This document shows, piece after piece, positions 1-64,000 of a stretch of DNA of 64,000 bases. The notes below the pieces were generated by a model. The model was not told where the DNA came from, did not search any database, and worked only from the letters and a program-made list of their open reading frames with translations. Each line of letters starts with the position of its first letter. The stretch's first letter is position 1. This DNA comes from an uncultured delta proteobacterium (GTDB lineage: Bacteria > Desulfobacterota > Binatia > UBA9968). The position numbers and the translations under genes are program-made. The stretch lies in NCBI GenBank assembly GCA_963847445.1, contig CAWJZV010000045.1, positions 96,001 through 160,000 on the forward strand. The letters are read 5' to 3'.

Positions 1-545
1 GGGATGGTCGACGAGAACATCGTCTGCACCGAGTCGATGACCAGCAGGCCGGGTTTGATCTTTTTCACATGCTCGAGAATGCGTTCCAGCGAGGTTTCGC
101 TGAGGACGAGCAGATTGGGCGCGTCGACGCCGAGCCGTTCGGCGCGCATTTTGATTTGCCGTTGGGATTCCTCGCCGGAGACGTAGAGACAGGTGAGCCC
201 TTTCTGACTGACCGCGGCGACGGCTTGGAGCAGCAGCGTCGACTTGCCGATGCCGGGATCGCCGCCGATGAGGATCACCGAGCCGGGCACCAGACCGCCG
301 CCGAGGACGCGGTCGAACTCGCCGATGCCCGACTGCACCCGGCCTTCTTCGGCGGTGTTGATGTCACCGATGGAGGTGGGTTCTTCTTTGCTGCCGAGGC
401 TCAGTTCGCCGCGGGTGGAGGTGGCTTTTTCGAAATGTTCTTCGGCAAAGGTGTTCCACTGATTGCAGTCGGGACATTTGCCCAGCCACTTGGACGATTG
501 GTAACCGCAATTCTGGCAGGCGTAGACGGACTTAGCTTTGGCCAT
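1..545 (-). CDS. radA: DNA repair protein RadA/Sms, 5' part (runs off the window)
   Basis: Manual translation MAKAKSVYACQNCGYQSSKWLGKCPDCNQWNT (C4 zinc finger), then Walker A GGDPGIGKST; absent from the ORF track. Confidence 0.93.
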   Translation of the reverse strand, partial: MAKAKSVYACQNCGYQSSKWLGKCPDCNQWNTFAEEHFEKATSTRGELSLGSKEEPTSIGDINTAEEGRVQSGIGEFDRVLGGGLVPGSVILIGGDPGIGKSTLLLQAVAAVSQKGLTCLYVSGEESQRQIKMRAERLGVDAPNLLVLSETSLERILEHVKKIKPGLLVIDSVQTMFSSTI

Positions 546-621
546 GGGAGATTTTATAGCAGGAAAGCTGGGCCCATCGCTAGGTTGATAATTGCTACGT
601 TGATGCAATAATTCGCCTTCC

Positions 622-1783
622 ATGCGCGCCGATTTCATCGCTGCCGAGTTGCAATCGGTCAAAGACGCCGGGCTCTATCGCCAGCTGCGCCTGGTGGAGC
701 GGCGATCAAGGAGCGACGTTGACGCTCGACGGTCGCGAGGTGATCAATTTCTCGTCAAACAACTATCTCGGCATCGCCAACCATCCGGCGTTGGCGGCGG
801 CGGCGAAGGCGGCGATCGACCGTTATGGCTGCGGCTCGGGAGCGTCGCGGCTGATTTCCGGCAACATGACTTTGCACGAGGAGTTGGAAGCCAAGCTCGC
901 GCAATTCAAAAGCACCGAAGCGGCTTTGGTGTTCAACTCCGGCTTTCAGGCCAACATTGGCGATTCTTTCTACGTTAGCCGGCGAAGGCGATGTGATTCT
1001 CAGCGATGCACTCAATCACGCGAGCATCATCGACGGCTGCCGGCTGTCGAAAGCGCAGACCTTGGTGTACGCGCATTGCGACCTGAATGGGCTCGAAGCT
1101 GCTCTTAAACAAGCGGCGTCGGCGCGCCGGCGCTTGATCGTGACCGAGACGATCTTCAGCATGGACGGCGATGAGGCGCCGCTCGCGGCCGATCGTCGAT
1201 CTCGCCGAGAAGTACGACGCCATGGTGATGGTCGACGAGGCCCATGGCACCGGCGTGTTCGGCGCCAACGGCGCCGGGGTGGTCGCCAAGTTGGGTTTGG
1301 CGCTCGCGAGTATTGATTCAAATGGGCACCCTGGGCAAAGCGCTGGGCGGCTTCGGCGCCTATGTCGCCGGCAGCCGGGAGTTGTGCGATTTGCTGATCA
1401 ACCGCTGCCGCAGTTTTATCTTCACGACTTCGCTGCCGCCGGCGGTGATGGCGATGGCGCTGGCGGCCATCGATCTGGTACAAAGTGAGCCGCAACGGCG
1501 CGATGCGCTGCGGCACAATTGCCAGAAGCTAAAACAGGGACTGAGCCGGCTCGGATTTGAATTAGGCAAAAGCGAGAGTCCGATCTTGCCGCTGATCGTC
1601 GGCGACGCCGCGCGCTGCATGGCTTTGTCGGCGGCGTTGCTCGACCGCGGCGTGTTCGCCCAGGGCATTCGCCCGCCGACGGTGCCGGTGGGAACTTCGC
1701 GCTTGCGCATTACGGTGATGGCGACGCATAGCGACGCGCAGATCGAGCGCGCATTGAACGTCTTCGAGGAAGTGAAACGCCGA
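622..1783 (+). CDS. bioF: 8-amino-7-oxononanoate synthase (indel-broken)
   Basis: [50 protein letters not shown] motifs across frames. Confidence 0.93.
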
Positions 1784-3146
1784 ATGGCCACGTATCACGA
1801 CAAGCTAAAACAGCTCGACCATAGCTTATCTCTGGCATCCGTTCACGCAGATGCAGGAGTGGATGAGCGAGGATCCGGTGATCATCAGCCGCGGCGACGG
1901 CCATTACTTGGTCGACGATCAAGGCCGGAAATATTTGGATGGCGTGTCGTCGCTCTGGTGCAATGTCCATGGCCATCGCAAGCAAGAATTGGACGATGCG
2001 CTCAAGGAACAGATCGATCGCTTGGCGCATTCGACCTTTCTCGGACTTAAGTCATGAACCGGGAATCAATCTGGCGCAAAAGCTCATCGAGATCGCGCCC
2101 AAGGGGTTGCAACGGGTTTTTTATTCCGACAGCGGCGCCACCGCGGTGGAGATCGCCGTGAAGATGGCGGTGCAATACTGGCAACTCAAAGGCGACACCG
2201 AGCGTGTAAGAATTGCCACGCTGGCGGAGTCCTACCACGGCGACACGGTCGGCTCCATGAGCTTGGGTTTTTCGGAAACCTTTCATCGCTATCACAAGAG
2301 TCTGTTGTTCCCGGTGATACGCATCACGCCGCCCCATGTGTTCGCTATTACCAGCGCATGAGCGAAGCCGATGCCCTGGCGGCGGCGATCAAGGATGCCA
2401 CGGAAAAACTCGCCGAACATGGACACAACGCTGGCGGCTGTGGCGATGGAGCCGCTCATGCAGGGGGCGGCGGGCATGTGGGCGCAGCCGGTGGCGTATT
2501 TGCAGGCGATCCGCGAGCTGTGCCGCAGCCATGGGATTCTATTCATTGTCGACGAGGTCGCCACCGGCTTTGGCCGCACCGGAAAGATGTTCGCGTGCGA
2601 CCATGCCGGCGTGACGCCGGATATTCTCTGTGTCGCCAAAGGCATCACCGGCGGTTATTTGCCGCTGGCGGCGACGCTTACCACCGAGGCTGTCTTCGCG
2701 GCGTTTCTCGGCGACTACAAAGATTTCAAAACTTTCTTTCACGGCCACACCTATACCGGCAATCCGCTCGGCTGCGCCGTGGCCATCGCCAATCTCGAAC
2801 TGTTCGCCAAAGAAAATATCGTCGAGAAAATGCAGCCGCGTGTATCGATGTTGCAGCAGCGCTTGCGCGACGAGTTTCTGCCGCTCGCCCATGTCAGCGA
2901 TATCCGCCAGTGGGGCTACATGATCGGCATCGAGTTGGTCGCACGACAAGGCGAGCCGGCAAGAGCTACCCGGCGGAGATGCGCGTCGGCCATCAAGTGA
3001 TTCTCGAAGCGCGCAAGCGCAGCGTGATGATCCGGCCGTTGGGCGATGTGATTGTTCTGATGCCGCCGTTGAGTATCACCGACGGCGAGCTGACGACTCT
3101 GCTCGATGTGGTCTACGACTGCATCGTCAAGGTGACGGGAAACTAA
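1784..3146 (+). CDS. bioA: Adenosylmethionine-8-amino-7-oxononanoate aminotransferase (indel-broken)
   Basis: [57 protein letters not shown]. Confidence 0.93.
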
Positions 3147-3855
3147 ATGGGCCAAGCGATTTTTATCACCGGCACGGACACCGGCGTCGGCAAGACATTT
3201 TTCACCTGTGGCTTGGCGCGGTTGTTGAAGTCCTACGGCTACAGCGTCGGTGTCATGAAGCCGGCGGAAACCGGCTGCGTCATGCGCGATGGCGCGCTTT
3301 ATCCCGGAAGACGCCTGGCGTCTGAAGGAAGCGTCCGAGTGTGCCGAGCCCATTGAGCAAGATATGCCCGTACCGTTTGCCCGAACCGCTCGCGCCGAGC
3401 ATCGCCGCGGAACGCTCCGGTGTAAGAATCGACATCGACCGACTTGCTCACGGTCTTCGACGAGATCAAGGCGGCCCACGACGTTACTTTAGTCGAAGGC
3501 GCCGGCGGATTGATGGTGCCGCTCTTGCCGAGCTATACCTTCGCCGATTTCGCCCGGGTCGCCAAACTGCCGGTCATCGTCGTGGCGGCCAACAAGCTCG
3601 GTGCGATCAATCATCTGCTGCTCAGCTTGGAACATGCCAGCTGCAAAGATTTGACCTTGCTCGGCTATGTTTTGAATCGACTGTCCAATGAAGACTTCTC
3701 TCGCCGCCGACACCAATCGCGAAGTGTTGGCGGGCTTGACCGGCGTCGCTTGTCTCGGTGAGTTGCCGTTCCAAGAACCGGACGCTGCATTGGCCAATTT
3801 GTTCGAAGCGGAAATTGATTTTCGAACCATCGAGTTGTGGATAGGAAAAAAATGA
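3147..3855 (+). CDS. bioD: Dethiobiotin synthase (indel-broken)
   Basis: FITGTDTGVGKT, MKPAETG, VEGAGGLMVP, LGAINH. Confidence 0.93.
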
Positions 3856-4811
3856 AGATCCGATTAAATGTTCTCACTGTCTCGCTGGTGGTTCTGCTGT
3901 CGGCATCGCTGCACGCCGCCGATAGAGTGATTATTTCTTACAGCAGCCGCAGCTACGCCTTCCTGCCGGCGCAGATCGCCGTGGCCAAAGGCTTCTTCAA
4001 GGAGGAAAATCTCGAACCGCTGCTGATCCAGATGCGCAGCCAGGTGACGGTGCCGGCGCTGCTCAGCGGCGAGGTGCATTACACGCTCAGCTTCGGCAAC
4101 ATCATCGGCAGCGCCATGACGGGATTGCCGTTTAAAATTCTCGGCGTGCTGACCGATAAGCCGCTGCATAGCATCGTCGCGCGGCCGGAGATCAAAACTA
4201 TCGCCGACCTGCGCGGCAAACGGATCGGCTCGCAGCGCATCGGCGGCTCCGATCACCTGGCGGCGGAGGCGATTCTCCAGGCCAAGGGTATCGACGTTAA
4301 AGATGTCCAATTCCTCACCCTCGGCGGCGACGAACCGGTGCGGACGGAAATGCTGCGCAAAGGGTTGGTCGACGCCATCTGTACCGTGCCGCCGGGGCCG
4401 GTGCGTTTGGCGCGCGAGGGTTACAATATTCTCGGCGGGCCCAAGGACTTGAAGATCGGTAGCCCGATCTCCGCAGTGGCGGTGACCGATACGCGTCTGA
4501 AGACGCACCGGGAAGAAACCAAACGAGTGCTGCGCGCGATGCTGCGCGGCCTGCGCGCCATGCATGAGCGGCGCGACGAAACGATCACGATCATGAGCAA
4601 GTGGTTGAGCCAAACGCCCGACGTCGCGCGCGACTCCTACGATTCGATCCTGCCCTCGTTCAGCCTCGACGGCGGCACCGTCGACAAGACCTACGAGTTC
4701 GCCATCGAGTCGCGCAAAGCGACGGTGCGAACGGATAAGCCGATCCCGTTGTCGCAGGTGCGCGATCTATCGCTCTTGCGCGAAGTGCAAAAAGAGTTGC
4801 GCATTCAATAA
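3852..4811 (+). CDS. ABC transporter substrate-binding protein, SsuA/THI5(NMT1)-like
   Basis: Signal peptide; KGFFKEENL and IKTIADLRGKRIG motifs; ATGA overlap with bioD. Confidence 0.85.
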   Translation: MKIRLNVLTVSLVVLLSASLHAADRVIISYSSRSYAFLPAQIAVAKGFFKEENLEPLLIQMRSQVTVPALLSGEVHYTLSFGNIIGSAMTGLPFKILGVLTDKPLHSIVARPEIKTIADLRGKRIGSQRIGGSDHLAAEAILQAKGIDVKDVQFLTLGGDEPVRTEMLRKGLVDAICTVPPGPVRLAREGYNILGGPKDLKIGSPISAVAVTDTRLKTHREETKRVLRAMLRGLRAMHERRDETITIMSKWLSQTPDVARDSYDSILPSFSLDGGTVDKTYEFAIESRKATVRTDKPIPLSQVRDLSLLREVQKELRIQ

Positions 4812-4901
4812 TCCCGGATTCTGCAGTTGAGAGTTCATGGCGCGGCAAGGGGCAAGCCCGCCGCACGAAGCCAATTGGCCCCTACCTCCACTTAGAATGG
4901 T

Positions 4902-5137
4902 TCAGCGAATTTTTGGGCGGGTCACATATGGTTGCCTTATGTTGACGGCGTCGCTCCACGTCTCGCCGCGCAGCGCCTGCACGATGTTGCGGGCGGCGCA
5001 CGGCAGCGACGGCTGAGCCCAAGTGCGGCGTGCGTGAACGAGGTTTGCGCTTCATTATCGAAGTGGTCCAACAGAGTCGTTGCCGCCAGCGGGCTTGGGC
5101 TCAACAACCAGGCGGCGATTAGCAAAATGACCATCAC
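4902..5137 (-). CDS. Small secreted hypothetical protein (probable indel)
   Basis: Signal-peptide-like start MMVILLIAAWLLSPSPLAA; short and without recognisable motif. Confidence 0.35.
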
Positions 5138-5241
5138 AACCCGACAGAAATAGCTCCGACCGGTAACGGCCGGGCTGGAGCTTGATCAAGCTTCGATTGC
5201 GGATTAGCTTAGTATTGGTGAACCCTAATAAGGCGGCTGAT

Positions 5242-5269
5242 TTAATCGAAAGTTCACAAAGCCGTGACA
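5242..5269 (+). promoter_or_regulatory. Pho-box-like 11-bp-periodic repeats upstream of ppk1
   Basis: TTAATC(5242), TTCACA(5253), GTGACA(5264) at exact 11-bp spacing. Confidence 0.5.
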
Positions 5270-5313
5270 AAACTATTGTTTGTTAAAAAGTAAGTTCAGC
5301 GGGTATATCATAT

Positions 5314-5400
5314 CGTCATGCCCGCGGAGGCGGGCATCCAGGCTAGATTGCGGGGATGCCCGACAGGAAAGTCTGGATTGCCGCTTTCGCGGGAAAGACG
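5314..5400. repeat. REP/RS3-like bipartite palindrome
   Basis: CGTCATGCCCGCGGAGGCGGGCATCCAG...CTGGATTGCCGCTTTCGCGGGAAAGACG inverted pair. Confidence 0.8.
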
Positions 5401-5478
5401 GAAAGGGCAGTCGGCTTCCAGTCGAGGGTTTTTTGATTTTTACGATCCGGCACCCGGCAATCTTCGGAGTAGACCGTG

Positions 5479-7571
5479 ATGGACGCAAATACCTATATCA
5501 ATCGGGAATTGTCGTGGCTGGAATTCAACCGGCGCGTGCTCGAAGAAGCCAAGGATGAGAGCGTGCCGCTGTTGGAGCGGGTGAAATTTCTGGCGATCTT
5601 CAGTTCCAATCTCGATGAGTTTTTCATGGTCCGGGTGGCCAGGCTCAAAGCCATGTTGTTCGAGGGCGATAACAGCAGCGATCCCGACGGCCTCACGCCG
5701 GCGGAGGCGCTTGACGGCGATATCGGCGCGGGTCCATGAACTGGCGGCGGAACAGCATTTATGTTTCCTCAACACGATCATGCCGCAACTGAGCGCTGAA
5801 GGAATTCATCTGGTTCGGCCCGAAGAGATGAGCGGCGAGCAAGAGCGTTTCTTGGAAGAATATTTCCTGCGCATGCTCTATCCGATTGTCACGCCGCTGG
5901 CGATCGATCCGGCCCATCCGTTTCCCTATCTCGCCAATCGCTCGCTTTGTTTGGTGGTGTCGTTGCGGCCGACTCTCGCTTCACGTCTGCCGCATACCGA
6001 CCTGTCCATCGTCCATATCCCGACCCATGTGGCGCCGCGCTTCATCGCTTTGCCGGCGCGCGAAGGACAACATGCCTTCATGCTGTTGGAAGATACCTTG
6101 CGCCACTATTTGCCGCGCCTCTATCACGGCTTTGAAATTCGCTCGTGCCACGCCATTCGGGTGACCCGGGATGCTGATTTCTTGGTTTCACGCCGGCGCG
6201 ACGAGGATCTCATGATGACCATCGAGAAAGGGGTTCGTGAGCGGCGCATGGGCGATGCGGTGCGGTTGCAATACGACCCCGATCTACCGGTCGAGACCGT
6301 CACACAATTGGTTGAGGAGCTGGAGCTCACACGCGAAGATCTCTACCCTGGAAAAGGCTTCACCGCGTTCACCGATTTGTTTCAATTATACGCCGCGGTG
6401 AATTTGCCGCGTCTCAAGGATCGGCCTCAAGCTCCGGTCCCGGTGCCAGCCTTTGAGCGCGCGCCCGATATCTGGAGCGCGATTCGCAGCGGCGACGTCT
6501 TGGCATTCCATCCTTACCAGTCCTTCGATGCGGTGGTGCGCTTTGTCGAAGAAGCGGCCAAAGACCCGAAGGTATTGGCGATCAAGATGACGCTCTACCG
6601 CGTCAGCCCGACCTCGCCGATCGCCCAAGCGCTGGCGCGCGCCGCCGAAGCCGGCAAGGAAGTATCGGTGCTGGTCGAGTTGCAAGCTCGTTTCGACGAA
6701 GAGGCCAACATCACCTGGGCGCGCGCCCTGGAAGAAGTCGGCGCCCATGTGGTTTATGGGCTGGTGGGCTACAAGACCCACTGCAAAGTCTGTTTGGTGG
6801 TGCGCCAGGAAGCCGACGGTATTCGCCGTTACTGCCATCTCGCCACGGGCAACTACAATGTCCGCACCGCCGGTGTCTATAGCGATCTCGGCTTGTTCAC
6901 CTGCCGCGAGACCTTCGGCCAAGATTTGACCGAGCTGTTTAATCTTTTGACCGGCTACACCCGGCCGCAAAAGTTTCATCATTTGTTATTGGCGCCGCTC
7001 GGTCTGCGCGAGTATTTCATCACCAGCATTCGTCGCGAGGCCGACCATGCGCGCGCCGGACAACCAGGGCGAATCATCGCCAAGGTCAACAGTTTGGTCG
7101 ATCCGTCGGTGATCGACGAACTCTACCTAGCTAGCCAAGCGGGCGTCGAAATCGATCTCATAGTCCGCGGTATGTGCAGTCTGCAGTCCTGGATTGCCGG
7201 GAATCTCCGAGCGCATCCGGGTGATCTCGATCATCGACCGCTACCTCGAACATGCGCGGATCTTTTACTTCCAAAACAACGGCAAGCCGGAGTACCTGCT
7301 GGCATCGGCGGACTGGATGCAGCGCAATTTCGATCGCCGCGTCGAGATCGCTTTCCCGGTGCTCGATGAGCAGCATCAGGCCAGGCTGAAAAAGATTTTG
7401 GAAATTCAGTTGGGCGATAACGTCAAAGGTTGGCGGATTCAGCCGGACGGCAGTTCGGTTCGGACGCCGTCGGAAGGTTCTCTCTCCGCGCGCTCCCAGG
7501 AACAGCTTTACGAATTCATCCGCGCCGAGCCAGTCGGTGCGGCGACGCGATCGCCGATTGGCATTGATTGA
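5479..7571 (+). CDS. ppk1: Polyphosphate kinase 1 (indel-broken)
   Basis: [58 protein letters not shown]. Confidence 0.96.
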
Positions 7572-7579
7572 TTTCGTGG

Positions 7580-7750
7580 GTTGCCGGTCCATTGATCACC
7601 TGAAGCGGGCCGAGGTTGGCCGCGGGTTTTAGCGTGTCCGCATTTGGAAAGAGCGCAGGGTCGAGCACCTAGCCAGCCGCGCTAACGCGCAAACCCTCTT
7701 TAAATCCTGGCAAGTCTCTCGCATCGCCCTCGTGGGCCATGACCCAATAG
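7580..7750 (-). pseudogene. Decayed internal fragment of a choice-of-anchor I gene
   Basis: Translates YWVMAHEGDARDLPGFKEGLRVSAAG*VLDPALFPNADTLKPAANLGPLQV, matching YLVMANEGDTRADWPGF...VLDPAVFPNASDIKEQRNLGRLVV of 9298-10978. Confidence 0.8.
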
Positions 7751-8099
7751 TTTCTCCGGTCTAATTTTTCGGCTATGAAAAAAATCCCATAGAAGGGTTG
7801 GAATCTACCTACCGATCGCACGGTTCGTTGCATGAACCGCAGTGCCGCTGATCATTTACAGTAGCGACATGAACTTGCCGGAAGCGAAAACTTTCCGCGC
7901 CAATTTACGCTGCGACCCGGATTCCTTTCGCGATTTGATTCAAGCTCATCATTGCGAACTATCCGTCTCGTCCTTCGCTAGCTAAGACGCCAATTAGCGG
8001 CGTCTTTTTCGACGAAATTTTACAGTGAGTTAATGACCGCGTAACCATGAACGGTGGATAGTGGCGTCGCCAGCGATACTCTGCCGCTTGCAGCGTCAG

Positions 8100-9130
8100 A
8101 TGCCGTTCAATGAAAGAGGAAGGAGAAAACCAGTGAACTTCAAGCCGGGGATACGAGTCAACGAAATTGGCACTAACAACGCTTTTGGGGATACAGTGGG
8201 GCGCAAAGCCCACGGATCGACAAAAGTTATCATCAAAAAAACCAAGCAACTTCTTCGAGTTATCCAATCAACCATCAAAGTAGATAATTGGCCCAGTCCA
8301 ACTGATTCACCACTCGTTTCGGATCCTACTTTTCTCTTCATTATTACGCCTCCTTATTCTGGATCCACCGCTCTGGCTCAAGTCTTGAACAGTGCTCACC
8401 GCAGCACTCTCATACAAAAACGGGGAGAAGGACAGTGGCTTGTTCCCGGAATGTGCCAGGCCGACCGTTGGAATCCCGATAAGTATATCGACTGGAAATC
8501 AGTAAAGGCCGTCTGGTCGTCAAGAATTCGCTTTATCGAGGAGCATGTCGGCAGAGTCAATGTTGTAATCGAGAAAAGCCCTCCGAACCTCGTAAGAACC
8601 GACAGGCTTCTCGAGACCTTTCCGAAACATAAAATCGTTGCTTTTAACCGAAACCCTTACGCAAGCTGTGCAAGCATTCTTTATCGCGCCCATGACGGCA
8701 AGAGAAAAATCCAAAGATGAGCGAACAGAAATCATCAGGAGATTAGCTGCTACGTGGGCATTTCGATCTGGTTGGTTAAAGAAGCAAATTGAGACTTACT
8801 CGCCTATCCATTTCACTTACGAGAACTTCTGCAATGATCCCGAAGCAGCAGTGAAGCGTATCACTGACCACTTTCCCGAACTGATCGGAATCGACACGAC
8901 AAGAGCAATAAAAGTCAAAGATTACCGGCTGCAGGGAATATCAAATCAAAATGAGCGGCAAATTGGCAACCTCTCGCGAATCGGAACGATCTGTGATTGG
9001 TGCAGCGTTGAGTTCTCACGAAGAACTGCTGCAGTTTTTTGGTTATACGAGCGAATGGGAAAAAGATGTCGAACAAGGCGGTGCAGACCAACCTTCGACG
9101 CGTCGCGGGAACGACCGAGCCGCGGCCTGA
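8100..9130 (+). CDS. Sulfotransferase family protein (low GC, indel-broken; start uncertain)
   Basis: FIITPPYSGSTAL (PAPS 5'-PSB-like loop), IEKSPPN, RNPY, YENFCNDP. Confidence 0.75.
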
Positions 9131-9152
9131 GGTTCGAGAAAATTCGTTAGCT
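9068..9152 (+). mobile_element. Degenerate attC-like site at the 3' end of the sulfotransferase
   Basis: GTCGAACAAGGCGGTGCAGACCAAC...GCGGCCTGAG...GTTAGC resembles attC ends (RYYYAAC...GTTRRRY). Confidence 0.45.
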
Positions 9153-9297
9153 CGGAAATTCGACGCGAGTGATGCCAGATTGGACTAGGGCTGTGTTTGC
9201 ATGGTCGATCGAGAGCACGATCAAGCAGGTCCGGATCAGGTGCGGCGGCGACCGTTAAGTCACTCCGCACCTGATGCCGACGTTGGCCCATAGCTCA

Positions 9298-10978
9298 TCA
9301 ATCCCCGATCACCGCGGCTGTGGCAACATTGCTCAGTTGCTTATTGATCTCGAAGATGGTCGTCGTGTTGCTAACCTCGTGGGAGACCACCAGTAACGGT
9401 TTGCCATTGGGGCTGTCGTCTTCATTGATGAACAGCACGCCTTCAGGCGAGACATCCGGCGAGATACCCGCGGTACTGGTGTTGGCGTAGTGGACGAAAA
9501 ATGGCCGGCGTGGGTCGGAGATGTCATAAGTCATAACTCCACCGGTGCGCTCCAGTCCGATAAACGCATAGGTCCGGCCGGAGACTTTACCGATCGTAAC
9601 TCCCTCCGGTTCCGGCCCCTTGTTGTCGCTGCGTGTGTTGAATGAAGTCGTGTTTCCATCGGAGTTGAACAGATCGGGAACCAGCGCTGCGGTTCGCCGT
9701 TCGAACTCATCGCCGCTATCGTAGAGCAACGTGCCATTGGTCTTGCGGATCGAGAAGGAACGCGCTCCTGACACGAAAATCTTTTCGAACTCCGTGTCGC
9801 CATCGGTGTTGCCGGTGGCATTGGTCACAACCAGCCGGCCGAGATTCCGTTGCTCCTTGATATCGGACGCATTCGGAAAGACCGCCGGGTCGAGGACGTA
9901 GCCGGCCGCGTTAACAGCCACTTCCTCGATGAACCCCGGCCAGTCTGCTCTGGTGTCGCCCTCGTTGGCCATGACCAGATAGGTATCTCCGCCCACTCGG
10001 TAGGACGCGATGCCGTCCGGCTGGTACATGCCGAACACCGGCCAGTTCTTGATATTGATGCCGTCTTTGAGCGCGCCGTTATCGACCGCGAGATCTTGGT
10101 CGCTGGCGTCCAAACCGTTTCCTGGCAGAGAATGATCTTTAAACCCAAGCCCGACGAGACGGGTGAATTTGGCTCTTTCGATATCCAGAATCGCCATGGC
10201 ATTGCTCTCCTGGAGCGTAACCCAGGCGGTTTTGGAGTCTTGCGATATGGCGATGTATTCGGGCTCCAGGTCTTGGGCCAGTGTCGCGCCCGGGCCGAAG
10301 ATGCGAATGCTCTCTGGGTTGGTCTTGGGAATCGAATCGTTGAACGTTGCGGTTCTGACATCGTCTTGGGTAAGAAACGCCGGGCCGCGGCGCATGTCGA
10401 TGATGCTAACGGTGCCTTCAGGATCGGTGTCGAGGGAACGCGGCTCAACATAGGTGCTTGGCTCGCCTTCGTTGGCGACCAACAGCCAGTGGCCGTTACG
10501 GCTGAAGACGAGCATATCGGGCAGCGCTCCGACCGTGAGTTGGTTTAAGAATATACCATCGGTATCGAAAAATTTAACCGCGCCAGGGCTGGTTTTCGGA
10601 ATGGCTTCGAGGGCGACCGCGACGACGCCGTCGTGAATGGCGATGCTGTTCGGATACTCCGACTCCCAGAGGGATGGGCGTCAACGCCGTCGGCAGATGT
10701 GGCGTACTGATGTCCAGAACATCGATACGGAAATCAGCTGCGTTGATCGCGAACAGTTTCTTTGTCGCGGGATCGTAGGCTGAGATCTCCGCTCGCGGTA
10801 GCGGGCTGCTGGGCCCCGTTGCTGTGAATCTGCCGATCTGTGTCAAGGTGATGCCATTAGATTTTTTCTCGTGATTCCCCTTCAATTTGTTCTTGTCATT
10901 GTCCGCGTGAGCCGCCGTCGGCGTCGTCACCAGCAGCGCGCCAAAGAGTAATGCATAAACGATTCTATTTGCTTTCAT
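9298..10978 (-). CDS. Secreted choice-of-anchor I family protein (alkaline phosphatase-like propeller)
   Basis: Signal peptide; AEISAYDP, VANEGEP, LEPEYI, TLQESNA, GMYQPD, RSDNKGPEPEG, GLER, SPEG motifs. Confidence 0.88.
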
Positions 10979-11140
10979 TCTGTTTCTCCTTTCTGATTTT
11001 GCTTCGGCCAGCCTTTATAAAAATTGCTCGTGACGGTCAACGCGGGTCGCTCTGTTATGCGGAGGAAAGTGGTGGATAGTGGCTGCAGCACTACTTAGGT
11101 GCGCGAATCCAACTAATGATTTCAGAGAGGTCGGTTCGTA

Positions 11141-11179
11141 TGTTGCGAAATTATGAAAATTGCATGACGAATTTGTGAG
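11141..11179 (-). promoter_or_regulatory. Pho-box-like array (4 units of 11 bp) upstream of the choice-of-anchor I gene
   Basis: Minus strand CTCACA-aattc-GTCATG-caatt-TTCATA-atttc-GCAACA. Confidence 0.62.
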
Positions 11180-11700
11180 ATTGGCAAATCCGGCCATTGA
11201 ATGCTCCCATCTCGGCTTAATCTCGCCGCGATAGCGTAGCCCAGTTTGAATAATTTTTACAAGCTTTAAACTCGCGGCACCCACATCGGCGATTTCATCA
11301 TCTATAAAGAAAGGATTGCTCGTCGAGCGCGAAGGTTCCCATGGCGATTTGAACGGCTTCAAAGCGATCTTTGAGATCGAGTTGCCAGGCGATGCGGCGG
11401 CATTCGAACGGCGCTCCACGAGATCGACGACAGAATTTCCAAGTTAGGATCGGAAAAAATGCCAAATGCCGATGGGTTAGCCAATCTCGATCTGGCCGAG
11501 GCCATCAGAGAGCGCATCGAGTATCTGAGGTCGCCGGGCAAGATCTCCGTTTAATGTCCCTCTCGGAGATGGTTGAGATCCAGCGCCCCTTCGATCCTTC
11601 GGCAAAGCTCAGGAGGGCACGGCGTATAACAGGCGAAGCGAAGTTTCGTCATGCCGGCGCAGAGCCTGCTGCGCAGCCTGCTTGGCGTAGTTCGCTTTAG

Positions 11701-12951
11701 TCAATTGGCGCCGAACTTGCGCAGGTTCGGCATGCCGATCCAGTATCCCAACGTTAGCAACGTGCCGACGGCGCAGCCGAACAGCAACGCGCCGGGCGCG
11801 CCGATGCAGCGCCGCCATGAAGCCGACTTCGGTGGCGCCGACGCTGTTGGCGCCTTGGGAAAACATGTGAAACACGGCGAAGGCGCGGCCGCGCACCTGC
11901 TGCGGCGTGAGCAAATGAAAAGTCGTCTGGCGCATGACCGCTTGGAGCGAGTTGGCCATTCCGGTGACGCCGAGAAGTCCAAACGACAGCCAGAAATTCG
12001 CCGACAGCGCGAAGCCGCCAACCGCCAGCGCGTAAGCGAGAAACGACCAGAGGGCGAGCATGCCCTTATTTTTTACGTCGCCGAACAACGAGCAGGGTGA
12101 CCGTGCCGATCATGCCGCCTATCGCCGGCGCCGAGGACAGCATGCCGAAACCGGCGGGGCCGACGAACAGAATGTCTTTGGCGAAGACCGGCAAGAGCGG
12201 GCGAAAATAGCCGACGCCGACGACGACGAAGTCGAGCAACACCATGGCGAGCACGACCGGTTCCGAGAAGAGAAACTTGACGCCGCCGAGCAGACTGGCG
12301 AGCGCAAGTTTTTCGCGATTCGATCTCGATACTCAGCGGGAATCGTCAGCGAGACGATGGCGATAGACGGCGGGCAGATAAAAAAGCGCATTGAATAGAT
12401 AAGCATTGCCGGTGCTCATCCAAGCCAGACTCAAGCCGCCGAGCATGGGGCCGATAAAGTGCGAGCCTTGGGAAATCGCGGAGTTGAGCGACACGGCGTT
12501 GGTCAGATGGGTGCGCGGCACGAGGTAGGAGATCAGCGACATGCGCGTCGGATTGAGCACGATGTTGAGCGCCGAGGTCATCGCCGTGCCGACTTGGATA
12601 TGCCAAACTTCGATTAGGCCGGCGAGGGTCAGTACGCCAAGTGCGACCGCGACCAACAAGATTCCCCAAAGTGGTCGCCAGAATGAGTTTCTTGCGATCG
12701 ACAAAATCGGCCAAGGTGCCGCCGAACAGGCCGAAGACAAAAATCGGCACGCCCTGGGCGACGCCGGTGAGGCCGAGTTGAAACGCCGATCCGGAAATCT
12801 CGTAGACTTGGTAGAAGTTCTGCGTCTGGCGCATCTGCTGCGCGGTTGTCGCGCACAGAGAAAGCAGGAAAAGCAGTCGGTAGTCGCGTAGACGCAGCGA
12901 GGCCCAGGGCGACAACCGCTGCGCCGGTTTCTCGGTGTGATCCTCAGACAT
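11701..12951 (-). CDS. MFS transporter (MFS_3/EntS-like, indel-broken)
   Basis: Multiple TM helices; GGTLADFVDRKKL, LTNAVSLNS, VRGRAF. Confidence 0.88.
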
Positions 12952-13219
12952 GATGTGGATTCATCGTAGATTCCTCAGTTAAAATTGGCGTGGCCGAGCG
13001 AGCTGCAATCCTGCCGTCATGTAGACAATGGATTCTGCCCCTGAGCAAGCAACGATCCGGCAGTGCTTGGTGATTTTTGCGAAGCCATAGCGCCAGGTTG
13101 CCAAAGGTGGAAATAGACTTTGAAGCTGCACGCCTAGGGGTCTTCCGATTCCAGGATCGCGCCTCGCTCGGCCTCTGCTACGCTGTGTAAATGCGGAATT
13201 TGCACTGAAGCAGTGTTAG

Positions 13220-14389
13220 CTACTTGAGCTGTCTCATCACTTCGTCGTGAATGGTTTTGAGCGAGATGCGTTTGGCTGCGGCGATGCGCTTCAGGTCGTC
13301 GTATTCCGGCGTGGCGCGCTCGGCTGCCGTCCGGTTGGGTGACGATTTTGACCGTGACTTCGCCAAAGCGAGTTTTTACTTTTTTCGACTGCTCTCGCCA
13401 AGAGAATGCGGCTGACGGGATAGTAGCGCACGCCGATGGTCGTGGTCTCCTGCAAGATAACCGCAGCGAGGCGATCGCGCCGGGCGAGTTCGCAGATGAC
13501 CGTGAGCAGCGTGGCGGGGCGGTTCTTTTTCATCTGGATCGGCGCCAGAAAGACATCGCGGGCGCCGGCGGCGAACAGCCGCTCCATGACATGGTCGAAA
13601 TGCTGCGGGTTCATGTCGTCGATGTTGGTTTCGATGACCAGCATCTCTTCATGCTGTAAGTTGGCCGCGTTCGCGCCGATGACTAGGCGAAACAGATTGG
13701 GCCGGTTGGGAAATTCTTTTTGCCCGGTGCCGTAGCCGATCTTGTCGATGGTCATGGCCGGCTGGTCGCCGAAACTGCTGCCCAACACTTTTAGCAAAGC
13801 CGCGCCGGTGGGCGTCACCGTCTCGCTTTCCAGATCGATGCCGAAGGTGGGCAGACCTTTCAACAATTCCATTGTCGCCGGTCCCGGCACCGGCAGCGGG
13901 CCATGCTGCGGAGCGGGTCAATGCCGTGGCCCAGGGGAATCCTGGAAAAATGTAGTCTGGTCTATTGCTAATTCCTCTGACACCGATCGCCGCGGCGACG
14001 ATGTCGACGATGGAATCGGTGGCGCCGACTTCATGGAAGTGCACATGATCGACGGCGACGCCGTGAATCTTCGCTTCGGCTTGGGCGAGCCGGGTGAAGA
14101 TGTCGATGCGCGGTCGCTTTGACCGTCGCGGACTGAGTTTGCTGCGCTCGATCAGTCGGCGGATCTGCTGCCAGGAGCGCGGCGCTTCCTGGCGCGGGCA
14201 GATGACCTGGAACTGGGTGGCGCGGACGGCGTGGACCGTCTTCTTCGCGGTCTTGAGAGCGAACGTCAGGGTTGGAATCTTTTTCAGCTCCGCTTTGAGC
14301 TTGCCCAGCGGCAAGCCGAGATCGATCAGCGCGGCGACGAACATGTCGCCGCTGATGCCGCCGATGAGATCTCCGTAGGCTATCCGCAT
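13220..14389 (-). CDS. larC: Nickel pincer cofactor biosynthesis protein LarC (indel-broken)
   Basis: GISGDM, VHFHEVGATDSIVD, TPTGAA, ETNIDD, MKKNRP, PEYDD. Confidence 0.93.
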
Positions 14390-14394
14390 GTCAT

Positions 14395-14466
14395 GCTCGT
14401 GGCTCGTGCTCGTGGCTCGTGGCTCGGAATCGCTGACGATCACGAATCACGAACCACGATCACGAC
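14395..14466. repeat. Intergenic short-unit inverted repeat (GCTCGT(G) then CACGA units)
   Basis: gctcgtggctcgtgctcgtggctcgtggctcg ... cacgaatcacgaaccacgatcacgac. Confidence 0.75.
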
Positions 14467-14469
14467 TTC

Positions 14470-15683
14470 TCACCAATCCCGATGCACTTCCTTGCCGCTG
14501 GTTTCGATGCGGATGATTTCCGACTTGAAAGGCTTGCCGAGCAGGGTGTCGATGAGCCAGTTGATCACCAGCGGGCGCGCTTTGGGATTGCGGATCGAGT
14601 GGCGTTCGCCTTCGAAGACGTAGAGCAGTTTCGGCGCGGGCAGCTTCGCCCATGAGCTTGTAGACGAACTTCATGTCGCAGTGCTCGTCGTCTTCGCCGG
14701 CGACGATCATGTAAGGACAAGTGATTTTCGCGGTGACGCCTTCGAGGGACAGGGTTTGGCAGAATTCGTCGAAGGCGGCTTCGTCGTCGTAGCCGGACAT
14801 GTACATGTAATTCAACTTAAACGTCGGCGACGACATGTTGAAGATGGCGAACTGGCCCGGCTCCATGCAGACGCCGCTGACGGCGCAGGCTTTGAAGCGT
14901 TTCTCCGCGGCGACCACCCGCGGCGCCCAGTAGGAGCCCATGCTCGAAGCCATGACGCCAAGACGATCGGCGTCGATCTCAGGGCGTTTGACCAGATAGT
15001 CGGCGACGAGTTTGCCGACATCCTCGACGTTGGACGCGGTGCATTTGATGCCGCCTTCGCGGGTCTCGCCATGGCCGGGGCAGTCGACGGATAACAGCGC
15101 GAAGCCGCGCTCGATGAACGGATCGCCGCTGGCCGGGTGGTCTTCTTTGACGCCGTCCATGCCGGGGATGTACATGACGCAGGGCACTTTCTCGCCGGCT
15201 TTGCGGCCCGGCGGGAGATGCAAGAGCGCCTGGACTTTCTTGCCGTCGTAGGGCAGCTCGACGCGTTCGATCGGCCTGCCGGCATATTGAATGAACTTGT
15301 CGTAGCTGGCGCGTTTGCGCTCCTGCCAGTGGATGCGCTCGCGGTTGCCGTCTTCGTAGATCGCCCACATGGCGTTGGTGTAGAAGCATGCGGCGATGTA
15401 GTAGTGGTCGCGCGCTTCATTTAACTTGCCGGCCGCTTCGGCCTGGCGCCCTTGCTCTTCGCGGCGCGCCGCCGCCTGGGAGAATTCGCGCGGGATATCG
15501 ACGAATTTTTTGATTCGGCTGCACAGCTCGGTCAAATCTTTCTCGACCGCTGGGGCCGCAGTTGCGGATAATTTTCCCGGTGCGGCCCTGGTCCCAGTCG
15601 ATGCCGCGGGTTTGAATCACCTGATCCAGGATCCAGCGCTGTTCGCGCCAACGTTTCATTTTCCGTTCGGTTTCGATTCTCAT
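14470..15683 (-). CDS. Alpha/beta hydrolase (FrsA / 2,6-dihydroxypseudooxynicotine hydrolase-like)
   Basis: PGMDGVKE, DCPGHGE, nucleophile ASSMG, GEDD, GERH triad candidates. Confidence 0.85.
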
Positions 15684-15715
15684 GTTTCCTCCTTGTCGAT
15701 CTGAACAGGTGAAAT

Positions 15716-15797
15716 CGAGGATCAGAGGATGGATGATAGAGGATCGCTTACTTGATGCGACCTGGCCATCCTCCATCTTCGAATCCTCCATCCTCGA
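15716..15797. repeat. Intergenic heptamer-type inverted repeat (GAGGAT / ATCCTC units)
   Basis: gaggatcagaggatggatgatagaggatcg ... ccatcctccatcttcgaatcctccatcctcg. Confidence 0.7.
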
Positions 15798-15801
15798 CTC
15801 A

Positions 15802-16811
15802 TCATTGTTTTATCATTTGCCGGACGAAGCGGTCATCGACGAATTTTCGCAAATCGACATTTTTCAGTTGCGGCGTGGTTTCCAACAGGCTGTCGCGCAC
15901 CGCTTCGAGGCCTTTGAGCCCCGGATAGGGCGGGTTGGAAATCGCCGCGTCGTATTCTTTGTAGCCGCCTTCGAGTATGCGATCGTCGGCGCGCAGGTAT
16001 TTGCGCAGAATTCGCAACGCGGCGCGGCTGTCTTCCTTATAAACTTTGGCGCCGTCGGTGAGCGACGCCATGTAGGCGCGCACGACCTCGGGCTGGCTCT
16101 GCACGAACGAGCGTTTCGCCGCGATGCCGGAGAAAGTAAATTCGCGGCCGAGATCGGGGATATGCAAGAGCGGGCGGTAACCCAAATCGCGGGCCGCAGT
16201 GGATGTCGGCGGCGAAAGAATGCCGGCTTGCACTGCGCCGGCGCGCATGGCGGCGAGGATCTCGGGAATGCCGCCCAGGGCGATCATGGTCACGTCTTTG
16301 GCGTTCAAACCGAATTGTTCCAGCGCCGCGCGCACGGCGAGATCGCTGGCCGAGCCGATGCGCGTGATGCCGATCTTTTTCCCTTTGAGATCGGGCCTTT
16401 GGCAATGCTCGGATCGGCGAGTAGGGTGAAAACCATTTGATGAGTGGTGGTGCCGACCCAGACGAAGTCGGCGCCCTGAACCCAAGCCGTCAGCATCGGC
16501 GCCGGCGACAGATGACCGAAGTGAATCTCGCCGGCGAGCAGCGCCTGCACGGCGGTGGAACCGCCGCGGATGTAGATCAGGTTCGAGTCCAAGCCATGTT
16601 TGCGAAAATGGCCATCTTCATGGGTGAGCCAAAGCGTGCCGATGCCGGCGGAGAGGGCGCTGTAGGCGGTGCGTACTGGGGTGACACGATTTTGCCCCGA
16701 ACATGGTGCCGCTATCGTAACCGAAAACAGCGCGAAGAGCAGGATTGTCAGCGACAAATTGCCATCCTGCAGCAATGTTCGGATGAAAAATCGCGTGTTC
16801 GGTGGGCTCAT
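15802..16811 (-). CDS. ABC transporter substrate-binding protein, SsuA/THI5-like (one indel)
   Basis: Signal peptide; GGSTAVQALLAGE, DLKGKKIGITRIGS. Confidence 0.85.
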
Positions 16812-16990
16812 TGTGGCGGTTTTTGCCTGGCAAAGCGCGCCCGGCGGCTCGCCGCTGACTGTAGCAAAATTCCATTGGTTCGCAAACTTAGCGGCTCAAA
16901 GCCAGTCAAATCAATCTGTTTGAATCTGCGAAGCTTTTGTGGTTAAAAGGAAACGATATCTGTCTCTCAGTGTAACTACGGAAACTTACG

Positions 16991-17377
16991 ATGTTATTTG
17001 ATTTTGCTAACGTCCTGGTGTTCACCGCGCTGGGTCTTGGATTCGTCGGTGTCAATCTGTTGATCGGCAAGTTGTTGCGGCCGGCCAATCCGCAGACACG
17101 CAAACTATCGACCTATGAGTGCGGCGAGCCGTCCACCGGCAGCGCTTGGGTCAATTTCAACATCCGTTTTTATCTGGTCGCATTGGTTTTCATCATCTTC
17201 GAAGTTGAAATCGCCTTCATCTTTCCGGTGGCCGCGGTGTTTCGCCGTTGGGTCGAAGGCGGTGTCGGTCTGTTCGCGCTGGTCGAAGTGCTGATGTTCG
17301 TCGGCATTCTGTTTCTCGGATTGGTTTACGCTTGGGTCAAGGGTGACTTGGACTGGGTCAAGAAGGTCAAGGCTTAA
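16991..17377 (+). CDS. nuoA: NADH-quinone oxidoreductase subunit A
   Basis: [20 protein letters not shown]. Confidence 0.95.
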
Positions 17378-17403
17378 TCGGCCTGGCTATCGGAGTCTTT
17401 GCA

Positions 17404-17916
17404 ATGAAACCGCTGATCAACACGTTGCCCGAAACGGTTTTTACCACCAAGGTCGACGATCTGCTCAACTGGGGCCGAGCCTCATCGCAGTGGTACATGC
17501 TGTTCGGTTTGGCCTGCTGCGCCATCGAGCTCATGCAGACCGGCGGGCCGCGGGCCGATCTCGACCGTTTCGGCGCGGTGCCGCGGGCGACGCCGAGGCA
17601 ATCGGATCTGATGATCGTCGCCGGCACGCTGACCTACAAGATGGCCAAGCGCACCAAGCTGCTCTATGACCAGATGCCCGATCCCAAGTACGTCATCTCC
17701 ATGGGCAGTTGCTCGAACTGCGGCGGGCTGTTCCAGCTCGCTTATTCGGTCTGCAAAGGCGTCGACAAGATCATTCCGGTCGACGTTTACGTGCCCGGCT
17801 GTCCGCCGCGTCCGGAAGCGCTGACCGAGGGGTTGCTGCGAATTCAGGACAAGATGATGCGCGAACGCTGGCTGGTGAAGGCGCCTGAGGCCGAGGGCGA
17901 TGAAGCCGGGGCTTAA
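17404..17916 (+). CDS. nuoB: NADH-quinone oxidoreductase subunit B
   Basis: [22 protein letters not shown]. Confidence 0.96.
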
Positions 17917-17924
17917 GATTCAAA

Positions 17925-18432
17925 ATGGAAGCCAAAGAAACCTACGCCTCGCTGGAAAAGCTCTTTCCCGGCAAAGTCCGCGACTTCAAGGGCGATGTGT
18001 TCGAGCCCTATTTGAACGTCGAAAAGGAAGCACATCGTCGAAATCTGCCGTTTCCTGCGGACCGCGCAGAGTTTCAGATTTGAAGTGCTGTCGGATTTGA
18101 CCGCCATCGACTGGCCCAAGGAAGAGAAGATTCAGATCGTTTACCATCTGTTTTCCTACGCGCATAACCATCAGATCGTTCTCAAGGTCGATTTGCCGCG
18201 CGACAATCCTAAAATCGCCACGGTGGAAGGGCAGTGGAAAGTGGCCAATTGGTTCGAGCGCGAGGTTTACGATCTGTTCGGCGTGATCTTCGAAGGCCAC
18301 AGCGATCTGCGCCGGATCATGTTGCCGGAAGATTGGGTCGGCTTCCCGCTGCGCAAAGACTACGTCGAGCAGGAAGAGTATGACGGCATCAGCACCCAGC
18401 GCGCGCCCCTGGTAGAAAAGTTGTTGCGATAA
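17925..18432 (+). CDS. nuoC: NADH-quinone oxidoreductase subunit C
   Basis: ANWFEREVYDLFG, GFPLRKD. Confidence 0.93.
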
Positions 18433-18441
18433 GGCCAATTC

Positions 18442-19583
18442 ATGAGCGAAACCGCCGCCACGGATACCGGCTTCTACGCCGAAGAGATGACCATCAATGT
18501 TGGGCCGCAGCATCCGAGCACCCATGGGGTGTTGCGCTTCGTGGTCAAGACCGACGGCGAGGTGATCAACGAGGCGATCCCCGATGTCGGCTACTTGCAC
18601 CGCTCCATCGAGAAGATCGGCGAGAAGGTCACTTATCACGGCTACGTGCCGTACACCGACCGCGTCGACTATCTCGCCGCGATGTTTGCCAATCAGGCGT
18701 TCTGCATGGCGGCGGAGAAGCTCGCCAACATCGAAGTGCCGCGCCGCGGCGAGTTCTGCCGGGTCATCGCTTGCGAGCTCAACCGTCTCGCCAGCCATCT
18801 GATTTCCGTCGGCACCATCGGCCAGGACATCGGCGCCATGACGCCGTTCGTCCACGCCCTGCGCGAGCGCGAAACCATCAACAATTTGATGGAAGAGATC
18901 TGCGGCGCCCGGCTGACCTACAATTATATGCGCATCGGCGGCGTCGGCTACGATATCGTGCCGTCGACCATGACCAAGATCGCCGAGTTTCTCGATCACT
19001 TCGAGCCGATCGTCGAGGAGTTCAACCGCTTGCTCTCCGGCAACAAGATTTTCATCGAGCGTTTGGCCAATGTCGCGGTGATCAGTAAAGCGGACGCGCT
19101 GTCGTACAATCTGGTCGGGCCCAACCTGCGCGGCTCGGGCATCAAGTGGGATATCCGGCGCGATATTCCGTATTCCGTCTATCCGGAGTTGGATTTCGAC
19201 GTTCCCGTCGGCACCGCCGAAGTCGGCAGCTCTGGGCGATAGCTTCGATCGCTTCTGGGTGCGCATCCGCGAGATGCAGGAGAGCGTCAAGATCCTCCGC
19301 CAGGCGATGAAAATGATCCCCAAGGGGCCGGCGATCTCCAAGGTCCCGAAAAAGTTTCGCCCGCCGGCGGGCGAATACTACGTCCGGGTCGAGGCGCCGC
19401 GCGGCGACATGGGCTTTTACGTGGTCAGCGACGGCAGCGAGTATCCCTATCGGGTGCGCATTCGCACCGGCTCGTTCACGGCGATGAGCATCATCGATAA
19501 GCTCAGCCAAAGGGATCATGGTGGCGGACTTGATCGCCTTGATCGGCAGTCTCGACGTCGATGCGCCGGAGATCGACCGTTAG
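18442..19583 (+). CDS. nuoD: NADH-quinone oxidoreductase subunit D (indel-broken)
   Basis: [28 protein letters not shown]-terminal EIDR. Confidence 0.95.
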
Positions 19584-19601
19584 GTTTTTTCCGAGTTTAA
19601 T

Positions 19602-20792
19602 ATGCAAGCTCTTCTCGACCAAATGATGCAAGAGGGCGCCTTCGCCGGTGTCCCTAAAGAGGTCGTCTACGCCATCGCCATGGTGCTGGCGGCAGTGGTG
19701 GTGTTTCGGTGTTCGTCGCGCCGCTCGCCGGCGTGACCAGCTGGCTCGAACGGCGCGTCTGGGCGCGCATGCAGTCGCGCGTCGGTCCGAACCGGGTCGG
19801 ACCGCAAGGCATTCTCCAGTGGCTCGCCGACGGCATCAAGAACATCATGAAGGAAGACATCATTCCGGCGGCGGCGGATCAAAAGCTCTTTCCGCTGGCG
19901 CCCTATATCGTCTTCATGGGCTTCCTCTGCGCCTTCGTGGTCATTCCGTTCGGCGAAAACCTGATCATCGCCGATCTCAACATCGGCATTCTCTACATAC
20001 TCGCGGTGACTTCGCTGGTCGTGGTCGGCATTCTCATGGCCGGCTGGGCGTCGAACAACAAATGGTCGCTGCTCGGCGGCATGCGCTCGGCGGCGCAGAT
20101 CGTCAGCTACGAGATTCCCGCGGGCTTGTCGGTTCTCACGATCGTGTTTCTCACCGGCACGCTGAGCATGCAGGGCATCATCAAGGCGCAGGGCTGGGGT
20201 CCGTGGGATTGGTTCATGTTCCACAACCCATTTACCTTCTGCGCGTTTCTTCCTGTTCTTCACCGCGGCTCTGGCCGAGGGCAACCGCACGCCGTTCGAT
20301 CTTCCCGAGGCCGAGTCCGAGCTGGTCGCCGGCTACGTGACCGAGTATAGCGGCATGCGCTTTCTGTTTTTCTTCTTCGCCGAGTGGGGCAATCTTTACG
20401 TCATCGGCGCGGTGGCCACGACGCTCTTCATGGGCGGCTGGCAGGTGCCGCCGTTCTTTGACGGCTATCCTGTGCTCAAGGGCGTGGCGCAGTTCGTGAC
20501 GTTCTTCCTGAAAGCTTACTTCTGGGTGTTCGTGGCGATGTGGATCCGCGCGACTTTGCCGCGCGTGCGCGTCGATCAGCTGATGGCGCTATGCTGGAAG
20601 TACATGGTGCCGTTATCGTTCGTCTGTTTGCTGGGCACCATCGGCTTCATGTTTATGGCCGAGATTAGCCGGCGCGTCTTTGGCGCGATCACGTTGGGCT
20701 TCGCCCTCGCCACCATAATCAATTTTTTCCGCCGGGTCGGCTTTCAGTTTCGCGCCGCCAAGCCCGAGGCCTATTGGAAGCCGCATATCTAG
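19602..20792 (+). CDS. nuoH: NADH-quinone oxidoreductase subunit H (indel-broken)
   Basis: ERRVWARMQSRVGPN, AQIVSYE, TEYSG, PRVRVDQ. Confidence 0.95.
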
Positions 20793-20805
20793 AATTTGAG
20801 GATTT

Positions 20806-21369
20806 ATGGGTGTTCTTACCAGCTATGTAAAAGATATTCAGGCTGCGATCTCGTCGACCTTCGAAGGCATGTCGATCACCTTCTCGCATTTGATGCGCCG
20901 GCCGATGACGATCCAGTATCCCGATAAGATTCCGGTGCCGATCCAGGAGACCTTGCCGCTGCGCTACCGCGGCATCCTCGAAGTCGATCTGGATATTTGC
21001 ACCGGCTGCCTGGCTTGCGAACGGATCTGTCCGATCACTTGCATTACCATCGGCATCGACATGAACAAGGAGACCAAGCAGCGCCAGTTCACCCATTTCG
21101 ACATCGATGTCTGTAAGTGCATGTATTGCGGGCTGTGCTCGGAGGTCTGCCCGACCGGCGCGATCCGCCACTCGCAGGAGTTCGAAGGGGCGAGCTATAA
21201 CCCGGCGGGCCTGGTGCGCCACTTCGCGCCTGAGGCGTCGAATCTCTACAAGCCAAAAAAGGGCGGCGAAACCGAGCCAAAATTAATTACCAAAGTCGAC
21301 ATCGGTCTAAAGTATCTGGACGAATTTGCTACGCCGGATGGAGGAGGGGCCGCCGAGGAGGAAGCATAG
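20806..21369 (+). CDS. nuoI: NADH-quinone oxidoreductase subunit I
   Basis: Two CxxCxxCxxxCP motifs; TIQYP. Confidence 0.95.
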   Translation: MGVLTSYVKDIQAAISSTFEGMSITFSHLMRRPMTIQYPDKIPVPIQETLPLRYRGILEVDLDICTGCLACERICPITCITIGIDMNKETKQRQFTHFDIDVCKCMYCGLCSEVCPTGAIRHSQEFEGASYNPAGLVRHFAPEASNLYKPKKGGETEPKLITKVDIGLKYLDEFATPDGGGAAEEEA

Positions 21370-21488
21370 GCGTCTGGAGCGGGGCGGTTTTTATCTTTAC
21401 ACCCAAGCCCCTTGATCCGTTACGGATCTTCCGATAAGTCAGCGAAAACGTCTGCAATTTTCCGCGTTTCCAAAATTTGAGTAAAGGT

Positions 21489-21989
21489 ATGACTGTTTCA
21501 ACGGCGGTTTTTTATCTAATTGCCCTGCTCACCATCGTGTCGGCGGGTATGGTGGCGTTCTCGCGCAATATAATTTACTCGGCGTTTTCCCTGTTGGGCA
21601 CGTTTCATGGGAATCGCCGGCTTGTATATTTTTCTCGGCGCTGACTTCGTCGCGGCGGTGCAGGTGTTGATCTACGTCGGCGGCATCCTGGTGCTGATCC
21701 TGTTCGCCGTCATGCTCACCCATCGGATCACCGATGTGACGATCACCAACCGCGCCGCCGGCCGCATCCCGGCGCTGATCGTCATCGGCGTGTTGGTTTA
21801 TTTTCTGATTCAGACGGTGAAGACCACGCCTTGGCTCAAGGCCAAGGAAGTCGTCTTCACGCCACGACGGCGAAGATCGGCGACGCCTTTCTCTATGACT
21901 ACCTGTTGCCTTTCGAGCTGGCCTCGTTGGTGCTATTGGCGGCGATGATCGGTGCGGTGGTGTTGTCGCGTAAGGAGATCAAAGACTAG
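21489..21989 (+). CDS. nuoJ: NADH-quinone oxidoreductase subunit J
   Basis: QVLIYVGGILVL, PFELAS. Confidence 0.92.
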
Positions 21990-21991
21990 CC

Positions 21992-22303
21992 ATGTCGCCC
22001 AATGAGCTATCTTCGTACCTGACCATCGCTGCGATCCTTTTCGCTCTCGGTTTGTTTACGGTGCTGACGCGGCGCAATGCCATCAGCGTGTTGATGGGCG
22101 TCGAGCTGATTCTCAACAGCGCCAACATCAATTACGTCGCGTTTTCCCACTTCAGCAGCGGCAATAGCGCCGGGCAGATTTACGCGATCTTTGTCATCAT
22201 GTTGGCCGCGGCGGAGGCGGCGGTCGGATTGGCGATCGTCTTGGCGATCTTCAAATTGTTCCACACCATCGATGTCGAAGCGGCGGAAACGATGAAAGAT
22301 TAG
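21992..22303 (+). CDS. nuoK: NADH-quinone oxidoreductase subunit K
   Basis: [17 protein letters not shown]. Confidence 0.95.
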
Positions 22304-22333
22304 TTCAACGGTTCAAGGTTCAAAAGTTCAAGG
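22303..22333 (+). repeat. Short tandem GTTCAA(N) repeats between nuoK and nuoL
   Basis: gttcaacg gttcaag gttcaaaa gttcaagg. Confidence 0.7.
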
Positions 22334-22345
22334 TCAGAACGCTCG

Positions 22346-24392
22346 ATGGAAAACCCTATACAAACCGATTTCATACGCTGGATCGTGTTCCTGCCGTTGC
22401 TCGGCGCCATCGTCAACGGCCTGCTCGGCGCCAAGATTCAAAAGAGCTTGGGCAAGGGCGCCATCGGCGTGATCGCCTGTACGCCGGTGATCGTTGCCTT
22501 CGTGCTGTCCGTCAACGCCTTTCTTACGCTCAAAGGGCTGGCGCCGGAGAAGCGCTTTCTCATCGACAACCTTTATCGCTGGATCGACCTCGGCTCGCTG
22601 CAGGTCGACATGGCGTTTCTCAGTCGACCCGCTGTCCTGCGGTGATGATCCTGGTCGTCACCGGCATCGGCGGGCTCATCCATATCTACTCCACCGGCTA
22701 CATGCACGACGACAAGGCGTTCTGGCGCTTCTTCGCTTATCTCAATCTTTTCACCGCGGCGATGCTGACCTTGGTGCTGGGCGACAGCCTGCTCTTGCTG
22801 TTCGTCGGCTGGGAAGGCGTCGGGTTATGCTCCTACGCGCTGATCGGTTTTTGGTATCACGACCACGCCAACGCCCGCGCCGGCAATAAAGCTTTCATCG
22901 TCAACCGGGTCGGCGACTTCGGCTTTGTCCTCGGCATGTTTTTGTTGTTCTGGTCGCTCGACGCGCAGGGCCATGGCTCGCTGACCATTCGCGAGATGGC
23001 CAAATGGGCGCCGTCGATCAAGGATTCGCTCATTTGGGGTTGGCCAGTCGTTACCGTTGCCACGCTTTTCCTGTTCGTCGGCGCTACCGGTAAGTCGGCG
23101 CAGATTCCGCTCTTCGTCTGGCTGCCTGACGCGATGGCCGGACCGACGCCGGTCAGCGCGCTGATCCACGCCGCGACCATGGTCACCGCCGGCGTTTACA
23201 TGACCGCGCGGATGAACGTGTTCTTTTCCATGGCACCGGCGACGTTACACGTCATCGCGATCATCGGTGTCGCCACCGCGCTACTGGCGGCGACCATCGC
23301 GCTGACGCAAAACGATATCAAAAAAGTTCTCGCCTACTCGACGGTCAGTCAGCTCGGCTACATGTTCATCGGCGTCGGCGTCGGCGGTTACGCGGCCGGC
23401 GGTATTTCACCTGATGACCCACGCTTTTTTCAAAGCCTGTCTCTTCCTCGGCGCCGGCAGCGTGATTCACGCCATGCACCACGAGCAGGACATGCGCAAG
23501 ATGGGCGGGCTGAAACAGTGGATGCCGATTACCTTCGGGACGTTCTTCATCTCGATGCTCGCCATCGCCGGCTTCCCGCCGTTCGCCGGCTTCTTCTCCA
23601 AGGATGAAATTCTCTGGCTGGCGTTCACCAGCGAACATGGCAACAAGGCGGTATGGTTCTTGGCCCTGTGCGGCGCGGGCATGACGGCGTTCTACATGTT
23701 CCGCCAGTTGTTCATGACCTTTTACGGCGAGTGCCGCGCCGATCACCACACCCAGGAACACTTGCACGAATCGCCGTCGGTGATGACCATGCCGCTGGTG
23801 GTCTTGGCGATCGGCGCCGTGTTCGCCGGTTTGATCGGTTTGCCTGGCGTCTTGGGCGGCAGCCAGTTCGCCCACTGGTTGGCGCCGGTGATTCACGCTC
23901 ATGGCGAGAGCCATGCCTCCCATGCGCTCGAGTGGGGTTTGATGGCGGTTTCGGTTGCCGTCGCATCCTTCGGCGTCTTGATCGCCTTTCTCATGTACCG
24001 GCGCGAATCCATGTCGCCGGACACTTTCGTCAATCTCGCCGGCGGCCTGCCGTACCGCTTGTTCGATCGTAAATGGTACTGTCGACGAGATCTATCAAAC
24101 GGTTTTCGTCAATGGCACCTTGGTGCTGGCGCGCTTCTGGTCGGCCTTCGATGCCTATATCGTCGACGGCATCGTCAATGGCGTGGCGGCGTTGACCCGC
24201 TTCGTCGCCTGGCTCAACGGCCTGTTCGATACTTATATCATCGACGCTCTGGTCAATGCGCTGGCCAATGTAACTTACTGGCTGGGCAATCGATTTCGCC
24301 GGCTACAGACCGGCAACATCAACGGTTATCTCTACGGCATCATCATCGCGATGGCGGTGGCCGTGTTCGTCAAAGTCCGATACTGGAGCTGA
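22346..24392 (+). CDS. nuoL: NADH-quinone oxidoreductase subunit L (indel-broken)
   Basis: [38 protein letters not shown]. Confidence 0.95.
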
Positions 24393-24405
24393 TTTTTACT
24401 GGAGC

Positions 24406-25934
24406 ATGGAGAAGATGCAAAATATTCTCACCTACATGACGTTTATTCCGCTGGCAGGGGCGGCGGTGGTTCTGGCATTGCCCAACAACGCCAAGCTGGT
24501 GCGCTGGTTTTCCGCCATCGTCACCGTGCCGCCGCTGCTGATGGCGATCTGGCTGTTCAATAATTTCGACCGCACCACGGCTAAATTTCAGTTCGTTGAG
24601 GACTATCATTGGATTCCCGCCTACAACATTAGCTACACCATGGGCGTCGACGGCCTGAGTATTTCCATGGTGCTGCTCACGGCGCTGCTCAGCTTCCTCT
24701 GCATCTTCGCTTCGTTTGGCATCGAAAAGGCGGTCAAAGGTTACTTCGCGCTGTTTCTCATGCTCGACGCCGGCATGATGGGCGTGTTTTGTGCTCTCGA
24801 CTTCTTTCTTTTCTACGTCTTCTGGGAAGTCATGCTGTTGCCGATGTATTTTCTCATCGGCATTTGGGGCGGGCCGCGCCGCGAGTATGCCGCCATCAAG
24901 TTTTTTCTCTACACCTTGTTCGGCAGCGTGTTGATGCTGTTGGCGATTCTCGCGCTCTATTTCACCGTCGAACCGCACACCTTCGACATGCGTATCATGA
25001 TGGCCCAGGCGAGCAAGTACAGCACCGCGGTGTTGCCGATGTGGCCGTTTAACGGGTGGGGTTGGAGTTTCCAGCATGCGATCTGGCTGGCGCTGTTCAT
25101 CGGCTTCGCGATCAAGATCCCGGCCTTTCCGTTCCATACCTGGTTGCCCGACGCCCACGTCGAGGCGCCGACGGCGATCTCGGTTATCCTCGCCGGCGTG
25201 CTCTTGAAGATGGGCACCTACGGCATCCTGCGCATCAACTTTCCCATGCTGCCGGTGGCGACCGCCGACTTGGCCTTCTGGTTTCTCGGCGCGCTCGGCG
25301 CTTGGAACATCATCTACGGCGCGCTCTGCGCCATGGCGCAGAAAGATCTGAAAAAGCTCGTCGCCTACTCCAGCGTCAGCCACATGGGTTACGTCATGCT
25401 CGGCATGGCGAGCTTCACCACCCAGGGCATGAACGGCGCGGTGTTGCAGATGTTCAACCACGGCACCATCACCGGCATGCTGTTCCTCCTGGTCGGCGTC
25501 GTCTACGACCGGGCACATCATCGCGACATCGACGGCTTCGGCGGTTTGGCGGCGATCATGCCGGTCTACACCGGCATGACCGCGCTGGCCTTCTTCGCCT
25601 CCATGGGACTGCCTGGACTTTCCGGCTTCATCTCGGAGATCTTGGTCCTGCTCGGCACCTGGCAAAAGTATCCGGTGCTGACGATCCTCGGCGCCAGCGG
25701 TGTCATTCTGACCGCCGGTTATCTGCTCTGGACGATGCAGCGAGTTTACCTCGGGACCGCCCAATGAAAAGTATCTCGACCATGGCCGAGATCAACGGCC
25801 GCGAGATCTTCACGCTGGTGCCGTTGGGCGTCATCGTCATCGTCGTCGGCGTCTATCCCGCCGTGGTGCTCGACATGCTGCGCACGACCTTGGATTCAAT
25901 CAACGCAATCGTCATTCCGCACCTGCACGGCTAG
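24406..25934 (+). CDS. nuoM: NADH-quinone oxidoreductase subunit M
   Basis: [25 protein letters not shown]. Confidence 0.95.
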
Positions 25935-25937
25935 ACC

Positions 25938-27423
25938 ATGGATCTGAAGAACGTCGCGAGCCTCACTTACTTTTGTCCGGAGATCGTTCTCTCCGCGACG
26001 ATCTTGCTGATCATCGTGCTCGATCTGCTGGCGCAGAGCCGGCGGTGGCCGGCGGCGGTGGCGTTGATCGGTTGTCTGAGCGCGCTGATCGTTTCCTTCG
26101 ATCTGTACAGCGCCCAGCCAGGCTTGCTGTTCCACCGCATGATCGTGCTCGACAACTTCAGCATCTTCTTCAAAGTGTTTTCACTGGCGGCGACGATCCT
26201 GTGCATTCTCATGTCCATCGGCAGCAAGGAAATCGACCGGGTCCATGAGGCCGAGTATTATGCTTTGCTGCTGACCTGCACGCTCGGCATGTTTTTCATG
26301 GCGTCGTCGAGCAATCTCTTGATGGCCTATCTGTCCCTCGAAATGGTCAGCCTCGGCTCCTACGTCCTGACCGGCTTCTTGCCCCATAGCCGGCGCTCCA
26401 GCGAAGCGGCGCTGAAATATTTAATCTACGGCGGCGTCGCGTCGGGCACGATGATCTACGGCATGAGCTGGATCTTCGGCATGACCGGCAGTTTGGACTA
26501 TGCCGCGATTCAGGTCGCCCTCAGCCAAGAGGGACGTCAACAAAGCCGCGCTGTTCATGGCGTTTATTTTCATCCTGGCCGGCTTTGGCTACAAGATCGT
26601 TTTCTTTCCGTTCCACATGTGGTCGCCGGATGTCTATCAAGGCGCGCCAACCCCGTTCACGGCGTTCCTCTCGGTGGCGTCCAATGCCGCCGGCTTGGCG
26701 ATCATGATTCGTTTCTTTTTCCCCGGTGTTTCCAAGCTCTTGCCTTCGGGGGATTGGGCTTTCACGGCGGGTGTCGAATGGCCGCAAGTGCTGCTAGCTC
26801 TCAGCATGCTGACCATGACCATCGGCAATCTTTGCGCGCTCAACCAGCGCAACGTCAAGCGCATGCTGGCCTATTCGGGCATCGCCCATGCCGGTTACAT
26901 GATGATGGGTTTGGCGATTCTCAATAACGAAGGGTTGGCGGCGATTCTGTTCTACGCGGTGGTCTACTTGATCATGAACCTCGGCGCCTTTCTGGTCGTC
27001 GGCATGATCGCCAACGTCACCGGCGATGAAGACATCGACGATTACCGCGGTCTCGCCTGGCGCGGCGCCGCGGTGCCGGCGATTTGCTTGGCGATCTTTC
27101 TTTTCTCGCTGACCGGTCTGCCGCCGTTCGCCGGTTTCATCGGCAAATTCTTCTTGTTCTCGGCGGTAATAAAGCAAGGCGGCGCCTTCGCAGTCCTGGC
27201 CATCGTCGCCGCGCTCAACAGCGTTATATCGCTTTATTACTACGCCAAGATCGTCAAGATCATGTTCCTCGATTCGCCCTTGCCGGAAGATAAGCAAATC
27301 TCCCTGGCCAAAAATGATTTCGCCCTGCTCCTACCGCTGACCGGGTTAACCATCCTGCTCGGCGTCTACTTCGGGCCGCTGGTGCAGTATACCAACCTCT
27401 CGTTGCAGTTTTACATCAAGTAG
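25938..27423 (+). CDS. nuoN: NADH-quinone oxidoreductase subunit N
   Basis: EAALKY, PFHMWSPDVYQGAP, KRMLAYS, GLPPFAGF. Confidence 0.95.
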
Positions 27424-27450
27424 CATTCCAAGGCGGAAAATTTATTAATT

Positions 27451-27484
27451 CCAAGGGCGCAGCATGCTGCGCCCTTGGTTTTTG
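27451..27484 (+). terminator. Perfect palindrome plus U-tract ending the nuo operon (REP-like sequence)
   Basis: CCAAGGGCGCAGCA-TGCTGCGCCCTTGG-TTTTT. Confidence 0.75.
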
Positions 27485-27513
27485 CCACGGTTAAACCCAG
27501 AGCCGCCGCGGGT

Positions 27514-28164
27514 TCATGTACTCGACGGTGGGATGATACCGGCGACCTTGTCGGCCGAGGCGGTGACTTCGTCGAGGGATGCGCGGATTTTTTCCAGGGC
27601 GGCTTCGTCGGACATCTCCTGAGAAACCGCGAACGGTTCGCCATAGGCGACGATATTTTGGGAAAACGGTTTTGGTAAGAGATAACGATCCCAGGAGCGC
27701 AGAAACAGCGGCCATGAACTTGAAAAACTGATCGGCAGAATCCAGGCTCCGGTTATGCGCGCCAAGCGCACGACGCCGGCTTGAACGACATGAACCGGCC
27801 CGCGCGGCCCATCGACGGTGAGCGCGACGTTGTGACCCAGACGCACTTGGCGGACCATGCGGCGCAACGCTTCGCTGCCGCCACGGCTGGTCGACCCACG
27901 GGTGACTAGATATCCGTTGTTTTCAAGCCAGCGCGTGACGATGTTGCCGTCGAGCGACTTGGAAGCCATGGTGACGATGCTTTGGTGCCGGTGCGCATCG
28001 ATGGGCAAAAACATGCGGCCATGCCAAAGGGCAAACAGGATCGGCACGCGCCGGGCTTGCAGCTCCGTATAGTGCCGGCTATTCAACACCTTGACGCGTA
28101 GGGTCGCGCGCAGCAGCGCTATGCCCAGTCCCATCAAGGGTGTGAGAATCGTCGAACTCGTCAC
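27514..28164 (-). CDS. DUF374 / lysophospholipid acyltransferase family protein
   Basis: ALWHG, SKSLDG, RGSTSRGG, TVDGPRGP, SWDR. Confidence 0.88.
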   Translation of the reverse strand: MTSSTILTPLMGLGIALLRATLRVKVLNSRHYTELQARRVPILFALWHGRMFLPIDAHRHQSIVTMASKSLDGNIVTRWLENNGYLVTRGSTSRGGSEALRRMVRQVRLGHNVALTVDGPRGPVHVVQAGVVRLARITGAWILPISFSSSWPLFLRSWDRYLLPKPFSQNIVAYGEPFAVSQEMSDEAALEKIRASLDEVTASADKVAGIIPPSST

Positions 28165-28429
28165 GTCGGTGTCCTTAACGGTTGGGTTCTTGCGGGGAAG
28201 CTGTCGGTCGAGTTACTCATCCCACGATGCCGCAATAATAACGATACAATACTAACTCGTTGCTTCAATGACCGGCGGCAAATTTTTCATTTGAACCTCG
28301 TTCTCGTCGCAGCGCGCCTGTCAATCGCCTATCCGCGCCTCGTGGCTTGACAACCTGGCGGGGGCCAAATAACTAGGAGCGAGGTTCAATAGCTTCGTGA
28401 GCGATTCATCCATACCTGCGGGAGGGTTC

Positions 28430-29411
28430 ATGTTAGACAAGGCGAAACGCAAGGCGATGCTCAAGCAAATGGTTTTGCTGCGCGCTTTCGAGGAGAAACT
28501 CGAAGAGCTTTACCAGCGCAAGGCGATGTTCGGCAGCACCCATTCCTACCGCGGCCAAGAGGCAATCGCCGTGGGGGTTTGTTCGGCGTTGCAGTCGACC
28601 GATTTGATCGCCAGCTATCACCGCGGCACCGGCCATTTGATTGCGAAAGGCGCGGACTTGTACACGCTGCTGTGCGAATGCATGGGGCGCGAGGAAGGTT
28701 ATTCCAAAGGACGCGGCGGCAAGATGCATATGGGCGACATGGCGTTCGGCTTCATCGGCAACACCGGCACGGTGGGCGGCACGGTGCCGACGGCTACCGG
28801 TGCGGCGCTGTCGGCCAAAGTGCGCGGCTCGAATGAAGTGGTCGTGAGCTTTTTCGGCGACGGCGCGGCCAATCAAGGCGTCGTCCATGAAGCGATGAAT
28901 CTCGCCGGCGTGTGGAAGCTGCCGGTGATTTACGTCTGCGAAAACAATCAGTACGCCATGACCGTGAGCTTGGCGAAGAGCGTCGCGGTGAAACAGCTCT
29001 CCGTGCGCGGCGCGGCTTACGGCTTCGAGGGTAAAACCGTCGACGGCAATGACGTCGAAGCGGTGTACGAGGCGACCGAGCTGGCTGCGGCTTAAAGGAC
29101 GCAACGGCGACGGTGCGACGTTTCTCGAATGTGTGACTTACCGTTGGGACGGTCACTTTGGCGGCGATCCAGGAACCGCCTATCGGACCAAGGAAGAAAT
29201 CGAATCGTGGAAGCAAAAGTGTCCGATCAAACGGCTCAAAGAAAAGTTGATCGCCGAAGGCCATTTGACCGAAGCGGAATTTCAGAAAATGTCCGATGAA
29301 GTGTACGCCGATCTCGCGGCGGTGGCCAAGCGCGCCGAAGCCGCGCCGCTGCCCAAGAAAGCAGTCGATCTCACTGCCATCTATGCGCCGCTCGAGGTGA
29401 CCCATGGCTAA
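28430..29411 (+). CDS. TPP-dependent 2-oxoacid/acetoin dehydrogenase E1 alpha
   Basis: GQEA, FGDGAANQG, CENNQYA, TYRWDGH. Confidence 0.9.
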
Positions 29412-30419
29412 TGCAGCAGCGACAGTTGCAACCAAAGAGCTGCGCATGCAGGAAGCGCTGCGCGAGGCGCTGCGTTCCGAGATGGCGCGCGATGAGCGCG
29501 TGTTTGTCATGGGCGAAGATGTCGCGCTGTTTGGCGGCGCTTACGGCGTCACGCGCGGCTTGATTCAAGAGTTCGGCGACAAGCGCGTGCTCGACACGCC
29601 GATCTCCGAGTCTGCGTTGGTCGGTCTGGCGGTCGGCGCGGCGATCAACGGCATGCGGCCAGTGGTGGAAATTCAGTTCGCCGATTTGCTGCCGCTCGCC
29701 ATGGATCAGTTGGCGAGCATGCGGCGCGTTATCATTATATGACTGGCGGGCGAGTGAACGTGCCGATGGTGATACGCACCAAGTTCGCCACTCGCGCCGG
29801 CGGCGGTCCGAGTCACTCGAGCTGCAACCATGGCGCGTTCATCCATTTCCCCGGCTTGAAGATCGCCATGCCGACCACGCCCGCCGACGCCAAAGGGATG
29901 TTGCTGTCGGCGATCCGCGATCCCAACCCGGTGCTGTTCTTTGAAAGCCATCATCTCTACGGGGTGCGCGGTCCGGTGCCGGAAGGCGACTACACCGTGC
30001 CGATCGGCAAAGCGGTGGTGCGTCGCGCCGGCAAAGACCTAACCATCGTCACCTGCGGCGGCATGGTCTTGAAAGCCGACGCTGCGGCGGAGCAGTTGAA
30101 ATCAAAAGGCATCGATATCGAGATCGTCGATCTGCGCTCGCTCGCGCCATTGGACAATGAAACGATTCTGACTTCCGTCGCCAAAACCAAACGCGCCATC
30201 GTCCTCGACGAAGGGCCGATGATCGGCGGACTCTCCGCCGAGCTGGCGGCGCTGATTCAAGAAAATCTGTTCGCGGATTTAAAAGGGCCAGTGGTGCGCA
30301 TCGCCGCACAGCCGATCCCGCCGCCGCATAGCCCGCCGCTGGTCGATGCTATGATTCCCGATGTCGATCAAGTGGTCGATGCGGTGATGCGCTTGGCCGA
30401 GGGCGGAAAGCTCGCCTGA
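29404..30419 (+). CDS. 2-oxoacid/acetoin dehydrogenase E1 beta
   Basis: MGEDV, DTPISES, EIQFAD, DLRSLAPLD. Confidence 0.9.
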
Positions 30420-30512
30420 TTGCCGACTTCAGCACTGACAAATCTTCTCCGAACAAGCTCGCGTTGACGGTGGATTTAGCGTCGAACTATCTCAAACCGG
30501 TACGAATCGTTC

Positions 30513-31932
30513 ATGAAGCTCGGTAGATTTTCATTTGCTTGTCCGTTCTCTAGAGCGAATCTTACCGCACGCTTCGCCTTTTATAGTTTTCTCTGCATCG
30601 GTATTATGACAACGGCGCTGTGGTTTGTCGTTTCACAATATCTGACCCAACAAATTTTGGAGCGAGAGTGGGAAATCACTGCGCAAATGCTGCGGGCAGA
30701 TGTTAAGCAGCTTTGGTTGATTACGACTTTCAAGCGACAGACCGGAAATCGGTTGGCCACAAGTTCGAAGAATTGCTGCGGCATGTCACTTTGATGCCGG
30801 AGATCACCCGCTTCAAGGTTTATAACCCCAAAGGCGTGGTGATCTGGTCGGACGACAAACGGCTGGTCGGCCAATCCTTCGCCGATAACGAGGAGTTGCG
30901 CGAGGCGCTGGAGGGAAAAGTTGTCGCGGATATGACCTCGCTTAAGAAAGGCCGAGAACCTCTTCGATCAAACCCCGATCGGCAGCGCCATTGAAATCTA
31001 TGTGCCGATTTACGCCGAGAGCAAAGAGCTCCTGGGCGTGATCGAGATCTATAAACGGCCGGAAATTTTGTTTCGCGACATCGCCAGGCACGCATGATGG
31101 TGCTGCTTGCCACCCTCGGCGGCGGCGTGCTGCTGTATATTTCCTTATTCGCCATCGTCCGTCAGGCGGCGAAACAGATCGACGAGCAGCAGGAAAATTT
31201 GCTCAAGATGCAATCCGAGTTGGTCGCCTCCCAGCGCATGGCGGCGGTGGGCGAAATCGCCGCCGCGGTGGCGCATGGGATCGGCAATCCGCTGTCATCG
31301 ATCCGCGCCGCGGCGCAGGTGGCGATGTTAGATGCTAAGGCCGAATCCGATCCGGAGCACATACAGAAGACCAGCGCGAATTTGCAACGGATCATGGAGC
31401 AGGTCGACCGGGTGCAAAAACGCATGCAGGGGTTGCTCAATTTCGCCAAGCCGATGGAACCCCATCCCGTTCCAGGTGGAGCTGAACTTGTTGGTCCACG
31501 ATGTCGTCGATATATTACGACCTCGATTTGCCGACGCCGGGGTGCGGACGAAATTGGAACTCGCGCCAAATATTCCTAAATTAACCTTGGATGCGAACCA
31601 AGCGGAACAGGTGCTTATGGGATTGGTCACCAACGCGTTGGAGGCCACTCCCAAAGACGGCACCGTGACGATTCGGACAAAGACCGACGCGGGAAATGGC
31701 GCGTCACCGAAGGTCGTGGTTTCTGTTGAGGATACCGGCGAAGGCATTCCGATCGAGAATCGCGAGAAAGTTTTCGAACCGTTTTTTACCACCAAGTCCT
31801 ATGGCACGGGAATCGGATTGCCGCTTGGCGAAGAAGTTTGTCGAGCGCAACGGCGGCAAGATCGCCATCGCCGACACGCCGTCGGGTGGCGCTAAGATCG
31901 ATGTTAGATTTCCCTGGCAGCAATTCAACTGA
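30513..31932 (+). CDS. Membrane sensor histidine kinase (indel-broken, no adjacent regulator)
   Basis: 2 TM plus periplasmic domain; H-box AHGIGNPL, NALEA, DTGEG, FFTTK, GTGIGL. Confidence 0.88.
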
Positions 31933-31949
31933 GTTTTTAATCTAATATT

Positions 31950-32246
31950 CCCCGCAGCTTGCTGCGGGCACAAAATTGCTGGGGTTTCCAAAGGGGGTTG
32001 AACATCCCCTTTGGACGCGAGCGGGATTCATACCCCGATCGCGAAATGCCCGGTTGATTGACCCATGACGCACTCGTAGCCGACGATGAACATGTGCTAG
32101 CCGGCGCTGGGGCGATTCTCTGGGAAGATACGGCTACTCGGTAGTAGCCAAAATCCCGGAGAGGAAGCGGTCCGGGTAATCGACTTGAAGGCGCCGAGTA
32201 CAGGCACGGATTTTTAGCTCACTCAGCTAAGGTTCGGTCTTCCACC
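31950..32246. ncRNA. Candidate structured non-coding element, unassigned
   Basis: Serial hairpins at 31951-31968, 31988-32014 and 32016-32043, plus a nested rod at 32094-32201. Confidence 0.4.
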
Positions 32247-32289
32247 TGATTTTGTCGGCAATCCGCCGTCAAGCGATCCAGCTAGCGCA

Positions 32290-32910
32290 TCAAGTTACCG
32301 GGATCATAATATGGGTTCGGTAGGGCTCATGTTGCTTGAGACTGTCGTACCAGCGCTCGAGATTCGCTTGCTTGGGGCGCTCGATGGGCAGGTTAAACCA
32401 GCGATACACCCAAACGCCCAGCGGAATATCGCCGAGAGAAAACTCGTCGCCGCCGAGGAAACGGTGCTTCGCCAGGTGGTCGTCGACTGTTTGCCAGGCT
32501 TTGACGGTCTTCTCCAGCGCCGCTTGAATCGCCTGGGGATCGCGCTTTTCCGGCGCGGTTCTTACCGTGGCGAAAAACAGCGGCACGATGATCGGGTTGA
32601 ATGCCGAGAGCTGCCAGTCCATCCAGCGATTGGCGTTGGCCATGCCTTCAGGGGATGCGGGCAACAATTTGCCGTTGCCATACTTGGCGTTGAGATAGCG
32701 CATGATGCTGTTGGATTCCCACAGGACGAAGTCACCGTCCTTGATCGTCGGCACCAGGCCGTTGGGGTTCATGGCGGTATATTGCGGATCTTGGTTGCCG
32801 CCGAACTTGCCACCCCAGTCCAGGCGCTCGAATGGCACGCTCAGCTCGCCGCAGCACCACAGTACTTTTTGCACATTGGAAGAGTCGGTTCGACCCCAGA
32901 TTTTGATCAT
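32290..32910 (-). CDS. Glutathione S-transferase (GstB-like)
   Basis: WGRTDSSNVQKV, NPNGLVP, LWESNSI, WMDW. Confidence 0.93.
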   Translation of the reverse strand: MIKIWGRTDSSNVQKVLWCCGELSVPFERLDWGGKFGGNQDPQYTAMNPNGLVPTIKDGDFVLWESNSIMRYLNAKYGNGKLLPASPEGMANANRWMDWQLSAFNPIIVPLFFATVRTAPEKRDPQAIQAALEKTVKAWQTVDDHLAKHRFLGGDEFSLGDIPLGVWVYRWFNLPIERPKQANLERWYDSLKQHEPYRTHIMIPVT

Positions 32911-33059
32911 TGTCGCCTCCGCTACTGGCAGTTTGGCTGAATTACTTATCATCGTTTTCGGCTAATGGATAGCGCAACCGGGCCCTGTGCGATATGCTGT
33001 AATTTCCCCGCAATATCTGCTAGGAGTTACGGATCAAATTGCATGGAAAGCGAGTCAGG

Positions 33060-33450
33060 ATGAAAAAGGTAGGGTCTTTCACGGCGACGATGATCTGCAC
33101 CTTACTGCTAGGCGAGGTCTCCGGCTGGGCACAGAATCAAGCGGAGGGGCGGAAACTTTACGCCAGCTATTGTTCGACCTGCCATGGTGAGAAAGGAAAA
33201 GGCGATGGCATGGCGGCCAAGTCGCTGCCGGCCAAGCCGGCCGACCACACCAACGGCGCGATCATGAATCAGATGAGTGATAAGTTTCTCGTCGGATGTC
33301 ATCGCCAAGGGGGGCAGCGCGGTCGGCAAGTCTAGCTTTATGCCGTCTTGGGGCAGTGCCTTGGATGAAAAGCAGGTCCGCGACCTGGTAGCTTTCATTC
33401 GTACCCTGGCGGTGCCGACCTACAAGGGCGACACACCGGCGAGTAAATGA
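33060..33450 (+). CDS. Periplasmic monoheme cytochrome c (one indel)
   Basis: Signal peptide, CSTCH, GKGDG, distal MPSWG. Confidence 0.88.
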
Positions 33451-33479
33451 AAAATCGCTAAATTTCTGATCCGACCCCC

Positions 33480-33507
33480 TTGACGATTGGCTTTGCGAGA
33501 TTAGATT
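33480..33507 (+). promoter_or_regulatory. Putative sigma70-type promoter of groESL
   Basis: TTGACG-N16-TAGATT. Confidence 0.5.
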
Positions 33508-33562
33508 GACCGCATCCAACCGTTCTGGGTATCTAAATCTTTGTTTTATTGAGGAGGGTGTT

Positions 33563-35490
<1,928 letters not shown>

Positions 35491-35511
35491 GCATCATTTG
35501 TTCGTCAGAGC

Positions 35512-35546
35512 AAAAAGGCGCTCGGGAAACCGAGCGCCTTTTTTTT
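35512..35546 (+). terminator. Rho-independent terminator
   Basis: AAAAAGGCGCTCGG-GAAA-CCGAGCGCCTTTTTTTT. Confidence 0.9.
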
Positions 35547-35688
35547 GCCCATCTGTCTGTTGTTCCCTGGCCAGTATGGGAGAAAGGAAACGGGAAACGG
35601 TCTATTTTGCCATTAAAGTCCTTGCTTGGGTAACCATCAAGCATGGCCCGGCCATTACTTCATTGAATGCTACCCAACTACCGCTGAA

Positions 35689-36110
35689 TTAGAGCATGCT
35701 GATGGCTATTTGTTTCGGTTTTGCCTCTTCAGCTTTCGGAACATGAATTTCCAGTATTCCCTCCTGGTGGCTCGCCTTAAACCCATTCTGCAGCACGGTT
35801 CGCGGCAGATCGAATAACTAACAAGATTTGCCGTTCGTGCGCTTCGGCAAGTGTGGTCGTGTCCATGACGTTGATCGGTCCCATCGGTTGGTGCAATAGG
35901 CCGCCAAGCAGAGCCTGCGACAAGCGCGTGACGCGCTCAGTGCGGCGATACTCGACACCATCGGTCAAGCTTTCGGCTTTGTGTTCACAGCTCAGCGGCA
36001 AGGTCCGGTCGTTGGCGTCTAAGTTGAAGTCTTATTTTTTTATACCGGGTAGCTCGGCGGCGGCGAGAGACTTTGCTCTCCAGAATGTCTAAGGGAGGAT
36101 ACCACGTGCC
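35689..36110 (-). pseudogene. Degenerate Hsp20 copy, paralog of 37938-38384
   Basis: PLDILESK, KAESLTDGVEYRRTER, an approx. 80-bp insertion, internal stop, then GILEIHVPKAEEAKPKQIAIS. Confidence 0.8.
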
Positions 36111-36287
36111 TGGAGAAAATCTTATCGCGCTGCAGAAATTAACGAAAACCTTAACGTGAGCTGGATCCAATCACATTCCGGGTCCATGAAAAATTGACCG
36201 GATCGACAATACCGGGGAAACGAGCGGCTCTTTCCGCATCGAACTGCATCAGAATCCGACCCGACGATGATTTTGCTGCCTACCACC

Positions 36288-36315
36288 TTGACAAGCCAGC
36301 GCGCATGACTAACTT
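36288..36315 (+). promoter_or_regulatory. Putative promoter of the Hsp20 pair
   Basis: TTGACA-N16-TAACTT. Confidence 0.55.
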
Positions 36316-36363
36316 ACTGTCGAAAAAAATTCGTCGGGAAAAAAATACAGGAGGTATAGGACT

Positions 36364-36822
36364 ATGGCAGAGTGGAATCCCTTCACTGACGTGGAAGCCC
36401 TACGGCGAGAAATCGGCCGAGCTTTTGAAGATTTTGGCTTTGAACAAGGGCCGTCGCATCGCGTCGCTTTCCTTCCCGGCCGCGAACCGCGGCGGTATCC
36501 GTTGGTTAATTTGCTCGAAGATAAGGATCACATTTACGTTGAAGCCTTGACTCCCGGCGTTGATCCTAAATCCATTAATCTCACCGCGATGCAAAATCGT
36601 CTGACCTTAGCGGGAGAGAAGAGCGGCATCCCGGGAGATATCAAACCGGAAGCGTTTCATAGAAATGAGAGAGCCAGCGGGAAGTTTGTTCGCACCATCG
36701 ATCTACCCGTCGAGATCGACGAGACCGGCATCCAGGCAGAATACAAAAACGGGCTGCTCGTCGTGACCTTACCCAAAGCAGAGAAAGCCAAGCCCAAACA
36801 AATTAGCGTTAAAATCGCCTGA
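36364..36822 (+). CDS. Hsp20/alpha-crystallin small heat-shock protein
   Basis: YPLVN, ERASGKFVR, YKNGLLVVTLPK. Confidence 0.95.
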   Translation: MAEWNPFTDVEALRREIGRAFEDFGFEQGPSHRVAFLPGREPRRYPLVNLLEDKDHIYVEALTPGVDPKSINLTAMQNRLTLAGEKSGIPGDIKPEAFHRNERASGKFVRTIDLPVEIDETGIQAEYKNGLLVVTLPKAEKAKPKQISVKIA

Positions 36823-36849
36823 TCACTCATGACAAGGAGGGAATCAGCC

Positions 36850-37248
36850 ATGGCTGAGAGAACTGTAGCGGCTCGCGCGCAAGAAAAGGCCCCGTCAAGC
36901 CGGGAAGAAACACGGAGTCAGGAGAGATACATCACGCCGCCCGTAGATATATATGAGACGACGAACGGATTGGTGGTGACCGCCGATTTACCGGGAGTCG
37001 CTAAGGAAGGTCTGGACGTGCGTGTGGAAAACAACCTGTTAACCATTCGCGGCAAAGCGGCGCATGCGGCGCCCGGCGGTCCGGTTTATCGGGAATACGG
37101 ATTGGTCAATTTCTTTCGCCAATTCGAATTGAACGAAAAGGTCGATCAGAGCAAGATTTCCGCCGAGCTCAAGCACGGAGTCTTGACCCTGAATTTACCA
37201 AAGGCTGAGGAGGCCAAGCCGAGAAAGATCGAAGTTAAAGCAGAGTAA
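36850..37248 (+). CDS. Hsp20/alpha-crystallin small heat-shock protein
   Basis: PPVDIYE, DLPGV, LKHGVLTLNLPK. Confidence 0.95.
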   Translation: MAERTVAARAQEKAPSSREETRSQERYITPPVDIYETTNGLVVTADLPGVAKEGLDVRVENNLLTIRGKAAHAAPGGPVYREYGLVNFFRQFELNEKVDQSKISAELKHGVLTLNLPKAEEAKPRKIEVKAE

Positions 37249-37254
37249 GTTTGA

Positions 37255-37759
37255 TGGGCAAAACGCCCTCCGGCGCACAAAGAAAGTCATCTGACAGATA
37301 TCATACGACAAAATTGGCGGTCATCCATGAGCGACTGAGAGACATATCAATGCTGCCTTTGAACGGTGTTTGACCAGGTTCAAGCCCCACGAAGAGGAGG
37401 CAAGAGTTGGTCGCCAGCGGTTTGGCAGTTTTTGGGATGCGGGATTGAATTGGGCGAAAGCGATGACGCGTTGATAGCGAGTCTAGCGCCCCCCGGACTG
37501 AGCAGCGGCGAGGTTAGGTCGAAGTCACCCAGAATCTCTCGTTATTCGAGGCGGCAAGAAACAATCGGGTAAAAAAGAACAATGCGGCTATTATCATCTC
37601 GAAGAGAACCAGGCTGCTTTTGCCCATGCGCTATCGCTGCCTTGCGAAGTTGAGCGTGACCGAGTCAAGGCACGTTACAAAAACGGCCTATCGACCGTAG
37701 CCCTGCCGAATCGCGAACGCGCCTGTAGTAGAAGTATCAAGATTCCGGTGCATACATAG
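37255..37759 (+). pseudogene. Divergent or degenerate Hsp20 (frameshifted; start uncertain)
   Basis: IELGESDDALIASLAPPGL...YYHLEENQAAFAHALSLPCEVERDRVKARYKNGLSTVALP...IKIPVHT*. Confidence 0.7.
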
Positions 37760-37874
37760 TTCAACAACCCTCGGCTATAAGTCGATGGTTGTTGAATTTT
37801 TTGGGAAGGGCTGTGCGCGCCACCGCACAGTCCAGGCACGGGTCAAGTTGATATGCCGCAAAATTGATTCGGAC

Positions 37875-37912
37875 AAAAAACAAGAGGGGAAAGCCGAGGC
37901 TTTCCCCTCTTG
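37875..37912 (-). terminator. Rho-independent terminator
   Basis: CAAGAGGGGAAAGC-CGAG-GCTTTCCCCTCTTG with A-tract on the left. Confidence 0.88.
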
Positions 37913-37937
37913 AATTCTTAGTGGTCCGAACCTTGTT

Positions 37938-38384
37938 TTAGTTCACGCTGATTGCGATCTGGCGCGGCTTCGCCTCCTCGACTTTCGGCACGTGGATCTC
38001 GAGAATCCCGTCGCGATAGCTGGCCTTGATACCGTCCTGCCTGACAGTTTGCGGCAGATAAAAAGATCTCGAAAACCTGCCATGTGTCCGCTCATTGCGG
38101 TGGTACTCGACTCCATCGGTCAAACTCTCCGCTTTGCGTTCGCCGCTCAGCGTCAAGGTGCCGTCATTGACTTCTAAGTGGAAGTCTTCCTTCTTCATCC
38201 CAGGGATCTCAGCGCGGATTAAGTACGCGTCTTTGCTTTCCAGAATATCCACCGGCGGTAACCATGCGCCGGCAGTTGCGGATGGCAACGCGCGCGCCCG
38301 CCCGACGCTCTCGTCGAATAGATCGTTGATCCGGCTATGCAGCCGACTTAAACCCTCAAACGGTTCCCATCTTACGAGTTCCAT
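37938..38384 (-). CDS. Hsp20/alpha-crystallin small heat-shock protein
   Basis: MELVRWEPF, PPVDILE, ERTHGRFSRSF, YRDGILEI. Confidence 0.95.
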   Translation of the reverse strand: MELVRWEPFEGLSRLHSRINDLFDESVGRARALPSATAGAWLPPVDILESKDAYLIRAEIPGMKKEDFHLEVNDGTLTLSGERKAESLTDGVEYHRNERTHGRFSRSFYLPQTVRQDGIKASYRDGILEIHVPKVEEAKPRQIAISVN

Positions 38385-38424
38385 ATTTACCCCTCCTTCC
38401 AAGGGAGTTTATTGAGATGTCGGA

Positions 38425-38487
38425 AAGCTAAACACGGAGCGGCGCGCTGTCAATCGGCTTGACAAAACCGCCGGGTGTAACTAGCTT
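38425..38487. promoter_or_regulatory. Back-to-back divergent promoters (hsp20 / htrA)
   Basis: TTGACA-N17-TAGCTT on both strands, -35 boxes 5 bp apart. Confidence 0.7.
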
Positions 38488-38532
38488 TTACGGATTGTCC
38501 AGGGCGGATCTAAGCTTACGACAAGGAAAATT

Positions 38533-39669
38533 ATGAGCAAACCAGGTTCTGAACTGTCAATTTCGCGTTGCAGGAAATATCTCTGGCCGGTGGTCGCGTT
38601 GTCATCGGTGGTCATCCTGCTGGCACAGCAGGCCTGGTTGGGCGGCGCCACACTCAACAATCCCAAGACGGCGGCGCGCGCGGTGACGCCACGCGGCGAT
38701 CTGATGGCCGAAGAGAAATCCACCATCGCGCTGTTCAAGCAGGCGTCGCCTGCGGTGCTCAACATCACGTCCATCGGCATCGAGCGCGACATGTTCACCC
38801 TCAACCAGTATCAGATGCCCCAGGGTACGGGTTCCGGTTTTATCTGGGACAATACCGGTAACGTGATTACCAACTTTCATGTGATTCAAAACGCCGACGC
38901 GGCGCAGGTGACGTTGGCGGATCAGTCAGCGTACAAGGCGCGGGTGGTCGGCGTGGCGCCGGACAAAGATTTGGCGGTGTTGAAGATCGACGCGCCGACC
39001 GCCAAGCTACAGGCGATTCCGCTGGGCACGTCGAAAGACTTGCAAGTGGGGCAGAGTGTCTTTGCCATCGGCAATCCCTTCGGTCTCGACCAGACGCTTA
39101 CCACCGGCGTGATCAGCGCACTCAATCGTGAGATCGAGTCGCTGACGCGGCGGCCGATCCAAGGCGTGATTCAATCCGACGCGGCGATCAATCCGGGAAA
39201 TTCCGGCGGCCCTTTGCTCGACAGCGCCGGCCGCTTGATCGGTGTCAACACGGCGATCTACAGTCCGTCCGGCGTATCGGCGGGAATCGGTTTCGCGATT
39301 CCCGTCGATACGGTCAATCGCATCGTCACCGAATTGATTCGTTTCGGCAAAGTCGTCAGACCCGGTTTCGGCGTGCAGGTAGCCGACGAACAAATCGCCC
39401 AGCGTTTGAACGTGACCGGCGTGTTGATCGTCGATGTGGCGCGCGGCAGCGCCGCGGCGAAGGCTGGCATTCAGCCGACACGGCGGGATAATACCGGCAG
39501 GGTGCGGCTGGGCGATATCATCACCGCCATCGATGGCAAAAAAATCGAGTCGCCCAACGATCTGTTTCTGGCTTTGGAGAAATACAAGGTCGGTGATGCC
39601 GTAAACGTTTCGGTGCTGCGCAACGACAAAACGGTCCAGCTGAAGATCGCATTGGAAGCGGTTCAGTAG
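38533..39669 (+). CDS. HtrA/DegP-family serine protease (trypsin plus one PDZ)
   Basis: GTGSGF, TNFHV, DLAVL, NPGNSGGPL. Confidence 0.95.
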   Translation: MSKPGSELSISRCRKYLWPVVALSSVVILLAQQAWLGGATLNNPKTAARAVTPRGDLMAEEKSTIALFKQASPAVLNITSIGIERDMFTLNQYQMPQGTGSGFIWDNTGNVITNFHVIQNADAAQVTLADQSAYKARVVGVAPDKDLAVLKIDAPTAKLQAIPLGTSKDLQVGQSVFAIGNPFGLDQTLTTGVISALNREIESLTRRPIQGVIQSDAAINPGNSGGPLLDSAGRLIGVNTAIYSPSGVSAGIGFAIPVDTVNRIVTELIRFGKVVRPGFGVQVADEQIAQRLNVTGVLIVDVARGSAAAKAGIQPTRRDNTGRVRLGDIITAIDGKKIESPNDLFLALEKYKVGDAVNVSVLRNDKTVQLKIALEAVQ

Positions 39670-39704
39670 AATCCTGCCGGCGAATCGGTCAGCGAACTAT
39701 CCGT

Positions 39705-40730
39705 TCAGTTTTTTTCCAGAAGGTCGCGAGCGTTGTTTTGATTATCGTCGCGCTCGTAGGCGGCGATGATCTCCTGGACGAGGTGATGGCGCGCCACGTC
39801 CTTTTCGGTAAACGTGACGAAGCGGATGCCCTGCACGCCACGCAAGATCCGGGCGGCTTCTTTGAGTCCCGAGGCCTTGCCCGCGGGCAAATCGATCTGG
39901 GTGGCATCGCCGGTGATCACCGCCTTGGATCCGTAGCCGAGGCGGGTCAGAAACATTTTCATCTGCTCCGGCGTGGTATTCTGCGCTTCGTCGAGTATCA
40001 CGAAGGAATCGTTAAGCGTCCGGCCGCGCATGAACGCCAGCGGCGCTACTTCAATGGTCCCGCGCTCGACCATTTTGCGGGCGCGATCGAATTCGACCAT
40101 GTCATGCAGCGCGTCATAGAGTGGGCGCAGATACGGATTGACTTTTTCCGCCAGATCGCCGGGCAGAAAGCCTAATTTTTCGCCGGCTTCGACGGCCGGC
40201 CGGGTGAGAATGATGCGCACGTAATTATTCTTCATTAACTCGGCCACGGCCATCGCCATGGCGAGGTAGGTCTTGCCGGTGCCGGCTGGACCGACGCCAA
40301 AGACGATGTCGTAGCGGCGGATGGCATCGATATAAGCTTTTTGCGCGATGCTTTTCGGCGTGATCGTGCGCTTGTGCGCGGATATATAGATCGTGTCGAG
40401 AAAGATATCTTGCAGCTTGGCGCGGTTATCGCCGCTCAAGATGCGGATGGCGTAGTCGACGTCGCTGGCGTAAACCGGATAGCCTTTTTCCAGAAGACTG
40501 TAGAGTTGCCGCAGGATTTGGCTCGCCAGTTCGACTTGCAGCGGGTCGCCTTCGATCTCCATTGCTGAGCCGCGTACGCGGATTTTGAGCTGCAAGGTGT
40601 TCTGAAGAATTTTGACATGCTGGTCATGTTGGCCGAGCAGATCGCGGAACAAACGCGGATCGTGAAACTCAATCTGGTTGACGCCGATTTCCTCGACTCG
40701 ATTGGCGGTCTGAGTTTTTTCGTCTTTCAC
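39705..40730 (-). CDS. phoH: PhoH family ATPase
   Basis: GPAGTGKT, RPAVEAGE, FMRGRT, DEAQN. Confidence 0.95.
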   Translation of the reverse strand: MKDEKTQTANRVEEIGVNQIEFHDPRLFRDLLGQHDQHVKILQNTLQLKIRVRGSAMEIEGDPLQVELASQILRQLYSLLEKGYPVYASDVDYAIRILSGDNRAKLQDIFLDTIYISAHKRTITPKSIAQKAYIDAIRRYDIVFGVGPAGTGKTYLAMAMAVAELMKNNYVRIILTRPAVEAGEKLGFLPGDLAEKVNPYLRPLYDALHDMVEFDRARKMVERGTIEVAPLAFMRGRTLNDSFVILDEAQNTTPEQMKMFLTRLGYGSKAVITGDATQIDLPAGKASGLKEAARILRGVQGIRFVTFTEKDVARHHLVQEIIAAYERDDNQNNARDLLEKN

Positions 40731-40734
40731 TCGG

Positions 40735-41157
40735 CATTCTCCTATGAGCTGAACGATGACTTCACGGTTGCGCGGGCGGTTGTCGAAGTCCATCAAGATG
40801 ATCTGTTGCCAAGTTCCCAGAGTCGGCGCGCCGTCAACGACCGGGATCGCCAACGAGGGGCCGAACAACGTGGCGCGTAGATGGGAAAAGCCGTTGTCGT
40901 CGTTCCAGCGATCGTCGTGGTGATAGCGCCGGTCGGCTGGAATATGTTTTTCCAGGAACTCTTGCAAATCTTGGACTAGACCGGGCTCATACTCGAGAGT
41001 TGTCAGCGCCGCGGTGGAGCCGTTGACGAACAGCGTCGCCGTGCCGTTGCGCAGGTTGCACGGCGCGGATTTGCTCCTTGAATTTAGCGGTGATGTCGAC
41101 GATGTCGCAGCAGCCGGCGGTGGATTCGGTGATGGTCTTGGTGTGAATCGTGATCAC
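40735..41157 (-). CDS. yjbQ: YjbQ (UPF0047) family protein
   Basis: GSTAA, NGFSHLRA, LGTWQQI. Confidence 0.88.
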
Positions 41158-41260
41158 GCTAGCAATCGACCCGTGGCGGCTGACAAGTAGAATTGATAAG
41201 CCGACAATGGAGGGGGGAGCATCGGTGGCAGTTTGCCGTGGCTGCTGCGATTTTCTAACT

Positions 41261-43907
<2,647 letters not shown>

Positions 43908-44415
43908 TTAGTCTTCGTCGATTCGATATTTCAGCAGGTCGAAGATCACTTGGCTGCTAAAGCCGCGCCGCTGCAGCAGGGCAACGGCGCGTCGCTGTGC
44001 CTTGGCGTCTTGCAGGCTCGCGTCGCCGAATCGTTTGGTTAATATTTTTCTGGCACTTTCCTGTTCGCTCCTATGGTTCAAACTTTGCTGTATCGTTTCG
44101 CCGAATCACATTGGCGCCGATACCCTTGATGCGTAACTCTTGCTCGACTCTTCTCGGGCCGTAGCCGCGGCTTTCCAGCCGAGAACGCGCCCAGATCTGG
44201 GCAAAGGATAGGTCGTCGAGATAGTGCAGCGACCGGAGCTTATCGATCACGGCCTCGCCAACTTGCGGCTCGCAGCCCTTCTGGCGCAAATATTTTTTGA
44301 CTTCCAACTCGCTGCGCGGCCGGTAGCTCAAGTAGCGCAAAGCCAATTGCAACGCCTGTTCGGGCGAGTCGGCGGTCGCGGCCCTGGCATCTGATCGTTT
44401 CAGCGTCTATCCAAA
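43908..44415 (-). CDS. recX: Regulatory protein RecX (start uncertain)
   Basis: LSYRPRSELE, YLDD, GPRR, LQRRGFS; directly downstream of recA. Confidence 0.88.
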
Positions 44416-44424
44416 AGCTTGAAG

Positions 44425-45477
<1,053 letters not shown>

Positions 45478-45487
45478 TTCCTGCCTC

Positions 45488-46060
45488 CTAATCGATTGCC
45501 TGGTCGTTAAGCATAATTACTTTCAGTTGTGAATAAACGGCCCCAGTGGGCTTGAGCACGCTTTGGAATAAGCTCACCCGGTCGACGATGGTCGCGCCGA
45601 AATCCCGGTCGCGCCAGCGATGCAATTCCTGCTTGAGATTAAGCGCCGACCGGTCGACGTGGCGCCAGCGGCCGATGGTTAGATGCGGTGTGAATTCTCT
45701 TGGTTCAGCGGAAAATTCCAGCGCCAATAGCGCTCTATCTATGTTTGCCGCCAACCGTGCTAACCCGTCTCCGAAAAATCCCACCCACAAAATTTTTGCT
45801 TGTCTCAGTCCGGGGAATACCCCTAGACCTTTAGCATTTATGGTGCAGCGCGGAAAGGGGGCGAGCGCTCGTTGCAGGGCGGCACCGAGGGCATCGACCT
45901 GGTTCGCTTCGATGTCGCCCAGGAACTTGAGGGTAAGGTGAAAATTCGCCGGCGCGACCCAACGGATAGCCGGCAGTTTGGGTTTCAACTCGGCGATTGC
46001 CGAGGTGATGCTGGCGATTGTCGTCGGCGCGACTTCCACGGCGATAAATGCGCGGATCAT
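45488..46060 (-). CDS. thpR: RNA 2',3'-cyclic phosphodiesterase
   Basis: Two HxT motifs (HLTLKF, PHLTIGR). Confidence 0.92.
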
Positions 46061-46070
46061 GACCCGCTAC

Positions 46071-47314
46071 TCACGAAAGCAGTTGGCGCAGCCAGTTCAA
46101 CGCCGCTTGGGCGGTGCCTTGCACGATCCGTTCACGATCGGTCAGGACCATGAGATTGAGGAGTCTGGCTTGGTGAAAGTTGTCCCGGCAGATGCTCACC
46201 CAGACGGTGCCGACCGGCTTGTCCGCACTGCCGCCCGATGGGCCGGCCACCCCAGTGACGCTGAGTCCGATGGTGGCGCCGGTGCGCTGACGGATACCCT
46301 GCGCCATTTCCAAAGCGGTGTCTCGACTGACCGCGCCGACACGATCCAATGTTGCCGGATTGACGCCCAGGGCGCGAATCTTCTCGGCATTCGAATAAGT
46401 TATTGCAGCGCCGAGAAAGTAGGCCGAGCTGCCGGCTACTCGGGTGATGCGATGGCTGATCAATCCGCCGGTGCAAGACTCGGCGAGGGCGAGGGTCTGT
46501 TGCTTGCGCAGCAGCAGCTGGCCGACCACTTCTTCCATGGTCAGCTCGCTGTCGGCATAAATGTAGTCGTCGAGAATGTTTTTGATTTGCCCGCGCAGCT
46601 TTAAGAAATGCTCCGTCTGGTGCCGCACCGCCACTCACGGTCAGACGCAGGGTCAGATCGGGGAAATGGGCGCGAAAGGACAGCTTGGCGAAGTTGCCCA
46701 AATCCAGCGGCTTAACCAGATCGTCCAATTTCGATTCGCTAATGCCATGAATTTTGAAGGTAGCCTCGTGGATCGTCGACTGACTGCCGTTCCGTTCGAC
46801 GATCCATGGCAACACCGACTCGCGCAGCATGGCACTCATCTCGTGGGGCACGCCGGAAAGCCACAGGAGTGTTTTGCCTCGACCGAGCTCGACGCGAAAA
46901 CCGGGCGCAGAGCCGTTGGGGTTGGCGATGATTACCGCACCCTCGGGGAAGACCGCCTGTTTGAGATTGTTCGCCGTAAATGCCACGCCGCGCTTTGCGA
47001 AGCGCGCTTTGAGCGCCGCCGCCACGCCGTCGTCTTGTTTGGTCTTAACGCCGAGCAACTCAGCGACCAATTCTGTTGTCAAATCATCTGCCGTCGGCCC
47101 CAAGCCGCCGGTGCCGATGACGATATCGCCGAGCTCCTGCGCTTGGCGCAGGGCCCAGAGCATCTGGTCGCGGTCGTCGCCGACTTTCACCACCGCGGCG
47201 ACGCGGATGCCTAAAGCGAACAAGCCGATCGGCGATGACGGCTGAGTTGGTGTCGACCACTTTACCGGTGGTCAGTTCATCGCCGGTACTCAAGATAACC
47301 GCTTTTTCGATCAT
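46071..47314 (-). CDS. cinA: Competence/damage-inducible CinA (NMN deamidase domain)
   Basis: GDEL, GGLGPTADD, AESCTGG, TGVAGP. Confidence 0.93.
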
Positions 47315-47810
47315 AACCACCGCCAATAAAGGAAGGTTTGGACGATGACAAATGCATACACTCCCGCCGCCACGTCGTCGAGGACGATGCCGGTGCCGCC
47401 AGGGAGTTTTTCCAGCCGCGCCGCTGGGTAAACTTTGGCGATATCGAAAATGCGAAACAGCAGGAAACCCAGCAGCAACGGCGCCCAGCGCAGGGGCGCG
47501 AGAAAGTTGGCGATCATGAAGCCGACGATTTCGTCGGCGACGATAATTTGCGGATCTTTCCGTGCATAATCTCAGCCGCTGCGGTCGAAATTTTTATTGC
47601 CCCGAAGGTCAATCCAACCAACAGAATCAGCGCGAACAGTGGGAGCGGTCTCGGCCAGGCGATTGAGAGCAAGCGAGAATGGCATGGCGAATAAAGTTCC
47701 CATCGTTCCGGGAAAAAACGGAGAGTATCCGACCCCGGCTCCGGTGGCTAGAGCGAGGGTCAATCTTGCGCCGCAAGCTGCTCACTGTGAGCGCGATAAT
47801 ATTGAGTAAA
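47311..47810 (-). CDS. pgpA: Phosphatidylglycerophosphatase A (start uncertain)
   Basis: PGTMGT, VADEIVG, FRIFDIAK, LDDVAAG. Confidence 0.88.
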
Positions 47811-47875
47811 CCAAGAAAACGCTAGGCTCAGAGAGAGCTAAAAGCACGGCTCAGGTAATAGGGCCGGGTTCGCGG

Positions 47876-49230
47876 TTAGGACTGCGGCGAGGACTTGAGC
47901 TCGTCCATGTAGGTACGCATCTGGTTTTCGAAGAGTCTGTGCAGGGCCGGCTCAAGGTGATCTTCCGCGGGGAAGTCGATGCTTAGAGGATTAATATACT
48001 GTTGATCTTTATAAAGTTCGAAATGGAGGTGCGGCCCGGTGGTTCTGCCGGTGGAACCGACATAGCCGATCAATTGACCCTTGGTCACCGCTACGCCAGC
48101 TTGTATGCCTTCGGCAAATCGATCCAGGTGAGCGTAACGGCTAGAGTAAGTTGCGTCATGCTTGATGTCGATAGCTTTGCCGTAGCCGCCGTTCCAACCC
48201 GCCTCGGCGATGATGCCGTCACCCACGGCCCGAACCGGCGTGCCACGCTGGGCGGCAAAGTCGACGCCGGTATGGGCCAGGTTGGTGCGTAAAACTGGAT
48301 GAAATCTCGATTCGGTGAAGGGCGACGTGATCGCGCTGAATTCTAAGGGGAAGCGTAAGAAGGAACGCGCCAGACTGCGCCCCTCGTGATTATAATAGTT
48401 GCCAACGCCTTTTTGCCGCTCAAAGTATACCGCGGTGTACTTCTGGCCGGCGCTATTGAGTTCAGCCGCTAGGATACGAGCCCGGTCTTGGCTTCTTGGC
48501 CCTTGCGGCTGCGCTGCTCGTAGAGGATCTTGAAGTGGTCGCCTTTGCGAATGTCTTTTTCCAGGTCGATATCCCAGGTGAACAGGTCGGCAAGCTGGGA
48601 AAGCAGCGCCGGGTGGACACCGGCCTTGCGACCGTCGTCGAAGAGCGAGTTTTCAATCGATGCGCTGACCGTTTTCATTTCGACGTCGTAGGGCTTTTCA
48701 CGGCGCTGGACGAAGATGCCGCGGATGCCTTTTTCCAAGGTTAAGGTGAATGAGTCGTTTTGATCGATTTCCACCGCCTTGAGCTGGCCCCGGGCCACCA
48801 GGCCGCGACCGCGCACCAGTGACTTGCCAAAAAAGAGGTGCGCCTCTTTCCCGCCGGTAATGCTTCACTACCGATATTTCTGGTCATGGTGCGTGCCCAT
48901 AGCAGGCTTTCCGCTTTGGACACGTTGTGACGGTTCAATACGTCCGAAAGCGTCTCGCCGGGGCGTATACGGTAGTTAACCAGCTCGCGTTTATCCGAAA
49001 GATCAATGGGCCGCGGGCTTGGCTGGAGCAGTAGAGCGCGGTGAGCCTGGCCCTTGGTCGAGCCGCCTTACCGGCGCGCTGGCTTGAACCGACGCTGGCT
49101 TAGGAGCTTGTTTGCCGCGCACGGCTTGGTTCTGCGCTGAGAGTTGCTTGGCCGCTTCACTATCTAGTGGCGCAACCGCGAGTGCGGCAACGATCGCGGA
49201 GAACGCCAAAATTCTCGGAAAAATCGACAT
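47876..49230 (-). CDS. M23 family peptidoglycan endopeptidase (indel-broken)
   Basis: HTGVD, YAHL, TGPHLH. Confidence 0.9.
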
Positions 49231-49405
49231 CCCTGGTTGTCCGGGGCGGCGATTATGGAGCTGCCCGGATGGTGTAGTTTGGCAAGCCATAGTACAACAA
49301 AGATTACAACTTATAGTCTGTTAGGGCCGGGCTGTCAACCTAAAATCGCTGCTAAAAAAAGTCCAATACCCCGGACAATTCGCGGTGTTAGGAGCGAATC
49401 TGGGC

Positions 49406-51956
49406 TTAGTCGGATTCCCTAAAAACGATGCGCCGCAGGGCGATCTCGACGAGCAAAAGGATGAAAGCCAGGATCAGCAGCGGCTGGCGCACCGGCTGGA
49501 AGTTCTTGGTCAGACTTTCACGCCGCAGGCTGTCTAGTGAGCGGGGATTGATTTCACCGCCGCTGCCTTCCGCCAATCTTGCGAGGAGCCGGTAGTTGAA
49601 TTCCGGTCGCGGCACTTCGGCGCTGCGGATCGTAAGCTAACGTGTAGGCGACCGGCGGGTAGGCGATGCGCTGGCCGGCTCGCTCCTCGGTCAGGTCGAT
49701 GCGGTAATCGCCGCTGGCGCTGGCTGGCAGGACCACCTGGAAATGGCCGGGCGCGAGTTTGTTTAGCGTGCCTTCGGTCTTGCCGCTCTTGCCGGCTGAG
49801 GAAAAGCGGAACTGGCTGTTGGCGCTGCTCTCTTCATAGACCGTCAGGTCGAGGATCGATTGCCCACCGGTGAAGCTGACCCGCGCTTCGTGCAACGGGA
49901 TCAGGTTCTGTTCGCTCGGGCTGAGCCATTCTAAGATCCGGCCCCAAAAACCCTGTAGTCCATCCCAGGGAACCCAGTTGCGCGTCCAGCGTCCCTCCAG
50001 ATCGCTGGTGAAAGCGACCGATTTGCCTTTGCCGTAGCGCCAAGAAGCGAGCAGCGGCGCGCGCCGATCATCGCGCGGAATGATTAGATCAGCCTGGGCG
50101 CCCCTTTTAACTTCGGTGTCCATATAGCCCAGCACCGCCGGATAATTTCTCACGCCGAAACCGGCCAACAGTTCAGAGCCGCCGGACTGTACTGGAATCA
50201 GCGGGCGATTGTCCTTGGGCTCGTCGCGGGGTTTGTCTTGGAGCTGTTCAAGAACGATCTGCGGCAGAGTCGATCGGATCGACGGTGTGGTGGAACAGGC
50301 CGCCGCCGTATTGGCTCACCCGCTTCATGATTCTGACATCCGCTTCATTACTGATCGCCACGGCGGAGACGGTGATTTTGCTATCGGTTTTCATCGCGCC
50401 GACCAGATCGACCAGTTCGCCCTTGGCTGCCGCGGGTGACGCCGTCGCTGAGCAGGATGACATGTTTGCGCGACGCGTTGGATCGCTCAAGCTGGCGTCG
50501 GGCTTCCTGCAATGCCGGCAGAAAGTAGGTTTGTCCGCCGGGCCTGAGCCGGTCGATTTGGCTGTCGATGACACCGCGCAGCCGCGCCATGGATTCCAGG
50601 TAGACGACGACAAACGGACTGTCGTCGAAACCGACGACACCCAATAGATCGATGTCTTTGAGCTGGCGCGCCACCGCTTTGGCGGCTTCCTTGGCGAATA
50701 GAATTCGATTGTCGTCGCGCATGCTGCCCGACTTGTCTATGACCAACACGACGGCGCGATTTTTTTCCGGCTGTTTGGGCGGTTCCTTCGGTTCTACCGG
50801 CAGGATTTTTTCAATTGGGGTTTGGCGATAGCTGTTCTGGGCGAAACTGGCGTCGGCACCGAGCATGATGAACGAGCCGCCGTCGGCGACATGGCGCTCG
50901 ACGCTGGCGAGGTAAGCCGCGGAAAAGCGCTCCCGCGGCACGTTATTAAATATCACGACTTTGTGCCCTGCCGGTGGCGGCGCACCATCGGCGCCACGAG
51001 AAACCACGTCAAAGCCCTGGCGGCGGACGATCTCGTCCAAGTAGCGGCCCGAGCCGCCGGCACCGTTAACGATCAGGACTTTCGCTTTTGTCCGCACGTT
51101 GACCCAGGCAAGCGCGTGATTGTCCGGCGTGAAAATATCGGCAGCCGCATCGACAGCGGCGAAGCTCGCTCGATAGGCGGTGAGCGCCTCGCTCGGTGAG
51201 ATTGGCTTGATAGCTAAGACTCTGGCTTCCCGGCCGCAACTTGATCCGGTCGGTTTTGAACGGTTGACCGTTGCTGGTCAGGGTCAACACGCCGTCGACC
51301 GGGCGGTCGTTCTGGTTGTCCAAGCTGACTCTTAAATTGAGCAATTCGCCGCTCATGCCCTGGCTGGGCGCGATCACTCTGGTCACGGCGACATTGGCGA
51401 TGGCCGGCCGTTCGGCCGGCAGCATGGGATAAATTCTAATGCCGGCGGCGGCCGCGGCCGGCAGCAGCCGCTCAACGTTGCCATCGGTTTCCCAGCCATC
51501 GGTAAATAAGAAAACCGAGCGCGGCGCCGCCGGCAGGGCGAGGAGCGAAGTTAAAAGATTCTCCAGATTGGTCTTGTCCGGCTGGCTGGCGCTGGAGTCG
51601 CCGCTGAGAGCCTCGTTGCAGATTGGCGCTTTCCTTGGCCGCGCCGGCGAAAGTATAGATGCGGTCGCTCGTTGCCAGGCGCCAGTTGCTTGGTCATGCT
51701 TGCCATCCAGGGGCGCATGCTCGGCGGCACGCTGCGCGAGACATCGTAGGCGAAGATCCGTTCTTCCTGGCGCGATTGCTGGCTCGTGGTCTGCGGATCG
51801 GCAAGGGTGAGAATCACCAGCGCCAAGATCACCGTGCGCGCCAGCAAGACCCACAAACGCCGGTCGCCCAAGCGCAGCCAGAGCACCGGCAGCAAGAGCA
51901 AGAGCCAGAGAAAATAGGGCCGGGCGAACTCGATATTGGCGAAGACGATTGTTCAT
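49406..51956 (-). CDS. Membrane-anchored VWA-domain protein with glutamine-amidotransferase-like region
   Basis: DVSRS, FTDG, IDKSGSM, LSDG, WRYGKGKSVAFTSD. Confidence 0.85.
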
Positions 51957-53777
51957 GACCGTTGTGCCACCCGCGCCGGGACGCGCCAGAGTTTTATCGA
52001 AAGCCATGCGCGGGCTCAAGAACCATTCGAGCAGCAGCAGCGCTAACGACGCGATCAATAGATAGGGCCAAAAGGAAAACAGCACCGACGCGCTGGCGCC
52101 GCTTGGGCTGCCGCCGCCGATGGCGACGGGCGCCGGCGTCCGCAGGTCGGACTCGCCGCGATCGAGCAAGTTACGGGCGATATAGCTGGCGCTCGCCGCC
52201 GCGGTTCAATTGATAGATGCCCTGGTAAAACGCCCCGCCAAAAAATCCCGCCCCTGGAGTTATCGCCAGGCTCTTGCCGCCCGGCAGGAGGATTTGATCG
52301 CCGTGTTGAGCTTTGCCGAGAAAGATCGCCTCGCCGGTGGCTTGGCTTTTGCCGCTGCGGCTGTCGAAAAACCAGTCGAGCAGATTCAAGGTGAACACCG
52401 ACATCGGCAAGTTGTCGCGCCCCAAGTACGGAAACGGATCGAAACCGACGGTGAGGTAGCGCACCCCTTGCCGTTCGCTGGCGAATGCCAGTGGGCCAGC
52501 GGCGCTGTCGATGACGATATCGCCGGCGGTTTGCGGCTTGAGCGGACGGGCGTAGGCCGGCCGGAACAGATTGAAATTGACGTAGCGGGTCAGCACATGC
52601 GGGATCGCGCCAGTTGGAGACGGTGACGTTGCTCACCGGCGCTCCGAGATCGACCAAGGAGCTGCTTTCCGGCGGCAGAATGAACAGCGCCGCGGTGGGC
52701 GGCAGCGCCGCCGGGGTGGCGAAATGATAAATCTCCAAGCCGTAGCCGGCGCGCTCGACTTTGTCATAGTCGGCGGGCGCGACGATATCGATCTGCACGC
52801 CGGGGATCGCTTTTAGACTTTCCAGCTCGCGTGGCCGCGGCGTAATTCCCAGTATGCGCAGGTTGCGCGATGCCGGCGCCACGGCGAAGCGCCGGTTGTC
52901 GACGGGCAAAGCGTCGCGGTTGGCGATCTCGGCTTCGTAGCTCGGGATGGTCGGCAATACCCTCGAAGGAAACTGCCGCGGTCTTGCCGGTGCCGACGAC
53001 GATCTCGCGGTGCGCCAGTTCGGCGCCGTTGCCTTTTAGAAGTATTTTGATTTTCTCATCGCGCTCGGAATAGTTGGCGACTTCGACCGACGCTTCCAAG
53101 CGGGCGTTGACCAGCGACGAGCGCTGCACGTCGAAAGCCGTCAGCGCGAAGTTGGCGCGCGGTTGGCCGACGGTGATCACTCGCGCGACGGCGCTTTGGC
53201 CGCGCGCCGGGCGATCGGTAAGCAGATATACCCGCTGATATTTGTGCTGGCGCGCCAGTTGCGCCAGCACATTGTCGTAATCGATCGGCGCTTCGCCCAA
53301 GTCGTAGGGCGCTTAGCTTGCCGATGATCGCGTCGCTTCGCTGGGCGAGAGCGGCACGGCGTGAACTTTCTCCAGTGTCGGTGTGGTCAGATAGAGATCG
53401 ACTTTGCCGCCGGCGCCGAGTTCGCCGGCCAGCGCGTTGGCCCGCTCTTGCGCCAGCGAAAAGCGCGTCTTGCCGTCTTCCAGCGCCTGCATGCTCGCGG
53501 AATTGTCCAAAATGATGGCGATGTTGGTGGGCCGGATCGACAACACCGGTTCGCTCAAGGCGAAAATCAACAGCGCCAACAGCAATAGTTGCAGGAAAAA
53601 TAGCGGCGGCAAGTGGATTCGCCCCCAAGGTTTGGCGCTGGCCGATTCGCCGGCTTCGATAAACAGCAGCAAGCTCGAAAACGCCAGGCGCTGAGGTTTG
53701 CGCCGGATCAAATACGGAATCAGCAGCAGCGGCAGCGCCAGGAGACCGAACAGGGCGGTGGGATTGAGAAATTCCAT
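51953..53777 (-). CDS. BatA-domain / VWA membrane protein
   Basis: MEFLNP, FSSLLL, LDNSASM, C-terminal LLLLEW. Confidence 0.85.
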
Positions 53778-53781
53778 TGGC

Positions 53782-54676
53782 TTATTTAAACAGGCCGATG
53801 GCCGGCAATGTGGCGAAGACGAAGTCGCTTAGATCGCGATCGGTGACATACAGCGAATAGTGGATACCGCTTTGATGGCAAAAACTGCGCAGCTCGGCAT
53901 TGTGATGGGCCAGCTTAGACTGATAATCGCTGGCGCGCCTCGGCGTTCCACTGATACTTGATTTCCTGCTCGGTCTCGCTGTCGACCAAGGCCAAGCTGC
54001 CGTTGGGAAAGCGCGGATCGACTTCGTGGCGCGACAGGATTTGAATGACGGCGATGTCGAGATTGAAGGCGCGCAGTAAATTCAAGCCGGGCTGATAGGA
54101 TGCCGCCGGCATCAAGAAATCAGAGATCAAGATCGCTTTGCCCGGCCGGCGCATTTTCTTCAAATGGTCGGCCAACGCGGGTGCCAGTTGCAGGGCGCCG
54201 CCTGGGGTTGCCGAGGTGGCGAAGTTGACGCAGTCGGTCATGCGCCGCCGGCCGCGATAGAATGGCGTAGTGTTGGCGCGGCTGTTCTCTTGCAGCAAGT
54301 GCAGCTTCACATGGTCGTGATTGGCGAGAACGACATAGCTCAGCGCCAGAGCGACATGAGTCGCCGGCAGAAACTTCAGTTCCCGCGACGGGTAGCCCAT
54401 GGACGCGCTGGCGTCGATGAAGACATAGGCGAACAGGTCGACTTCTTCGCGAAAAAGTTTCACGTAGAGCCGGTCGGTGCGCGCGTAGATGCCCCAGTCG
54501 AGATAACGCAAGTCGTCCCCCGGCGTGTAACGGCGGTAGTCGGCGAACTCCAAACTGGTGCCGCGCCGCGGCGACGAGTAGCTGCCCGGATGGCTACCGA
54601 GAAATTCCTTGCGCGTGCGCAGGCGCAGAGTTTCCAGCTGAGTGAGAAAGTGCGGTGTGAAGGGGCTGGGCAGCAT
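53782..54676 (-). CDS. DUF58 protein (MoxR-associated family)
   Basis: EFADYRRYTPGDDLRYLDW, DASASM, ISDF. Confidence 0.93.
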
Positions 54677-54690
54677 GTTTTCTATCCAGT

Positions 54691-55386
54691 TTACTCGACG
54701 TAGGCGATGGGGTCGATCACGCCGGCTTGGCTAAATCCTTTGACGCGCAGCTGGCAGCTATCGCATAGGCCGCAGGCGCGGCCATCTTGGCTGGGATCGT
54801 AGCAGCTCCAGGTCAGACCATAGTCGACGCCGAGCTCGATTCCTTTGGCGATGATGGCGGCCTTTGTCATGTGCAAAAGCGGCGCGTGGATTTTCAACCG
54901 GCTTTCACCTTCGACGCCCGCCTTGGTGGCGAGATTGGCCATGGCTTCAAAGGCGCGGATATATTCTTCGCGGCAGTCGGGGTAGCCGCTGTAGTCGAGC
55001 TGATTGGCGCCAAAGAAAATGTCGATGGCGCCGATGCGTTCGGCCAAGGCGAGACCGAAGGACAAAAAGATCGTGTTGCGCGCCGGCACGTAGGTCACCG
55101 GGATGCCCTGGGAGATTTCCGCTCGCGCTGCGGCTTTTGGGCACGTCGATTTGATCGGTGAGCGCCGAACCGCCGATGGCGCGCAGGTCGAAATCGATCA
55201 CCAAGTGGCTACTGGCATTCAAGAAGTCCGCGACGCGCTGCGCCGCGTCGATCTCGCAAGCGTGACGCTGGCCGTAGCGGAAGCTGAGCGCATGAATCGC
55301 GAAGCCGGCTTGTTGGGCGATAGCGCGGCGGCGGTCGCCGAATCGACGCCGCCGCTCAGCAAAACGACGGCAGGTGTGCCAGACAT
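54691..55386 (-). CDS. queC: 7-cyano-7-deazaguanine synthase
   Basis: LSGGVDS, YGQRH, TYVPARN, GYPDC, CGLCDSC. Confidence 0.95.
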
Positions 55387-55389
55387 AGA

Positions 55390-55873
55390 TTAAGAGCGCG
55401 GAACTTTGCTGCCTTCCATGGGGTAGCGTTTCTGATACCAGCCGACAATGCCTTCGTTGAGCACTTTCATGTTGCGATAACCGTTTTCGTGGAGCATGCC
55501 ATAGGCCAGACTGGCCAGGTGATGGGGGCATGCTCAATAGAGTACCACCGGCCGGTCGCGCGGAATGCTTTTTAAATATTCTTTGAATGCTGCCAGCGGA
55601 ACCGATTGGGCGCCCAGGATATGAACTTCGTCGAACTCTTCTTTGGTGCGGACGTCGATAAAGAATCGGTTTAGCGCCAGCTTTGATGTCGGCAATCAGT
55701 TGATCGATGCCGACAAACTCGGGCGTGACATCGGCCGGCAGAGTCTGTTGGGCGATACTCGGGATACTTCGACGGATCGGCATTGGCCGCCGGGCGCGAA
55801 CCCAGCAGGATCAAAGCCAGCGCGAGAGTTGCACGGCGCTACTATATGATATCCGGTCTACGGTTCGCTTCAT
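55390..55873 (-). CDS. Rhodanese-like protein, probable selenoprotein (UGA at 55534-55536), probably exported
   Basis: IDVRTKEEFDEVHILGA...RPVVLY[TGA]ACPHHLASLAYGMLHENGYRNMKVLNEGIVGW in a single frame across the TGA; indels only upstream. Confidence 0.8.
55494..55533 (-). promoter_or_regulatory. Putative bacterial SECIS hairpin
   Basis: Immediately after UGA: GCATGCC...GGCCA-GTC-TGGCC...GGCATGC; apical loop begins with G, 22 nt from the UGA. Confidence 0.65.
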
Positions 55874-56749
55874 GGTTTTAGTCCCTGGGCGGCTATATTT
55901 GCTCATTTGCGCTAACGTATCCAAGGATTGGACGCCGGTGGTACGCTGGCCGTTAATGATCCAGGTCGGATAACTTTTGAATATCCTTCTCCTTGCAGAC
56001 TGCCGCAAGCGGTCCCTGTGCGCCGCCTGGGCTGCACTCGACATAGGGAATGCGCTTGCCTGAGCTGCCGAATAACTGTTTCTGCTCGTTGCAATGCGGA
56101 CACCAGGAGGCGCCGTAAAACTTCGCCTCGGTTTTCGTCAAGTGCTCCGCTAGTCCTTTGATCCAGGGGTCTTCGGGGCCGGGGGCGTTGCCCCAGTAGC
56201 CGGCGAAGTAGAGATGCAGCGCAACGATCGATCGCGGCGCCAACGCCGACGCTCTTGACCTAACCATGGACCCCAGGAAAAGTTCGGCAAGATTCGCCGG
56301 TTTTTGCAGGGTGGTCATGATGAAGATGACCGCCATGAGGCCGAGGGAAGTGAGGCAATAGGGGCAGGCCGCCTTGAGTTCGAAAGAATGATATCGAAGT
56401 CAGGTAGAGACTAAAAAGCAGACCGAAGAGCGAGATCACCCAAGCCCAGCGCCATTGGTTGTCCGCGTAACGGTTCCAAGCCACCGCGGCGAGCAGGCCG
56501 TAGGTTAACAATCCCCAGAACGAAGTCGGCATGCCGAACGAGCGTCGACCATCGGCTGTTCAAGACGACATCGCAGCCGCTGCCTTCGACGCAGAAGGCG
56601 ACGAGCTTCTCCGCCCAGGCGGTGTAGGTGAGATAGGCGGACAAGATCATACCCAACACCGCTAGGGCGAAGAGCGGCCAGTTGGGGCCATCGCGCAGGA
56701 GCGCTTTCGCCGGTTGTTTACCTTTGGATTTTTTCTTGTCGCTAGCCAT
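55870..56749 (-). CDS. VKOR-thioredoxin fusion (disulfide bond formation; indel-broken)
   Basis: FCVEGSGCDVVLNS loop Cys pair, CPYC in TM, Trx domain YGASWCPHC...YVEC...YPTW. Confidence 0.9.
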
Positions 56750-56752
56750 CGA

Positions 56753-57400
56753 TCATCCTTTCAACAGGGTTTCAATATCGTTTCTCAGCCGCGCTAGACC
56801 ATCCATCTCGCGGCTGTCGTAGTAGCCGCGGATCTGCGCTTGCTGATCGATCAAGACAAAGCGCGGGCTATGCGGAATCATGCCGCTCTGCTCGGCGCCA
56901 GAGGGAAACGCCGCGACGCTCAAGTGAAAGCCGTCGCGGACGAGCTTGATGACTTGATCCCGCTGGCCGGTAAGAAAATACCAGCGCTGCCGATCGGCCT
57001 CATGTTTGTCGGCGTAGGCGCTTAGCACTTGCGGCGTATCCCGTTCCGGGTCGACACTGACGGATACGAATTGGACATTAGATTGCGCCGCGAACTCTTT
57101 TTGCAGCTTGGCCATGGCCGCTGTCTGCAAGGGACAGGTGTCGGTGCAGGTCGTATAAATAAAATCGGCGATCCAAATCTTGCCGCGCAGGTCGGCCAGA
57201 TTCACGTCTTTGCCACTGCGTTCGGTCAGTTTGAAATCCGGCACTGATCCATATTGCTTCAAACCATCATCGCCAGCGCGATTGACCAAGCTGATCCGCG
57301 TCTGCGGCCCGAGCTTCAGCCACAGTGCCGTGCCGAGGATCACGCCCATGGCGATGACGGCGGCACCGAGCAGAAAGAAACGGGTTTTCGGATCGTTCAT
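56753..57400 (-). CDS. SCO1/SenC copper chaperone
   Basis: FIYTTCTDTCP, VDPERDT, HSPRF. Confidence 0.93.
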   Translation of the reverse strand: MNDPKTRFFLLGAAVIAMGVILGTALWLKLGPQTRISLVNRAGDDGLKQYGSVPDFKLTERSGKDVNLADLRGKIWIADFIYTTCTDTCPLQTAAMAKLQKEFAAQSNVQFVSVSVDPERDTPQVLSAYADKHEADRQRWYFLTGQRDQVIKLVRDGFHLSVAAFPSGAEQSGMIPHSPRFVLIDQQAQIRGYYDSREMDGLARLRNDIETLLKG

Positions 57401-57795
57401 TAGTAAAGGTCAATTACGACAACGGATTTTATCGGTTAATGGGGCGTTTGTGTAGAGCGGCGGGTGGGAAATCATGACGACCGCAGGTTTGGGGGTGTTC
57501 CATAGTGGAAGTGGTTGGTTAAGGTCAATCCATACGAGCGAATAGCGGGGAAGCGATCAAAGCGAGTTTATCCGAGGAAAGCACGGACAGCCTCTTAATT
57601 AACCTGTGACCGAACCTCAGTTAACCGGGGTATTCGCCTATGAGTATAGATTGCGAAGGATTTTGATGTCCATTTTACGACGGTGGGTTGAATCCTTAGG
57701 CAGCTAGTGAATCGAGAGGGTGCTGTCCGTGGGTGTTCGAGTCACTTTAGGAACCTACCCAATATCAACGAAGGGGACCAGTGATTTGGCCGGAG

Positions 57796-58011
57796 CTAGG
57801 TGACGAAGTGCTTTGGGACATTGTTTACATTAAAGCAGCCTAGTCGTTCAAACCGGCTTTTTTCTCCGACAGTTTTTCTTAAGCAGGTGGCATTGATCTG
57901 CGATTTAAACCGTCGCGAAGCTGCGGTTCTGAGCCGCACCCCTGAAAAAGTCGAATCCACCACGTTCGATGTCCGCAGGTCGCTTTGCTTTCGTCCCAAC
58001 CACTCGGTCAC
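57796..58011 (-). mobile_element. IS256-family transposase C-terminal relic
   Basis: LRTSNVVDSTFSGVRLRTAASRRFKSQINAT resembles the IS256 motif LRTTNxxESxFxxVRxRT. Confidence 0.7.
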
Positions 58012-58165
58012 TGCCTGCTCTAACAGGCAGCTCGCGTTTCAAATCTCGAGAAAGTTACGCCTTACGATCTTCTATTTCCATACCTTTGGATAATAGCTCT
58101 CTTAAGTCCGGTCATAATAAGTGAATGGATAGAAATGGATTTTTCTCGATGACGAATCAGTTGTT

Positions 58166-60913
58166 CTAATCCCTCTGGAAAACCGTCACAGCGTTGATAT
58201 CGGATGAGCCGACATAGATATGCTTTCCGCCCGGACTCACTACAACTGCGAAGGCACCGTCGAGCCCCTTGCCGTCGGTACAGCCCCCGCCCGTGCCGTC
58301 GTCGCTCACACAGCCGGCAATGCCGCCGAGCTGAGTCAATTCACCAGTTGTCGGGTTGCGTGAAAATACCGCCACAGCGTCGCTGACGTTCGACGCCACA
58401 TAAACATGCCTACTGTCCGGAGTCACGGCTACAGAGCTGGCACCGGCAAGCCCGTTACCATCGGCACAACTCCCCCCCGTGCCGTCTTCGCTCACGCAGC
58501 CGGCAATGCCGCTGAGCTGAGTCAATTCACCAGTCGTCGGGTTGCGTGAAAATACCGCCACAGCGTTGCTGACGCTCGACGCCACATAAACATGCCTACT
58601 GTTCGGACTCACCGCCACAGAGCTGGCACCGATAAGCCCGTTACCATCGGCACAGTTCCCCCCCGTGCCGTCCTCGCTCACACAGCCGGCAATGCCGCTG
58701 AGCTGAGTCAATTCACCAGTCGTCGGGTTGCGCGAAAATACCGCGATGGCGTTGCTGATGCTCGACGCCACATAAACATGCCTACTGTTCGGACTCACCG
58801 CCACGGAGCTGGCACCGATAAGCCCGTTACCATCGGCACAGGTCCCCCCCGTGCCGTCCTCACTCACACAGCCGGCAATGCCGCTGAGCTGAGTCAATTC
58901 ACCAGTCGTCGGGTTGCGCGAAAATACCGCGATGGCGTTGCTGACGCTCGACGCCACATAAACATGCCTACTGTTCGGACTCACCGCCACAGAGCTGGCA
59001 CCGATAAGCCCGTTACCATCAGCACAGGTCCCGCCGGTGCCGTCGTCGCTCACACAGCCGGCAATGCCGCTGAGCTGAGTCAATTCTCCAGTCGTCGCAT
59101 TGCGCGAAAATGCCGCGATGGCGTTGCTACCAGCCGATGCCACATAGACATGCCGGCCGTCTGGACTCACCGCCGCAGATCTGGGGTCATCCAGCGCTTT
59201 GCCGTCTTCACAGTCAACTCCATCACCAACGTCGGCCACGCAGCCTGCGGGTGCGTCAAGCTGGGTTAGTGCTCCGGTTGTGGCATTGCGCGAAAATACC
59301 GCCAGTGCGGAGCTGCCAGAAGAGGCCACATAGAAATGCTTCCCATCGCGGCTGACGCTCAGCCCTACCGGGCCGATAAATGGTTGCTGTCTACGCAAGG
59401 GCCGTCACCGCTGTCACTCATGCAGTCCGGCCCGTTCAGCTGTGTCAGCACTCCCGTCGTCGGACTCCGGGAAAATTCCGCCACTGCGTTGCGTACCGGA
59501 AGAGGCCACGTAAGCATGTTTGCCGTCGGGACTCAGAGCCATATATCTGTTAGCAACAATTCCCTTGCCGTCAGCGCAGGTACCGCCGGTGCCATCCTCG
59601 CTCACACAGCCGGCAATGCCGCTGAGCTGAGTCAATTCGCCAGTGGTCGGGTTGCGCGAAAATACCGCCACCGCGTCGCCTCCCGACGCCACGTAGACAT
59701 GCCGACCGTCCCGGCTTAGGGCCACGGAAATGGCACCGATAAGTCCTTTGCCATCAGCACAGGTACCGCCGGTGCCATCCTCGCTCACACAGCCGGCAAT
59801 GCCGCTGAGCTGAGTCAATTCTCCAGTCGTCGCGTTGCGTGAAAATACCGCCACGGCGTTGCTGAGTTCTGATGCCACGTAGACATGCCGACCGTCCCGG
59901 CTTAGGGCGACGGATCTGACGCGGCTCAGCCCCTTGCCGTCAGCACAGGTGCCGCCTGTGCCGTCCTCGCTCACGCAGCCGGCAGTCCCGCTGAGTTGAG
60001 TCAGCGCTCCCGTCGTCGGGTTGCGTGAAAACACCGCCACCATGTTGTTGTCCAATGACCCCATATAGACGTGCCTGCCGTCCGGGCTCACTGCCACAGT
60101 CATAGCCCCAATAAGCCCTCCTCTGCCGACAGCACAGGTACCGCCTGTGCCGTCGTGGCTCACGCAGCCGGCAAGGCCGCTAAGCTGAGTCAGCTCTCCA
60201 GTCATTGCGTTGCGTGAAAACACTGCCACCGCTCCGCTGACCCGAGATGCCACATAGAGATTTTTCCCGTCCGGGCTCACCGCCGCAGATTCGCCACCTG
60301 ATAGTCCTCTACCGATGGCACAGGCCCCCCCCGTGCCGTCCTCGCTCACGCAGCCGGCAACCCCGCTAAGTTGCGTTAGCGCCCCGGTCATACGGTCGCG
60401 GGCAAATACCACCACCGAATTGGCCGTGTCGGTTACCGCGTAAACATGTTTGCCGTCCGGACTTACTGTCACAAATTCTGGAGTCACGAGTGCTCGACCA
60501 TCGCCACAGCTTCCCCCCGTACCGTCCTCACTCACGCAGCCTGTCACGTCACTCGATTGCACCAACTTACCCGTTGCTATATCGCGAGAAAACACCGCCA
60601 CTGCATTGCTAAAGTAGGAAGCCACATAAACATGTCTCCCGTCGGGGCTAACTGTTACAGTTTCGGGATACAATAGCGCCCTACCGTCGGCGCAGGTACC
60701 CCCCGTACCGTCTTCACTCACGCAGCCGGCGGTTCCTGGAGGTTGGATCAAAGCTCCCGTGGTCGCTGCCATTCCCGGAGCAACCAGGAAAGATACCAAT
60801 GTTACCGTAACCGCCATCACGACAATCTGAATTCCAGCGCTTGCGAACCAATATTCTTTCAATGTAAAGCTTCCCCGGTGTTTGGTATTTGGTATTCGTC
60901 CAAAGTTCTGCAT
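58166..60913 (-). CDS. Secreted lactonase/YVTN-like beta-propeller protein, 14 repeats of about 62 aa (frameshifted near 59400-59490; start uncertain)
   Basis: Unit TGELTQLSGIAGCVSEDGTGGTCADG..L.....VAVSPDGRHVYVAS..SNAVAVFSRN; hydrophobic N-terminal leader. Confidence 0.85.
58300..59120. repeat. Near-identical 186-bp intragenic tandem repeats
   Basis: CGGCAATGCCGCTGAGCTGAGTCAATT at 58501, 58687, 58873 and 59059. Confidence 0.95.
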
Positions 60914-61024
60914 TCCTGGTCCCCTGTTTGCCTTAAAGTCGTTGATGATGTCTAGATCGCCGTTCCTTTTGACACTTAACGTTTTTGTCTGCAAGAAGTC
61001 ATTAGGGGCAGACGCTATTCGTGA

Positions 61025-61113
61025 ACCCCTATGTCTTGTTCATCGATCACCACCGTGACATTGTTGTTCGAGTGCAGCTCGGCTCCGTATAGTTTCATCT
61101 CGGTATCCTCCTT
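61025..61113 (-). mobile_element. IS110-family transposase N-terminal relic
   Basis: AAGGAGG RBS plus MKLYGAELHSNNNVTVVIDEQD, resembling the IS110 G(I)DLH start; truncated. Confidence 0.7.
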
Positions 61114-61380
61114 CGACCATTAAATTTGATCGCTCTAACTTACGGCCTCCTCGAGAAACCGGATTGATGATTATCAAATGTTTGTAAAACCAATGCCGCA
61201 ACATCGTTGATATTCATGGGACCTCGTTTCCACCGGTAATGCCTATCCACATTACGGGACGGCTAACCGGTGCGGAAGTTGTGCGATCAACCAGTCACGT
61301 AACTGGCATAGAGCAAGGCGTGGACCGATGCATAAAATGGTTACAACTGATGAACCATTCTGTGATTTTACACTATCAAA

Positions 61381-61472
61381 GCCCCCTATGAGGGAAGGAT
61401 GGGCCTAAAAGGCCTGAAAATTATTTGCCCGCTATGAGAGCAGGCTGGGCCTAAAAAGCCTGAAGATTATTT
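61381..61472. repeat. Two tandem 46-bp direct repeats
   Basis: GCCCCCTATGAGGGAAGGATGGGCCTAAAAGGCCTGAAAATTATTT / GCCCGCTATGAGAGCAGGCTGGGCCTAAAAAGCCTGAAGATTATTT. Confidence 0.9.
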
Positions 61473-61499
61473 AACCATCTAGAAACCTAGCGTTCATGC

Positions 61500-61934
61500 C
61501 TGATCGTGCATGTAGACGGTTAGAATCGCGGGCGAGGTGTGTCGCGGTATCGCTGGCGCTGTCATGCGCACTGTTTTGAGGGGGAATCGTTATTATTCTG
61601 ATGATCGATACGCCGAAGCGAATCTGACCAAATGGATGAGGCGATTGAACGGAGAGTTCACCACCTAGTTCAACCGCCGCCATCTACGTCGCCGCCGTCT
61701 ATTCCAGGGCCGCCACAAAGCGACCCTGGTCGAACGGGACGCTTATATCTTAGAACTTTGCCCGCTGCTTTTTGTCCTCAATCCAGTCTGGGCCGCCACG
61801 GTCAAACTCCCCGGCTGTGGGCGTGGAGAAGTTACCGGGCGACGATAGGAACGACTGCGGCAACCGGCGCGGGCAACCAGGAGCGGTCTGGCCAGAAAGT
61901 AGAACGAAGTAGCTTCTCGTGCGTTATTAATTGA
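61500..61934 (+). pseudogene. REP-associated tyrosine transposase (RAYT/Y1) relic
   Basis: Across frames: WRCHAHC...MIDTP..NLTKWMRRLNGEFTT*FNRRH...LFQGRHKATLVE...VLNPV...WAWRSYRATIG. Confidence 0.78.
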
Positions 61935-61978
61935 CCTGATGTTGAAATCTCTGTGACCCGGTAATCTGCTCCCTGTAG

Positions 61979-62539
61979 TCAGCCCGGAGGAATCTTCTCG
62001 ATCAGCTTCCCATTGATGAAAAGTTCATAGCCTTTCAAACTCAATTCATAACCGCGCGGCGGGTGGTCGGACATGTCGCTGACGACTAGGTCTAGGATCA
62101 GCAGCGTCTCGGTCTTGGGCCGGACTTCGTAGGCGAGTTTGAATGGGCCAATGGTGTTTTTGACCGGGGCTTTGCGTTGGGTTTTTTTCAACACGCCGGC
62201 GGTATTCTTAATTTTCAAATGAAAGGCATCGAAGGCGCCGGCGTCTATTGGCGCGCGAAATACTTGGGCGGTTTTCTTGCCGACGTACTTGGTTAGATCG
62301 ACCGGCTCTGAAGTGACGGCGAGGTCTTTCCAGCCGGTCTGCCAGAACTTCAGACCGGGTTTTGGGCTGACGGCGATTTTATCGATGGTGACAATGAGTT
62401 TGTCAAAATCGCCGATGGCGTCGCGGTGGTCTTTGATTTGGACTTCCAGGATACCTTGTTCACGCTCGGCGGCGGGCGCGTGAGTCGATGCGCCGACGAT
62501 CAACAACAATGCGATTAGGATTTTTCCGATTCGAGCCAT
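61979..62539 (-). CDS. Secreted DUF4382-like protein
   Basis: Signal peptide; LEVQIKDHRDAIGDF..LIVTIDKI, VDLT, LILDL. Confidence 0.65.
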   Translation of the reverse strand: MARIGKILIALLLIVGASTHAPAAEREQGILEVQIKDHRDAIGDFDKLIVTIDKIAVSPKPGLKFWQTGWKDLAVTSEPVDLTKYVGKKTAQVFRAPIDAGAFDAFHLKIKNTAGVLKKTQRKAPVKNTIGPFKLAYEVRPKTETLLILDLVVSDMSDHPPRGYELSLKGYELFINGKLIEKIPPG

Positions 62540-63127
62540 TTGATGTCTTTCAGGACTTCTTTGACGAGCCACTTGTCGCCGTAGTAGTCGACGCGTCGGA
62601 TGCCCTTGGCATCGATCAGCGTTGTTAGGTTGGTGTGCTGGATCTGGCCGTTGCCGTGGTCTTTGACGTTGACGCCGAAATTTTTCCAGACTTCGGCGAG
62701 ATCATTTTGCGAGCCGGTGAGGAAGTGCCAGTGCTTCACATCGGCCTTGAATGCTTCGCGCATAGGCCTTCATCTTCGCCGGCGTGTCGCGTTTGGGGTC
62801 GGTGCTGATGCTGAGCAGTAAATAATTCTCGCGCTTCTCTTCGTCGAGGGCGCGCTGAATCGCCGCGAAGTGGGCGCTGAACAGCGGGCAGACATCCGGG
62901 CAGGTGGTGTAGACGAAAGTGACCAGGACAACTTTGCCGCTCGCCGGGTTGAAGTTAATCTTTTTGCCGGCTTGATCGATCAGCGTGAAGCTCGGCGCGG
63001 CGACGTTGGTCTCGCGCCGGCCGATCTCGCCTTTCTTGGGCGGGATGGGAATATGCGCGTGCAGCTCGGTGATCAACAAACTCAGCGCTAAGCAGTACTG
63101 CGCCAAGTACGAATCTACTTTTCGACT
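62515..63127 (-). CDS. SCO1/SenC copper chaperone (indel-broken)
   Basis: FVYTTCPDVCP, TDPKRDT, HTNLT. Confidence 0.9.
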
Positions 63128-64000
63128 TGGAAGTCATAGGTGACCTTGACTTGCTTGGACCCGTCGGGCAGATCGCCGCGGACCATGTAGGTCGACGAGA
63201 ACTCTCGGTCTTCGCCCGGCTTCAGTTTGACCGGCAGGAGCAAGGCGCACTCGACTAGATCGAGATGTTGGCGCAGTTCTTGGGGCTCGACGCGGTGCAC
63301 GATGCGGGTGGCGATGGTTTCTTGAGAGAGCGTTGCGCACGCGGTAGGCGATGGTGAAGAGCTCGTTGGCGCGCACGCTGGTCTCGCGGTTGAGCGGCGT
63401 GGCTTCGATGGCTTCATTTTGCGGCACGGTGGCGTCGTATTGCACGCGCAGTCCGGCGGCCCAGTCGAACAAGACGCGCCACAGGCCGTTTTCCTTGACC
63501 AGCGTCAGTTCTTCTTCGCCTTCGATGAACTTCAATTTGCCGGCGCGGCGCAGATCGTCGAGGGTGGTGAGGATCTCTTTCTGCTTCTGCACCGGCAGAG
63601 CGTTGAGTTTGTCTTGGTCCCAATCGAGTAACAGTGCCGATAGGCTGTTAGCGTCGGGCAACTTGATATTGAATTTGACTTTGGTTGTCGCGTCGTTTTC
63701 CGTTGCGCCTATCTGACGGACTTCGATCAGCTCGGCGAGCTTTCCAGCCACCGTCAATGTGAAGCCGCTAAACGGTCCCTTCTCCTGGATATAGAGATCC
63801 TCGGACTTGATCAGCCGGTCGCGATTGGAGATCAGCCGATAGGCTTTTTTGTGATCGTGGGCGTATGCGCTCTTGAGATAGTTGTTGATCGTGCGTACCG
63901 GTCCGGACTGACCGCCGTTGTTGGGCGCCGAGAGTAAATAATAAGGCGGCAGCACCAGCAGGATGGCGGCGGCCGCGGACCAGATTAGATTGGCAATTTT
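63115..64000 (-). CDS. Membrane-anchored protein with C-terminal Cox11/CtaG-like domain (5' end off the window)
   Basis: VQYDA...YRVRN...HRVEP...LVECALLLPVKLKPGE...VTY resembles Cox11 topology. Confidence 0.55.

Follow-up and report, generated by a model that had tools for sequence, protein, structure and literature searches.

A probable selenocysteine-containing rhodanese with a U-x-C-P-H-H loop, predicted to be exported, in an uncultured member of the Binatia

The DNA analysed here (the window) is a 64,000-nt stretch of contig CAWJZV010000045.1 from an uncultured member of the Binatia. On its minus strand lies a gene for a small rhodanese-domain protein, in which the frame runs through an internal TGA, with queC downstream and genes for a VKOR-thioredoxin fusion and a SCO1 protein upstream. 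The features of the locus, in coordinates of the window, are:

54691..55386, minus strand: queC (7-cyano-7-deazaguanine synthase), 3 nt past the rhodanese stop, frameshifted; Pfam QueC, 244 bits
55390..55873, minus strand: coding sequence of the predicted exported selenocysteine (Sec) rhodanese, assigned from the frame, the Pfam Rhodanese match and full-length orthologues
55492..55535, minus strand: complete two-tier hairpin as folded, the lower tier being lineage-specific
55504..55516, minus strand: apical tier of the putative SECIS element, a stem-loop GGCCA-GUC-UGGCC that begins 17 nt past the UGA (5' arm 55516-55512, loop 55511-55509, 3' arm 55508-55504)
55534..55536, minus strand: in-frame UGA, probably read as Sec, in the active-site loop of the rhodanese and in the column of the catalytic Cys, placed by orthologues and structure alignment
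55779..55873, minus strand: predicted Sec-type signal peptide, A-N-A then D-P-S-K-Y-P-E, frameshifted in the window and recognised from orthologues
55870..56749 (approximate), minus strand: upstream VKOR (vitamin K epoxide reductase family)-thioredoxin-like fusion (WCPHC), frameshifted; Pfam VKOR, 91.6 bits
56753..57400 (approximate), minus strand: SCO1/SenC protein with the fold of a CxxxC copper chaperone or thiol-disulfide oxidoreductase, frameshifted; Pfam SCO1-SenC, 104.3 bits

The rhodanese gene begins with an ATG at 55873-55871 and ends with a TAA finishing at 55390. A 158-nt metatranscriptome contig (X15) spans 55289-55445, which is by itself no sign of transcription. Translation of the window reads ...RPVVLY-TGA-ACPHHLASLAYGMLHENGYRNMKVLNEGIVGWYQKRYPMEGSKVPRS-TAA in one unbroken frame, as the preliminary description had claimed when it reported no frame change across the TGA. 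The tryptic peptide predicted to cross the Sec residue would be ...PVVLY-U-ACPHHLASLAYG.... Clean orthologues encode proteins of ~155-160 aa. The 5' half of the gene in the window is frameshifted by single-letter insertions found in this assembly. Among the differences listed for contigs of three other studies, assembled from short reads, single letters are dropped at 55659/60, 55754, 55794/5, 55798, 55805, 55836 and 55893/4, and no difference falls at 55534-55536. The extra letters that shift the frame in the 5' half are errors of this assembly, and the earlier view that the local errors are indels holds. Among public sequencing runs, none contained more than 27% of the sampled words.

To see how widely the TGA is shared, we compared the same column in related genes. 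Among 41 related genomes, 29 orthologues were found, from three genera and with identities from 99% down to 48%; this set includes one unpublished genome (G005/L039). All 29 have TGA at the same column. A scan with one genome per species returned 80 loci, and the TGA form accounts for 42 of these, Rokubacteria/Methylomirabilota among them. Two others (L105 and L106) have the Cys form, with TGC in FY-C-G-C-P-H-H. A profile search of 1.84 billion representatives, for which 7 of the best 150 matches were examined (the top being mostly multi-domain rhodanese repeat proteins), added the Cys homologues P0116, P0180 and P0155, which read Y-C-A-C-P. Homologues with TGA or Cys at this column are what the preliminary description had proposed to look for.

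These counts bear on the simplest objection, namely that the true codon is TGC or TGT and that the TGA arose as a mistake of sequencing or assembly or by mutation in a pseudogene. The assembly is certainly noisy: at least six indel sites lie inside the 484-nt gene, queC, VKOR and SCO1 are all frameshifted, and elsewhere in the genome selA contains a TAG and selB is split. However, the errors observed are insertions, not substitutions, and many of the loci that share the TGA come from short-read assemblies. We take the TGA as genuine because it is carried by every orthologue, by the 42 further loci and, among the differences listed, by the contigs of all three studies. The chance that it is an error is practically negligible, in keeping with the earlier judgement that a miscalled codon here was unlikely.

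A second possibility is that the TGA is a true stop, giving a truncated product of ~111 aa, and that conservation beyond it reflects a separate small gene or RNA. Gene callers do end the protein there. Of 57 database homologues, 54 are gene calls of 89-111 aa that span 46-47% of the query, and in 8 of 10 examined the stop comes exactly at ...LY. TGA is also a genuine gene-end stop in orthologues (e.g. L028, L031 and L037). Yet truncation would remove the active-site loop together with the final third of the rhodanese fold, and the Cys homologues read straight through. Moreover, the 47 codons past the TGA are conserved at the protein level, in the same frame and free of indels, in 71 genes. No conserved start codon is found 3' of the TGA in the orthologues, the next codon being GCA, GCT, GCG or GCC. 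In 12 diverse orthologues, 18 columns after the TGA are invariant. The U, C, P and second His of the loop are likewise invariant in these 12, while the first His of U-x-C-P-H-H is replaced by Arg in genera g3 and g5. These data argue strongly against termination, which we consider very improbable.

The domain itself is clearly recognisable. Pfam Rhodanese (PF00581) matches with 56 bits (gathering score 22.2). In an AF2 model (pLDDT 81), residues 3-25 form a helix and residues 26-31, next to it, a linker of low confidence; Foldseek ranks rhodanese domains at the top of the matches to this model (E 6.5e-8), confirming the fold. In alignments, the U column coincides with the catalytic Cys of the solved rhodaneses 6mxv (lyCgsGfRs) and 3tp9 (vyCrtGgRs), which bears out the earlier claim that the UGA stands at the catalytic residue. 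This residue opens the active-site loop, after the central beta-strand. The loop is without the CxxGxR signature of the active sulfurtransferases aligned to it.

We then asked whether the sequence 3' of the UGA could form an element that directs Sec insertion. In silico folding of 61 nt (55540 to 55480) gave −21.7 kcal/mol and the two-tier hairpin of the preliminary description. For 200 shuffled sequences the mean was −14.9 (sd 2.65), so that z = −2.57, and 3 of the 200 folded equally well. In the single window sequence, then, the hairpin is only moderately above chance, and its support therefore comes from the comparison of orthologues. Across the 29 orthologues, the apical tier is paired in 99.3% of cells, compared to 17-40% for controls with slid partners. 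The motif GGCCAGUYUGGCY occurs in 37 of the 42 Sec-form loci at a fixed distance from the UGA, and the apical hairpin is absent from the two Cys forms (L105 and L106). Codons +5 to +10 have a normalised synonymous entropy of 0.17 versus 0.73 elsewhere (Mann-Whitney p about 8e-5), and none of the other windows, of 51 in all, is as low. Pairing in the lower tier reaches only 74% of cells in the 29 orthologues, and this tier is lost outside the genus (g3 and g5).

Apical variation is confined to the loop or to G-C to G-U changes. No compensatory changes were seen, as no apical pair varies on both sides among the 29 orthologues, and a column-shuffle test of covariation gave no discrimination, with 264 of 500 shuffles reaching the observed pairing. 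Given this lack of covariation, the evidence for an RNA element consists of conservation and synonymous-site constraint. An Rfam scan of 54500-57000 found no family, only osmY at chance level (19.4 bits versus a cut-off of 46.9). A UGA-proximal stem-loop with a small G-containing apical loop fits the consensus described for bacterial SECIS elements (PMC1088965), and we refer to it as a putative SECIS element. Of the two-tier structure proposed earlier, then, the apical tier stands, conserved and at fixed spacing, though without compensatory changes, and the lower tier is not conserved beyond close relatives.

Decoding of UGA as Sec requires that the machinery be at hand. A selA-selB-selD cluster lies at C14:191492-195726. 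SelA scores 569.8 bits, above cut-off, with the internal TAG seen in this assembly only. SelB is in four pieces of 22-179 bits, none above cut-off alone, and this split too is seen in this assembly only. SelD scores 360.3 bits, above cut-off, and is itself a selenoprotein, with U at SAG-U-AAK. The genome also encodes a second rhodanese selenoprotein, of UxxG type, on C24 (FT-U-GSGRQS). Within the order, selA is present in 38 of 41 genomes, so nearly universal that its presence is uninformative for co-occurrence, and tRNA-Sec was found in all five relatives tested (73-77 bits).

Searches with Rfam and ARAGORN found no intact selC in this 48-contig, 91.8%-complete assembly; the sole part found is the 3'-most 28-29 nt, on C12. 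Other candidates were set aside. The best Rfam tRNA-Sec matches (45 and 44.6 bits) are assigned by ARAGORN to tRNA-Ser or tRNA-Leu, and the 82-nt 'tRNA-SeC' that ARAGORN called at C2:139122-139203 resembles a coding region and drew no Rfam match with E as high as 1. A selC gene inside selB is reported for some lineages in the accessible part of a 2026 review (PMC13188914); here, the 6-kb sel locus gave no match when scanned with Rfam. Of the selABCD set named in the preliminary description, selA, selB and selD were recovered, but an intact selC was found in the relatives and not in this assembly.

The missing selC leaves room for a third alternative, in which the UGA is read through as Trp, Cys or Gly, by a near-cognate tRNA, a suppressor or a reassigned code, rather than as Sec. 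In line with this, one database entry (P0002) shows W at the Sec column. That W would, however, be the expected output of code 4 for TGA. The code is not reassigned, since TGA also ends genes in these genomes. The Sec machinery is general in the order, the SECIS-like hairpin is under synonymous constraint at the right place, and a redox Cys occupies the column in homologues, a classic Sec/Cys pair. We consider readthrough with one of the other amino acids improbable. Collectively, these comparative data indicate that the gene is very probably real, is translated and encodes a selenoprotein that belongs to a separate subfamily of rhodaneses.

The protein is predicted to be exported. Clean orthologues begin with M-K/R..., followed by a hydrophobic stretch and A-x-A|DPSKYPE. 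The hydrophobic leader noticed earlier, garbled by indels in the window, is thus clear in these orthologues (A-x-A|DP).

We also examined the gene neighbourhood, which the preliminary description had called unusual. The stop codon of the VKOR-thioredoxin gene overlaps the rhodanese start codon (ATGA). SCO1 and the VKOR-thioredoxin fusion are each found upstream in 26 of the 29 orthologue loci and in 34 of the 42 Sec-form loci. The most widely conserved neighbour is SCO1, present in g1, g3 and g5, and in g5 without VKOR. Adjacency to queC was seen in 23 of 29 loci, every one of them in g1, the genus of the window. The upstream part of this context is therefore conserved in the Binatia, but the downstream part is genus-specific. 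Outside the Binatia (L091, L101, L102, L104 and L107), SCO1 and VKOR are absent as neighbours, and the genes found instead are unrelated to each other (NicO, isochorismatase, NMT1, asparaginase, Rho and cytochrome c554). The NicO-type metal transporter lies near the Sec-rhodanese gene in Rokubacteria.

How might such a protein be made and what might it do? In the scheme we propose, the SelB-type stem-loop within the coding sequence, 17 nt past the UGA and with an apical loop starting G-U, would recruit SelB with Sec-tRNA(Sec). The UGA would be decoded as Sec, and the ribosome would go on to translate the conserved last third of the domain. Export by the Sec pathway and cleavage at A-x-A|DP would yield a mature periplasmic protein, whose Y-U-x-C-P-[H/R]-H loop would offer a selenol two residues from a thiol. 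Such a loop could be a redox or sulfane-sulfur carrier site that forms a selenenylsulfide: the Sec would accept one atom of sulfur, or Cu(I) or another soft metal, and the nearby Cys would resolve the intermediate. In the Binatia periplasm, candidate partners would be SCO1 and the quinone-linked VKOR-thioredoxin fusion, which could re-oxidise or reduce the U-x-C pair. We infer that the protein acts as a periplasmic carrier for selenol/thiol redox chemistry or sulfane sulfur, possibly copper. A specific redox-relay function is offered tentatively, as one possible reading. Two observations speak against the functional proposal: SCO1 and VKOR are missing as neighbours outside the Binatia, and the loop does not carry the CxxGxR signature of active sulfurtransferases.

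Handling of copper or another soft metal by a real selenoprotein is a competing reading of the same loop. According to this view, U-x-C-P-H-H would bind Cu(I) and pass metal to and from SCO1. The invariance of U, C, P and the second His would suit such a site, as would the persistence of SCO1 in g5, even where VKOR is missing, and the NicO-type transporter in Rokubacteria. The change of the first His to Arg in g3 and g5 speaks against it. SCO1 proteins are also thiol-disulfide oxidoreductases, so that this neighbour does not discriminate. We know of no rhodanese that is a copper chaperone, which we count against a copper role. On the other side, U-x-C occurs in metal transporters, for example the SO_0444 family Cu/Zn efflux transporter, in the table of the review as far as it is accessible (PMC13188914). 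Overall, we consider a dedicated role in copper or soft-metal handling doubtful.

Returning to the redox reading, its most detailed version can be put as follows. The protein would be a sixth, uncatalogued form of rhodanese selenoprotein, the mirror image of C-x-U, serving as the substrate-facing catalyst of a quinone-linked selenol relay in the periplasm that only the Binatia would have. Sulfane sulfur or Cu(I) would be taken up by the Sec, a Se-S bond would form with the Cys at +2, and the thioredoxin domain of the VKOR fusion, whose gene is translationally coupled to that of the rhodanese, would recycle the protein; SCO1 would be an additional partner. In this full form the proposal is speculative and, in our estimate, unlikely to hold in every part. 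If true, the relay would parallel a sulfide/thiosulfate:quinone oxidoreductase, or a pathway for the maturation of copper sites, but would be built on a rhodanese.

Several points extend beyond this locus. Selenoprotein genes are routinely miscalled as truncated; with 54 of 57 homologues ending at the UGA, the subfamily is nearly invisible in annotation. The compact, highly conserved SECIS hairpin could improve selenoprotein gene finders for these lineages. A catalytic Sec with a resolving Cys at +2 would complete, with the known C-x-C, C-x-U and U-x-U forms, a natural series for asking why selenium rather than sulfur is used at either position. The gene also points to periplasmic use of selenium in the Binatia, an uncultured lineage of soil and sediment, and the link between Sec-rhodanese, SCO1 and VKOR-thioredoxin yields a testable hypothesis, namely that the periplasm has a new pathway for redox chemistry, sulfur or copper.

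Finally, we compared the Binatia protein with known rhodanese selenoproteins and related families. Searches of the accessible literature returned no paper joining Binatia and selenocysteine, and only an irrelevant one for rhodanese, selenoprotein and VKOR together. Rhodanese is absent from the main texts of the deep-Sep and BSepDB papers, whose supplements may list the U-x-C-P-H-H subfamily. Five rhodanese selenoprotein forms are tabulated in the accessible part of the 2026 review, and Y-U-x-C-P-[H/R]-H is unlike any of the five when motif listings are compared (PMC13188914). That Sec rhodaneses are known in general, as the preliminary description had said, is correct: Sec at the rhodanese catalytic position is already represented by the UxxS and UxxG forms. 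What is new is the U-x-C-P-H-H subfamily and its context.

The nearest model is NF041203, 'rhodanese_LYCAU' (form 3, C-x-U), to which the window fragment scores 53.9 bits and three full-length orthologues 55.1, 61.4 and 52.3 bits, against a cut-off of 115. Both families are single-domain proteins that have Sec in this active-site loop and space Cys and Sec two residues apart. In NF041203, however, the catalytic column holds Cys and position +2 holds Sec, whereas the Binatia form has Sec in the catalytic column and Cys at +2. The residues after the loop differ as well: P-[H/R]-H-L-A-S-L-A-Y in the Binatia form versus x-x-E-H-T-S-A-R-A in NF041203. C-x-U members made up 18 of the 80 loci in our scan, reading Y-C-x-U-x-x-E, and no protein of this genome scored above the NF041203 cut-off. 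A U-x-U variant of the rhodanese-related sulfurtransferase, itself a variant of the C-x-U family, comes from the Olavius symbiont metagenome; as far as the available description goes (PMC1976440), it resembles the Binatia form in having Sec first in the x-2 pair and differs in having two Sec residues.

Forms 1, 2 and 4 (UxxS and UxxG), known as 'rhodanese-related sulfurtransferase' and originally recognised in Sargasso Sea / GOS data, share with the Binatia form the use of Sec for the catalytic Cys. By the review's motif table, so far as accessible, they have the classical U-x-x-G-x-R or UxxS and no Cys at +2 (PMC13188914), whereas the Binatia form combines U-x-C-P-[H/R]-H with a signal peptide and with SCO1 and VKOR as neighbours. 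PspE and GlpE have the same fold, size and catalytic column, and PspE is exported too; they differ in using Cys, without the Cys at +2 or the P-H-H motif, and their models score 19-35 bits against cut-offs of 102-126. TsoB (NF045694; 15.7-34.8 bits versus a cut-off of 805) is alike in tying a Sec rhodanese domain to a membrane thiol-disulfide electron-transfer module. TsoB, however, is a fused protein that contains two Sec residues (UxxxxU) and has a reducing, DsbD-type partner, whereas the Binatia system consists of separate proteins, with one Sec and a DsbB-like, quinone-linked VKOR.

On the minus strand of the window, FFIDVRTKEEFDEVHILGAQSVPLAAFKEYLKSIPRDRPVVLY-TGA-ACPHHLASLAYGMLHENGYRNMKVLNEGIVGWYQKRYPMEGSKVPRS-TAA is read in a single frame, and the fragment belongs to the rhodanese domain family (Pfam PF00581, 56 bits, cut-off 22.2). 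The landmarks of this Sec-rhodanese gene, with TGA read as selenocysteine (U), are as follows:

55873-55871, minus strand: ATG of the Sec-rhodanese, with the end of its stop codon at 55390
55536-55534, minus strand: in-frame TGA of the Sec-rhodanese

A product terminated at the TGA would have neither the active-site loop nor the final helix-strand units of the rhodanese fold. The U column aligns with the catalytic Cys of solved active rhodanese domains, lyCgsGfRs (6mxv) and vyCrtGgRs (3tp9), and 18 columns beyond it (C, P, H, L, L, A, G, R, N, M, V, L, E, G, G, W, K and P) are invariant in 12 diverse full-length orthologues. No indels between the two halves of the gene were seen in 71 genes. 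The ATG formed after the TGA in the window is not conserved, because the next codon in orthologues is GCA, GCT, GCG or GCC. Judged from these alignments, translation runs on through the TGA.

A search of 41 related genomes gave an orthologue in 29: the window's genome and 22 of 24 others in its genus (g1), both g5 genomes and 4 of 11 in g3, with none in g2 or g4. One of the 29 genomes (G005) is unpublished. All 29 orthologues have the in-frame TGA and, with TGA read as U, the motif L-Y-U-x-C-P-[H/R]-H-[L/M]-[A/S]-[S/R]-L-A-[Y/F]. A wider scan, limited to one genome for each species, yielded 80 loci. Y-U-x-C-P with TGA is found at 42 of these, labelled mostly Candidatus Binatia or, where labels are older, Deltaproteobacteria, with three Rokubacteria/Methylomirabilota; two (L105, L106) read F-Y-C-G-C-P-H-H with TGC, 18 are Y-C-x-U members of the known C-x-U family, one has U at another place, and 17 are ordinary Cys rhodaneses. 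The same loop with Cys also occurs in the proteins P0116 (VYCACPHHLSSLAYG), P0180 and P0155. Hence homologues with TGA and homologues with Cys, both of which the preliminary description had proposed to look for at this column, are on record, and they form what reads as the usual Sec/Cys pair. A close full-length homologue from the representative library (P0075, 157 aa) has F-Y-G-N-R-P-R-H in place of Y-U-x-C-P-R-H; with both redox residues gone, it may be a non-catalytic relative.

Database entries tend to be truncated: 54 of the 57 homologues are gene calls only 89-111 aa long, which take in 46-47% of the query. Among ten retrieved, eight stop at ...LY, a ninth is frameshifted and the tenth (P0002) runs to full length, carrying a W at the U column that we infer to be what a code-4 gene call prints for TGA. 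When 301 genomes were sampled evenly across the phylum, only two matched at E <= 1e-25, the window's own and a second that likewise has TGA, and on this sampling the U-x-C-P family is narrowly distributed.

Frameshifts in the window affect the 5' half of the Sec-rhodanese gene, queC, the VKOR gene and SCO1; from 53000 to 58500, almost all genes are frameshifted (e.g. queC, 54691-55386). Insertion errors seem to be common in the assembly, and uncorrected gene calls in the window are therefore untrustworthy. We compared 55250-56000 with contigs of relatives, not of the same strain, taken from three DNA runs that each belong to a different study. Single letters at 55659/60, 55754, 55794/5, 55798, 55805, 55836 and 55893/4 are absent from those contigs, and the contigs of all four runs compared have two letters fewer at 55320 (queC). 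Local errors in the Sec-rhodanese region are insertions, in keeping with the earlier view that they were indels. None of the differences listed (20 more are unlisted) falls at 55534-55536, and several contigs cover the TGA. That the TGA was unlikely to be an error had also been argued; TGA in 29 of 29 orthologues and the contigs of three studies bear this out, and by comparative sequence evidence, which is stronger than the contig comparison, the TGA is genuine.

The two-tier hairpin had been drawn accurately: the same fold is reproduced by 61 nt from just before the TGA, at -21.7 kcal/mol versus -14.9 +/- 2.65 for shuffles (z = -2.57), 3 of 200 of which fold as well. By itself the window's hairpin is only moderately unusual. 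Its apical stem-loop, GGCCA-GUY-UGGCC, begins 17 nt after the UGA in 29 of 29 orthologues, with 99.3% of cells paired, compared to 17-40% when partners are slid by 1-3 columns. The lower tier, with 74% of its cells paired, is lost in g3 and g5; of the SECIS-like structure first proposed, only the apical tier is conserved. In the wider scan, GGCCAGUYUGGCY is present at 37 of 42 Sec-form loci. The remaining five (L094, L097-L100) encode the peptide HLSRLAF (sequence GUCCAGGUUGGCU), a variant of genus g3-type orthologues with a shifted local hairpin and a GUCC loop (CCACCU-GUCC-AGG.UGG). Here the stem is re-registered by two amino-acid changes jointly, so protein and RNA may have evolved in a coupled way.

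No compensatory changes were found in the apical helix of the 29 orthologues, and column shuffles equal the observed pairing in 264 of 500 cases; covariation is therefore silent on the hairpin. The more telling measure is synonymous choice, assessed in 50 distinct Sec-form genes drawn from 71 pooled from the overlapping 41-genome search and species scan. Ala+7 is GCC and Ser+8 is AGT without exception. Mean normalised codon entropy is 0.17 for codons +5 to +10 versus 0.73 in the other 50 usable columns, the lowest of 51 six-column windows (one-sided Mann-Whitney p about 8e-5, with columns as units). Variation in the apical stem-loop lies within the loop (CUG/UUG) or changes G-C to G-U. The Cys forms (2 loci) have a similar peptide, HHLSTL, without a stem of the GGCCA-GUY-UGGCC kind.

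Elsewhere in the genome, selA (569.8 bits), selB and selD (360.3 bits) adjoin on contig C14 (191492-195726; loci L001, L004, L011, L022). SelD is itself a selenoprotein, reading SAG-U-AAK, with U at what we take to be its active-site Cys/Sec position. An internal TAG in selA and the division of selB into four frame pieces are seen in the window's assembly only, none of 37 relatives with a match having an internal stop in selA; both are probably assembly noise. Contig C24 (161220-161453, minus strand; locus L149:1381-1830) carries another rhodanese selenoprotein gene, again with TGA in frame, and its motif, F-T-U-G-S-G-R-Q-S, is the classical UxxG form.

An intact selC was not found in this 91.8%-complete, 48-contig assembly, nor any tRNA at the sel locus. 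The genome's best Rfam tRNA-Sec matches are tRNA-Ser and were rejected, as was an ARAGORN tRNA-Sec call on contig C2, for which Rfam support is absent. Contig C12 (77574-77602, minus strand) holds only the last 28-29 nt of a tRNA-Sec, identical to the 3' end of relatives' selC, with unrelated sequence before it. Such a fragment could be an attachment-site remnant left where an element has integrated into selC, or the edge of a gap in the assembly. Of the selA/selB/selC/selD set named in the preliminary description, selC is thus the weak link, represented by this fragment alone. Because all five relatives tested have a clear tRNA-Sec (73-77 bits) and the assembly is 91.8% complete, we read the locus as more probably unassembled or interrupted than lost.

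Taken together, a UGA at the catalytic column, a hairpin under constraint where a SECIS would lie, the genome's Sec machinery and homologues with Cys indicate that selenocysteine would be inserted at the UGA in a SelB-dependent manner. With the conserved TGA, Cys homologues, constrained apical stem-loop and selA/selB/selD all supporting the original interpretation, the Sec-rhodanese is very probably a real selenoprotein gene.

Clean orthologues are 145-159 aa long. Each begins with a basic and hydrophobic leader (a hydrophobic one had been noted for the window), which ends A-x-A and is followed by a conserved D-P-x-x-Y-P-E. No twin-arginine motif was found in these leaders, and we infer from this that the protein would be exported by the Sec pathway. 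An AF2 model (pLDDT 81, pTM 0.71) starts with a signal helix, followed by a linker of low confidence and a beta/alpha domain of rhodanese type, and Foldseek ranks rhodanese domains highest (3tp9, E 6.5e-8).

In a clean relative, the minus-strand order is a second SCO1 copy, DUF4382, SCO1/SenC, a fusion of VKOR with a WCPHC thioredoxin-like domain (VKOR-Trx), Sec-rhodanese, QueC, DUF58 and a BatA-like protein. At L061:9388-10622 (relative G004), a DUF4382 protein and a second SCO1/SenC paralogue directly precede SCO1 - VKOR-Trx - Sec-rhodanese. The Sec-rhodanese ATG overlaps the VKOR stop (ATGA) in the clean relative and in the window, and QueC starts 3 nt past the Sec-rhodanese in the relative. 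VKOR-Trx is upstream at 26 of 29 orthologue loci and 34 of 42 Sec-form loci, with the same counts for SCO1; in g5, SCO1 is present and VKOR absent. QueC and DUF58 are downstream in the window's genus only (23 of 29). Outside Binatia (L091, L101, L102, L104, L107), neither SCO1 nor VKOR-Trx is nearby, and the contexts differ from one another. The VKOR-Trx alignment (window about 55870-56749) has a VKOR CxxC (CPYC) and a Trx WCP[H/A]C; the Trx-like domain holds two more invariant Cys, one in VECSPGG and the other farther on. Farther along, 58166-61333 (minus strand) encodes a frameshifted protein of ~1055 aa with ~16 repeats, GCVSEDGTGGTCADG...VSPDG(R/K)HVYVAS...AVAVFSRN, whose DNA repeats give long spurious ORFs on the opposite strand.

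Rhodaneses hold sulfane sulfur on the catalytic residue. In the exported protein, a selenol at that position and the invariant Cys at +2 would form a selenenylsulfide-capable pair, and a resolving Cys at +2 would make the rhodanese site a redox couple. The VKOR-Trx fusion is presumably a DsbB/DsbA-like, quinone-linked disulfide system. Because the Sec-rhodanese is translationally coupled to VKOR-Trx and SCO1, one tentative scheme is a relay in the periplasm, with the U-x-C pair as the site that the VKOR-Trx thioredoxin domain would recycle. Copper handling, with U, C and His as a predicted Cu(I) site acting with SCO1, seems unlikely. More broadly, the SCO1/VKOR-Trx context suggests a putative periplasmic pathway.

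Among the papers searched, none pairs Binatia with selenocysteine. Rhodanese is unmentioned in the main texts of deep-Sep and BSepDB, the supplements of which may list a U-x-C family. A 2026 review, as excerpted, tabulates five rhodanese selenoprotein forms, UxxS, UxxG, CxU (NF041203), UxxG and UxxxxU (TsoB), and U-x-C is absent from that table (PMC13188914). An excerpt of a 2007 paper describes a U-x-U variant of a rhodanese-related sulfurtransferase (PMC1976440). The nearest NCBIfam model is NF041203, against which three full-length orthologues score 52-61 bits (cut-off 115); its form is C-x-U, whereas here the Sec and Cys positions are exchanged. Scores against the TsoB, PspE and GlpE models are far under the cut-offs. 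The U-x-C Sec-rhodanese is an unannotated new subfamily or variant among rhodanese selenoproteins, distinguished, as far as sequence can tell, by a Sec/Cys order mirroring C-x-U, a predicted signal peptide and, within Binatia, conserved SCO1 and VKOR-Trx neighbours. The principle of a rhodanese selenoprotein is already known; what is new is this unannotated family and its gene context.
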